Shown: one piece after another, positions 1 through 64,000 of the stretch | How positions within the stretch are numbered: the first letter of the stretch is position 1 | How the letters are laid out: every line of letters begins with the position of its first letter | Assembly (NCBI GenBank): GCA_964016885.1 | Contig: OZ024749.1 | Location: forward strand, 27,528,001-27,592,000 | DNA: 64,000 nucleotides | Reading direction: 5' to 3' | From: Eledone cirrhosa | Taxonomy: Eukaryota | Notes under the pieces: generated by a model | What the model was told of the DNA's origin: nothing | Databases searched by the model: none | What the model saw: only the letters and a program-made list of their open reading frames with translations | Translations under genes and position numbers: made by a program

Positions 1-1359
1 TTCCATCGAGTGCTCAGGAGAGATTGTCATACCACAACTAAGGGTCCTTCCAATCGCCAAACTTCTTCACAGCATGTACTGGGTGCGTTTATCATGTAAA
101 TCACCAAAACCAAGGAGGATCCCCGACCCTTTGACAAGTTTTCTATGATTTGATGCCCTTCCTATCACCAACCTTTTGTCTGCCAGGAATGTGTGTGGTG
201 GGGTTGAAATAAGAAAGTTGAGAATAACTGTTAGGGAGTGCTGGTGGAAGAAGGGGAAGGTAAGCCAGGTCATATTGTATGCTGCAGGTTGGGTATTCTT
301 CAGCATTGCATAGCACCAGCCCACGCAGTCTTTAGTCAATCCTGTTGTAAGGTTTACAATCTCCTCCCATGTTTTCCCAGATCTGCCTCTTCCACAGGTC
401 CCAGCCCTAAATTTTACCATTACTCAATTATTTAAAAAATTAATTGCAATAAATGTGAAGTGGTTGAGGATAGGAAGGGTATCCAACCATAGAAACCTTG
501 CCAACAAAGGGTTAGGAGGACCCTTTAGTTATGTCAAGGGGATGACAGCCTCCCTAGTGTTGGTGATCTACACCATATATGTACTCAGTACATGCTGTAA
601 AGTGATTGGTGTTAGGAAGAGCATGCAACTGTAGATAACTTATCAAAAGTTTCTGTCAAAAAGCCCCTCTTGTGCATTCAGTAGAACATGACACAGTGCG
701 TAAGCGAGATGTTGACACCACCCACCCAATTAGGGTCAAAAGACAGATATAGAAAGAATAGCAGAAGTAGAGAGCACATCTATCTATATATATATATATA
801 TAATTGTTTCTACTTTGGGCACAAGGCCAGCAATTACTCAGTGCATTACTGGTACTTTATTTTATTGACCCCATAAGGATGAAAGGTAAAGTTAACCTCT
901 GCGGGATTTGAACTCAGAATGGCAAGGGCCGTAACTATGTGTCAAAGCATGGCGTCCAACCCTCTACCGATACTGCCAATAATGAATAGGAACAAGGTGT
1001 CAAAGTATCATCATTAACTTTATTCAAGTGTGATATGCCTTTCACAATTGATCAACTTAAGGAGCAATCCGTATTGATCAGGCCAGACTCTGGAATCAGT
1101 TGCTCATCAGACTTGTGGTTTCCTTAACCTTTAGCACACTGTATTATGTATTAAGGGGAGATTACTCTATCAACAACACGAGGCACCTACAGCACCCAAA
1201 AGCTTAATGATGGGAGATATCCATACACCTTCAAATTATCATTTTACATTCAATTGAGGTGTGGACCCACCTATGCATCAAGTGCTCAAGTTGGTGAATC
1301 AATAGTAACGTAAAGTTACAAACCATTAATATATATATATACATATATTGAGATATATA

Positions 1360-4300
1360 TAGTCAGCAGTGCTGAAACTAGTAATTCCAGTCTTGGAAAT
1401 TGTTTGATACCAAACATTATCGTTATATTAATGGTAAAAAAATACTCAAATTTTTACAGCATAATAGATGGGGTTTTCCCCATGGCAGAAGAGACAAATC
1501 ATTATGCCCAAATAATTTGTTGGGCATAATGATTTGTCGCTTCTGCCATGGCTTTGAAGAAAGTCTGTAGCAAAACACAAAAAGAAACAATCCAGTGGGT
1601 GGGCATCATGTGGTAGTGTGTGGTGGACCAGGTTTTTCACTGAAATCAGGAATATTTATTGCTGTTGTGTTTTTTGACCACATCGCTATTTCACTTTCAC
1701 TGGTGTGGACATCTTCACTTTCACTATCATTGTCAGTTGAAAATTCCCAAATATATACCCGATTCATTCAAAAATAAATTGCAGTAAGAACTGCCAATGC
1801 GAGCCAAGCTGTGGAAATCTCTCCTAATCCAGAACTAAAAACAAGAATGGCATCTTGCATCTCCAAAGGGGATGCCCACGCTGTTGATATCAAATATCAT
1901 AAACAGTGTTGGACAAGAAATGTGTTCCATGTTCTGAGAGATAAAGCTATCGCAAACAAAGCAAACAGAGTGGGTGTCAACATCAAACAGCTAGTTTCAT
2001 TGAATTAGTGAATATTATCGACGTACAAACTACAGATGGCGCATATCTTTCCATGGCAGACATCGAGAATACCTATTTGAACATGCTAGGTGGGGCAGAG
2101 GCTTTGCCATATCACAGACCTGTCTATAGCAGACAATGGCTGAAAGACAAAATATTAACAGAATTACCAGGTGTAAGGTCTTCTGCAAAGCAATAGGCGA
2201 AGGTCAGCTGTGTTGTATTACCCTGAACCATCACTTCTGATGACACGGACAACATGAAGAATCTCTATAGGTCTCTCTGTGACTCCCATATCATACAGCT
2301 ATAGTTCCTTGTGAGAAGCCAAAGCAGAAGATACCATCCGAGAAGAGGATGATTCAGTTTGCCATTGACAAAGAAGGTGTGGATAGTACCTACCAGCTCA
2401 CACATCTGGGATGGGTCGTTGCCTACGCTGTTTCCCGAATGAACGATGGAGGCTCGAGTTGAATTCCAGGTTGGGCAGGCTATAACTCACATTTGTCGAC
2501 AAGCCTACCCTTAACTGAGGTTGGAGTTCTACCTTTGCTCCCAGAAGTCGCGCATGAATAGCCAACATTGCTATCTGTTATGATGCAAGCAAACAAATTA
2601 AAAGAGCTGGCAGTTGCTGACAAGTACCTCACTGTCATTTCCTTCGCATTCTATGAGAAAGCAGTACAGTTGGTTGATGCTAGGCCGGATTTGAAGGGCA
2701 AAGTGATGCCAAGACTTGGTGAGTTTCTTGGTGTTGTCATGGCTGTGTTGAGAGCTCTCGGCTCTTCAATTGAATGGCAGACTTATGGTTCTTGCCAGGT
2801 CCGACCAAGACGTGAACCAGAAAGAAGCAATTAGCAATTACGAGTTCACCTTGATGCCAAGAGCACTCTTTGCCCCAAATGGGTCAGTGTTGCCATGCAC
2901 TGACAAGTCCAAACTCATTCATCTCCTTGAGCAGATAGCATCAGAGAAAACAGCACAAGGCGATTCACTGCAAGATGAAGCCACTGAAAAGGACAATCGC
3001 AATCACAACAGGTGGGTTGCGGTGGTAGATGGAATGCTGCTTATTCAGAAGCTGACTAAGAAACCAGCTACCATGGTTACAGTGAGAGATCTAAGCCAAA
3101 GTTTCTATGAAAGACTGATGAACCTCACGTAGAACTTTGACGAAATAATTCTCTTGTTTGACACATATAAGACCGATTCCTTGAAGAATGCAACCAGGCA
3201 GAAGAGACGCCAAGGGAAGGATCCAGTCCAGTATCAAGTCAGAGATGAGACGAGCATCAAGCACATAACCATGAAAAGACAAAGGCTGATTTGACCAAGT
3301 ACTTGGTAGAAAAGACTGTACAACAGCAAATATTCCTCCAAGCTTGTCATCACTTCAGCATCTGGCCAAACCAGGAGCAACAAGGATTTGGAACCTTTTA
3401 GTAAAAACAACCACGAGGAAGCTGACACACTGATGATATGCCTTGCAGTATCTTCAACAAGGCGAAACCCAAGAGATATTCAACTAACTTTTTTCTCACC
3501 TGACAGATGTCCTGGTTCTGGTAATTGCCAACTATGATTTGTTACCTAGGCACACCCCCCATCTCATCAAGTGTTCTAAAGATCCAACCATTCTGGGACG
3601 TTCTAGGTCCAGCAAAGGCGAAGGCTTTACCTGCATTCCATCCCTTCTCTGGCGCCGATAATACGGGAAGGTTTACTAGAGTAGGAAAGGCCACATGGTT
3701 CAAGATCTTCCTTGAAGCTGACGATAACATCATTGATGCTCTGAAAAAGCTGTCTGATGATACTGAAGTGACTGAAGAACTTCTGACCAGATTGGAAAGT
3801 TTTGTGTGTCCTGCCTACAGTCCAAAGAGAATCCAAATCAAAAGCATTCCAGAGTTGCGATGGCACCTGTTCTGTAACAAGTTACCACCTACAGTTGGTG
3901 CCCTCAAGCAGCACATCTTAAGGGTACATGTGAAAGCACAAGTTTGGGGCCAGACAAGCACTCTCCAGCAAGTTCCGGAGATGATGGCCAACTAAAGCCA
4001 ACCACTACTGATGGTTCTCCAGCACCTAAAGCCATCATTGAGATGGTGAGATGCCAGTGCAAGGGAGATTGTTCCTCACAAAGATGTTCCTGCAGTGCAC
4101 CGACCTTTGCCTGTGCACCACACAGTGTGAAAATGACATGGAAAGAGTATCAGTATTCCTTGATTCAGGTAATACTGATAGTGAGAGTGATGACTGATAT
4201 CATGGTTATGACTGATTCCGTTCTAAAAGTCGCAATAACAAAATGTGCACAAATTTGTATTCCTGCCTGTTAAAAGTCATGACTGATTTTATTGTGAAAT

Positions 4301-4786
4301 GGACAAAAGCAAAGTGTCCACAAATTAATTGTTTTATGTATTAAAATAAAGTGTACATGAAGACAAATTTATTTTTATTGTTTGACTCGTGCTTCGATAT
4401 CCTGATTATGAGTGGATCTAGAGAAGAAATATCATATTTGCATGTGGTGTTTGTAGTTTTGTCATTAAAATTGGTATTTTTATTTAAAAAATCTTTCTTC
4501 ATGTTAAACGTAAGTGATTGTAGTCAATTTCTCTAGACTTCTGGCCCCTTAAAATGTAAGTTTAGCCACTGAAAGTAAAAGGCTACATGGCTTGGAAGTG
4601 GATATATTGGTAAATTTAGATTTCAAACGGTCCCCATTTTGAAGCCCTAAGACGGCCATGTTCGGAACCCTAAAAAAAATAAGGCAACATTGATTTTTGT
4701 TTTCAATACATCCTAACGTTTCCAAAAATGTATAGTTTAGTAAATCTCCAAAAAATTTGAACAAAAATACACAAGGAACTGGACTA
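1360..4786 (+). mobile_element. Decayed, unclassified DNA-transposon-like element: transposase-like core + FEN1/XPG-type PIN nuclease + C-terminal Cys-rich CXC domain (frameshifted, internally deleted)
   Basis: Collinear broken ORFs 1811-4273 carry the motifs DAHAVDIKYHKQC, PGWAGYNS, VISF.FYEKA...PRLGEF, YEFTLMPRALF, VVDGM, FDTY..DSLK, NHEEADT (3412-3429), FHPFSGADNTGRF..GKATWFK, LPPTVGALKQH..R and CQCKGDCSSQRCSC. Putative ends are TAGTC (1360-1364) and GACTA (4782-4786); the ends are less certain than the coding relic. Confidence 0.75.
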
Positions 4787-5751
4787 TAGGTTGAAGCCAA
4801 TTTTGGCCGCTTTCTATGCTAAAGGTCTAAAGTGTAAAAGTCAATCAAAATAATTTTTAGTCCCTGCACGTTACATCGTTATTACTAATAAATTTTAATT
4901 GCATGTTTAGTCTTCCATAATGTTTTAACATTTTCCCAACTGTATTTTAACCCTTTAGCTTTTATATTACTCTATATTTACTATTTCATTTTCATGGTAA
5001 AGGCTTTACCTGACATAATATCAATCTATAAGATTTTGAGAACACCTTAACATCAGTACAAGTGGCTGGTTTGAACAGAAAGAGGTGAGAAAATTCTGGC
5101 CAGATACCGCCGGTTTAAATGTTTACGTTTTCAGAATGGAGATCTTTGGGTGTGTTTGGTAAATAATTAAGGTGGTAGATTGGCAGTATTGGTAGAGGGT
5201 CAGACGCCATTCTTTGACGCATAGAGTTACGGCCCTTGCCATTTTGAGTTCAAATCCCGCTGAGGTTAACTTTGCCTTTCATCCTTACAGGGGGGGGGGG
5301 GGGGGTCGATAAAATAAAGTACCAGTAATGCACTGGATAATTGCTGGCCTTGTGCCAATAGTAGAAACAATTATGTTATTTAATAGATTCTGAAGAAATG
5401 TATTTTCCTACTGTATTGATAGAAACGTTCATAAATCTCTTCTATGCCCACTTATTCGTGAGTGGGTCCTGTCAGAAGTAATCGTCTCCAACTGGATCCC
5501 AAATGAGACTAGCCAAGCTCATGGATGTTATCCAACCATCTTGCTCGAGGTCTACCTCTGGGTCCCCTACCTGTTGGTTTTTACCTGTAAAATCTCTAGT
5601 GATTTTTTTTCGTGAGAGATTCTAACCACATGCCCATAGTATTGGAACAGTGATCTCTCAATTTGGAGAAGTATTGGCTCTACCTGGAGTGACTGATCTC
5701 CAAGCTATGTACATAATTTAATGTAACTTAATCTTGGTTATTTTTATTCAG

Positions 5752-7085
5752 ATCATCATCATCATCATCATCATTTTACGCCCGCTTTTCCCTGCTTGCA
5801 AGGGTGGAACGGGTCCTATTCAGCACAGCATCTCTCCATTCATCTTCAGCGATCTGAGGTCAGCTCTTACCACCTCCGCCCATGATTTTCGTGGTCTTCT
5901 TCTACTAGGATTTCTTGGTACTTCTTTACCCAGCGATCATCCTCCATGCACATTACATGTCCATACCAACGCAGTCTTTTCTCCCGCACATACAGTCTCT
6001 CTCTCAACTCGTCTATGCTTGGTTGTTCATGCACATCCAACAGAGCATACTTGCTTCATTTCTTTCCAGCCGTCGCATATCCTCTGCAGTTGCTGTCCAC
6101 GTCTCACTACTATAGAGCATCACGCATCTCACACAAGCATCATATAACTGACCTTTCGTTCGTAGGGAGAAACCCTTCGTCAACAGCTCCCTAAACGTCT
6201 TCCAACCCATCCTTATTCTAGATACTATGGCCTTGGAGCATCCTCCTCCCTTGCTAATCTGATCACCTAGGTATCAGAAGCTATCAACCATCTCTATAGA
6301 TCCTACCTACATTTGAAAAATGTGTCTACCGCTGTGACTTCTACTGTCAAATTTGTCTGTACATCTACTGCATATGTAGTTTTCCCTACCTGTTAGTTTG
6401 CCTGCTATGCCACATCTCTTGTGTACCCAAGATCTGCATTGTGTACATTTTATAGAATTTATGCCAACTCAAAGGAGTTGGCATAAATTCTATAAAATGT
6501 ACACATGGCCATTTTCCTGATGGAATCAGAGTTTTGTCCTCTTTTCTACCTTATCAACACTGTAGTCTTAGCTAGGTTCACTCTCGGTCCTCTTGATTCC
6601 AACAGCTGTTTCCATAGCTAGAATTTATTCTCTAGCTCCTCTAATGATTCTGCTATAAGTAGCAGATCATCAGCGTAGAGAAGTTCCCATGGGCAGCCTG
6701 TTATGGCTTGGAGAACTATAATGAACAAGAGCAGCCTGAGGACCGAACCCTGATGTACTTCTACTTGTATCTGGAATTTCTCAATAAACTCCATTCCTAC
6801 TCTCACTTTACTGATAGCACCCCTGTACATAGCTTGCACTGTCTTCACAAGCCATTCCTCTACACCTAGTTTCCTTAGGGACCACAGATGACAGATTGGG
6901 GTAATCTATCAAAGGCCTTCTAGGTCAACAAAAGCTAAGTATAGTGGCTTATTCTTCTCTAAGAACCTCTAGTTGCCTCACTAAGAAGAGGGCATCTGTT
7001 GTACTTTTCCCAGGCACAAAACAAAACTGCATCTCATCTAATTTGACCCTTTCTCTAATTAGTTGCGCTAGTATTCTTTCTGTCA
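5752..7085 (-). mobile_element. 5'-truncated RTE-clade LINE relic
   Basis: Minus-strand RT fragments (HQGSVL, ELLYADDL, GWKTFRELL..LYDACVR) and a (GAT)n tail at about 5752-5773. Confidence 0.85.
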
Positions 7086-7218
7086 TATATATATATATGT
7101 GTACATATATATACATATTAGAGAGAGAAAGAGAGATATTTACCTACCTACACACAGACATCCATCTTGTATGGAAACAACGAAGACAAAGACATATCAA
7201 CTCTGATAAACAATATCT

Positions 7219-7224
7219 TTTAAT
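7219..7224 (-). terminator. Putative TXN polyadenylation signal ATTAAA
   Basis: About 45 nt after the stop codon, followed by a GT/T-rich tract on the minus strand. Confidence 0.5.
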
Positions 7225-7267
7225 CATTACAAAAGATGACGGACTTCTCCAGGTGGAGCCATCATGT

Positions 7268-7330
7268 TTATGCATATTTCTCCACAAGAGCTTCAAGTTT
7301 AGTACTGTCTGCTCCTGTCATAGTCTCTAA
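7268..7330 (-). CDS. TXN: Thioredoxin, coding exon 5 (LETMTGADSTKLEALVEKYA*)
   Basis: Acceptor ttttctgttgacag, phase 0, TAA stop at 7270-7268; typical thioredoxin C-terminal G-A-[DN] helix. Confidence 0.92.
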   Translation of the reverse strand, partial: LETMTGADSTKLEALVEKYA

Positions 7331-8135
7331 CTGTCAACAGAAAAATACAAACAAATCAAAGAGTTAATTTAGAATACTGGCAAATATATTTACATATACA
7401 CGCTATATGTGTGTGTGTGTGTGTGTGCGTGTGTGTAGGAAGGTCATATGAAAAGTTCATAGGTTGACCAAGATACTCTCATGGAATAAGGTTTATTTTT
7501 CAACAGTCCCTCAGAAAGAAACAATGCAGTTATGAATAAGAAGAGTTGAAATTAATGCATGCAAGATTTCACAGCCCTAGCATCACTCCTTCATAGCCAA
7601 CATATGAACTTTTCAGCTGACACTCGTATACATAGTTCAAGATAAATAGAACACAACCACAGGCATTAGCCGTTTATCAGAAAAGAACAACATTGAAAGA
7701 AATATACACACACAAACTCATACATATATAAATACGTAAGCATTGAGCTTGGTCCTATAACTCCTGAAGGAGTCATAGGGTCACCGTATTGACATAGCGT
7801 TTCTAGGGCAATTTAAAGCTTGGTGGGGCCCATCTCTCAAGGTCCGAATACAGATTTCTTCCAGAGATATGATATAGAGGAAGAACCAACCCTCGGTACT
7901 TTTTATATCAACCTGGAATGGATGAAAGGCAAAATTGACCTCAGCTGGATTTGAACAAAGAGTAGAAAGTCAAAACGAATACCACAAAGCCAGTTATCCG
8001 AAATTCTAACGGTTGTCAATTCGCCGCCTTACGTATATATATATATATTGTAGTAAAAACCTGATAAAAAACACATCCAAAGGGTCAGAGTATCCAGACT
8101 GCGAGACGAGTTGTGATGTACATTTAACCCTTTAA

Positions 8136-8189
<54 letters not shown>

Positions 8190-8334
8190 TTGCATTTTCA
8201 TGGTAAAGGCTTTAACTCACATAATATTGAATTTGAAATTTTGATATTTATTTTGAGAAGCATACCTTAACATCGGTATGAATAGCCAGTTACGGTCAGT
8301 TTAAACAGAAAGATGAGAGTGATGTTCAATGATA

Positions 8335-8775
8335 TCATCATTACCATTTAACGTCCATTTTTCACACTAGCATGGGTTAAATGGATCATCCCATGTTAGG
8401 TAAATTGGGTCAGGTGACCGTATCTTACACATATAGGACTATTTCTAGAACTGGAATCTCTTCTTAATGCCAACCACATTTACAGTGTGTGTTGGGTGCT
8501 TTTTGCCGTGGCTTGTTCATGACCACTTTACAGTGTGGGCTGCGTGCCTTTTTAAGTGACACCTACACGACCACTTTACAATGAGGGCTGGGTGCTTTTT
8601 GTTGCGACACCTACACAACCACTTTACAGTGTGGTATGAGTAGGTGGATGGGGGTATAGTGGTTAGGTGTCTATTAGAATCTGTGTGCATGAGAAGGCGT
8701 GTTTTCTGTATTACTGTGTAACACCAAAGATCTCGATCCTGTGTCATTGTCTTTGAAAGGTTCAGTTGCACAAGG
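8335..8775 (-). mobile_element. RTE LINE 3' fragment
   Basis: LSKTMTQDRDLWCYTVIQKT C-terminus and 3' UTR homologous to 59200-59640. Confidence 0.7.
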
Positions 8776-9616
8776 TTATATATATATATATATGGGAGAT
8801 ACTGGAAGAGCTATCACCAAACTTTGACATTAAAAGCAGGACAAACCCTCAGAGTAGCAAGAGAAAGAAATCTCAGTCATAATGGTTTTTGATTTAAGCC
8901 CAAGGTCAACCATTTTGGGGAGGGGAAAGTGAATTAGATCAACCCCAATGCATTACTGGTACTTTATTTTATCGACCTTGTAAGAATGAAAGGAAACGCT
9001 AATCTCGGTGGGATTTGAACGCAGAATGTGCCGCAAAGTATGTTGTCCGATGACTTTACCGATACTGCCAATCGACCACCCTAATAATCATAATAAAACG
9101 TTACGTGACAACTACTCTGTGGTGCTAGATTTGATAGCTACTCCCTACCTCCCTTACACAGTGTTGATAAGATGATCAGTAATGGGAACAACTATTTCTA
9201 CCTACCTACTTATCTCTCTCTCTATATATACCTACCTATCTTACTATCTGTCTATCTATAGCTATCTGTTTAGCTATGTATTTACTAATGAATCTATTTT
9301 CGGACAAGAATAAAAACAACAACAAAGCCCAATAGCTGTCTATGATATATATATAGAAGAAAGTCATTGTAATTTAGTGGATATGTTTTATAATAAGTAA
9401 AGAAGATTATTAATTGATTTAAAAAAAAAAATACAAGGATGGCCAAAGTGACGCAAGGGAAAATTTCAAGGAAATATACAATTAAGCATTTATACTATAA
9501 CCCAGTTCTTTTTGACAGGTACTAAGCTAATATATATATATATATGATGACCAACTGGATTTCGGGTAATGCCCTCACTTGATAATTAAGCTTGAGCATC
9601 ATAGACGTGGCTTGCC

Positions 9617-10510
9617 TCATCATCGTTTAACGTCTATCTTCCACGCTAGTATGGGTTAGACGGGAATTGTCCCACTTGATGCAAGATTGGGCGGGTGACC
9701 GCGTCTCACTCGTATAGGACTATCTGGCAGGTTTTCTACGGCTGGATGCCCTTCCTAACATCAACCACATTTACAGTGTGGACTGGGAAGTTTATACTGT
9801 GTTACCTACACGGCCACATTACAGCGTGGACCGTGTGTTTTTTTTTGTCATGACACCTACACGATTTCATTAGTTTGGACTAGATGTTGTGGTACCAACA
9901 TAACTTTATAGAGAAAGGGTGGAGTTGGCGGGAGTGGGGTAATTAATGGGTTGGGGTGTCTGTTTGGTTTGGAAGGGCCTACTGACTGTAGGTTAACTTA
10001 GCACGTAGGGAAGGCAGGTCTTCTGTAATATTGCGTGGCGCTAAAGATCTCGATCCAGTAACATTGTCTTAGAGAGGTGCAAGTGTGCATGGTCGGACTT
10101 AATCATGTCATCCTAGGTTTTTCTGGGTCTACCTATTCTGTAAATACCATCAATTTTGATCGCCCTGCACTTTTTTATACAGCTGTCATCTTTCATGTGC
10201 ATGACGTGACTGTACCAACGTAATCTTCTCTCGAGTAAACAGCATCCAATCCCTCTTATTCCTAATTCTCACTTAGTTCATTTATGTTTTGCCATTTGTG
10301 TATATTACTATTACACATCCAACAGAGCATGCATGCTTCGTTCCTTTCCAGTCTGCGCACAATCCCCATGTCTCACTGCCATGTAACATTGCTGTTCGTA
10401 TACAAGCATCATACAATCTGCCTTTCATTTTCAGAGAGAAATCTTTTGTGGCCAACAGCGGTATAAGCTCTCAGAACTTTTTCCATCCTGTTCTAATTCT
10501 GGCTACTGTA
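9617..10510 (-). mobile_element. RTE LINE 3' fragment
   Basis: Reverse-complement homology to 58750-59640, including the 3' UTR repeats. Confidence 0.8.
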
Positions 10511-11040
10511 CAATACCATGCATCACAGAAAATGCCACATATCAAGCAATGCCTGTGCTTGAAGCTTTTTTAAGTGAGGAAAGGCTTTGCGTGGGGCCAA
10601 TCCCACTCTCTGAACACTGAATGCATTTACACAAAAGAACTGGTCTACATCATTGGATGCAAACAAAGTTGCAGGTTTTATATCAGAGTGACAGAGATGT
10701 CTTAATGAATACTAGGAGTCTGTCATTCCACAAAAAGAAAATTTTATTGGATGGCCATTGACTCCCGAGTTCCACCTCCCTTTGATGGGGCTTGTTTTTC
10801 ATCCTGCAGGATGTCCAAATCCCCTCTCCTCATCAAGCAAGTTTGTTGGGGTTGCCGGTTTAGTCGCTGATGACCCAATCATGCACAGGTTCTACTGGGT
10901 TACATGTTACCAGTAGCGCTGAAGAGCGACCTGACATATATATATACACACACACACACACAAATGTATATGGATATATATTCTGAGAAAAAGAAATTCC
11001 ATATGTACGTGTATACAATTTAAACAAATGTGAAACTCAC

Positions 11041-11106
11041 CTTTTCATTATTCTTGTAAAGTATAAATGTTGGCATGGCTGTGACTTGTTCCAATTCTGC
11101 TACCTC
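11041..11106 (-). CDS. TXN: Thioredoxin, coding exon 4 (EVAELEQVTAMPTFILYKNNEK)
   Basis: 66 bp, ttacag/gtgagt boundaries, cis-Pro motif AMPTF. Confidence 0.95.
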
Positions 11107-12633
11107 CTGTAATATTAAAAGACAGAATACTGAAACACACACACACACATAGCTTGGCCACCTTTTCCTGTCTCTAAGAGGACTTTACCTGATTTTCTAA
11201 GCTATCATTTATAGCAACTTTTTGAAATTGTTAATTTATATATAATATGTATCATTTGATATTTAATATACTATTATGTCATCTCTACCTGCACCCCCAC
11301 CCCACCGAGAGGAACGGTAGCACCCACTTTGAGAACCTTTGATTTACAGCAACCAACTGTCTGCATTTTCTACATTTTCTATGAACTAACCCTTCAATGC
11401 TTCGAAAGTTTGATACTTTGCATTCAATGTTGTTGACATTCAAAAGTTATTTGATTATGCTTTCTATTTTATATAGGGATTGCTGTCAGAGGCTGTTTAG
11501 CTCAATAGTTAGAGCAGTCAGCAAGTTTCTGAAAGATATCAATCAGCTTTGTTTCCTTGTACTGACTTCTGGCCCCTTTTCCCACCCGTATAAGGGGTCT
11601 TTACCGAAGTTTCTAAGCCATCATTTATAGCAACCAAATGTGTTTATAGCTATTTTCTGTATCTGTCTTACATTTTAAATCTTTCAACATAATTTCATAA
11701 GAACCATATGTTAAGTTACTATCACCTTAGTAATGAAATAATAATTTTAGCAAATCCCTAAAAAATTATCAATCAATTAATCCTTTAGCATTTACATAAC
11801 TCTATATTTACTATTGTATTTTCATGGTAAAGACTATCTCACATAATATCGAATCTATGAGACTTTGATATTTATTTTGAGAATATCTCATACCAGTATG
11901 AGCGGCCAGTTACGGCCTGTTTGAACAGAAAGAGGTGAGAGAATTTTGGCCTGATACAGCCGGTTTAAGACAAATAAAATGTAAAGTTGACCCAAACAGG
12001 ATTTGAACACAGAATGTAAAGGGTTGTAACTAAATGCTGCAAAACATTCTATCCAATGGTCTAACAATTCTGCCAATCTGTTTCCCTGTAATAATAATTG
12101 TTTTTAATTTAGGGCACAATGCCAACAATTTTTGATTAAATTGACTCCCAGTGCATTACTGGTACTTTATTTTATCGACCCTGTACGGATGAAAGGCAAA
12201 GTTAACCATGACAGAATTTGAACTCAGAACGTGAAGAGCCGTACTCTACGCCACTAAGCATGTTGTCTGACCTTCCACCGATTCTGCCAATCGAAATAAT
12301 AATCAAGTTCTAGGGCAGCTGGCATTGAAAGAGTTAATACTTTAGTTGAACTCCAGAATCTTGTACAAACATTCATAAATTACTTGAAACTGCTCCTGCT
12401 TCTATGGTACAAACCTGTTTGTTTGAAAGTGTTGATATTTATCTAAATCTAAAAGCCTGCCATTATAATGTTATGTAACAACCAATCCTTGTTAAGTTAT
12501 GTTCCAAACACCTACTTACTAAAGAGAAATTTAATTATATTACAAAATCCCTCCAAATTCCTCATTATTTTCAAAACTATTAAAATTTTGGCAGGGTTAA
12601 TGACTAGCATATGAAGAGGAGAAAAAAACTTAC

Positions 12634-12693
12634 GCCAGCATCATCAACGTCCACTTTACACATAAGAATTGAACTATATTTAGTTGCCATTTC
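12634..12693 (-). CDS. TXN: Thioredoxin, coding exon 3 (EMATKYSSILMCKVDVDDAG)
   Basis: 60 bp, tatacag/gtaagt boundaries, KVDVDD motif. Confidence 0.95.
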
Positions 12694-12780
12694 CTGTATA
12701 AAGAAAAAAAAAACTTAAATATTTCATTCTCCATAAATGATCTTTAAAAAAAAAAAAAGTCTAAAGACTTGTCTCAATCA

Positions 12781-13052
12781 CAGCAGTTCATCAAGTCGGT
12801 GCTTATCCTGGTTTCTGTGGAGTGAAGCAACAGAGAATACAACCCCCCCCCCCCCGGACAAGACGCCAGTCCATCACAGACAGGGTTAAACCCCCCACCT
12901 ATTACTAGTACTCATTTTCAGCTGAGTATACTGGATCAACTTGAAATGAAGTGTTTTGCTTGAGAATACAACACACAATTAAGTCCAGGAATCAAACTCA
13001 CAACATTATGATTGTATGTCCAACACCCTTACCACTAGGCCACACGCCTTCA
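12781..13052 (-). mobile_element. tRNA-derived SINE (different 3' part) in TXN intron 2
   Basis: Head GAAGGCGTGTGGCCTAGTGGTAAGG...GTGAGTTTGATTCC; body CTGTGATGGACTGGCGTCTTGTCC. Related heads at 32612+ and 41417+. Confidence 0.7.
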
Positions 13053-13646
13053 TAAATGATGGTGAGATAGTATTTTACGGACAGAAGGAAATGAGATTGA
13101 GTTTTGTTCAGTGCAATTCCAAGGACCCTTAACTCCTGATGGACTTACCAGAACACTAGTTATATATATGTCTTGGGTATTTTTAAGATATAGAAGAATC
13201 GAGCCCAATACTACACAAGAGAGAGGAAGATGGGACTCAGTATTGCACTGGAACCTTTTTCTTTATTTCTATACTGTCAACTTTGATAGCTATTCTCTCA
13301 GTTTGGTCTATTGAGGGTAGAACCTCAATCTCCAATGCATTCTCCACATTCATTAACCTCTCATCATAACACTTCCATGTTTCTTTTTAGAATCAGGAAG
13401 CATGAGGCACTGTTATTTTGTACACACATCTCTCCCATGATATCCTGGTTTTCTCTTGTACACTTTATATGCCTAACCCTAACACTGCAGAACATTGACA
13501 ATACCCTGACATTCTGCCTCCCCTCTCACCCAATAAACCTGGTGCCTAGTCTCTCTTCTAGCTACTTAGAATATATAAGCAAGAGACGTTGAGGTTGAAA
13601 GAGTTATACACAAAAAATACCAAGTAAGAAAAATATATATCCATAC

Positions 13647-13751
13647 CTCAAGTTTTGGAGCAATCATTTTACAAGGGCCACACCAAGTTGCATGAAAATC
13701 TATTACAACAAGACGGTCCTTTGAACTTTCCAAAATCTCTTTGTATTGCTC
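13647..13751 (-). CDS. TXN: Thioredoxin, coding exon 2 with active site ([35 protein letters not shown])
   Basis: 105 bp, ttcctgattctag/gtatgg boundaries, canonical WCGPC active site. Confidence 0.97.
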
Positions 13752-15789
13752 CTAGAATCAGGAAGAAAATGGAAAACATTCATTTATGAGAGAAAAATGT
13801 AACTTTAAAGCCCACTGTTAAACACGCAAAAGATAGGCAGGCAAAAAAATTTGGGAGCTGGGTGGTCCCACTATGAGGGAGGTCAGGCCAGTTAGCCATG
13901 CCAAGCCTTATTCCTAAAGGAGTCATGTTAATGGGTGGTACTGATATGAGCCAAGTCTAGCCAGATGGCTGAATGGAAAAATAGAGATTAAATGGGGATG
14001 ATTATGATACATGAAATTTTGTTGAAAAACTGACTTTATATTTTTTGTGGGAAGTAATGACGTTAGGGGTAAAAAAGCATGCAGAGTTTAAATTAGTATG
14101 TATATTAAATGTTTTGCTTCATGTTTCCTGGTTTCCTTGAGTTCAAATTCCACCAAGGTCAACTTTGTCTTTTATCCAGCCCAGAGATGGTGGATTGGAA
14201 AAATTGTTAAAGTATCAGATGGCCTTGCTATATCTATTCCGACTTAAAATCCAAATCTCGCCTCATGCTCCCACAAAAAAAAAAAAAAAGATGCTTCTAG
14301 AAGCAATAGAAATACAATTTTCTTAGTCTGATCTGACAACTAGCTCCTTTTTTCTGCCAGGAGTTGAGACCAAAAGATAGTATCAGCAATGGAAAGACCG
14401 ATAGAAACACAATTTTCTTGGCCCAATCTGAACTGGCTCCTTTCTTCTCTCAGGAGTTGTAACCAAAAGTATCAGCAATGGAAAGACCAATAAAAACATA
14501 ATTTCTAACTATTGATCTTTACTTTTCCATGATCTGCCACGGAAATCTGTGTTTAACTTGGCCTTATGGGAGCATAGCATTCTACCCACGAAGCCAGCTA
14601 ATCAAGCAAGACAAAAAGTACCTAGTTCTGGCAAATTTTAGGGGCAAAAGAAAAAAGTAGGTATATTGCACATCGGAAAATATTTAAACCTGTGCACACA
14701 CTTTACATTTCTAGCATGAATTATCTTCCTTTAACAGTTCATTGGTCAGTGATGCAACTTTATTTTTAACCTCACCCATTCAGCAGGTCAGCTCCAGCTC
14801 ATTGTTAAAATTAACTCATATAGAGACTCACCAGGCCCATTTTCATCCCCACCCTGCTACTGTTGGTACTCATTTCCAGCTCAGAGTATTGGAGCAACAC
14901 AAAATGAAGTGTTTTGCTCAAGAATACAACATAACACCTAGTCCCGGAATCGAAATATTATGATTGTCCCCAACACTATATTAAAAAATTTTCATACAAG
15001 TTTATATAGACCGTAAGATGTGATTACAACATCCAACCGAATGAAGACTCCTCAGCATTGTTTTTTAAAGCTCCAAATCAAGCCTAATCGACCAAATGCT
15101 TACCCAGCCGTTCTTGTTTTAATTTCTTGACATAATATATCCACAGCACTACAACCAATACCCACTCCCCTGTTTAATGACAGCAAGGCATGATTCGAAA
15201 GCGATTTACCTGCTATATTTAGCAGGTTGAGCGACCGCATAACCAAGATTCTTGAACCTTTTACATCATTGACGCCTACATAGAAACTTTAGCCCACCCT
15301 CACCCCATTCGACACTAGGTATGTTCGAAAAAAAAAAAAAATTTTTTCAGTATAAAAATAGACATTAAAGACTAATTATATGTAATGCTTTGTTTTCTCA
15401 TCATCAGTGTACATTCGTTCTCTTATGCTGGCATGGGCTTGGTAGGCTGTGACCAGACGTAGTCAACCAAGACTTGTCACACATGTCATAAAACTTCAAT
15501 CGACTCTGAGCAGTCCCACCTACCACTCTTTGAGAACTCTTGGTAGAGAGAGTGTGTGTGTGTGTGTGTGTTCTCGTTGACATATGACATGATGTATTTG
15601 TATGCACAACAATAGTTTCAAGTAGAAGACAATTCAACCCTCCCGTTCACTAAACCCACCAACACCTAAAGTACGAGATGGAAATACAAATATGACTCGT
15701 GGTTGAAATAAATTGTCTAAATTACGATAGAATATATGTATGTGGCCACTGCCACAGCTTCGATTTTACTAACCTTCCAATCATATATA

Positions 15790-16790
15790 TCTATATATAT
15801 AAAACAGAGGATGTCTGTCTGTATAAATCCCTAAAACTTGCTGCTTATATTTCTTGAGGTGCAATGGGCTAAATTTTTTAAACTTTTTCTGCCCTAGGGC
15901 CCGCATTAGGCGAAAAACCGCATTTTAAAGGCATTTTTGAGGTGTAACTTGAAGATAATCCAGCCAATTTCCTCGAAATTTGCAGCACACATTAGTTAGT
16001 CCCCTCACATTGCTGTGGACAAAAAAAAATTCAAGATTCTATTAATGGTTTCTAGGAAATTTACGAATTAGCACTGGGCATTACATGCCATTTTCATTTT
16101 CAATATAAACGCTACTTAAACATCATAAGTAGCATATAATATTTCGTTAAAAATTTGGTTTATTTGACAGAGGACACAACACTTACTTTTAAGCAGGACC
16201 ATATTTGCCGTGTTATTGACACCGTAAAACTCACGTCTGTGCTACTTCTACTAAGACCCCTTTGTTGCACTTACACCGCAGATTGAACGCCCTGCGCAAG
16301 TACGCTGAACAGCGGTTGCGCTAATTCCGTGGTGACCCCTTTTGTTGCTGTGTAAACGCAGTTCAACCAGTGCTTGTGCTAATTGCACTATGACCCCTTT
16401 CTGCTGCAGCTGCGTTGCCACGCTGATTTCGTCATCTCAATATCCCTACTTAAACCTACATCCCTACTTGGTTTTCACATAATTGACTACGTCGCTCCTT
16501 CAGACTGACGTGTGTTCCCCATCCGTGATGTAATTTGTGAACAGACTTACGACATACATCACCCCACAACATTTACTTACTCCTTTCGCATACAGGATTT
16601 CTGCTATAAGCCCACTGACACTGCTACTACTGGATTTGGCCCGCGGGTGTTCTACGTTTCCAGTAGATGAACAAACATTCCCTGAGAATAAGGGAATTCA
16701 AAAAGTACACAGCTACATTCCTCAATCTTTTCATATGCATGTTGCTATTTCACGTTTCCTACCCTGTGCAACGCCGGGTCCTGCTGCTAG
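15790..16790 (+). mobile_element. Non-autonomous Helitron in TXN intron 1
   Basis: Inserted as A|TC...CTAG|T. 5' end TCTATATATATAAAA...GTCTGTCTGT; 3' subterminal GC hairpin CCCTGTGCAACGCCGGG about 10 nt before CTAG; no TSD. Confidence 0.85.
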
Positions 16791-19195
16791 TATATATCAG
16801 AATCAAATCTCCGAAGCAGAGTTTTAAATTACCAACCTTATAACTATAAGCTTGCTGATACGAATCTATTTCGTTTCGCCACTGAAATGTGTAGTGTAAA
16901 AGTCCACAGGGTCCTCAGTCAGCAAGTGTGGAATTGTTTGCTACACATCTAGCCTAATGGAAAGAGAGAACGCAAATATAAACGCTGCCCAGAGCAGGGC
17001 GAGAACACGTGTTATTTGCATCAAATAACGGCTCTCATGAATTGGGGAATATGCTAGAGAGAGCAGCCCAACCATTCAAATTTATTAGCTCAACAATTTG
17101 GAGCTCGTTAATTATACAAGCATCGGAATTAGAGTATTCCACAGTTCACAGTAATAATAACATTAGCTCAAAGAAGAACAGAGATTTGATTCTGACTTAA
17201 TGTTCTTTCTATTTAATTGCTAACCTGTAGGTGTTGTTTTCCATACAGTAACGGTTAAACTCACATGTAATAATTCTTTACACTCATCTCACTGTGTAAT
17301 ATATTTGTATTCGAGCTCAGTTGAAAATTCTGTTCTTCCTTGAGCTAATATGATTACTGTGAACTGCGGAATAGTCTAATTCCGATGCTTGTGTGTGTGT
17401 GTGTGTATATATATATATAGTTTCCATTTGTTAATATCGTGGAGAGAGAGAGAGAGAGAGAGAGAGACGACATCAAACATCATCATCGTTGTTTTACGCC
17501 TGTATTTTCCATGCTTGCATGGGTTGGACAGGTCAACGGTCCAAGATTAGACCAGATGCCTTTCCCAACACCAATCACTTTACATAGTGTAAAAGGTGTA
17601 TATATTAAAATGGCACCAACCTAATTGCATTAAAGAGATGGCAATACCACCAACAACAGCATAGACACAGTATCTTCATTCACCCACATCTACGCATGCA
17701 TAAAATAAATTCTATCTTATTTTAGGCAAAGCGGGACTTTTCCCAGGCCCTCTAGACACTGGGAGAGAAGAAAGCATTGTCTCTCGAATAAGGGTCGCAC
17801 ATCGGCTGCGAGGGTGTCCGTCAAGGTGCGCGCGACATGCACCGCACGCATCGCGAGAACCACCGCTCGGCAACGGCCCCATCCCTTCACCAGAGTCGAC
17901 TTCGCTAAAGGTACCCCAAGAACCAGGTGGTGGTGTTAAACCAGACAACCGATTCAATCTACAAACCAAGTAGAGGTACAGCATAGAGACGGAACAAGAA
18001 ATTTGATCTTATGCTCTAATGATTCTGTCCGACGAAGATGGTAGTTTAGCACGATGAATCAACAGAATGTTATGTACCAATCGTGTTGATCAGCCATGAC
18101 ACAGCAGACCTTATCATCAAAGGCATTCCAACGGACACCACATTTTTCAGTGTGTCATATACTTCACATATCCTTTACTTTACAGTTCAAAATAGAAATT
18201 TTTCGAATAAGAAAATATATATAGTCCAATTTAGGTTTACTTTGGCTTCTTCACTGGCCTCTAGACGAAAAAAAGTAGTCACTACATCCCATGATTTAGG
18301 TACAAGACTAGAAATTAAATGGGAGGTGTGCGAGCGGGGAGGGGGAAAGGGATTGTTATACTGATTGTTATAACCGGAATTTATGTCGGCACCAGAGGGA
18401 TAACTGTGAAGGTCGATCGTAGAACGTAAAGGGCTGAAAACAAATACCGCAAGGCATTTTCTCCTGCCAACACACCAGGGTATTGAAGAACAGTACAAAT
18501 ATAAAATACAAATACCAGGGTGTGGACAATTTATCGAATAATGGGAGATTTTTCGCTTTAGATGTACAAAACAGAATTCAATAAGGCGAAAGTGAATATT
18601 CACTTTTTGATTTCTTTTTATTTATTATTAATCGAAAGATTTGTAAAAAGAATTTTTTTGAATGAATGAATTATTTGGAATTTTTTTTCTCCTTCACAAC
18701 TGATTGTTTATTTGCCGCCCACCAATAAATTAGATCCAGAAAGCAAATTGGTTACGAGTCCCAGAAAAGAATCGGTTTTCGTTTTGACATTTTTTCTTTT
18801 CACTTTAACTCACTTTATTTTAATTTTAAATACCATTACCGAATAATGATTGCTAGCTTTAGAATAAATAAATAAACAAGACAAATAAGAAGTGGGAAAT
18901 AGTTATTAGTCGCTTGACTGGGTAATTGCACCTGGGAATGCATATATATATATATAGGGCGGTGCCCCAGCATGACCTCAGCCGGATGGCTGGAACAGGT
19001 AAAAGAGTATATATATCGACAGTCGGTTGACAAGATCCCAGACTTCGTTCGCATAATGAGTGGAGTGAAGCTGGTCAAATCGGACCGAGGGAACAATGTT
19101 TCCGTTGGTCTTTCCAATTGCTAATACTATCTGTCGGTCGCAAGGAAAACAGGCACACATATATAATCTACCTATATAAACAGTTAGAAAAACGG

Positions 19196-19234
<39 letters not shown>

Positions 19235-19806
19235 AATGAAAGGTATAGAAAACATTGTAGCAAAAAGCTATATATATAGCATACATACAGATAAGAGACA
19301 AACACTATTCTATGATCTACTACAAGAAATCTTTTCATATAGAGCTTCTTGTGACATTGTGCGTAAATTGTAAGAAAACGCAAAATATTTTGTTCGATTC
19401 ACCGAATTCATTAAATGTAAACATGTTAGAGTTAGTGTTAAGTTACCACGTCAGCTTGTATGTGTGTGTGTATGTATATATATATATATTGATTGATTGA
19501 AATACCTCCCAAACTAAAAGCGGTGTTTAAAAGTACATTGTTGATAAAATTAATATCGATCTAGTTTATATAAATGTATATATTTCAAACACTTATTAAC
19601 TGTTTTAGAGAGACGAGTTATATATATACACACATGCTCCTAGTTTTTATTTGATGGATGCATATAAAGATCTGTTCGTATTTTGTGTGTTGAGGGTTTT
19701 TTTAAACTAAAAGTTGAGGTATATATAAGACATAAGAAATATTAATATAAAAGCGAGATTGTAGTATAATGGGGAGAGAAATATAGAAAAATGGGTAAAA
19801 TCTTAC

Positions 19807-19827
19807 CACAGTTGTGATCTCAATCAT
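19807..19827 (-). CDS. TXN: Thioredoxin, coding exon 1 (MIEITTV)
   Basis: actATG start, 7 codons, then a gtaaga donor in phase 0. Completes a 104-aa thioredoxin; TATA/Inr lies just upstream. Confidence 0.85.
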
Positions 19828-19890
19828 AGTTAGAAGTTTGATACTAAACCGCGCTGTGTTAAATGAAGAGTATATGTGAAAATAATAGAG

Positions 19891-19927
19891 AACTGAAGAA
19901 AGGCGTTGGACAGCGTGGGGTTTTATA
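19891..19927 (-). promoter_or_regulatory. Putative TXN core promoter (TATA box + initiator)
   Basis: The minus strand reads TATAAAA at 19927-19921 and TCAGTT at 19896-19891, about 33 nt apart and about 65 nt upstream of the ATG. Confidence 0.65.
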
Positions 19928-22900
19928 GCGCCCAATAGAGAGTGAGAGAGGTAATTGAAAGAGATAAGCTGAGAGAGGGGGAGAAATAGAATAAAGAAGG
20001 AGGATGGAGATGATGAGCTTAAAAGAGAAAAAGAATGGAAAAGAGTAATGAGCAAGTGAATGAGTAAAAATACTGCGGAAAAGAGAGAGTGAGTGAGGGT
20101 GTGAGAAAAGGTCAAAGTGAGAGGGAAAAAAAAGGATGCGATAGGAGAAGGTAGAGATAGGAGTAGAACGTGAAGGGGATGGATAGAATAACAAGTAAAT
20201 AAACAAAGTGAGGGGGATTGAGAGTGTTTGTGTGTGTAGTAAGAGGGGGAGAAATAAGAGTGAAGGTAGGAGGAAGTTTGTACGGGTGTCCATAATTGAC
20301 AGAATCATAACCAAGGAACGTCTTCTGCATGAAAACTTAACAATAAAGAGGGAAACGCGTGGTAAATTAAGCCAAGGACCTTTAATTAATTAAAATTACA
20401 GTCCATTTTTTATAAATGTCGAATTCCTGTAAGAATGAAAGCTGGGGAGATGCAATTAACTAAATAAAGAATGCGGTGAGGAATGAGTTTGTACAGTAAC
20501 AGCTGAACATATTTCGGTTAGTTTACTATTAAGTTTTCATGCAGCGGGTGTACTTGTCTAATATATTAATTTTTTTTTACAATCATTATTTAAAGTTAAT
20601 TGGACAATATATATATTTAAATATACATACACTTTTTGATGAGTTGTAGTGCACCTGAGCACTGTACACAATATTTCATTCCGCCGAGGTTTACTTTGCC
20701 TTTCATCCTTACGGGGTCGATAAAATAAAGTACCAGTAATGCACTGGTTAATTGCTGGCCTTGTGCCTAAAGTAGAAACAATTATATAATTTAATTGTTT
20801 CTATTTTTAGGTACAAGGCCAGCAATAATCCAGTACATTACTGGTACTTTATTTTATCGACCCCGTAAGGATGAAAGGCAAAGTTAACCTCGGCGGGATT
20901 TGAACTCAGATCATAAAGGGACGTAACTCTATGCTTCAAAGCATGGTGTCCGACTCTCTACCGATACTGCCAAATTTAATGCATTCTCACAAATGTTTGA
21001 TTGGCGGCGAATTGGCAGAATCGTTAGAACATTGGATAGAATGTTTTGCGGTATTCGTTCCTGCTCACTTCACTGCAGTCTGAGTTCAAATCCTTTTGAG
21101 GTCTATAAAAAAAGTACCAGTCCAATACTGGGTCGTTTTCTTTCTAATACACAGAAAAAATTCTCTAAAAAAAATATGATGTATTCAAACCTAGTGAGGT
21201 AGTAGGCTCTACCCGACATTCTAACAACTGTCAAATTCGCCGCTTCGTCTACCTCAAGTCCAAATGGCTAAACGGTAAGTAAGTATATGGGGTTATCTCT
21301 ACAATAGCCCTGGACAACCTCACCAGCTTCTTTTATGTTCTTTTATGTTTTCACGCCACTCAGTAAATACATACAACATATAGAAAGAACAGGCATGGTT
21401 GAAGATTGTGGATTGTCAGAGTCGTTAGGGGCATTGGATTAAAAACGCCCCGGTATCTGTTCTGGCTCACCGCACTTTGAAGTTGAAATCCCACAAAGAT
21501 CAACTTTACTTTCCATTCTTAATGTACCAGTCTAGTACTGGTGGTCAATGCCCCCCCCCCTCTCTTTTTCGTCGTTTGAAGATCTGGTAACCACGGTTAG
21601 AATATGCTTTACTGATGAAATCTCATGAGACAGAAATAACATTCCATATTGTTTAATTAATGTTGATTAATTAAAATATCGGATTTGTCTCCTCTTGCCC
21701 TACATTTTAAAATTTATTTTATCGTGATTAATCAATTAAGTTTCAACTACATCAAGTATGCTGGTAGGGTCACTTTAGTATCTTTTTAAAATAGTTGTTA
21801 CAAACTTTTTATTGTAGCAATTTAGATACATAGATAGGTTTAGAATATTTAGTCAAGCATTCAGAAAAAGAAAGCAGTATTGGAAAAGACTATAAATGCC
21901 ATAAAAGAAAAAGGAGAAAAAGAACAAGGACTATTAGTCAAAAAAAGAAAGAAAGAAAGGGAGGAAGGGAAAAGGTGACAGACTCTGTTTCGGCTGTGCT
22001 CCGCGGACAAAAATGACAAAGGCATTTCCACGGATAATGGCCAGCGACACCCGCTGCAATAGTCACCTCTTATGGATAGCTTGAACCCTTTCACTGTAAT
22101 AAGATGTTAAAAAGACGACGTTAGACGACGTTGATTTGCTAGACATGGCTGATAGATCTTCCTCAAATTATATACACCACACATCAGCTTAAAACGAAAA
22201 AAAAAAAAAAAATCTTCAAATGATCATCTAACTAAACTATAATAAAGTAAGGAGCGCGGGACTGCATATGGTTTATAATTTTTTATCCCATTAGTAAAAT
22301 AAGTTGGATTACTTTGAATAAATAATTAATGAATATTACATAATTTATCTACTAAATTTCGTGGCTGTTGATTAAATATATTTTGTTTATTTAAAGATTC
22401 ACTTCTTTAAAATTTCTGAATTGTCAACACTTCCGGTTGGCCATAGCTTAAATAAACATACTAATTTTCTGTCACTAATTTTCTCCTAATGAGGTTTATA
22501 TATAATATCGTCATTTTTAATGTATCATGGATTACGTTACTGATTAAATAAGACAGTGTAACGCAGTCTTCGTTCAATTTCTATGTATTATATATTGTCA
22601 ATTACGATTTTATTTGATGTATCATATCTACATGTATATATATATATATACCTGCGTATAATATCAATATACACACTACACATGCTAGCAGAAAACCACC
22701 CGAAGGGTGGTTTTTCTGCTAGCACATTTTATAATATCGTTCTAAATCAGGCATGGTCAACCTTTTTCGAGCTACTATTTCTAGCGAATTCAGTGACTAC
22801 GTAGAGGCTCCGTCGTTGACTCATGGTCAATGGAAGAAGTAAGTATTCTGTCAGCCGAACAAGCAAGCAGATATCGATTGATCGATCGATCAAAGATGCT

Positions 22901-23220
22901 GGTGGAGGGGTGGAAGAGGCTCCAAACCGTTGCTCAACCTGCTAGAAAAAGCAGCCAAATCACGTCATCGTTGTCTTATAAAAGGAAGAAACACATTATA
23001 ACGGCGTGGTGTGATCTTTGGATTACCATAAATGGGAGCAAAAGTCGGGATGGTCATGACTGGAATACCTTTGACCTACTGAAACAGGCACCAAGTGTCA
23101 CGATTGAACATGAATTTTTTTTTACTGATCGAAGTAAACAAACATGCGCAAGGATTACCCCCCATCCCACACCCACCCATATCGATCTCAATGAAAGGGG
23201 ATCATAGCGATCGAATTCAC

Positions 23221-23707
23221 GGCATACATCAAAACGGCCGGTCTGAAAAGTGAAACTAATTTTTGACAGTTACGTACACTCACTCATCTGAATAGATTTG
23301 TGTATATATAGTCCTGCATAAACTTCGAGATGACTATAATGCAGACACACGCAATTGTATGGATTTCTTAATATATATATATATATGTGTGGGTGTGTAT
23401 ATGTGTGTATATATATGTGTGTGTGTATGTATATATATATATATATGTGTGTTTGTATATATATATATATGTGTTTGTATATATATATGTATGTGTGTTT
23501 GTATATATATATGTGTTTGTATATATATATGTGTGTATATGTGTACATATACACACATATATATGTTGTACATGTGTATATACATCTATAAGTTTGTGGA
23601 TGTGTGTAAAAAAATATCACGTATTCACAATCCAAATTGAAAATAATGACGTGCGTAATTGTCAAAAATTAGTTTCACTTTTAAGACCGGCCGTTTTGAC
23701 GTATGCC
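23221..23707. mobile_element. MITE with about 55-bp TIRs and 9-bp TSD (Merlin- or Mutator-type)
   Basis: GGCATACATCAAAACGGCCGGTCTGAAAAGTGAAACTAATTTTTGACA versus its inverse ending GTATGCC; flanked by CGAATTCAC at 23212-23220 and 23708-23716. Confidence 0.88.
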
Positions 23708-24084
23708 CGAATTCACAACAAGGAGATGTGTGTTCGAGTACAACCTGATATACGTTTCTTTCATATGCGTTGTTGTTGTTGTTGTTTAGTCTCAGATCAG
23801 TCCAAATCGTCCTATGTTCAAGGCCATTCTGAACGTGACCATCCCGTGTTTGTTTTTCTAACGTTCTGTATCTAGGACTACATTATTTCGTGTATCTTTT
23901 CTTTATTTTTTAAGACAGTGGGGTGTAATGTGAATGAGATTGAACTGCTATTTCTTGTAGATCGTATGCATTACTGTTGTTGTTGCTATTGCTATGGCTA
24001 GTGTTGTTTTGCCTCAGATCAAACCTTGGCAATCAGACATATAATCAAATGCACCCCAGCCGTAGCAAGTATATAGACTGCACT

Positions 24085-24420
24085 CCTGTACATGGGTTTA
24101 ACTACCTTCACAAGCCATTCATCTATTCCTAGCTTCCTGGGTGACTACCACATTACAGAACATGGGCTTCTATCACAGACTTTTTCTCAGTCAATAGATG
24201 ATACTTTAAGGAGCTTAGAATTAGCTAAATACTTCTCCAACATTTGTCTCACTATGAAGATAGCATCAGTAGTGCTTCTCCCAGGCATAAAGCCAAATTA
24301 CAAAATTGCATCTCAAGATTAATTCTATCCCTAATCAACTTTGCTACCACTATTTCACTAAACTTCATAGCTTGATATAATAATTTTATAACTGTAATTA
24401 CTTGCCTCTTGTGTATCCAG
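24085..24420 (-). mobile_element. Degraded RTE RT fragment
   Basis: Homologous to 57840-58150 (DAILxFGFMPGRSTTDAIFIVRQMLEKY). Confidence 0.6.
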
Positions 24421-24916
24421 TTTTAAACTTACCTATAAGTTAAATAAGCTAAAGCTTAGGGCCACACACCCTTGGGGGCCTCATTTTTAAAAACACCATT
24501 CTATTTTATCATTAGTTTTTATACTTTAAAGACTTAGCCATGTGTACTCTTTTTGAAACTATCATATATTAGAGATCATACCGCCCAGCCTGTTTTCCCT
24601 TTTCTCCCTTCTTACCTGTTCTACACCTCAGTGTCCTTTGTTTGTACCTTGGACAACAGTCCTTACTCTTTTCTGTTTTACTATTTCTCTCCTTTCTATA
24701 TTTTTCTTCTTTGGCTAAGCCCTTGCGCACTCTGCATTTGTGTAATTTGCCTAAAGACATAACTTGTCTCTACCTGTTTTGTTATGTCCCTAAGTGCACT
24801 GGAATGAATGGTATTGACCTTAATGCACTGAAACCATAGTGATTTCCAGAGTTTGACCGAGGAGATGGGGTTGTTTGTCCATCTTTCCATTGTCATTGTC
24901 CTGTGCGCTCCCTATT

Positions 24917-24958
<42 letters not shown>

Positions 24959-25080
24959 TCATCATCATCATCATCATATATATATATATGTATGTAAAAG
25001 GTAAACAGAAATAACAACATAATCGGTACAGTATATGGAAGGTATATATTAGGTTAACGCTTGATATAGCAGGAAGAGGG

Positions 25081-25120
25081 TCTTAACGTTTCGGACGCTA
25101 GTCCTTCATCGGAAAAAAGA
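25081..25120 (-). ncRNA. Minimal (Penelope-type) hammerhead-like motif, variant core
   Basis: The minus strand reads TCTTTTTT-CCGATGA-A-GGAC TAGC GTCC-GAAAC-GTT-AAGA, with a palindromic ACGT stem III and a U4C change in the core. Confidence 0.45.
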
Positions 25121-25998
25121 ATGAGAAATAAAATAGATTGAGGGGACGGGCGGGATGGAATTGGAAAAAGTGTCTTTAGATAAAAATAACAGGTCCATTC
25201 ATGTTGACATCTCTTGCAAATATATACAACATAGATAACAATCAAATTTTTGTTTAATGCATTTAATTGCTAATGATCGTTTCTTCCAGTCATAGGTCTG
25301 GAATCATCGCAGCATATACAATGTTAAAACAAATAAATTCCTAATCCCAAATTGATTCTCAAATGTTTAGAAAAGAATAATGGAAGAATTGTGTCATTTG
25401 ATGAAAACATTATGTATACAGGGCTGATACTGCACTGTGTGTGTGTGTGTGTGGTGGTGGTGGTGGTGGTGGTGGTGTGTGTGTGTGGGGGGGGGGACCA
25501 GATGTCAATGTCTGGCTATGTGTGAGAAACAATTGATCAGCATTAAAAAATTGTTACAATGCTACTCCTATCACGCTGAATCCGGAGATAAAAGCACCAA
25601 TCACCAACCAGCAGAAAATCTTATCTTCCTTTAAGGTACGAAACTTTAGAGTTGTCACAATCAACACTGACTCTCTTGATCTTCTCATACTATCTCTCAT
25701 GACACTCTTTCTCTCTCTTCTCACACACACTATACCTCTCTCTCTTCTAATATTATCTCTCATGACACTCTTTCTCTCTCACAATCTCCCTCTTCCAGAC
25801 ACACTGTCTCTTTCCCTATCTCCCTTTATCTCTCTCTCCCTATCTTCCTCTTTTTCTCGCCCCCCCCCTCTCTCTCACACACATATACAAAATGTCTTAC
25901 AACTATGAATTGCAGATTTGATTTCTAGATATGTGAGAAGGTAGGTGGTTATGTAGAGTAGCTGGGTGTGTTTGTGGGTGCATGTGTTAGGTGGGTGG

Positions 25999-25999
<1 letters not shown>

Positions 26000-26029
<30 letters not shown>

Positions 26030-26259
26030 TGTTAGTATGTATGTATGTATGTATGTATCTATGGATGTATGTATCTATGTATATATGTATGTATGTATCT
26101 ATGTATGAATATGTATATTATTATTGTTGTTGTCGTTATTATTATTATTGCTATTATTATTATTATTATTATTGTTATTAATGTATGTGTGTGTGTATAC
26201 GTGTGTGTGTATGTGTATGTATGTATATATGTATGTATGTATATATATATATATATTTT

Positions 26260-26295
<36 letters not shown>

Positions 26296-26622
26296 TTTTT
26301 TTTTTCTTCTCGTGCAATGGCCATACTCGATAACGAGGGGGCAGCCATCATCTATGTATGTATGTATGTATGTATGTACGTATGTATGTATGTATGTACG
26401 TATGTATATAGATAAACAGGTGGATATACAGACAGGTAGATAAGTGGGTATGTAGTTAGTTAGGTAAAATATATAGGTAGGTGGGTAGGTAGATAGGCGG
26501 GTAGATAGGTAGATAGATAAGTAGGTAGGTAAGTAAGTAGATATAAAGATAGGTAGGTAGGTAGCTAGGTAGGCAGGTAGATAGATAAATAGGTAGATTG
26601 ATAGGTAGGTAGATAGATAGGT
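26000..26622. repeat. Microsatellite cluster (TATG)n, (TAT)n, (TAGG/TAGA)n
   Basis: Seen directly. Confidence 0.9.
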
Positions 26623-26867
26623 CAGTTAATGTTACAGAGAATGAAGTGAATAAATTTATCTAAAGTCAATAAAGTAGACATTCCTGTGTTATGGAGGAGT
26701 GTTTAATGGTGTAACCAGTGTTTGTTCAATTATGAAGAAAAGTAGCCGGACACAGAGAAACCAGCCATTAACTGATGATGATCATGATGATGATGATGTT
26801 GTTGGTATATACTCATACACTCACACATACACACATACATAGGCACTCATGCACACACTGATGAGAT

Positions 26868-27213
26868 ATCATCATCATCATCATCATCATTTTACGTCCG
26901 CTTTTTCCCTGCTTGCAAGGGTGGGACGGGAACTGATTCTGGCTTGATTTCTACAGCTGGATGCCCTTCCTAACACCAACCTCATTTACAGTGAGTGCTG
27001 GGTGCTTTTTTGTCATGGCACCTCCACGACCACTTTGCAGTGGAATGATATGGACCCCAGTCCTATCATCTCATTTCTACAGCTGAGTAAACTGGAGCAA
27101 TGTGAAATAAAGTGTCTTGCTCAAGGACACAACACATCACCCGGTCTGAGAATTGAACTCACAACCTTTTGATTGTAAGGCCAATGCTCTAACCACTAAG
27201 CCATGTGCCTCCA
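26868..27213 (-). mobile_element. tRNA-derived SINE family B with RTE-derived 3' tail (copies at 55765-56091-, 46924-47078+ truncated)
   Basis: Head GGAGGCACATGGCTTAGTGGTTAGAGC...GTGAGTTCAATTCTC, core CCTTGAGCAAGACACTTT, tail CCCTTGCAAGCAGGGAAAAAGCGGACGTAAAA(TGA)n shared with RTE ends at 5752-5812 and 45440-45490. Confidence 0.85.
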
Positions 27214-28378
27214 ATATATATATATATATATATACACTTACACACACACATACAAAAACATGCACACATGTGGTGGTGTTGATTATGATCGTGAGGATTA
27301 TACATATATACTCACACACAAAGACACGCATACAAAACACATACACAAATACATACACACATACTTATGCACACACAGTTTATTTCTCTCCACCCCATGG
27401 GAAATAATAACGTTAGGGAGACAATAGTATGCAAAGGGAAGCCACATACATCCATGCACATGCATGTCTCTTGGCAAGCTTGCTGAATGCTTAAGTCATT
27501 GTCAGGCAGCCCAGGATATGACGGGCTGTCCTACTTACTTGTCACATTTACATATTGCATAAATATGTAAGTTGGTAGTTAGGTAGGTAGATTGGTATGT
27601 TAGTAATTTGGTAGGTAGATAGGTATATAAGTTGGTAGGTTGGTAAGGTAGGCTGATAGATAGGTTGGTATGTTGGTAAGTTAGTATGTAGGTAGGTTGG
27701 TGGGTAGGTAAGTAGTACTGGTACTTTATTTTATTGACTCTGTAAGCGAACCTCAGTGGGATTTGAACTCAGAATGTGAAGGGACATAACTCTACACTGC
27801 AAAGTATGTTGTCCAACGCTCTACTGATTCTGCCAATCCACCGTTCTTGCCTATCAATAACAATAAAAAACAATAATGGTTAATTAATTGGAAAAAAAAG
27901 TCAATACCATTTAATCAGCAAATTGGCTGATATTGATTAAGGATAAAGATCCCATGACTCCTTGTGGAGTCGTAGAGGCACCATCAAACGATGTGTCTAG
28001 GGCACTGTTAAACCTGGCGGAGCCCAACCCTCTCCAGGTCTGAACACAGATGATTTTTTTCTATAGAGGAAGAATTGACCCAAGTACTGCACTGGTACTT
28101 TATTTTATCGACGTCGAAAGGATGAAAGGCAAAGTTGTCCATGGCGGTATTTGAACTCAGAGCTCATAATCAGGTGGGACGAATATAATAAAGCATTCTA
28201 TCTGATGCCTTATTGATTATCTGCCGATTAATCAGTGCAGTCTTAGTACATTAAGTCATACTTAATTACTAATGACAGCTGTGGTTATCCTTATCATTAC
28301 AAGACTTGTTCAAAATACATGGATAAATATATTGTTGATTTGCTGCTTCTGTCTCAGGTTGTTGTCATTTGCCTGATT

Positions 28379-28556
28379 GAGATCAGTGATCAGAGATCAG
28401 AGATCAGTGATCAGATATTCAGTGATCAGAGATCAATGAACAGTGACCAGAGATTAGAGATCAGAGATCAGTGATCAGTGATCAGAGATCAGAGATCAGT
28501 GATTAGTGATAAGTCATCAGTGGTCAGTTATCAGAGATCCATGCTCAGTGATCAGT
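28379..28556. repeat. Heptamer satellite (GATCAGW)n
   Basis: About 25 degenerate GATCAGA/GATCAGT units. Confidence 0.9.
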
Positions 28557-30256
28557 TTCCAAAGCACACCATGAGGCGGTCAACAAATAAAATATGGACT
28601 TCACACACCCTAATCTCATTACTGTGAGCTGGTTACAATGCCAGGTGGACATCACATAATAGCAGCTGTCTGATATGCAAAAAGAAGAAGAATTATCATG
28701 ATGATGATCATCATCATTGTTGTTTGACTGTAGTAGCAGACAGTATCAATCATCCTCCACCCCCTACAGCTTTCATAATCAATTGTGGTCCATGGTAGAA
28801 GGATTAGCCATCAGCAATATATGAAAGTCTGGATGGAATTTGAACTGAGAAAATCAAACTGCTTGAACAGTAACCACAAGGTATCTTGTCCAACGGTTTA
28901 ACATTCACATCAATCCTCCTCCATTTTGTAGACTTCGAAGGGATGGAAGGCACAGCTAACCTCAGTAGGATTTGAATTCAGAAAGCAAAGTATTGTAACA
29001 AACACCACAAGCTATTTTATCTGATATTTTAACAATTCTACCAATTCACTGCTGTGAGTTGGCACATAGTTTTAGCAACCCCCCAAAAAAGGGATGGACC
29101 TCAGCCAGAACTGAACTCAGAAGATTGAGATCCAGAAAGAAATACCACAATATTCTGTCCAATGTTGTAATGGCTCTGCTAATTTACTACATTGATGGAC
29201 ATAGCGATTGTTGATTGATTGCAACTGGTGTGTCCTGATAAGCTCTGCAGGTATACAAAATGGGATGGTTGTACAATAGGAACAAAAGAATGACTTGATA
29301 ACATGTTGAGAAATCAAACAAGATCACAGATCAATAGCCAATATTCAAAGCCTTACAAACTGTAGCTGTCATAAACAAACAGCCTCTAAAGTTGAGTAAT
29401 GTAATTAAATAATTAATAAATGCCTAATTAATCTGTGATAAAAGTTATGAAAAATGATAGGAACAATATGTTTTTATTTTATTTTTTCATTCTGCTATCT
29501 GTTATATAAATACCAATCAAAATATTAACACCGCACCTTATTTAACATACAATCTGTAAATATATAGAACAGAACAAACACAGTAACATGAAAAGATGAG
29601 AGCAAAATAGATTAATATGTAAATGTTTACATGAAGCTCAATAATTAATCAATATTTTTTTAATAATTGTTAACACTTCCAGTGATACAACATTCAATTT
29701 TATGGGCGGAGGGGTGAAAGGGGCAAAATTAAAAGCTGACAAGCATACAGTCAAACTGATAGACAGACATAAGTTCACTTTTATATCATCCTTTAAGGGG
29801 ACAGTTTATTTTGGAGAAACCTGATTCAAGAAGAATGCATATTGCATCTGGAAGTTATTTCAAACTTATTGATATTTCTATAATCTTCATATATATAAAA
29901 GTGGGAGGCCACCTTTGCCTTTCATCCTTTCAAGGTCGGTAAAAAGTATCAATTTAGTACTGGGGTCGACTCTTCCTCTCTATCTCTTTCTCATTTCCAT
30001 TCTCTCACTCACTATCTTTCTCTGGAAGAAATCTGCTATATACAGGCCTGGAGAGGTGATGGGCTCCACTAGGCTTTAAAATGCCCAAGAAACGCTGTAT
30101 GTCAGTACAGTGCCCCAATGACTCCATCAGGAATTACAGGACAATGATGAGGATGATATAAAAGTGAACTTATGTCTGTCTGTCAGTTTGACTGTATGAT
30201 TGTCAGTCTGTTTATCTGTTTGTCTGTCTCTATATAATTATGTATGTATGTAGGTA

Positions 30257-30454
30257 TAAGGGTCAGCTGAAAAGTTCATAGGCTGACCAAGATACTCTCA
30301 TGGAATGACCAAATGAGGTTTATTTTTCAGCCTAGTCCCTGGAAAGAAACAATGCAGTTATTAATGAGAAGAGTTGAAATTAATGCATGCAAAATTTTAC
30401 AGCTCTAGCATCACTTCTTCATAGTCAGCCTATGAATTTTTCAATCTACCCTTG
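30257..30454. mobile_element. mariner-type MITE (second copy at about 7436-7628)
   Basis: AAGGGTCAGCTGAAAAGTTCATAGGCTGAC / GTCAGCCTATGAATTTTTCAATCTACCCTT inverted ends flanked by TA; two homologous copies in the window. Confidence 0.75.
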
Positions 30455-30469
30455 TATAATAATAATAAA

Positions 30470-30700
30470 AATAATAATGAAATTATTGTGTACAGTGCTC
30501 AGGTGCACTACAACTCATCAAAGGTGCATGTATAGTACATAGAATAATGTACAAATGTCAAGAAAATGAACAGTGTACGAGTCATGGTATACATGTGTGT
30601 GTGTGTATGGAGTGGGGGGGGGGGACATCAGGTGTAGTGTTGGCGAATCTCAGGAAGCATGGAAGTTTTAAAGGATGCAGTGTCTCGACAGCTAACAACT
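30470..30700 (-). mobile_element. CR1 3'-end fragment (further copies at about 20635-20680, 46455-46720, 59990-60200, 61000-61145)
   Basis: Shares gttgtagtgcacctgagcactgtacacaataatttc(att)n with the 3' end of the 49290-51222 copy. Confidence 0.75.
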
Positions 30701-31268
30701 GTATGTGTGTATATATGTACATCCGAAAGTATGTATGTACAAAGGGCAGAAGAACTCATAAGAGTCAAAAATGTGTAAATATGTATATACACATGTACAT
30801 ATGTATGTGTATGTATATGCACGGGGACATAAAAATAGTTGGGCTGAATACCCGATCACACGGTTAAACCACTGGGAGTGAAGGACCCCTAGCCTTTGTC
30901 AAGGCACTCTTCTAGGAAAAGGCAACTCAGGAAACTGGGATAACTCCAACATAAAACCTGCGGCTCAGTAGTTACCGATGATGTTGATCTTTCAAGTGGT
31001 CGTAGAGGTGCCACGGCAAAAAAGCACCCAGCACTCACTGTAAATGAGGTTGGTGTTAGGGAGGGCATCCAGCTGTAGAAATTAAGCCAGAATCAGTTCC
31101 CATCCCACTCTTGCAAGCAGGGAAAAACGGATGTAAAATGAAATGATATATATATAAAAATAAATGAATAAAACTATCAATTGCCTGCACCTTAATGTGA
31201 ATAGATCTCATATTATCCATGAATATCATATATATATATCCATACACATACAGACACTCATTCACAGC

Positions 31269-31337
<69 letters not shown>

Positions 31338-31340
<3 letters not shown>

Positions 31341-31421
31341 TTTTAATATAAAGGGATTCCTGATGATTTCTAATGAATGAAACAGTTCTAGTCCTGTAGA
31401 ATCTCATCTATATTAAAACTT
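31338..31421 (+). ncRNA. Type I hammerhead ribozyme motif
   Basis: GGGATTC-CTGATGA-TTTC TAAT GAAT-GAAACAG TTCTAGTC CTGTA-GAATCTC. Conserved core, stem III ACAG/CTGT, GUA cleavage triplet (31396-31398), stem I of 7 bp extended by a perfect 13-bp helix AAGTTTTAATATA/TATATTAAAACTT. The stem II closing pair is a U-U mismatch. Confidence 0.75.
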
Positions 31422-31486
31422 TTATACTCTGCTATGTATTGAGTACCTTACTTACTGTGGTTACCTCCGATTCAACCCGGAATAAC

Positions 31487-31559
<73 letters not shown>

Positions 31560-31560
31560 T

Positions 31561-31867
31561 CCCCACCCATCCACACCACCCCGTTCTATGTAAAGTTATG
31601 TTGGTGCCGCGCCATCGAGGCCGAAACAAATGAGATCGTGTAGGTGTCACGACAAAAAAACACACAGTCCACGCTGTAATGTGGCCGTGTAGGCAACACG
31701 GTAAAAACCTCCCAGACCCACACTGTAAATGTGGTTGGTGTTAGGAAGGGCATCCAACTGTAGAAAACCTGCCAGACAGTCCTATGCGAGCAAGACAATC
31801 ACTCTTGCCTCAAGTGGGACTACCCCCGTCCAAACCCATGCAAGCGTGGAACACGGACGTTAAACGT

Positions 31868-31897
<30 letters not shown>
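31561..31897 (+). mobile_element. RTE 3' UTR fragment with (GAT)n tail
   Basis: Near-identical to 59330-59640. Confidence 0.75.
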
Positions 31898-31898
<1 letters not shown>

Positions 31899-32372
31899 AT
31901 ATATAGTTTTTGTATTCGTTTTGCAAAATTTCTTATCTGAATAAATTAATTATTTTGTGTCCATCCTTTATTCTGACAGAAAAAAGGAGTGACACAAAAT
32001 AACAAATTAATCACTGGGTAAATCACAGAATGTTTAACAAAAAAGCTTTGATGATAAATAAATAACCTTCCTATTATAAACCTACTCATCAGAACTTTGT
32101 AATAAATTGAAGTGAAAAATCAACTGGTGCATGTGTTTTTACTGACAGCATGACCCTCCCAAAGTATAACAATATATGTAAATATGGTTGGTGTTAGGAA
32201 GGGCATCCAGCTATAAAATACCTGGCCAAATTTACACTCCTCATTAGAGCAAGGTACAGTGTGGCCAACTCTGACCAGACTTGTATCCCAACGTGGATGA
32301 CTCATCTAACCCATGCAAGCTTGGGAAATGGACTCTAAATGGTGATGTTGATGATGATGATGATGATATATA

Positions 32373-32468
32373 CAGGGTGTCCCAAAAAATTTGACATCAT
32401 TGAGCTAGACTTAGTAGTTTTCCAGATATTTGCTTTTAAAATGATGTCAAATTTTTTGGGACACCCTG
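32373..32468. mobile_element. 96-bp Tc1/mariner-type MITE
   Basis: TA|CAGGGTGTCCCAAAAAATTTGACATCATT...AATGATGTCAAATTTTTTGGGACACCCTG|TA, with perfect 29-bp TIRs. Confidence 0.9.
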
Positions 32469-34189
32469 TATATATATATATCCCAGCATGGCCTCAGCCG
32501 GATGACTGGAACGGGTAAAAGAGTAAAAGAGTATATATATATATATACCATGAATATATATATATATAGTGAAGGCGTGTATATACCATGAATATATATA
32601 TATATATATAGTGAAGGCGTGTGGCTGAGTGGTTAGAGAATTGGATTCACAATTGTAAGGTTGTGAGTTCGATTCCTGGACCAGGCGATGCGTTATGTCC
32701 TTGGGCAAGACACTTTATTTCACGTTGCTCCTTCTACCTGGAGTTGCGACCGATAGATAGTATTAGCAATTGGAAAGACCAACGGAAACATTGTTCCCTC
32801 GGTCCGATTTGACGAAAGTCGATCGTTCCTTTATATATATATATATATATATACCCACATGTGTTTATAAAAAGATGTCCAAAAGGTTATATATATATCC
32901 AGCCAGTGAAGCATATTACACACACACGCATGCTAAATTAACTCAGCTCATTCATCATTGATAAATATTTAACTATGCTTAATTACACCACAAACGAGTT
33001 GGCACATGATCTCAAGTGTTGCGAAATTAAGAAGGGAAGCCTTACTACACTCAAACCCAAAGACAAGGAGGGGAGTAGGGTAAAAAGAGAAAAAAAAAGC
33101 ACATCATAAATAATTAGTGATTTCTAATTTATGCACAAGGCCAGCAATTTTAGGGGAAGAGTAAAGTTGATTATAATGACTCCAGTGTTTGACTGGTACT
33201 ATGTTTTATCAACCCTGGAAGGATGAAAGGCAAAGTTGAAATCAGAATATAATTGTTTCTACTTTAGGCACAAGGCCAGCAATTACCCAGTACATAAGGA
33301 TGAAAGGCAAAGTTAACCTCGAAATCAGAATATAATGAGCAGTCACTCATCATCATAATCATCATCATCCAGTTTTTGATTATGTAGGATACAATTAATC
33401 CCTAAGTAGGGCTGGGTCCTGCCTGACAGCATCCCTTAGTGTCCCACTCCATGTGTTTCTGTCCACCGGTCTCACTTGGGCCAGGCCAAGACTTGCTTGA
33501 TCCTGACCGACATCCTCCATCCAAGTCCTTTTTGGTCTTACTAAGCCTTTACTGTCTCCTGGATCAACATTCATCACTTTGCTGATCCAGCCCTCACTGT
33601 GCTCGACATGGCCAATCCATCACCCTACCAATTCTGCCAATCCATCACCCTTTCATCATCATCATCATAGTTATCGTTTTTATGTCCGTTTTACCATGCT
33701 TGCATGGATTGGACGGGTCTTTCTCAGCATCCCCCCACTCTCCACGTTCCTTTGTCATCTTCTTTGTAAGTTTCAGCGATTTGAACTCTGGCACTTTTTC
33801 ACCACTCTCATCATGAATAGTTAATAAGAATTGCCAATAAAATTTATTAGCCTGAAAATCTTGCTACATTTTCAGCTCAAGAGAAAATATATGTTTATAA
33901 CAACACTTCACTACAGATCTGTATGAACAAAACCTGTTCAACTGACCTGACTTGTTTCATAACATGACAACCCATCTAACTCATGCAAGCGTGGAAATAT
34001 GGACATTAAGTGATGATGGTGATAATGATGGTGATGGTGATGGTGATGATGATGACTTTTCTGTTTTTAGATATTGGCTAATCTCCAGATAGTTTAACTA
34101 ACACCAACCATCTTGCTAAGTTGATTTTAGAGATATTTTTAGATTGTTCAGAAATTTAATGCTGGTTTTTAAACATTAATTTTAAAATA

Positions 34190-34380
34190 ACTAAAATTTA
34201 TTGATTGGAATAAAAATCATAAGAGTCTTCATATTTTTGTCAACAAGATACAGGTTTAGTTATTCCAGTAACATAGAATTCTGAAATTCTGGATGTGATG
34301 AATTCTTTGAAGGCATTTTTTTGTGGCTCTTTAGTTGTGGAAGACTTTTCCTTCCAAAAAGTTGTTGAAATGCTTTTGTC
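34190..34380 (-). pseudogene. mariner transposase C-terminal relic
   Basis: KNAFKEFITSRISEFYVTGITKPVSC resembles the mariner (Hsmar1-type) C-terminus NAFQEFVESRSTDFYATGINKL. Confidence 0.65.
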
Positions 34381-34479
34381 CATAAAATCTGTCCATAAAA
34401 TCTGTCTAGCAATTCTAACCAGATCTGTAATATCAGAGCTGTCCAGCAATTCTAACCACATACCTGTAATATCAATTTA

Positions 34480-34740
34480 GAGAAATAGCAGCTCTATCTG
34501 AAGTGGCTCTCTGATCTCTGAGCTTTGCACTCTATCGAGTGACGTTACTCTAAAGACCCTTCAGAGTAATACTATTTCAGCTGCTTATACTCGTGATTGT
34601 ATTCTTTCGGTCGTTACCCAAGATTCATGAACATGGGTAAAGGTTGGCACGAATACTTAATTGAAGATAGTGAGTATGGCTTTTACACCTACTTCCCTTC
34701 TTCTGATTACTGAATGTTGAAGCTGGTGCATTACTGTTGA
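34480..34740 (-). mobile_element. Degraded RTE-type C-terminal fragment
   Basis: Minus-strand translation resembles VPTxTxxHESW..TER...AAE...D.V.SSEIRE.L.IE. Confidence 0.5.
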
Positions 34741-34746
34741 ATGCCG

Positions 34747-34932
34747 CGGTGGATTGGCAGTATCGGTAGAGGGTCGGACGCCATGCTTTCCAGCATAGTT
34801 ACGTCCCTTTACGATCTGAGTTCAAATCCCGCCGAGGTTGACTTTGCCTTTCATCCTTACGGGGTCGATAAAATAAAGTACCAGTAATGCACTGGGTAAT
34901 TGCTGGCCTTGTGCCTAAAGTAGAAACAATTA
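34747..34932 (+). mobile_element. tRNA-derived SINE family A, about 185 bp (further copies at about 803-980-, 5172-5372+, 8880-9080-, 12090-12295-, 20681-20783+, 20792-20972-, 37103-37232-, 61945-62160+, 62292-62497-)
   Basis: A-box-like TGGCAGTATCGG, B-box GAGTTCAAATCC, conserved core TTTGCCTTTCATCCTTACGGGGTCGATAAAATAAAGTACCAG; more than 10 dispersed copies. Confidence 0.88.
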
Positions 34933-35315
34933 TCATAATAAACTTTCACTTTTGGGACGAAGACATAGAGTGGAGGTATTCTAAACTGTAGATACATCCA
35001 ATTAAGTGTATTTTATTTAAATAAAACTTGAAAAGCATCAAACAGAATACTCTACATCATCCTCCCACACATTAGCCATACCATCCGTATCAGGTGTCTT
35101 CAGCTTGTAGGTTATGTCATGAGAGGAAATGAACCTAAAAACTTTTACTATGAGAGCATGTTAATATGATATGCAAATGAGGAAGATAACTCCAGACATT
35201 CAAAAGAGTTATCAAAGAAGATACAGTATTATGTGGTGAAGAATTGAGGCAGTAAATCTTGGATTGTGTGAGATGATAAGGTTTTATCATGTCCACCACA
35301 GAGAAGTGGATGAAT

Positions 35316-35355
<40 letters not shown>

Positions 35356-37517
35356 CAGCAACAGCAGCAGTAACAGTAGTAGTAGTAGTAGAGCTTTCTT
35401 GATAAGAAACTTCCTTCATTAATTTCCAATAATTCTTCTAGGGACCCAAATAGTTCATGAGTACCTTTATTGGTCTGCAGGATCAGTGTTGATCTGGGAT
35501 TAAACTGTAGAATGACAAAATGGCGCACCTAGTGTTGAATTGATGGGTTTTTTGTTGATTTTTTCTCTCGCTTTGATTATATATTTTTGTATATTATATT
35601 TATAAGGTTCCTAGCAATAATTAACTGTTTATATTATTAGTGTTTATATTTTCATTCTGTAAGAATTATAAACAATTTGTAATGTTATTTATACAACTGT
35701 GAATAATTAAATGGTTTTAACTCAATTAAGTCTATCTTATTTAAACAAGGCTTAAATAACGAAAAGTTCCTTTGATTACCTCTCCTTAATTCTTCTAGAG
35801 AACCGAATAGTACATGAGTAACTCTATATAGAGACCCCTACAGGATCAGTGTACCACCTGGAGCAGCCCTTCAGTTTGCAGCCCCCGGGACCCATAAATA
35901 CATACTGCTATTAATATATATATATATATATAAACTTGTAGTTCCTGTCCGTTTGTTTGTTTGTTCACGAACTCCGCCTATGGTTTTGGAGATAGACCCC
36001 CATAACCATATATATTTTGAAACTACATTGCCCAGGGTACTTGGATAAGTATATTTCATTTTAATCAAAGGGTTCCCCGAGGGCACAAACCCGGGGGAAT
36101 CCTTTGATTAAAATGATGCCTATTCACAAAATTTCAATAATATTAAAACATTCCAATAGGGGTTAAACTCCCTATATTGAAAATGTTGGCCAATAAATGG
36201 AACAAGATGTGTTGTAACAAGAATATATATAAAGTTGTAGTTCCTGTCTGTTTGCTTGTTCACGAACTCCTCCTATGGTTTTGGAGATAGACCCCCAAAA
36301 CAATATATATTCTGAAACTACATTGCCCAGTAACCTAATTAATAAATGTTACATAAAAATCATCCTTTTTTCGTTTATTAAAACATATTTATTTACATGT
36401 ATATATATATATACTTTTATTCACAGTTGTATAAATAACATTACAAATCGTTTGCAATTCCTTCAGAGTGAGTGAAAATATAAACAGAGCATATAAATAA
36501 ATTTACAGTAGAATAACATAACAAATATGTTTTAAATGTATACATAAATAACATTACAAATGCTTAGACAACATTATAAAGGATGATACAATGAAATATA
36601 TATTCTTTTAATGTTACAATATTAAAGAAAATGTAAAGGAAGGGATGAACAACGGAGCCAACACCAGAGCAAAAGACAGCAACGAGGAGTACTGGGCAAC
36701 CTCTCTAATGATTTTCGAGGCAAGCCAGCACACTCGCAGCGTTGCCTCAGGTGATGGCGAGGCTGATGCGCCAAGCACCCTCGCGAGATTCGCTAGTCAC
36801 CTCTATTAGGCGAGCCGCCAGTGAGGAAAGGAACCCACATTAGAAATAATCGTTACTACGAAAACTTTTTTAAAGCGTGTGAGTAAAAATGAGATGTGAC
36901 ATTCATTCTTTTCCTGGGCTGAATTTATTAGGAGCCGGGCCGAGAAATCGTCTCCAAACCAACTTTATGCCACGTTACTAACAATGCCATATCACAAGAC
37001 ACGCACGTCACAATTACAATCATACAATAGAATGATAATAATGATGTAGGTAAGGGGAGGAGGTGGGACACATAATAATAATTAAAATTATTACAACTAA
37101 TAATTGTTTCTACTTTAGGCACAAGGCCAGCAAATATCCAGTGCATTACTTCTACTTTATTTTATCGACCCCGTAAGGATGAAAGGCAAAGTCAACCTCG
37201 GCGGGATTTGAACTCAGATCGTAAAGGGACGTACCTAATAATGATTTCTTTTTTTTTAAAATAAATAAATAATAATTTCATCTACGTTTTCATTATCTTA
37301 TGAACACGGCCACATGTGTATATAAATTTATATATATTACTTATCTATGCATGTACATATTTACATATATATATATATATATATACATACTTTTTGTATG
37401 TTCCATACATGTGTTTATATGTACATTCTATATACATATGTGTATATATGTGTGCGTGAGTGTTTATATATTTACATGTGTATATGTGTGTATGTATTAA
37501 AACACAGGAAAGAAGAT

Positions 37518-37707
37518 ATGGCGTGCTTTCCGCTTGCCAGTCGGCTTTGCCGTCGACTATGGCGGTTTGAATATGTATATTTATTGACTTTTCTCTTGAT
37601 AATTTCATTAAAAGTCTCGGCCAATACCACGACGGACCAGTCAAAGAAACTTGTGAAGACTTTCGTCTGGGATGAACGTGGATATTTAATTTATTGTCCC
37701 TGCATGG
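37518..37707 (+). CDS. POFUT1: GDP-fucose protein O-fucosyltransferase 1, first identified coding exon (signal peptide...WDERGYLIYCPCMG)
   Basis: ATG followed by a hydrophobic segment (YVYLLTFLLIISL) and the WDxxGYLxYCPCMG signature; donor G|gtaagt, phase 1. The exact start codon is uncertain. Confidence 0.9.
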
Positions 37708-38213
37708 GTAAGTGTGTGTGTATGGATTAGTTGCGTGTATATAATAATAGCCAACACCTTAACTTCAATGATAAATTGATAGCTATCTTTATAGTTTATT
37801 TATATATCTGTTTCTGTCATTAAGCTTTACTTAGCAACAAGTGATTATTTGTTTTTTTGGAAGTTTTCTCGACAATCGAAGAAGACGAACCAAGTACCTT
37901 GTAGCATATACTCACACACATATATATATATATATACACGCACTCACACATACATATATAAAGTTATATCTGTGTATATACAGAGTGGGTAACCGAGACT
38001 GCGCCAGTATGTATATAAAAATAAAATATATGTAGACTTGTAAATATGCCAGGAAATGCGAATTTTCTTGTAAATTGAAAAAATTTACGAGGAAATTCGT
38101 ATTTTCTAGCATTTTTACATGTCCACATATTAAAAATGTATATACACTTATACACAGCGCTGTCTTGATTTCCCACGATCGTACACATCGGCTGCTTAGT
38201 GTGCTTCTTTACA

Positions 38214-38290
38214 GAGGGTGTCTCAAAAATATATACACACTGAGATTAGAATGGTGTTGAAGTTTGTATACATCTTTTTGGGACACCCTG
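38214..38290. mobile_element. Degenerate Tc1-type mini-MITE
   Basis: AGGGTGTCTCAAAAA...TTTTTGGGACACCCTG, the same terminal motif as 32373-32468. Confidence 0.65.
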
Positions 38291-40430
38291 TGTGTGTATG
38301 TATATATATATAGAAGCATAATCCTAGTTTTATAAGTAAAAATAAATAAATAATAATTAAGTAAAATAACGGATGTTGTGACGAAACGAGAGAAGGAAAG
38401 AAGTGAATATGAAATGAATAAAAATACGAAGATGGAGCTAATATAAAATTAAAAACTTCTATGAATTAAAAAAAAAAATGATGTATGTATGTGTGTATAC
38501 GACACAGGTCCTTGACACCCTCTCCCCATTGGACAAAATCTGTACCTGCACCGGACAACCCGTCCTCCCACATATAACCCCCCCCCCCCCCAAAAAAAAA
38601 CACCGAATTTAAAATATTGATATTTATATATTTAGCTTAGTCTTTATCGAGTAAAATTGCATTTCGTAATGTTAGCTATTAAAAAAAAGAATTATAAATA
38701 GATTTTGTTTTAACTTTTAATGTTTTGTTTTTTACTATGTGGGGATTTTTGGCTAGTTAGTTATTTTATTACAATTAGGACTTTGTAAGGTGGGGGGGGG
38801 TCTTTGATCCATGGGAGGAGGGGATTGTTATCCGGTGGGGGTCTTTGACCGGCAGGGTTTTTTTGGGGGGGTCCGTATTCCAGACGGCACAAATGGTCTA
38901 ATCAATTGACCTTAAGGATGGAAGAATATAAAAGTTAGGAAATCTTGCCGATTACGTGGCAACCATTGGTAGTTCTGCTACAGATATGGCAGCTTAAAAT
39001 TTCAGCACCTCAAAAATAGTATCTGCGTATTTAATCAATGGCTGAAATTCGGCCTAATTCAAAATCTAGTCTGAAAAAAGAATTCATCTTTTAACGAGAT
39101 TATACGATAATTACTAACAGATTAATCAAGCTAAAATTTTAAAGTGTAAATTAGATTTTGAAAGACGATTTTGTCAACAATATTCGGGTCGCTAGACCCC
39201 CCCCCACCTCATCACATACTAAGGGAGCTAACTTGCGTCACCCTGTTTCTCGCCCCCTCGTCGCCAACGTAGCTTTAGAACACAATTAGAGCTGTTCATC
39301 CTACCATTCCTTCAACAGCTATCCTGTTTCAACCAGTACCTTCCTCCCACCCTAACCTCACAGCCAAGGTTACTACTGTTTACCCAGCCTCTTTCTCCCT
39401 CTATTTCCACCACTACTTTCTTCCCATATAAGTTCCAGTGTTGATCATGTTTATCCGATTCTACCGATTCAATCAGTATCAGAATCTGAGCTGGTTGCCA
39501 TCAATTTATTCGCCCATTTGTATTCTTTGTGTCTGCACAACTTGCCATTTGAAATCTAGCTGTGTCAAAAACATGACAATCATGTGTGTGGGTCATTTAT
39601 ACAATACATTCTAGAAAGAAGTTAATGATAAGAAGGGAATCCAGGTGTAGAAATATGCCACACAAAGGATCAGGACTATTCAGCTGTGTCAAAAACATGA
39701 CAACCTTCCTAGTGCTGGTGCTATGAAAAAATGCACTTGGTAGAGTGTGTCAACGTTTTGTAAGTGTAAGGCAGACTCCTGGCCTGCCTAAGCACGCACT
39801 GGTGTGGGATCGTAGGTAAGCAAGATGGAGGCTCTTAGACTATCTGAGAGGTCAGCATTTCCATTAGAGTAGTTCTTCTTGAGTACTGGCTGAATCTGTT
39901 ATGACTTTCCCAACACTTGCTTGCAGGGAAAACACGTTTGATGATGATGTCATTTGTGTGGCAGAATCTATCTGAGGAGCTGTGTGAGAACTAAGATTCA
40001 AGGCAAAAGTCTTCAGCTCTGACATCCTTCACGGCACAATCTTGCTCCAAAGTTTAGCTTCCTGCTGAAGATATTGCCACTACTTTGTGGCACTTATCTA
40101 AACTGAAGCCCACCAACTGGATTCCAAAGGGAGTTTGGAATATTTTTATCCATACCTTCTCCAAACTGTTGAAGAATGTTTGCCTATCTAACAATACGTC
40201 AGCTTGGAAGTCTGAGCCCCAATTACTATTCTAGCTTTTGAGCTCAACTTTATTTCCAAGACAATAAACCTCAAGCAATTTACTCAAAAGTATTGATGTA
40301 ATTGAGGCCCATTTAGGTTTTTTTTTATGCCTATTGATTTTTAAGTTCTTGTATATGATCAACATCAGTTCTTCATATAGATTCTCATCATCTCTGCCAC
40401 ATTTTGATGGCCTAATCTTTGGCAAACTTC

Positions 40431-40593
40431 AATACTTGGTCAAAGTCACCTTCTCCAGAGCCCCTTGACCAGGATATATTGCCCAATACTTGGTCAAAGT
40501 CACCTTCTCCAGAGCCCCTTGATCTGGATATATTGCCCAATACTTGGTCAAAGTCACCTTCTTCAGAGTCTCTTGACCAGGATGTATTGCCCA
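40431..40593. repeat. 54-bp tandem repeat, 3 copies
   Basis: Unit AATACTTGGTCAAAGTCACCTTCTCCAGAGCCCCTTGACCAGGATATATTGCCC. Confidence 0.92.
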
Positions 40594-41779
40594 AATGATT
40601 TTGGAGTGCCTAGGTCTATGTAAGTGTTTATTTCTGTCTCTTCCTTGCTTTCTTTCTTCCATTCATCTTTGCACCTCACTAGTAGTTAACATCCTCACCT
40701 TTCCAAGATGGACTAGCTCCAACAGGGAGGTGGAGGGAGCTGCATTTGTCAGTTCTTGATACAAAGGAGGATAGACTGAAGCAGAGAGACTGGAACAACA
40801 TAGGTTGATCCATCTGATCAATTCTCAATGTGTTGTTTACTTTCTGTGAGTTCTAAATTCTTGGGAGACAGTGTTGATGCTTGGCCAAAATTAATGACAT
40901 TCTTGTTCATGATGTGCTCCACATTTAAATTGCACTCAGAGTTGGAGCCAATGCCTGTGAGGGCCCTCTTGACTCCACAGGTTTTCACAGTTCATTTTGC
41001 CATCTGTTTTATGTTTGTATATGGTTGGCAGTTAGATTGCACATGTACACAGCACTCATTATAGGCACTCTGCTCCGTGTAGCTCTGTTCTGTTGTTCAT
41101 TTGTGGTTGCAGCAAGTTTATAAATACAGCTTCTTTAATACATAGGTTTCCCTACATTCCTCTCCATCACCTCTATGATGACCTGGAGCAAACAGAACAT
41201 CTCATTTTTGTACAATTATTTGAAAAGAAGGTATTTACCTTGAAATATCATAAAGAAATGTATTGGGTAAAACAATATTTTGTTTTATTTTGTTGTCATC
41301 CTTTTATTGCAGAACCACCTTTATATATTTCTATCCACATTATATATCTCACAATGCTTTATGTAAACTATACTGCTTTATATATATATATATATATGGT
41401 GTTTATATATTAACATGTGAAGGCATGTGGTTTAGTGGTGAAAGAGTTGGATTAACAATCATGAGGTTGTGAGTTCGATTCCCAGACCAGATCAGACAAG
41501 GCCATGCACTTCATTTAATATTGCTCCATTTCATTCAACTGTAGAAATTAGTTGCGACGTCAATGTTGCCAAGCTGTGTCCGCTTTTGTCTTTCCCTTGG
41601 ACAACATCAATAGCATGGAGAGGGGAGACTGGTATGTATGGGCAACTACTGGTCTGCCACAAAAAAACACCTTACCCAGGCTTGTGCCTCAAAGGGGAAC
41701 TTTCTAGGTGCAAAACTCCAGGGTCATTCATGACAGAAGGGGGATTTTACTTTTTTTTAAATACTAATATATATATATA

Positions 41780-43940
41780 TATTGATTTCATTCTGGTGAG
41801 GAAGAAGTGGCGGAAGAGTGTTCTGAACACAGAACCATACAATTATTTCAGTACACTGGGCAGTGACCACTGGCTTGTTATAAGTGAGGTCTGGGTGAGC
41901 TTAAGAAAGAGTAAGGCTTAGCTCTGGAGAGCAATCTATGACTGGGGAGCTTTCAAGGAAGATAAGCTACAGGAGAGGTACACAGTAGAAGTGAGGAACA
42001 GGTTCAATGCTCTGTGTGGAGAAGGAGATGAGAGATTGGAGGGACTGAGGAGAGAGTGATGAGGAGATACGGGTACTTCACCAATGCAGTGGCAGAAGCA
42101 AGTGAGACCCTGGTGTCAAGGAGAGACAAGAAGAGGAAGAACGTCAGCTCTGCAGAACCAAAATTGTGTGCAGCCAGAGAACACCTGAAAGCTGCCAAGG
42201 ATCAATTCTATGTTGATCCTACGGAGGAGAGGAAGGAAGAACTTTACCGCTTACACTGAGGCCAGAGAGGAGATTCTGATAGAGAAGATCAGAAGTGTGG
42301 AGAGAACGGTTGACAGGTCTAGGTGTAAAGAGAACTGGACGATCATCAATGAGATCACAGGGAGAAGAGAGGGAGTTTGAGTCAGATTCAGGAAACAGGG
42401 CCTGAGGATAGGAAGAGGAAATGGATGGACCATTTTAAAGCCCTACTAGGAGAGCTCAGAACACTGGGGAGATCAGGCAGCTGTTTGAGGAACTGGATAT
42501 TGAGACAGGACCCTTCACCAGAGAGGAGCTTCAGAGAGCCAAGAAGAAGATCAGAGGTGATGAAGAGGTGTGATTTTGATATCCTGGAGAAAGGAGTTAC
42601 CCCTAATCAGTGGAAGATTAGTAACATTGTCCCAGCGCCAAAGAAGGGAGATCTCTCTAACACCAACAACTACAGGGGGATCTCACTGACGTCACTTGTG
42701 GCAAAGACCCTCAACAGATTGATATTTAACAGGTCCAGCTCGAGATGGAGAAAAAGCTTAGGGACAACCAGAATGGCTTCAGAGAGGGAAGATCAACCAC
42801 CAGTCACATTCTGATGCTGAGGAGGATATTAGAGGGAGCTAGAAGAAAGAGCCTTCCTGCTGTCATGGTTTTCATTGACTTTAGGAAGGCCTTTGATTCT
42901 GTGGACTGTCACTGCCTGATGAAGATCTTACAGGCATATGGAATCCCCAAGAAGATAGTGGACTTGGTATCACTGCTCTAGACCAACACCAGAGCCCACG
43001 TCATTACACCTGATGGGATGACGGAGTTCTTTGAGATACTGACTGGAGTGCTCCAGGGAGATACATTGGCTCCCTACCTTTTTATCATTGCAGTGGACTA
43101 TTGTATGCGCCTTGCATTGGAGAAACACCAGGACTCTGGCTTTACTATAGCACTGGCTCAGAGCAGTAGATTTAAGGCTAAAAAGATATCAGTTGCTGAA
43201 TTTGCTGACGACATAGTTCTGGTGACAAACACAGTGAAGGAGACAGAGGAGTTGATACAGGAAGTGGACACTGTGTCGATGGGTGTGGGGATGAGAAAGA
43301 ATGACATTAAGATGAAGTATCTGGTAGAGAACATTAAGAAGCCAGAGAAGATTACGAATGTAGGCGGGAAGCCTCTAAAGCTGGTTGAGGATTTTCTGTA
43401 TCTGGGAGGAAAAATTGGGAACACAGAGGATGAGCAAAGCCTGGGTGGCGTGCCACAGTTTGAGATCGGTGTGGAAGTCGGACCTTCATAAAGACCTGAA
43501 GATCTGTCTCTTCATTGATACAGTGTAGTCTGTGCTACTGTATGGGTCTGAGACTTGGACACTGACCAAGAAACTTACTCAGATGGTGGTGGGTGCTACA
43601 TGAGAATGCCAAGGATGGCTCTGAACATTAATCAGTATACACTGAAGAGGAAGAACTCAGAGCTGTACGGGAGCCTCCCAAAAGTCAGCTCGAAAGTAAC
43701 ACAGAGAAGACTCATGCTCACCGACATTCAGAGTTGACATTACAGTCAGTGCTTCTGAGGGAGCCCCTACATAGATACACTAGAAGAGGGAGACCGAAGT
43801 AGATATATATTGATGCCCTAAGAACAGACACTGCTCTCTGGGATACGCAGGACATGGCGGTGATGATGAAGGACAGAGACCGCTGGAGAGAACTCGTCTA
43901 TGGATATTGAGAATTTTACCTGCCCTAGATAGATAGATAT
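41780..43940 (+). mobile_element. RTE-like LINE (second family), APE C-terminus + RT, frameshifted, (TAGA)n tail
   Basis: IDFILVR...GSDH (APE end), NYRGISLTS, GFREGRST, FIDFRKAFDSV, GVLQGDTLAPYLF, FADD; TAGA repeats at about 43926-43938. Confidence 0.88.
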
Positions 43941-44280
43941 ATATATTATGCTTTTATACTAATACATATAATGTATATATGTTTAGATACTAATATATAT
44001 AATGTTTTTATATGCTAATATATATATTGTGTATATATACTAATATATATATTGTGCTTAGATACTAATATATTTAATGTGTTTATATACTAATATATAT
44101 AATGTGTTTATATATTAAAGTATATATTGTTTAGATGTTAATATATATAATGTGTATATATACTAATATATATTTATTGTGTTTAGATACTAATATAGTA
44201 ATATATATATATAGTAATAACAATAAAATATATGCTAATATATATATTGTGTTTATATGCTAATATGAATATTGTGCTCA
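43940..44280. repeat. AT-rich degenerate minisatellite (TACTAATATATATATTGTGTTTA core)
   Basis: Seen directly, upstream of a POFUT1 exon. Confidence 0.8.
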
Positions 44281-44367
44281 AATGAAATTATATTTAAAAA
44301 AAAAAAAACCCAAACATTTTGTTCTAAAATAATGTATTTATTTATTTATTTATTTATTTATTACAAG

Positions 44368-44462
44368 GACGTTTTGGAAACCAAGCTGAACAATTTCTAG
44401 GAGCACTTGGTTTTGCAAAATCCATCAACCGGACATTGGTGTTGCCGCCATGGAGAACATAC
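44368..44462 (+). CDS. POFUT1: POFUT1 coding exon ([32 protein letters not shown])
   Basis: 95 bp, ttacaag/gtaaga boundaries, phase 1 to 0, GRFGNQ motif of POFUT1. Confidence 0.96.
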
Positions 44463-44481
44463 GTAAGATTTTTTTTTTTAA

Positions 44482-44701
44482 CCCTTTAGCATTTAAGCCG
44501 GGCGTATTCAGCCAGAATTTTCTCACCTCTTTCTGTTCAAACCGGCCATAACTGGCTACTCATACTTATGTTAAGGTTTTGTTCTCAAAATAAATATCAA
44601 AATCTCATAGATTCGATATTATGTGAGATAATTATGTGAGACAAGGTGTTTACCATGAAAATATAATAGTATATATATAGAGTAATGTAAATGCTAAAGG
44701 G
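44482..44701. mobile_element. piggyBac-type MITE immediately after a POFUT1 donor site (other copies at about 4947-5125, 8125-8315, 11777-11968, 60781-61000, 61306-61533)
   Basis: TTAA|CCCTTTAGCATTTA...TAAATGCTAAAGGG|TTAA; at least six homologous copies in the window. Confidence 0.88.
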
Positions 44702-45439
44702 TTAACAACGATGATAATCACCATCACCACCACAACCATTATCATCATTGTAATTTTATGTCCGCCCCTTTCGGATTAAAGAAATAGACTCGGCGGACTA
44801 TTATAAATAAGCAACATGTCTTGTTGTCAAGAGTTCGGTTGGAGTCTCGCTTGAATGTCTAACATTTTGTAGTCGGAGGTTACGCCTGAAATAAAATTGT
44901 TAGTTCCCTCGCATTGTAGAAAATATAACCAGTCCCAAAAAGGGTTAAGTAGACAGATCAGGGCAATTTTGTTAACTCACATTCTCATTCTCAATTCATA
45001 AGGTGGTAAATTAGCAGAGTTGTGAGGGTATCAGGTTAAAAAAACCTCAGTATGGCTTATTGCTCTCACAGTACAAATCCTCCACAAGTCAACTTTGCCT
45101 TTCATCTTTTTGAGGTCGGTAAATAAAGTATGAGTTCAGTACTGTACTGGGGTTGTTTTTCACTCTCTCTCTACGTATATATATATTATCACCATCATCG
45201 TTTAACATCCATTTTTCCATGCTAGAATGAGTTATATGAGTTGTCCTGACATTGTGAGACATGTCAGAGCAGGTGACCATATCTTGCTCATTCAGAACTG
45301 TTTCTGGCGTGGTTTCTACAGCTGTTGTTGAAGTTTTCTTCATACCAAGAAATAAATATTAAGCAAAGTTAATAGATTTTGAGTTTTTTTTTAAATGGTT
45401 ACAACCAAACTTCCATGCTGTAATTTCTATATATATATA

Positions 45440-46445
45440 TCATCATCATCTTACGTCTGCTTTTCCCTGCTTGCAAGGGTGGGATGGGTCCTATTCAGTA
45501 CAGCATCTCTCCACTTGTCACGATCCTTCGTTAATCTCCACCGTGAGCTTCAGCAATCTGAGATCTGCTCTCACCACCTCCGCCCATGTTTTTCGTGGTC
45601 TTCCTCTACTGCGTCTTCCTTCAACTGGCATTTATTGGCACTTCTTTACTCAGCAGTCATCCTCCATGCGCATCACATGTCCATACCATCGCAGTCTTCT
45701 CTCCCACACACTACAACTTATCCCTCATAAGCACAGTTTCTCTCTCAACACATCCATGCACGGTCGTTCACGCACATTGTCATTGCACATCCAACGGGGA
45801 ATGCTTGCCCCATTTCTCTCCAGCCATCGCATATCCTTTGCAGTTGCTGCCCATGTCTCACTACCATGCAGCATCATGCATCTCACACAGGCATCATATA
45901 ACCGGCCTTTCATACGCAGGGAGAAACCCTTCTTTGTCAGCAGAGGAAGCTTGTCCCTAAACTTCTTCCAACCCATTCTTATTCTAGATACTATGACCTT
46001 GGACCCCCCCCCCCCCCTCCCATGCTAATCTGATCACCTAGGTACTGGAAGCTATCAACCACTTCTATAGAACCCACCTGCATTTGAAAAATGTGTCTAT
46101 CAATGCAACTTCTACTGTCAAATTTCCCTGTAGATCTACTGCATACATATTTTTCCCTACTTGTTAGTTTGCCTGTTATCCCACTACATCTCTTGTGTAC
46201 CCAAGATCTGCATTGTGTAAATTTTATAGAATTTATGCTAGTTCCTTTTCTTCATATCGAACATAGCCATTTCCCTGACGGAATCAGAGTTTTGTCCTCT
46301 TTTCTACTCATCAACATTTTTGTCTTAGCTAGGTTCACTCTCAGTCCTCTTGCTTCCAACTGCTGTTTCCGTAGCCAGAATTTATTCTCTAGCTCTTTTA
46401 CTGATTCTGCTATAAGAACCAGATCGTCAGCATAGAGAAGTTCCC
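45440..46445 (-). mobile_element. RTE LINE 3' portion
   Basis: WELLYADDLVLIAES, GKW.CSI, GWKKFR..LPLL; same family as 5752-7085. Confidence 0.85.
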
Positions 46446-47079
46446 ACACACACACACATTTTTGTTCATGCTCAGAGTTGCTGAAGCATGGAACAAACTA
46501 CCTGAATCTGTTGTTAGCTGCCAGGACACTGCATCCTTTAAAACCTCCATGCTGAAATTCGTCAACACTACACCTAATATTCCCCTTTCATACACACACA
46601 CACATGTATATCATGACTCTGTTCACTTTCCTGATATTTGTACATTATTCTGTGTACTATACATGCACCTTTGATGAGTTGTAGTGCACCTGAGCACTGT
46701 ACACAATAATTTCATTATTATATATATATATATACATACATATATATATACACATACATACACACACACACACATATATACACACACACTCACACATATA
46801 TACACACACATATATATACACACACATATATATATATACATACACACACACATATATATACACACACACACACACATATATACACACACACACATATATA
46901 TATATACACACACACATATACATGGAGGCACATGGCTTAGTGGTTAGAGCATTGGCCTTGCAATCGAAAGGTTGTGAGTTCAATTCTCAGACCGGGTGAT
47001 GTGTTGTTTCCTTGAGCAAGACACTTTATTTCACATTGCTCCAGTTTACTCCGCTGTAGAAATGAGATGATAGGGACCT

Positions 47080-47793
47080 ACAAATTAAAGATAATATACC
47101 TAAAAAAATTTTTACTATCCTAGAGAAAAACTTCCCGCCAAACCATAAATACCATCAAATTTTAAATAGATCAACGGTCAAATTCTCCTACTCCACAACG
47201 AAAAATATACAACAAAATATAAGTGCCTACAATGCATATAAATGTAAAAAAACCATGAATATACCACCAACACATCAAACTAACCATAATACTAAAATAA
47301 ACCACAGCAAACCACCATCTCATTCACATACAAAAAGTCAGGAAAATTCCACACCTAATTTGACTAACTCCCCTGATATAACATTCACGAAAGGTTGTAA
47401 CTGTAGAAACAAAGCTAATTGCCCATTAAAAGCTAATTGCCCATTAAAATTGCCTTATTAATAACATAGTATATAAATGTAAAATTAGCACTAAGGACTC
47501 AACTTATTCATATATAGGAGCTACTTCTAACCAATTTAAAGTAAGATTTAATACCCACAAACACAGTTTTAAAAATGCTTTATAGAAAAAAGAATATCGA
47601 TTATAACCTGACCTGGAGTGTGCTCAAAAGGGCCACCCCTTATCAAAATAATAGATATGAATGTAGATTATGTTCCCAGGAACTTTTTGAAATAATGAAA
47701 TCTAAGGATATCCTATTAAATAAGCGACAAGAATTAATTATATCGTGCAATCATAGAATTAGAAAAACTTTCAAATATTATAAACCTAATTAA
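47080..47793 (+). mobile_element. Penelope-like element relic (GIY-YIG endonuclease region)
   Basis: Fragments NHKYHQILNRSTVKFSYS, GCNCRNKANCPL, IVYKCKI...YIGATSNQFKVRFNTHKHSF, CRLCSQE...LLNKRQELIISCNHR. Confidence 0.85.
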
Positions 47794-48520
47794 TATACAC
47801 TTATATTTTACAAATTATTATAATTAATTTTTTAAATTAGTTAACCTATAATTAATATTCTACTACTAAGAACTGCATAATTTTATTTCCCTTTTACAGC
47901 TATCTTTTCCTAAAATTTATACCAATAAGTATACATATAAACTATTTTAATTTCCTGTTATGAATCTAAATTCCTTGTAATCTTTTTAAGTTTGTTATTT
48001 CTCACTAATACATTTATCCCCCCCCCCCAAAAAAAAAATGTTTTCCTTCGTTTTTAACAACATTCTTTAATAACATCTAACTCTTAATTATCATATCTAT
48101 ATGAATTAATATAAATTTATCCCTATAAATATACCTATCAATTAAATTAATTTAATTTCTTTTTATAGATCTAAATTCCTTATGTTTTAAATAAGATTGA
48201 TATTTTTTACTAACACATTTATCGTAAAATTTTATTCTCCTTAGATTTTAACATTAACATTATTCTTTAATAACATCAAATTTTCTTGTACCTTTCACCG
48301 GCTTGACCTATTTTCATCCCCAAAGTAATCTTTTCATTCAAAATACTCTTTCCATTCAAAACTGAAGTCTGCATTCCTCTACCCCTAAATTAAATTTCTA
48401 CTACTACTATTCTATCAACTTGACCACTTACTACTTTTCTATTGGTCAATTCAAAACCTGTTCCCAAACAGACCTATTATATTAAATCTTTGTTGGTTTT
48501 TTTCAATAAACAAATATCAT

Positions 48521-48914
48521 GGATTGGCAGTATCGGTAGAGGGTCGGACGCCATGCTTTCCAGCACACTTACGTCCCTTTACGATCTGAGTTCAAATCCC
48601 GCCGAGGTTGACTTTGCCTTTCATCCTTACGGGGTCGATAAAATAAAGTACCAGTAATGCACTGGGTAATTGCTGGCCTTGTGCCTAAAGTAGAAACAAT
48701 TATTTCTGAAGACAGCGGTGGATTGGCAGTATCGGTAGAGGGTCGGACGCCATGCTTTCCAGCATAGTTACGTCCCTTTACGATCTGAGTTCAAATTCCG
48801 CCGAGGTTGACTTTGCCTTTCATCCTTACGGGGTCGATAAAATAAAGTACCAGTAATGCACTGGTTAATTGCTGGCCTTGTGTCAAAAGTAGAAACAATT
48901 ATTTCTGAAGACAG
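48521..48914 (+). mobile_element. Two head-to-tail SINE family A copies
   Basis: Near-identical units 48521-48702 and 48715-48901, each followed by ATTTCTGAAGACAG. Confidence 0.88.
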
Positions 48915-49289
48915 TATATATATGTGTAGGTATGTATATTCCCTCTGATAGTTTGTAAAATTTTTACATAGATCTATATGATATACATACCAACACACAT
49001 ATATCCTAGAAACGATCGTAAAATGATGAATTTTTTAATATAAGGAACTGTTTCTTTGTTTTTATTCATTATTTTTATTAATTTATATATATACATATAT
49101 ATTTATACACACACACACACATATATACATATATATTTATACACACACACACATATATACATATATATTTATACACACATACACACACACACACATATAC
49201 ATATATATTTATACACACGCACACATATATATATACATATATATTTATACACACACACTAATAGGAAGACATTAATAGGAAGACATGAA

Positions 49290-51222
49290 TAGGAAGAGGC
49301 GAAATAGATCGTCCAACCACCTCAAATAGGTGACAAAAAAGGCAGTGCTTCAATTTGAGCAGCGCATAGCAACCAGCCCTGACAGTAAGGTGTTCTGGAA
49401 GTATGTTCACTCAAAGCAGAGACCTTACTCTCCAGTTGGTCCTCTTCGCAATCCCCACACAAGCCAGGTTACTGACGACCCCAAGGAATGCGCAGAGCTC
49501 ATTGCTGAATGCTATGCAGGCATTTTCACTATTGAAGACCAGAGTGTACCATCTCCACCACCTATGACACCGGACTCTATTACAACCATGGAATTTACAC
49601 CTGCAATGCTGCGACGTCACCTAAAAAATAAACGCAACCATGCCTCTCCTGGTCTTGATGGTGTTACGTACCTGCTTCTTAAACGTGGTGGGTACTTCCT
49701 TCTGCATCAGTTATCACGCTTCTTCCAATTCTGTCTGAACAACAGTGCTACTCCAGAACAGTGGAAAACTGCCAGTGTCATTCCTCTGTTCAAAAAGGGT
49801 GACCGCACATCACCTGTGAACTATCGTCCAGTCAGACTTACTAGTTGCATCGCCAAACTGATGGATTCCTGTGTCAGAGAAACACTTTGGAACTTCTGGA
49901 GCTCTCACAGTCTTATCCCGCCCTCGCAATTTGGATTTATCCCCAACTCCAGCTGCTGTGATCAACTTATAGAGTTTCTTGAGGACATCACCCGGATCAC
50001 TGATGACGGCTCATGGGTGGATCTTGTTTACCTTGACTTTGCGAAAGCCTTCAATTCTGTGCCACACAAAAGGCTTATGGCAAAACTCTCTACAATGGGT
50101 GTGAAGGATGATCTTTTTAACTGGTTGAAGTCCTTCATTCTCAGTCGAAGAGAGGTAGTCACGGTTCTGGGACAGCATTCCTCACCATATGAGATGTCAT
50201 CTGGTGTACCACAGGGATCTGTTCTTGGCCCCCTTTTGTTTGTGGCATATATTAATGACATAGATGCCAACTTAAAGAATGCCACAGTACTAAAGTATGC
50301 AGACGACATCAAGCTGTACCTTGAGATAAAAAGGACAGATCCTGAATGCTATAGATCTTGCTTGCAGTCTGACCTGGACACAATGCAACAATGGATCTCA
50401 GACTGGCAACTCAAGCTAGCTGTGGACAAGTGCACCACCATGCATTTTGGGAGTGAAAACCCAGCATCCACATACTCCCTCCACCGCACTAATATAAAGA
50501 AGTCTTCTTGTGAACGTGGCCTGGGCATTACGGTCAGCAGCGATTTGCGTTGGACGAGGCACATCTCTAAAATTGTCAAGAGGGCCGAGGGTGTCTTAGC
50601 ATCACTCAGCAAGACCTTTGTCAGCCGCTCTCCAGATATCTATTTAAGGCTGTACATGGCTATGGTGTGACCACACTTAGAATTTGCATCACCAGTCTGG
50701 AACCCCTATCTTGTTCAGAACATTGACCACCTGGAAACTGTTCAGAGATGTGCAACCAAGCGAATACCCTCCATCAGGCATCTACCATACTCTGAGCGCC
50801 TTGCTTCCCTGGGCATGGATACATTGCAGCTCCGACGCCTGGCAACTGACTTGGTAAACACCCACAAAATTGTTAACCATGTTGCCAACAACAACCCTGA
50901 GTACCTTTTTGATTTCCATGTGTCTAACACACGTGGACATGCCCACAAAGTCAGAAAACAGCACAGTTCCCATGACTTTCGGAAACATTTTTTCACGCTC
51001 AGAGTTGCTGAAGCATGGAACAAACTACCTGCATCAGTTGTTAGCTGTCGAGACACTGCATCCTTTAAGGCCTCCATGCTTCCCGAGATCCACCAACACT
51101 ACAGCTAACACATACACACATGTACTTCCCTGACATTTGTGTATTATTCTATGTACTATACATACACCTTTGACGAGTTGTAGTGCACCTGAGCACTTTA
51201 CACAATAATTTCATTATTATTA
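49290..51222 (+). mobile_element. CR1-clade LINE, 5'-truncated, near-intact RT
   Basis: ORF 49330-50670 has NYRPV.LTS, YLDFAKAF.SVPH, SGVPQGSVLGP and YADD, then continues past a stop to FFTLRVAEAWNKLP (to 51108); (ATT)n tail. Confidence 0.92.
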
Positions 51223-51646
51223 TATATATATATATATATACATATATATTTATACACACACACACACACACATATATATACATATATATTTATACACACA
51301 TACACACACACCCATATATACATATATATTTATACACACACACACGTATATATATACACATATATTTATACACACACACTAACATATATATATATATATA
51401 TACATATATATTTATACACACACACACACATACATACATATATATTTATACACACACACACACACATATATACATATACATTTATATACACACACTAACA
51501 TATATATATATATACATATATATTTATACACACACACACACATATATACATATTTATTTATACACACATACACACACACATATATACATATATATTTATA
51601 CACACACATATATATATACATACATATATATTTATACACACACACT

Positions 51647-51692
<46 letters not shown>

Positions 51693-52625
51693 TATTTATA
51701 CACACACACACACACATATATATATTTATACACACATACACACACACACATATATACATATATATTTATACACACACACACATATATATACATATATATT
51801 TATACACACACACTAACATATATATATATATACATATATATTTACACACACACACATATATATATATATACATATTTATACACACACACACATATTTATA
51901 CACACACACACATATATACATATATATTTATACACACACACACATACATATATATTTATACACACACACACACACACATATACATATATATTTATACACA
52001 CACACACACATATACATACATATATATTTATACACAATATACATATATATTTACACACACACACATATACATACATATATATTTATACACAATATACATA
52101 TATATTTACACACACACACACACACACATATATATACATATATATTTATACACACACACTAACATATATATATATATATATATACATATATATTTACACA
52201 CACACATATATATTTATACACACACACACATATATATACATATATATTTATACACACACACACTAACATATATATATATACATATTTATACACACACACA
52301 CACACATATATTTATACACACCCACACACACATATATACATATATATTTATACACACATACTCACACACACACACATATATACATATATATTTATACACA
52401 CACACATATATACATATATATTTATACACGCACACACACATATTTATACACACACACACACACACATTTATACACACACACACATATTTATACACGCACA
52501 CTAACATATATACATATATATTTATACACACATACTCACACACACACACATATATACATATATATACATATATATTTATCACGCACACACACATATATAT
52601 ACATATATATTTATACACACACACT

Positions 52626-52679
<54 letters not shown>

Positions 52680-52752
52680 TATTTATACACACACACTAAC
52701 ATATATATATATATATATATATACATATATATTTATACACACACACACACAC
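51223..52752. repeat. Compound (TA)n/(CA)n low-complexity array
   Basis: Recurrent TATATACATATATATTTATACACACAC units; also present at 49083-49260 on the other side of the CR1 insertion. Confidence 0.95.
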
Positions 52753-52835
52753 GTATATGCTAGCATAGAAGATGGACGTTAGATGATGATGCTGGTGATG
52801 ATAATATGTATATATATATTGTTCTATATTCACAG

Positions 52836-53013
52836 AAAAACATACCATTTGATGAATGGTTCCGAGTTGAGCCTTTGTCTGCTTACCATTCTGTGATACT
52901 AGCTGAAGACTTCATGGCACACCTTGCCCCAACTTATTGGCCACCCGGTAACAGAACTGGTTGGTGTTTCTCTATTGAAACTGATAAATCCAAAGACTGC
53001 CAAATGAAGGAAG
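52836..53013 (+). CDS. POFUT1: POFUT1 coding exon (KNIPFDEWFRVEPL...EDFMAHLAPTYWPPGNR...CQMKEG)
   Basis: 178 bp, ttcacag/gtaagt boundaries, phase 0 to 1; EDFM..LAPT.WPP and C.MKEG motifs. Confidence 0.96.
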
Positions 53014-53020
53014 GTAAGTT

Positions 53021-53505
53021 CATCATCACCATCACTGTCATCACCACCACTATCATCATCATCATCATCATCAACATCATCATCATCGTCATCATTACCA
53101 TCATCATCATTACCATCATCATTACCATCATCATCACCATCATCACCAACACCATCATTATCTTAACCACCACCACCACCACCGCCGCCACCATCACCAA
53201 CATCATTATCACCACCACCACCACCACCACCACAACCATCACCATCATCACCAGCACCATCATTATTTTCACCACCACCACCGCCGCCACCACCATCATC
53301 ACCACCGCCGCCACCATCACCAACATCATTATCACCACCACCACCATCACCATCATCACCAACACCATCATTATCTTCACCACCGCCACCACCATCACCA
53401 CCACCATCACCAACATCATTACCACCACCACCTCCACCACAACCATCACCATCATCACCAACACCATCATTATCTTCACCACTACCACCACCACCACCAC
53501 CACCA
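53021..53505. repeat. Compound (CAT)n/(CAC)n trinucleotide tract
   Basis: Seen directly; starts 8 nt after the POFUT1 exon donor. Confidence 0.95.
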
Positions 53506-53588
53506 GGTCTATTCATATTGCCATCTCTTGGAAAACTGTTGACACTGGTGTTTTGTGTAATAAAATACACCCAGTACAGTCTGTAAAG

Positions 53589-55010
53589 TATAGTGTTGGT
53601 ACCATGATAAAATACAGCCAATACAGCCTATATAGTGTTGGTACCATGATAAAATACACCCAGTACAACCTATATAGTGTTGGTACCATGATAAAATACA
53701 CCCAGTACAGCCTATATAGTGTTGGTACCATGATAAAATACACCCAGTACAGCCTATATAGTGTTGGTACCATGATAAAATACACCCAGTACAGCCTATA
53801 TAGTGTTGGTACCATGATAAAATACACCCAGTACAGCCTATATAGTGTTGGTACCATGATAAAATACACCCAGTACAGCCTATATAGTGTTGGTACCATG
53901 ATAAAATACACCCAGTACAGCCTATATAGTGTTGGTACCATGATAAAATACACCCAGTACAGCCTATATAGTGTTGGTACCATGATAAAATACACCCAGT
54001 ACAGCCTATATAGTGTTGGTACCATGATAAAATACACCCAGTACAGCCTATATAGTGTTGGTACCATGATAAAATACACCCAGTACAGCCTATATAGTGT
54101 TGGTACCATGATAAAATACACCCAGTACAGCCTATATAGTGTTGGTACCATGATAAAATACACCCAGTACAGCCTATATAGTGTTGGTACCATGATAAAA
54201 TACACCCAGTACAGCCTATATAGTGTTGGTACCATGATAAAATACACCCAGTACAGCCTATATAGTGTTGGTACCATGATAAAATACACCCAGTACAGCC
54301 TATATAGTGTTGGTACCATGATAAAATACACCCAGTACAGCCTATATAGTGTTGGTACCATGATAAAATACACCCAGTACAGCCTATATAGTGTTGGTAC
54401 CATGATAAAATACACCCAGTACAGCCTATATAGTGTTGGTACCATGATAAAATACACCCAGTACAGCCTATATAGTGTTGGTACCATGATAAAATACACC
54501 CAGTACAGCCTATATAGTGTTGGTACCATGATAAAATACACCCAGTACAGCCTATATAGTGTTGGTACCATGATAAAATACACCCAGTACAGCCTATATA
54601 GTGTTGGTACCATGATAAAATACACCCAGTACAGCCTATATAGTGTTGGTACCATGATAAAATACACCCAGTACAGCCTATATAGTGTTGGTACCATGAT
54701 AAAATACACCCAGTACAGCCTATATAGTGTTGGTACCATGATAAAATACACCCAGTACAGCCTATATAGTGTTGGTACCATGATAAAATACACCCAGTAC
54801 AGCCTATATAGTGTTGGTACCATGATAAAATACACCCAGTACAGCCTATATAGTGTTGGTACCATGATAAAATACACCCAGTACAGCCTATATAGTGTTG
54901 GTACCATGATAAAATACACCCAGTACAGCCTATATAGTGTTGGTACCATGATAAAATACACCCAGTACAGCCTATATAGTGTTGGTACCATGATAAAATA
55001 CACCCAGTAC
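53589..55010. repeat. 42-bp minisatellite, about 34 near-identical copies, in a POFUT1 intron
   Basis: Unit TATAGTGTTGGTACCATGATAAAATACACCCAGTACAGCCTA, contiguous with no spacers. Confidence 0.98.
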
Positions 55011-57689
55011 TGTTGGTACCATGATAAAATACACCCAGTACTGTTGGTACCATGATAAAATACACCCAATACAGCCTGTATGGTGTTTGTACCATGATAA
55101 GATACACCCACACAAAAAAACAAAAAAACTTGCCCAGTCGAATCCGCTGTGTAAAGTGGAAGCAGTAGTGCCACTTACCTACCTCCAGAAAAAAAAAGCA
55201 CACACAGTACAACCCGTAAAGTAGTTGGTGTTAGGTGGGGGATCCAACTGTAGAAATAATGCTAAATATGGAAAGAACGAGTGTGATGGAGTAGCTCCAA
55301 TCCGTCTGGTGACGGACTATGACAACTGGTCCAGCCCATGCCAGGAAGACACAAAAGGGTGGTGATGATAATGATGATACGGAAATTTGTATGTGTGAAA
55401 AAAAAACATCAGAGGTGTGTTCAGTGAAGTATAATGATGTATTGAGTAAAAATTAAATGCCACATAGTTTCATCAAATATAAAAATATCTGGCATTCCTA
55501 TCTACTATCTACAGCGGTAGGGGTAGATGTATTGTTGTTGTTTGGTAGATTAGATGACAGTGGGCAACATCCTTCCCCATACACACACAAACTGGAACAC
55601 ACGGGGTCCTGAACATTTTCCTATATATATATGTATATGAAAAATTCATATCTATATATATATACAATATATGAATTTTTCATATATATATGTATATATA
55701 TAGTATAAAGAAAACGAAAAATCAGTGATGCATCTGGACTTAATTTATTCTTTCTTCTTTCTTTTCATTTTACGTCTGCTTTTCCCTGCTTGCAAGGGTG
55801 GGACGGGAACTGATTCTGGCTTGATTTCTACAGCTGGATGCCCTTCCTAACACCAACCTCATTTACAGTGAGTGCTGGGTGCTTTTTTGCCGTGGCACCT
55901 CCACGACCACTTTGCAGTGGAATGATATGGACCCCAGTCCCTATCATCTCATTTCTACAGCTGAGTAAACTGCAACAATGTGAAATAAAGTGTCTTGCTC
56001 AAGGAAACAACACATCACCCAGTCTGAGAATTGAACTCACAACCTTTCGATTGCAAGGCCAATGCTCTAACCACTAAGCCATGTGCCTCCATTATTGCGT
56101 GTTACAATTGTTTCTCCGGCAGGTAGCTCGAGACATGGTCCTTGTATGGACCTGGCTGATTCTACTTCTGCAGGTTCATTCAGACACGAGTATTTCGTTT
56201 GGAGCAAATTTTATCACTGGGGTGTTATCATCAAAAAACACCCTCAAAAAACCCTACTTCCACTCTTGTCATGCCGTTGGCTGTTTTTACTCCACGTCAT
56301 CACAAGTTCTGGTCAGTATCTACTGCCACACGGGTCATCAGCCATTTTCCGTCCGACACATTTCGATGGAGTCATGCTGGGTTCAGCATCACACACGTCT
56401 GTTCACACTTCAGAGAAAGCACCCACACATACTAATATACACACACATGCAGACACCGACAGACTTATGCATACACACATGTACGTCTACATGCACAGAC
56501 ACACACACACCCCCACATACAGACATATATGTATATATACACACACACTCTCTCCCTCACCTCCACGGACCCAGTCACACCCACTTGTATATACATATCG
56601 CCACAAGCCTTATGGCGGCTGTTTACTTCGCCCCATGTATCCGGTTGGGATAAGCATGGCCTATTCAAACATATACATATATACATACATACAAGCGCAC
56701 ACATACATACGCCCAATCCTATATATATTTATATATCTATATATACACACACTCATACACACACATATATGTACACACACATACATGCACACACACATGC
56801 ATGTACATATATATATATACACATACATACATACATACATACATACACACATATATATATATAAATATATATATATATATCTTTAGGTTTGTTGGTTCAC
56901 CACTGGATAGAACTGGTCATTCCGTATGGTCAATCCTGGTGTAATATTGTGAAGAGTACTCAACGCAGTGCAGTTCACCCATCTTCATTTGCGTAGTTGG
57001 TGGTGCGAATACGGAGTTAATTATAAATGAAATAAAATAACAGGAGGCTGGACTGGTGTAAATCCTTGAAAGGTTTATTATACCATGATCATTTCAATGA
57101 CCGGGTTCCATATGAATCCGGTGATATCATCAGGTATTGGAATATAACAAAGGAATATGTAAAAAACTATGGGTCCGAAAAATCAGAGACAGAGAGGACG
57201 ACTGACCAACTAGCTTCTCGGCCAGTCACCCTCAAAGTGGTGGCAACTGAAGCTACTAATGAATATCTGGTGAGGGGGCGAAGGCTTATAATGCACTACC
57301 ACCACTCCGTCAAAGAAGAAGGGGAAGAAAGAAAGAAAGGGAGAAAGAAGTGTAGTGTAAGGGTCATACTACATTCATGCTAGAAAATGCCGCGAAAAAA
57401 TGCTACCCCAAAGAATCTATAATGCGTGTCTGTATGGTCTAATGTGTGAACCGAAGATTGGAACGTTAAACTTATGTTGCGAGTTATAGGATGAAATTAA
57501 ATTAAATTAAAAATATTAAATTGCAAAATGATAAATTGCAAAATAAGTTATTAGAGAATTAAGGATTAAGGTAGCGAGATTTATTTATTTAATGAACTTA
57601 CGGAGAGAGTCTTATATGAAAAAAGTGATAGTGTCTGTTTTAAACACTAAATCCCTCCCCATGAAGAATGCACCTCCCAACATAGACTC

Positions 57690-59642
57690 ATAGTCAGCGA
57701 CCTCATAGTCAGGACAAGATGTACACGACAACAGAGGATAGTAAACCAAGTCATACAGAATGGGGTCATTCCAAAGGACTGGTGTAACAGCATCATCTTT
57801 AACTGCTACAAGGGTAAAGGAGATGCCCTAGATAGGGGTAACTATAGAGGCATTAAATTAATCAACCAGGTCATGAAGGTCACAGAAAAAGTAATAGAGC
57901 AACTAATCAGAGAGCGAATTGATCTAGATGAAATGCAGTTCGGGTTTGTGTCAGGTAAAAGTACCACAGACGCTCTTTTCATTGTACGACAACTACAGGA
58001 GAAGTACCTAGCTAAAAGTAAACCCCTATACTTAGCTTTTGTTGACTTGGAGAAAGCCTTTGACAGAGTCCCCCGCTCCATTATCTGGTGGGCTCTTAGA
58101 AAACTAGGTGTTGATGAATGGCTTGTGAGAGCTATACAAGCCATGTATAAAGAAACAGTCAGCAAGGTTAGAATTAACAACGAATATAGTGAAGAGTTTA
58201 GCGTAAAAAGTTGGTGTTCATCAGGGCTCCGTTCTTAGCCCCCTACTATTTATTATTGCCCTTCAGGCTATAACAGAGGAGTTCAAGACCGGCTGCCCAT
58301 GGGAACTCCTATACGCAGATGATCTAACGCTCATAGCTGAACCAATGGCCGAACTAGAGAAGAAATTCCAAACATGGAAGCATGGCCTAGAATCAAAAGG
58401 CTTTAAAGTTAACTTGTCTAAGACTAAAGTTCTAGTTTGTAGGAAGGAAAATAGGGCACCGGTCCCATCTGGGAAATGGCCATGCTCAGTGTGTAGGAAA
58501 GGAGTAGGCAGAAACTCCATTTTATGTCCCAAATGCAAAGTATGGGTGCATAAAAGATCTAGTGGGATCACAGGTAAGCTAACTAAGAATATAGATTTTG
58601 TATGTGGCCGGTGCTCTGGTGCAATAAGTAGCAGCAAGTGCCCACAGAATACTAGCTCATTCCATTGCACAGATGGTTCTATAGAAATAGTGGACACCTT
58701 CTGTTACCTGGGTGACAAAATCAGCAGTGGTGGAGGGTGCTCTGAAAGTACAGTAGCTAGAGTCAGAACGGGATGGAAAAAGTTCAGAGAGCTTATACCA
58801 CTATTGGCCGCTAAAGGGTTCTCTTTAAAAATGAAAGGCAGGCTGTATGATGGCTGCATACGAACAGCAATGTTACATGGCAGTGATACCTGGGCATTGT
58901 GTGCAGAGGATATACGCAGACTGGAGAAGAATGAAGCTTGCATGCTCCGCTGGATGTGTAATAGTAATATACATGAATGGCAAAGCATAAATGAACTAAG
59001 GGAGAAATTAGGAATAAGAGGGATCAGATGTTGTTTACTCGAAAGAAGACTACGTTGGTACGGTCACGTGATGCGCATGAAAGACGACAGCTGTATAAAA
59101 AAGTGCAGGGCAATAAAAATAGACGGTAGCCACGGAGTAGGCAGACCCAGAAAAACCTGGGACGACTTGATAAATTCCGACCTCACACACTTAGACCTCT
59201 CCAAGACAATGTCACTGGACCGAGATCTTTGGCGCTACACAGTAATACAGAAGACCCACCTTGCCTAAATACAAAGCGAAACCTAGTCAGTAGGCACCTC
59301 TAACAAAAATACACCCCTGTCCCACTACCCCCACCCCATCCACACTACCCCCTTAAATGTGAAGTTATGTTGGTACCACAACATCCAGTCTGAAACAAAT
59401 GAGGTGTCACGACAAAAAAACACACAGTCCACGCTGTAATGTGGCCGTGTAGGTAACACGGTAAAAACCTCCCAGTCCACACTGTAAACGTGGTTGGTGT
59501 TAGGAAGGGCATCCAGAAGTAGAAAACCTGCCAGACAGTCCTATACGAGCAAGACAACCAATCTTGCCTCAAGTGGGAAAATTCCCATCCAAACCCATGC
59601 AAGCGTGGAAGATGGACGTTAAACGATGATGATGATGATGAT
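57690..59642 (+). mobile_element. RTE-clade LINE, 5'-truncated, RT + embedded Cys/His finger, (GAT)n tail
   Basis: NYRGIKL, FVDLEKAFDRVP, HQGSVLSP, YADD, RRLRWYGHVMR, GRPRKTW; one frameshift near 58205. Confidence 0.93.
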
Positions 59643-59947
59643 ATATATATATGGAGGAAGTTATAGTTCACTTGAAGCATTGTGTAATGAGGTATAAACG
59701 TTTGAATTTGCAAAGCCAAACAGTGCAGGTATGAACTCTATACCATTTCCTGTCAGCATGACTTGGCAAGCTATTTAGAACACTGGTTTAACCGCTTTAC
59801 TTCTCTCCGAAGAAGAGATATTATCTCGAAAATTAAGGACATTTAAATAAATCTAAGGTAAAAGACTAATTGTTAACAATATCTTTTGCATTTGCATCTT
59901 TTATTCTATGTCCATACCTGCATTGTTTGGCTTTACAAATTCAAACG

Positions 59948-59986
<39 letters not shown>

Positions 59987-62900
59987 ATAAAATAATAATA
60001 TTGAAATTATTGTGTACAGTGCTCAGGTGCACTACAACTCGTCAAAGGTGCATGTATAGTACATAGAATAATATACAAATGTCAGGGAAGTGGATAGTGT
60101 ATGAGTCATGATATACATGTGTGTATGTGTATGGAGGGGGAATATTAGGTGTAGTGTTGGCGAATCTCAGGAAGCATGGAGGTTTTAAAGGATGCAGTGT
60201 TTATATATATATATATACACACATATATATATTCAAAATAAGGGGTACACAGGACAAAGACAATGGCAAAAACAAAGAAAGACGGTTAGTCCCATCTCCT
60301 CAGTCCACATACACATACATTATATATACATACACACACATAAACATACATTATATGTATGTGTGTGTGTATATATATATATATATACATACATATTTCA
60401 CTGTTGATTCTAGCAAGGAAGTCAAGTGGTTGAGCAGTGTGTGTGTATATATATGTATATAAGTGGTTGAGTAGTGTGTGTATGTATGTATATATATATA
60501 TATAAAATAAACACATTAAACAATTACAGGGGATAATTTGTAAAGAGTATAAACACACATAGTTATGGAAGTAACATATAAAAAATTAACAAGAACCTTG
60601 AATATAATATATATATATACTATTCAACCACTTGACCTTGCTAGAATCAACAACAAAGTCTTTATCAAATCACACCATATTGCCTTAATTGACCTGGGGT
60701 TAAAAACAACATGGAGTATGATCCACAACTGAGTGTCTGCACTGATGCTAAGCCTGCTAGAAATAGCAGCCAAATCATCTTTAACCCTTTAGCATTTACA
60801 TTGCTCTATATGTACTACTATATTTTCACTGTAAAGGCTTTAGTTCATATAATTATCTCACATAATATCGAATCTATGATATTTTGATATCTTTTATTTT
60901 GAGAACAATACCTTAACATCAGTATGAGCAGCCAGTTACAACTGGTTTGAACAGAAAGAGGTGAGAAAAATCTGGCTGGTTACAGCCGGTTTAAATGCTA
61001 ACTCCATGCTTCCCGAGATCCGCCAACACTACAGCTAACACATACACACATGTACTTCCCTGACATTTGTGTATTATTCTATGTACTATATTGACGAGTT
61101 GTAGTGCTCCTGAGCACTTTACACAATCATTTCATTATCATTATCATAAATAAAGATTATATTGAACTGTGAAATGTCTGACATACAAAATAAACTGGAT
61201 GGTCATGACTGGAATGCTTTTTATCACAAGTCTGTTCTGCTGGATCACTTGGGGTTCTGCCTTGGGCTGAACAACAACTCCAACAGCAGAAGGCCTATGA
61301 TAGATTTAACCCTTTAGCATTTACATTACTCTATATTTACTATTGTATTATCACAGTAAAGGCTTTACCTTACATGATTATCGCACATAATATCGAATCT
61401 ACAAGATTTTGATGTTATTTATTTTGAGAACAATACCTTAATGTAGGTATGAGTGGCCAGTTATGACCGGTTTGAACAGAAAGAGGTGAGAGTTATGGCT
61501 GCATACGGCCAGTTTATATGCTAAAAGGTTTAACACCTAAATCATTGTATGTATATAGACTGGTGGTGTACCCACTGAGCCATCTCAACTTTACAATCTT
61601 TCACTGCAAAGTTTTTATCAGTTAGTCAGGAGGAAAGGCAGTGCACCTGATGCTTTCCAGGGACCCTAAGGCAGGTGAGATGGAAGGGAGAGGGAAGGAA
61701 AAAAGTACCTTCAAATGGGAGAACTAGCCTGGATGTTCACAAGAGTTGCCTGCTGGTGTCTATTCCACATAGTTTTGTTAAAAGTTTCTTTGAACTCAGA
61801 ACACCAAGGGCCATAACTCTTTGCTGCGAAGCATGTCTGACACTCTACCAGTACTGCCAATCCACAGCCCTTATATATATAACAATAATAATAATAATAA
61901 TGATTTCTTTATTGGCCCATAATATTTATTATTATTTCTTTACGGGCAGTGGATGGCAGAATCAGTAGAGTGTCGGACAACATGTTTAGTGGCATAGAGT
62001 TACAGCCCTTTACGTTCTGAGTTCAAATCCCGCTGAGTTTAGCTTTCCCTTTCATCCTTCTGGGTTCGATAAAATAAAGTACCAGTAATGCACTGGGGTT
62101 GATTTAATCGACTATCCCCTTTCCACCAAAATTGTGGGCTTTGTCCCTAAATCAGAAACCTTTATTTTTTTGTTGGCTACAAGGGCCAAAACAGAAAAAA
62201 ATAATTTAATAGGTATTTTGCAAGAAACCCATATTTGTACCATCCTGTGCTGTCCTTAATATATTTTTTGTAAATCCTTTGTGGTTAATAAAGGTTTCTT
62301 ATATAGGCACAAGGCCAGCAATTTTGGGGGAGGGGAAAGTCGATTAAATCAACCCAGTGAGTGACTAGTACTTTATATTATCGACCCCATAAGGATGAAA
62401 GGCAAAGTTAACCTCGGCGGGATTTGTTCTCAGATCATAAAGGGCCGTAACTCTATGCTGCAAAGCATGGCATCCGACCCTCTGTCAATCCACCACCCTT
62501 ATAATTGCATTAATAATAATAATCTATTAATATATAATATGCTTGTGTATTTGTCTGTCACAAGAGATGAGTGACGAAGGAAGGGGTGGTGACAAACTGA
62601 CAAAGGAAGGTGTGATAACGTCAACTGAGAAAGGAAGGGGTGATAACATCGACTTAGGAAGGAAGGGGTAGCAACATCCAATATTCGCTACATCTGTGTG
62701 TGTATATGTATAGCAAATTGGCTTCACACATTGGCTGTTATGATTATGTGTGTTTGTGTATGTGTATATGTGTGTTTATGTAAATTATATTCATATATGA
62801 TATTTGTGTGAGTGTATATGTGTTTTGTGTGTTTATTTAGAAAGATACATAGACAATAGACTTACAAACACACGAATCTACACCTACATATATATAAACA

Positions 62901-63204
62901 GACACTTGGAAAAAATATTTATAACATACATACACATTTATGCGATAACTGAGGAAGGAGGAGGTGGTGAAACACTATAGAAATTCAGCGTTCTAAGATT
63001 CACCACAGCTGTATGTTTGTGTGTTTGTATCACTTATGTGAGTGAGCGCGAAGGAACCAACCAACCAACAAACAAACAAACATATCTTTTTTATATTATT
63101 TATAGATATTACAATTAACTGTCATTTTTTATGGCATGGCGCCAGCTAGTAAAAATAATAATTTCCGTTTCTTTCATATGTGTTCTTTTGATATGTGATT
63201 GCAG

Positions 63205-63304
63205 GCAATCCATTTGGACCCTTCTGGGATGGCTTAGGTGTTGAGTTTGATAGCAACATGCCTTACACAATCACCTATCAACTGCCAGAACTATGGAAAG
63301 AAAG
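63205..63304 (+). CDS. POFUT1: POFUT1 coding exon (GNPFGPFWDGLGVEFDSNMPYTITYQLPELWKER); gene continues past the window
   Basis: 100 bp, ttgcag/gtaact boundaries, phase 1 to 2; GNPFGPFWD signature. Confidence 0.95.
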
Positions 63305-63414
63305 GTAACTACATTTCTCACATCTAATCTACTGTCACCAACTTGACAATACTGAACAAGATATATAGCTTTGTTTGTTTCCTCAGTCCACCTGGTTGTC
63401 TGCAGGTTTCACTA

Positions 63415-63737
63415 AATGTAGGAAGAGTTTAGAAGCTTATGAAGGGTTTAGAAGTTTATGAAGGGTTTAGAAGTGTAGGAAGGGTTTAGAAGCTTTTGAA
63501 GGGTTTAGAAGCCTTGAAAGGGTTTAGAAATGTAGGAAGGGGTTTAAAAGCCTTGAAAGGGTTTAACTGTGTAAGAAAAGTTTAGAAGCCTTAGAAGGGG
63601 TTTAGAAATCTTGGAAGGGTTTATCTGTATAGGAATGGTTTAGAAGTGTAGGAAGTGTTTAGAAGCCTTGAAAGGATTTAGCTGTGTCGCAAGGGTTTAG
63701 CCATGTAAGCAGGGTTTAGCTATGTAGGAAGGGTTTA
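63415..63737. repeat. About 19-bp degenerate minisatellite (GAAGGGTTTAGAAG core)
   Basis: Seen directly. Confidence 0.85.
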
Positions 63738-64000
63738 ATTTGTTTGTTGGTATTGTTGTTGTTTAACCCTACATCAGTCCTGATCAAAGATATTCCAGCT
63801 TTGCCCATTTCCTAGACATAGTGCATGAAGGACGACATCAGGGTGTGATATGATTTGAGGGAGATTTTGTAGCGGGTTGAGTTTATCATTAATGGTGTTG
63901 TTATTGTTTAACCCCAGGTCAATCTTGATGAAGTAAATCTATTCATCCATTTTTAAGAGATCAGGGTGGCGATTCAGGGAAATTTTGCTACTGTTTTTAT

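What the first reader, a model, noticed from the sequence alone, without database searches (positions are those of the whole stretch)
1360..4786. Unclassified element fusing a transposase-like core to a FEN1/XPG-type nuclease and a CXC domain
Seen: one broken reading frame runs from a KYHxxC motif through PGWAGYNS...FYEKA...RLGEF to VDGM / FDTY / HEEADT / GADNTGRF..GK and ends in a Cys-rich CxC..C....CxC module. It is bounded by very short inverted ends (TAGTC...GACTA) that include TA. Established: EAD plus a GxD..GxG helix-turn-helix motif is the signature of FEN1/XPG 5' nucleases, which standard cut-and-paste DDE transposases do not carry. Inference: this is a relic of a poorly characterised transposon class that encodes its own flap-type nuclease, possibly for processing ends or repairing the donor site. 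I recall similar proteins only as hypothetical or CXC-domain annotations in invertebrate genomes and do not know of a mechanistic study. This copy is dead and lacks a central segment (abrupt join near 2770).
Basis: partly seen in the sequence, partly recalled or inferred. Interest (0 to 1): 0.75.

Follow-up and report, generated by a model that had tools for sequence, protein, structure and literature searches.

The report
Dead AcademX transposon fragment, left-truncated
This is a broken, partly deleted copy of a known but little-studied jumping gene (AcademX), whose single protein is predicted to join a cut-and-paste enzyme to a second, DNA-trimming nuclease; one of the two ends first proposed for it is really part of an unrelated older transposon.

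Summary
The motifs are real and the fusion is real, but the class is known: AcademX (Academ superfamily). Window 1779-4786 is a dead copy of a young multicopy family in this genome. Near-full copies are 5.4-5.8 kb, with ~230-bp TAG...CTA inverted ends and 3-bp target duplications (11 of 13 copies). Models of better-preserved copies match FEN1/EXO1/XPG nucleases (Z 14.8) and DDE transposases (P element, Z 10.4). Conserved residues line up, by eye, with a published Academ profile. The proposed left end at 1360 is wrong: 1292-1779 is a piggyBac fossil that aligns straight through it. This copy lacks its left 819 bp, has two large internal deletions and has lost all three putative catalytic residues. 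One unusual feature: a shared internal motif sits 22 bp from one tip and 32 bp from the other (one DNA turn apart), in this family and in relatives, and which end is long differs between families. The scan has already reported AcademX, and this asymmetry, on other DNA. Low interest as a locus; the family's mechanism remains open.

The parts
1779..4786 (+). AcademX remnant: left 819 bp (left inverted repeat and start of the gene) lost, two large internal deletions, many frameshifts and stops
   Evidence: colinear with near-full copies at 84-95% per segment
1779..2273 (+). N-terminal gene piece with the KYHKQC motif (1892-1909); 28-bp deletion at 2227
   Evidence: (homologue residues 160-343)
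2271..2774 (+). Middle of the DDE core (PGWAGYNS, FYEKA, RLGEF). The upstream deletion (~644 bp) removes the first putative catalytic Asp; a small deletion removes the second (FDMALYEKA reads F--AFYEKA); the deletion at 2772 (~1120 bp) removes the D-x3-E motif
2770..3971 (+). Linker plus FEN1/EXO1/XPG-like 5' nuclease domain (VDGM, FDTY, HEEADT, D-T-D broken by a 2-bp deletion at 3502, GADNTGRF); stop at 3130 and frameshifts
   Evidence: fold of an intact-frame copy
4052..4135 (+). Cys-rich C-terminal module (CXC/TCR-like), split by a 16-bp deletion at 4089; gene ends at TGA 4195-4197 after an acidic tail
   Evidence: (weak Lin-54 CXC match, E 0.045)
4554..4786 (+). Right terminal inverted repeat (~230 bp), the 'short' end (inner motif 22 bp from the tip), ending GAACTGGACTA
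1292..1779 (-). NOT part of the element: fossil of a piggyBac-type transposon (acidic N-terminal coding piece); contains the chance TAGTC at 1360

Best explanation
Window 1779-4786 is a dead, left-truncated and internally deleted copy of a multicopy AcademX DNA transposon, whose intact form likely moved by cut-and-paste using one ~1600-residue protein with a predicted DDE transposase core and a predicted FEN1/EXO1-like 5' nuclease. SHOWN: multicopy family, ~230-bp TAG...CTA inverted ends, 3-bp A/T-only target duplications, one long gene, conserved acidic residues in both domains, and ends whose inner motif lies 32 bp (left) or 22 bp (right) from the tip. PREDICTED: both folds. INFERRED mechanism (my odds about 50% for the nuclease step): the protein binds one long and one short end; the DDE site nicks each end at CTA-3' and joins it to A/T-rich target DNA with a 3-nt stagger; the fused 5' nuclease cuts away the other (non-transferred) strand's flanking DNA as a 5' flap, doing the second-strand job that other transposases do with a hairpin or with a separate subunit (Tn7 TnsA, recalled). 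This copy inserted near an older piggyBac fossil; a later deletion joined the inside of the fossil to the inside of the Academ gene (inferred). With one end and none of the three putative catalytic residues it cannot move itself and is unlikely to be moved.
For: Copies: 268 matches among 40 of 607 candidates scored; 19 exact left-end and 25 exact right-end pattern matches, controls 0. Target duplication 11 of 13 two-ended copies, shuffled mean 2.2, 0 of 100,000 shuffles reach 11. Relatives from metagenome contigs share TAG...CTA ends, are 5637-5714 bp when full length, and 5 of 6 with a located end pair have 3-bp duplications (17 loci examined). C-half model (pLDDT 82.5): the top 17 of 48,161 chains are all 5'-nuclease superfamily (EXO1 Z 14.8, rmsd 3.6, 257 aligned; Xrn1, T5 FEN, FEN1, GEN1, XPG Z 11-12.6); Foldseek 77 matches at E<=0.001, all 40 rows shown being such nucleases. 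Seven acidic positions conserved: D197, D241, E334, D336, D362, D364, D416 in 41 of 41, E333 in 40 of 41. Core model (pLDDT 90.0): best match P element transposase Z 10.4, rmsd 4.2, 278 aligned, then ISCth4, Tn5, integrases, Hermes. D24 52/55, D193 52/55, D443 and E447 55/55. Published Academ profile (PMC5751038 supplement, 3 of about 19 parts read): nodes 16-30 d-g-k-a-t-p-h...q fall in exact register with conserved G35, T38, H40, Q48; y-k-k-a matches Y-E-K-A; D-e-a-l-E...K matches D-H-A-C-E...K. PMC10045372: AcademX encodes a nuclease and makes 3-4 bp duplications. Curated bivalve Academ elements average 5565 bp (PMC10294476). No helicase motifs in 0 of 61 full-length homologues.
Against: The defining papers (Kapitonov and Jurka 2010; Yuan and Wessler 2011; Kojima 2020) could not be read, so 'XPG', 'Cys8' and 'TAG termini' as AcademX hallmarks are recalled, and the profile match is by eye, not scored. 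Foldseek gave no match at E<=0.001 for the core (top rows Hermes transposase, E 0.06), and Z 10.4 for a largely helical model is moderate. Pfam and PDB sequence searches give nothing significant. Nothing here tests what the nuclease cuts. Which three acids are catalytic is inferred from conservation and fold. 2 of 13 copies lack a perfect duplication.
Confidence: 0.92

Rival explanations
1. Same element, different job for the nuclease: the DDE core cuts both strands itself (as P element transposase does, recalled), and the fused 5' nuclease then resects the broken donor site or trims ends, steering repair towards copying the element back from the sister chromatid, which raises copy number.
For: Best structural match of the nuclease is EXO1, a resection enzyme, though near-tied with Xrn1, FEN and GEN1 rows; best match of the core is P element transposase; internal-deletion derivatives typical of interrupted gap repair are common (two-ended copies range from 3.1 to 6.4 kb). 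A comparable model is proposed for the KolobokP nuclease (PMC9587614, passages).
Against: Deletion derivatives arise for ordinary cut-and-paste elements too. PMC10045372 links target-duplication length to whether the accessory enzyme is a nuclease or a helicase, which points to a role in the transposition reaction itself rather than at the donor site.
Confidence: 0.3
2. It is an undescribed superfamily that only resembles Academ.
For: No significant Pfam match; no formal score against Repbase was possible.
Against: Academ cores are reported to lack any Pfam match (PMC5751038); motif register matches the Academ profile at three places; target duplication, length and nuclease all fit AcademX.
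Confidence: 0.04
3. It is a host FEN1/XPG pseudogene or an assembly artefact.
For: None found.
Against: Multicopy, intronless, with inverted ends and target duplications. A 557-nt contig of a public run spans 1269-1835, across the piggyBac/Academ join, with 1 differing letter and 10 gap positions (this run may come from the same material as the assembly).
Confidence: 0.01

Closest known systems
AcademX lineage of the Academ superfamily (Kapitonov and Jurka 2010; Kojima 2020; neither readable here, seen through passages of PMC10045372, PMC5751038, PMC10294476)
   Same: DDE core matching the published Academ profile motifs; fused nuclease; 3-bp target duplication; ~5.6 kb; TAG...CTA ends and Cys-rich tail (these two hallmarks recalled).
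   Different: A family apparently not matched to a named entry (Repbase not searchable here). The one-turn difference between the two ends was not found in the papers searched, but the key paper could not be read.
AcademH lineage
   Same: Same superfamily core (PMC10045372 passage).
   Different: AcademH encodes a helicase and makes 9-10 bp duplications; here 3 bp and no Walker A plus DExH motif in any of 61 full-length homologues.
Drosophila P element transposase (6p5a)
   Same: Best structural match of the core, RNase H fold with a long helical insertion; unequal spacing of binding sites at its two ends (recalled).
   Different: P has no fused 5' nuclease and makes 8-bp duplications (recalled; the structure paper was not held).
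FEN1/EXO1/XPG/GEN1 5'-nuclease superfamily
   Same: Predicted fold and seven conserved acidic positions.
   Different: Only 9-19% identical to solved members; here a domain within a transposase, substrate unknown.
KolobokE/KolobokD/KolobokP (PMC9587614, passages)
   Same: Eukaryotic DDE transposons that carry an accessory nuclease, showing that the theme recurs.
   Different: Different nuclease folds (lambda-exonuclease-like, DnaQ, His-Me finger) and a different transposase superfamily.

Membership tests
Academ superfamily | RNase H-like DDD/E transposase core | tested here: met
   Model matches DDE transposases and integrases, best Z 10.4 to P element; conserved D24, D193, D443, E447. Foldseek alone was not significant. 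Tested on a sibling copy; the window copy has lost these residues.
Academ superfamily | Core belongs to the Academ profile rather than another superfamily | tested here: met
   By-eye comparison with nodes 16-40, 195-219 and 450-465 of the 465-node RNase_H_Academ profile; the profile itself could not be run, so no score.
Academ superfamily | Terminal inverted repeats beginning TAG (hallmark recalled, not read) | tested here: met
   11 of 13 two-ended copies start TAG (the others CAG, AAG) and 12 of 13 end CTA; ~230-bp imperfect repeat.
AcademX lineage | 3 or 4 bp target-site duplication (PMC10045372) | tested here: met
   3 bp in 11 of 13 copies, 4 bp in 0 of 13; absent in the window copy because its left end is lost.
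AcademX lineage | Encodes a nuclease (PMC10045372; XPG type recalled) | tested here: met
   5'-nuclease fold and conserved acids.
AcademX lineage | C-terminal Cys-rich zinc module (recalled as 'Cys8') | tested here: met
   A strict nine-Cys pattern in 26 of 41 aligned proteins, most others Cys-rich at the C-terminus; zinc binding not tested.
AcademX lineage | Groups with named Repbase AcademX families in a tree | not testable with these tools
AcademH lineage | Helicase gene and 9-10 bp duplication | tested here: not met
   0 of 61 full-length homologues with Walker A plus DExH; duplication 3 bp.
piggyBac (window 1292-1779 only) | DDE_Tnp_1_7 transposase and TTAA-CCC termini | tested here: met
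   PF13843 above cut-off in 2 of 3 sibling-copy fragments scanned; the window's own 53-aa piece gave no hit; several copies end AAAGGGTTAA.

The most novel reading that the evidence does not exclude
AcademX transposons of this clade obey a pairing rule like the 12/23 rule of antibody-gene recombination: each element carries one end with the inner binding motif 22 bp from the tip and one with it 32 bp from the tip, and the transposase only joins a short end with a long end. The rule survives a swap of which end is long (left-long here and in one other family, right-long in at least two others), so it is the pairing that is kept. Together with a fused flap nuclease acting as second-strand cutter, this would be an undescribed eukaryotic transposition chemistry. 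The scan noted the asymmetry earlier on other DNA.
Probability: 0.4. Interest if true: 0.6.

Novelty: new member of a known kind. Interest (0 to 1): 0.22.

Why it matters
As a locus it matters little: a dead fragment of a named transposon lineage. The family is useful because copies are young (17 copies differ by 4.6% on average), which fixes the ends, the target duplication and the protein anatomy. That makes two open questions testable in intact relatives: what the second nuclease does in AcademX transposition, and whether the one-turn difference between the ends is a pairing rule. Only one Academ family was found in this 3.0-Gb genome, with 57-72% protein identity to pieces in an eel, Antarctic fishes and a sea spider, which hints at a single invasion, possibly by horizontal transfer (not tested).

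Tried and rejected
Pfam on window fragments and on intact frames: nothing above cut-off (only weak DUF6589 and TCR). PDB sequence search: 0 hits for the single protein, weak Lin-54 CXC hit for the profile. Foldseek on the core: no match at E<=0.001. Idea that the Academ copy is nested inside the piggyBac fossil: rejected as unproven, because 4787-4945 aligns poorly or not at all to the piggyBac copies and the match at 4946-5130 starts with its own TTAACCC end. L126/L128 as a family with a 14-bp offset: rejected, they are rearranged copies 89-96% like L089 and the motif lies in another repeat. Degenerate consensus-end pattern in the own genome: 0 matches; a distant nuclease-domain query returned only the same family, 19 matches among 60 candidates; neither proves absence. 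Tree of end polarity: the right-long families group with 90% bootstrap, the rest is unresolved (43-57%), so one swap suffices and more are not shown. Expression: no RNA holder listed. Literature: 9 searches; 'Academ + transposon + XPG' 0 papers, 'AcademX' 1 relevant paper, asymmetry search nothing relevant among 4 listings. Kojima 2020, Yuan and Wessler 2011 and Ghanim 2019 were not held. 21 of 33 supplement files of PMC10294476 were not searched and may hold curated Academ sequences. No complex prediction or Atlas search was run.

Full report
1. Observation. Against an intact 1606-aa homologue (P0004) the window gives eight collinear pieces of 40-70% identity covering residues 160-343, 563-725 and 1105-1592. 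The gene is therefore real, broken, and missing three large blocks. Against near-full copy L046 (5788 bp) the window lacks the first 819 bp, about 644 bp at 2272 and about 1120 bp at 2772.

2. A multicopy family with defined ends. A search of the own genome (3.0 Gb) gave 268 matches from 40 of 607 candidates scored. I fetched 20 stretches; 13 held both ends. They begin TAGTCAAGTTCATAATG and end GAACTGGACTA, have ~230-bp imperfect inverted repeats, and 11 of 13 are flanked by a 3-bp duplication, all of A and T only; none has 4 bp. Shuffling the pairs gives a mean of 2.2 matches and never 11 in 100,000 trials. Exact end patterns match 19 (left) and 25 (right) times, with 0 for the reversed controls. 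Seventeen copies differ by 2.3-7.1% (mean 4.6%) over 2775-4250, so the burst is fairly recent. No copy among the 11 of 20 stretches printed, or the 13, has a whole open frame; the longest pieces are 919, 683, 654 and 616 aa.

3. The left boundary is wrong. Window 1362-1790 finds a different repeat at 68-78% identity. Alignments to seven of those copies start at 1292, 1327, 1329, 1352, 1355, 1386 and 1416, so five run through the TAGTC at 1360. Those copies encode piggyBac-type transposase pieces on the opposite strand (PF13843, E 7e-22 and 4.5e-17; 2 of 3 fragments; the window's own 53-aa piece gave no hit) and several end in AAAGGGTTAA. TAGTC is common here (37 in 64 kb) and the window's flanks (ATA, TAG) do not form a duplication. 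The element therefore starts abruptly at 1779, where a deletion joined the piggyBac fossil to the Academ gene (inference). A 557-nt contig from a public run spans this join, though that run may share its source with the assembly.

4. The protein. A search with a sibling copy read through one stop with X found 137 proteins at E<=1e-10 among 7993 candidates scored, many of 1500-1650 aa on 5-7 kb contigs; named ones come from fishes, a sea spider, a snail, a lancelet, a tunicate, a sea cucumber and a thrips, labelled hypothetical, CXC-domain or by unrelated names. The representative library holds 6622 hits at E<=0.001: the family is large. The C-terminal half (616 aa, 41 sequences) folded with pLDDT 82.5; the 17 chains with Z>=8 among 48,161 are all 5' nucleases, led by EXO1 (Z 14.8, rmsd 3.6, 257 aligned), with Xrn1, T5 FEN, FEN1, GEN1 and XPG at 11-12.6; Foldseek agrees (77 matches at E<=0.001). 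Seven acidic residues are invariant in 41 of 41, in the order known for the FEN1 active site (recalled), so the nuclease was under selection for catalysis (inference). The core (556 aa, 55 sequences) folded with pLDDT 90.0; its best match is P element transposase (Z 10.4, rmsd 4.2, 278 aligned), followed by ISCth4, Tn5, retroviral integrases and Hermes. Foldseek found nothing at E<=0.001, with Hermes on top. Candidate catalytic residues are D24 (52/55), D193 (52/55) and E447 (55/55), with D443 (55/55) beside it. The window copy has lost all of them.

5. What is known. PMC10045372 (two passages read) states that AcademH makes 9-10 bp and AcademX 3-4 bp duplications and relates this to the helicase or nuclease they encode. 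PMC5751038 (passages, and 3 parts of its supplement) says Academ cores match no Pfam family and supplies a 465-node Academ profile. Nodes 16-30 (d-g-k-a-t-p-h ... q) fall in exact register with our conserved G35, T38, H40 and Q48; nodes 195-198 (y-k-k-a) match Y-E-K-A; nodes 450-462 (D-e-a-l-E ... K) match D-H-A-C-E ... K with one gap. This is a by-eye test, not a score. PMC10294476 (passages) gives a mean of 5565 bp for 100 curated bivalve Academ elements and finds Academ almost confined to bivalves among molluscs. PMC4455052, PMC9587614, PMC5753468, PMC9783078 and PMC10368747 were seen as passages only. The defining papers were not held; that the AcademX nuclease is XPG-like, followed by a Cys8 finger, with TAG termini, is recalled. 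The repeat landscape of the window looks octopus-like to me (recalled, untested); if so, this family would be a modest exception to the rarity of Academ outside bivalves.

6. Unequal ends. The two ends align with a 10-bp gap near the tip: the inner motif starts 32 bp from the left tip and 22 bp from the right in 12 of 13 copies (the 13th has a changed motif and was not scored). In 77 metagenome loci the terminal pattern matched 53 times; 13 rows had no inner motif (internal matches or copies cut right after the tip) and were dropped. Of the 40 left, 38 have the motif at exactly the short or the long position, one at 33 and one at 17. All 8 loci with both ends scored have one short and one long end. 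Polarity differs: left-long here and in the L092 family, right-long in the L068 and L089 families and, from separate contigs 91% alike, the L116/L125 family; these families are 65-81% alike in DNA. A tree groups the right-long families (90% bootstrap) and leaves the rest unresolved, so one swap is enough. All belong to one clade of at least 50% protein identity to the query; distant AcademX were not examined. 5 of 6 relatives with a located TAG...CTA pair have a perfect 3-bp duplication, one of them TGG (17 loci examined; the script favoured pairs with a duplication); two more differ at one base and one does not match. A paper search for it found nothing relevant.

7. Mechanism. Most likely cut-and-paste: pairing of a long and a short end, nicking at CTA-3' and strand transfer with a 3-nt stagger by the DDE site, and removal of the non-transferred strand's flank by the fused 5' nuclease (inferred, about even odds). 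The main rival is that the DDE site cuts both strands and the nuclease processes the donor break or the ends afterwards. Nothing here distinguishes them. The Cys module, weakly like the Lin-54 CXC domain (E 0.045), probably binds DNA (inference).

8. Verdict. A new family member of a named lineage, dead at this locus, and a kind of finding that the scan has reported several times on other genomes. Interest 0.22. The boldest reading not excluded is a 12/23-like pairing rule plus a flap-nuclease second-strand cut (probability 0.4, interest 0.6).

Noticed in passing
window 1292-1779 (-): Old piggyBac-type transposon fossil (68-78% to other copies), itself an internal-deletion form; it holds a local 32-bp inverted duplication (1480-1511 / 1520-1551, 97%) that sibling copies lack.
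   Followed up: partly
window 4946-5130; also 8166 and 11790: Short repeat starting TTAACCCTTT that matches the 5' end region of the piggyBac family: probably a very abundant piggyBac-derived miniature element.
   Followed up: partly
window 4325-4383; L033, L035, L048; G000:C1:403851617-403907956: A 50-bp unit in the element's 3' untranslated part has grown into long tandem arrays in several copies; in one, the left and right ends lie about 56 kb apart.
   Followed up: no
L040:4361-7117 (+): A two-ended 4032-bp copy with an in-frame deletion keeps a 919-aa open frame that has the nuclease domain but not the first two putative transposase acids; L033:5405-7252 keeps an open 616-aa nuclease-plus-Cys frame.
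   Followed up: no
L036:7512-7999: The right end of one copy is duplicated head to head as a 488-bp palindrome (98%), suggesting local re-insertion or a template switch.
   Followed up: no
window 2774-4490 versus run X6 (organism C): A 2485-nt contig from a run labelled as another organism is about 95% alike to the window; a further contig carries the consensus-type end seen in metagenome relatives. Close relative or horizontal transfer cannot be told from coded names.
   Followed up: no
window 6440-6505: Perfect 31-bp inverted repeat with a 4-nt loop inside a LINE-like stretch.
   Followed up: no
window 800-980 and 5179-5374: Two copies of a SINE-like repeat in opposite orientation (89-93%) flank the region; they are not the element's ends.
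   Followed up: partly
P0053, P0065, P0066, P0074, P0113: Academ pieces sit in database proteins under misleading names (a bacterial symbiont hypothetical, kinase, ABC transporter, aminopeptidase, 'envelopment polyprotein'), likely annotation fusions or host contamination.
   Followed up: no
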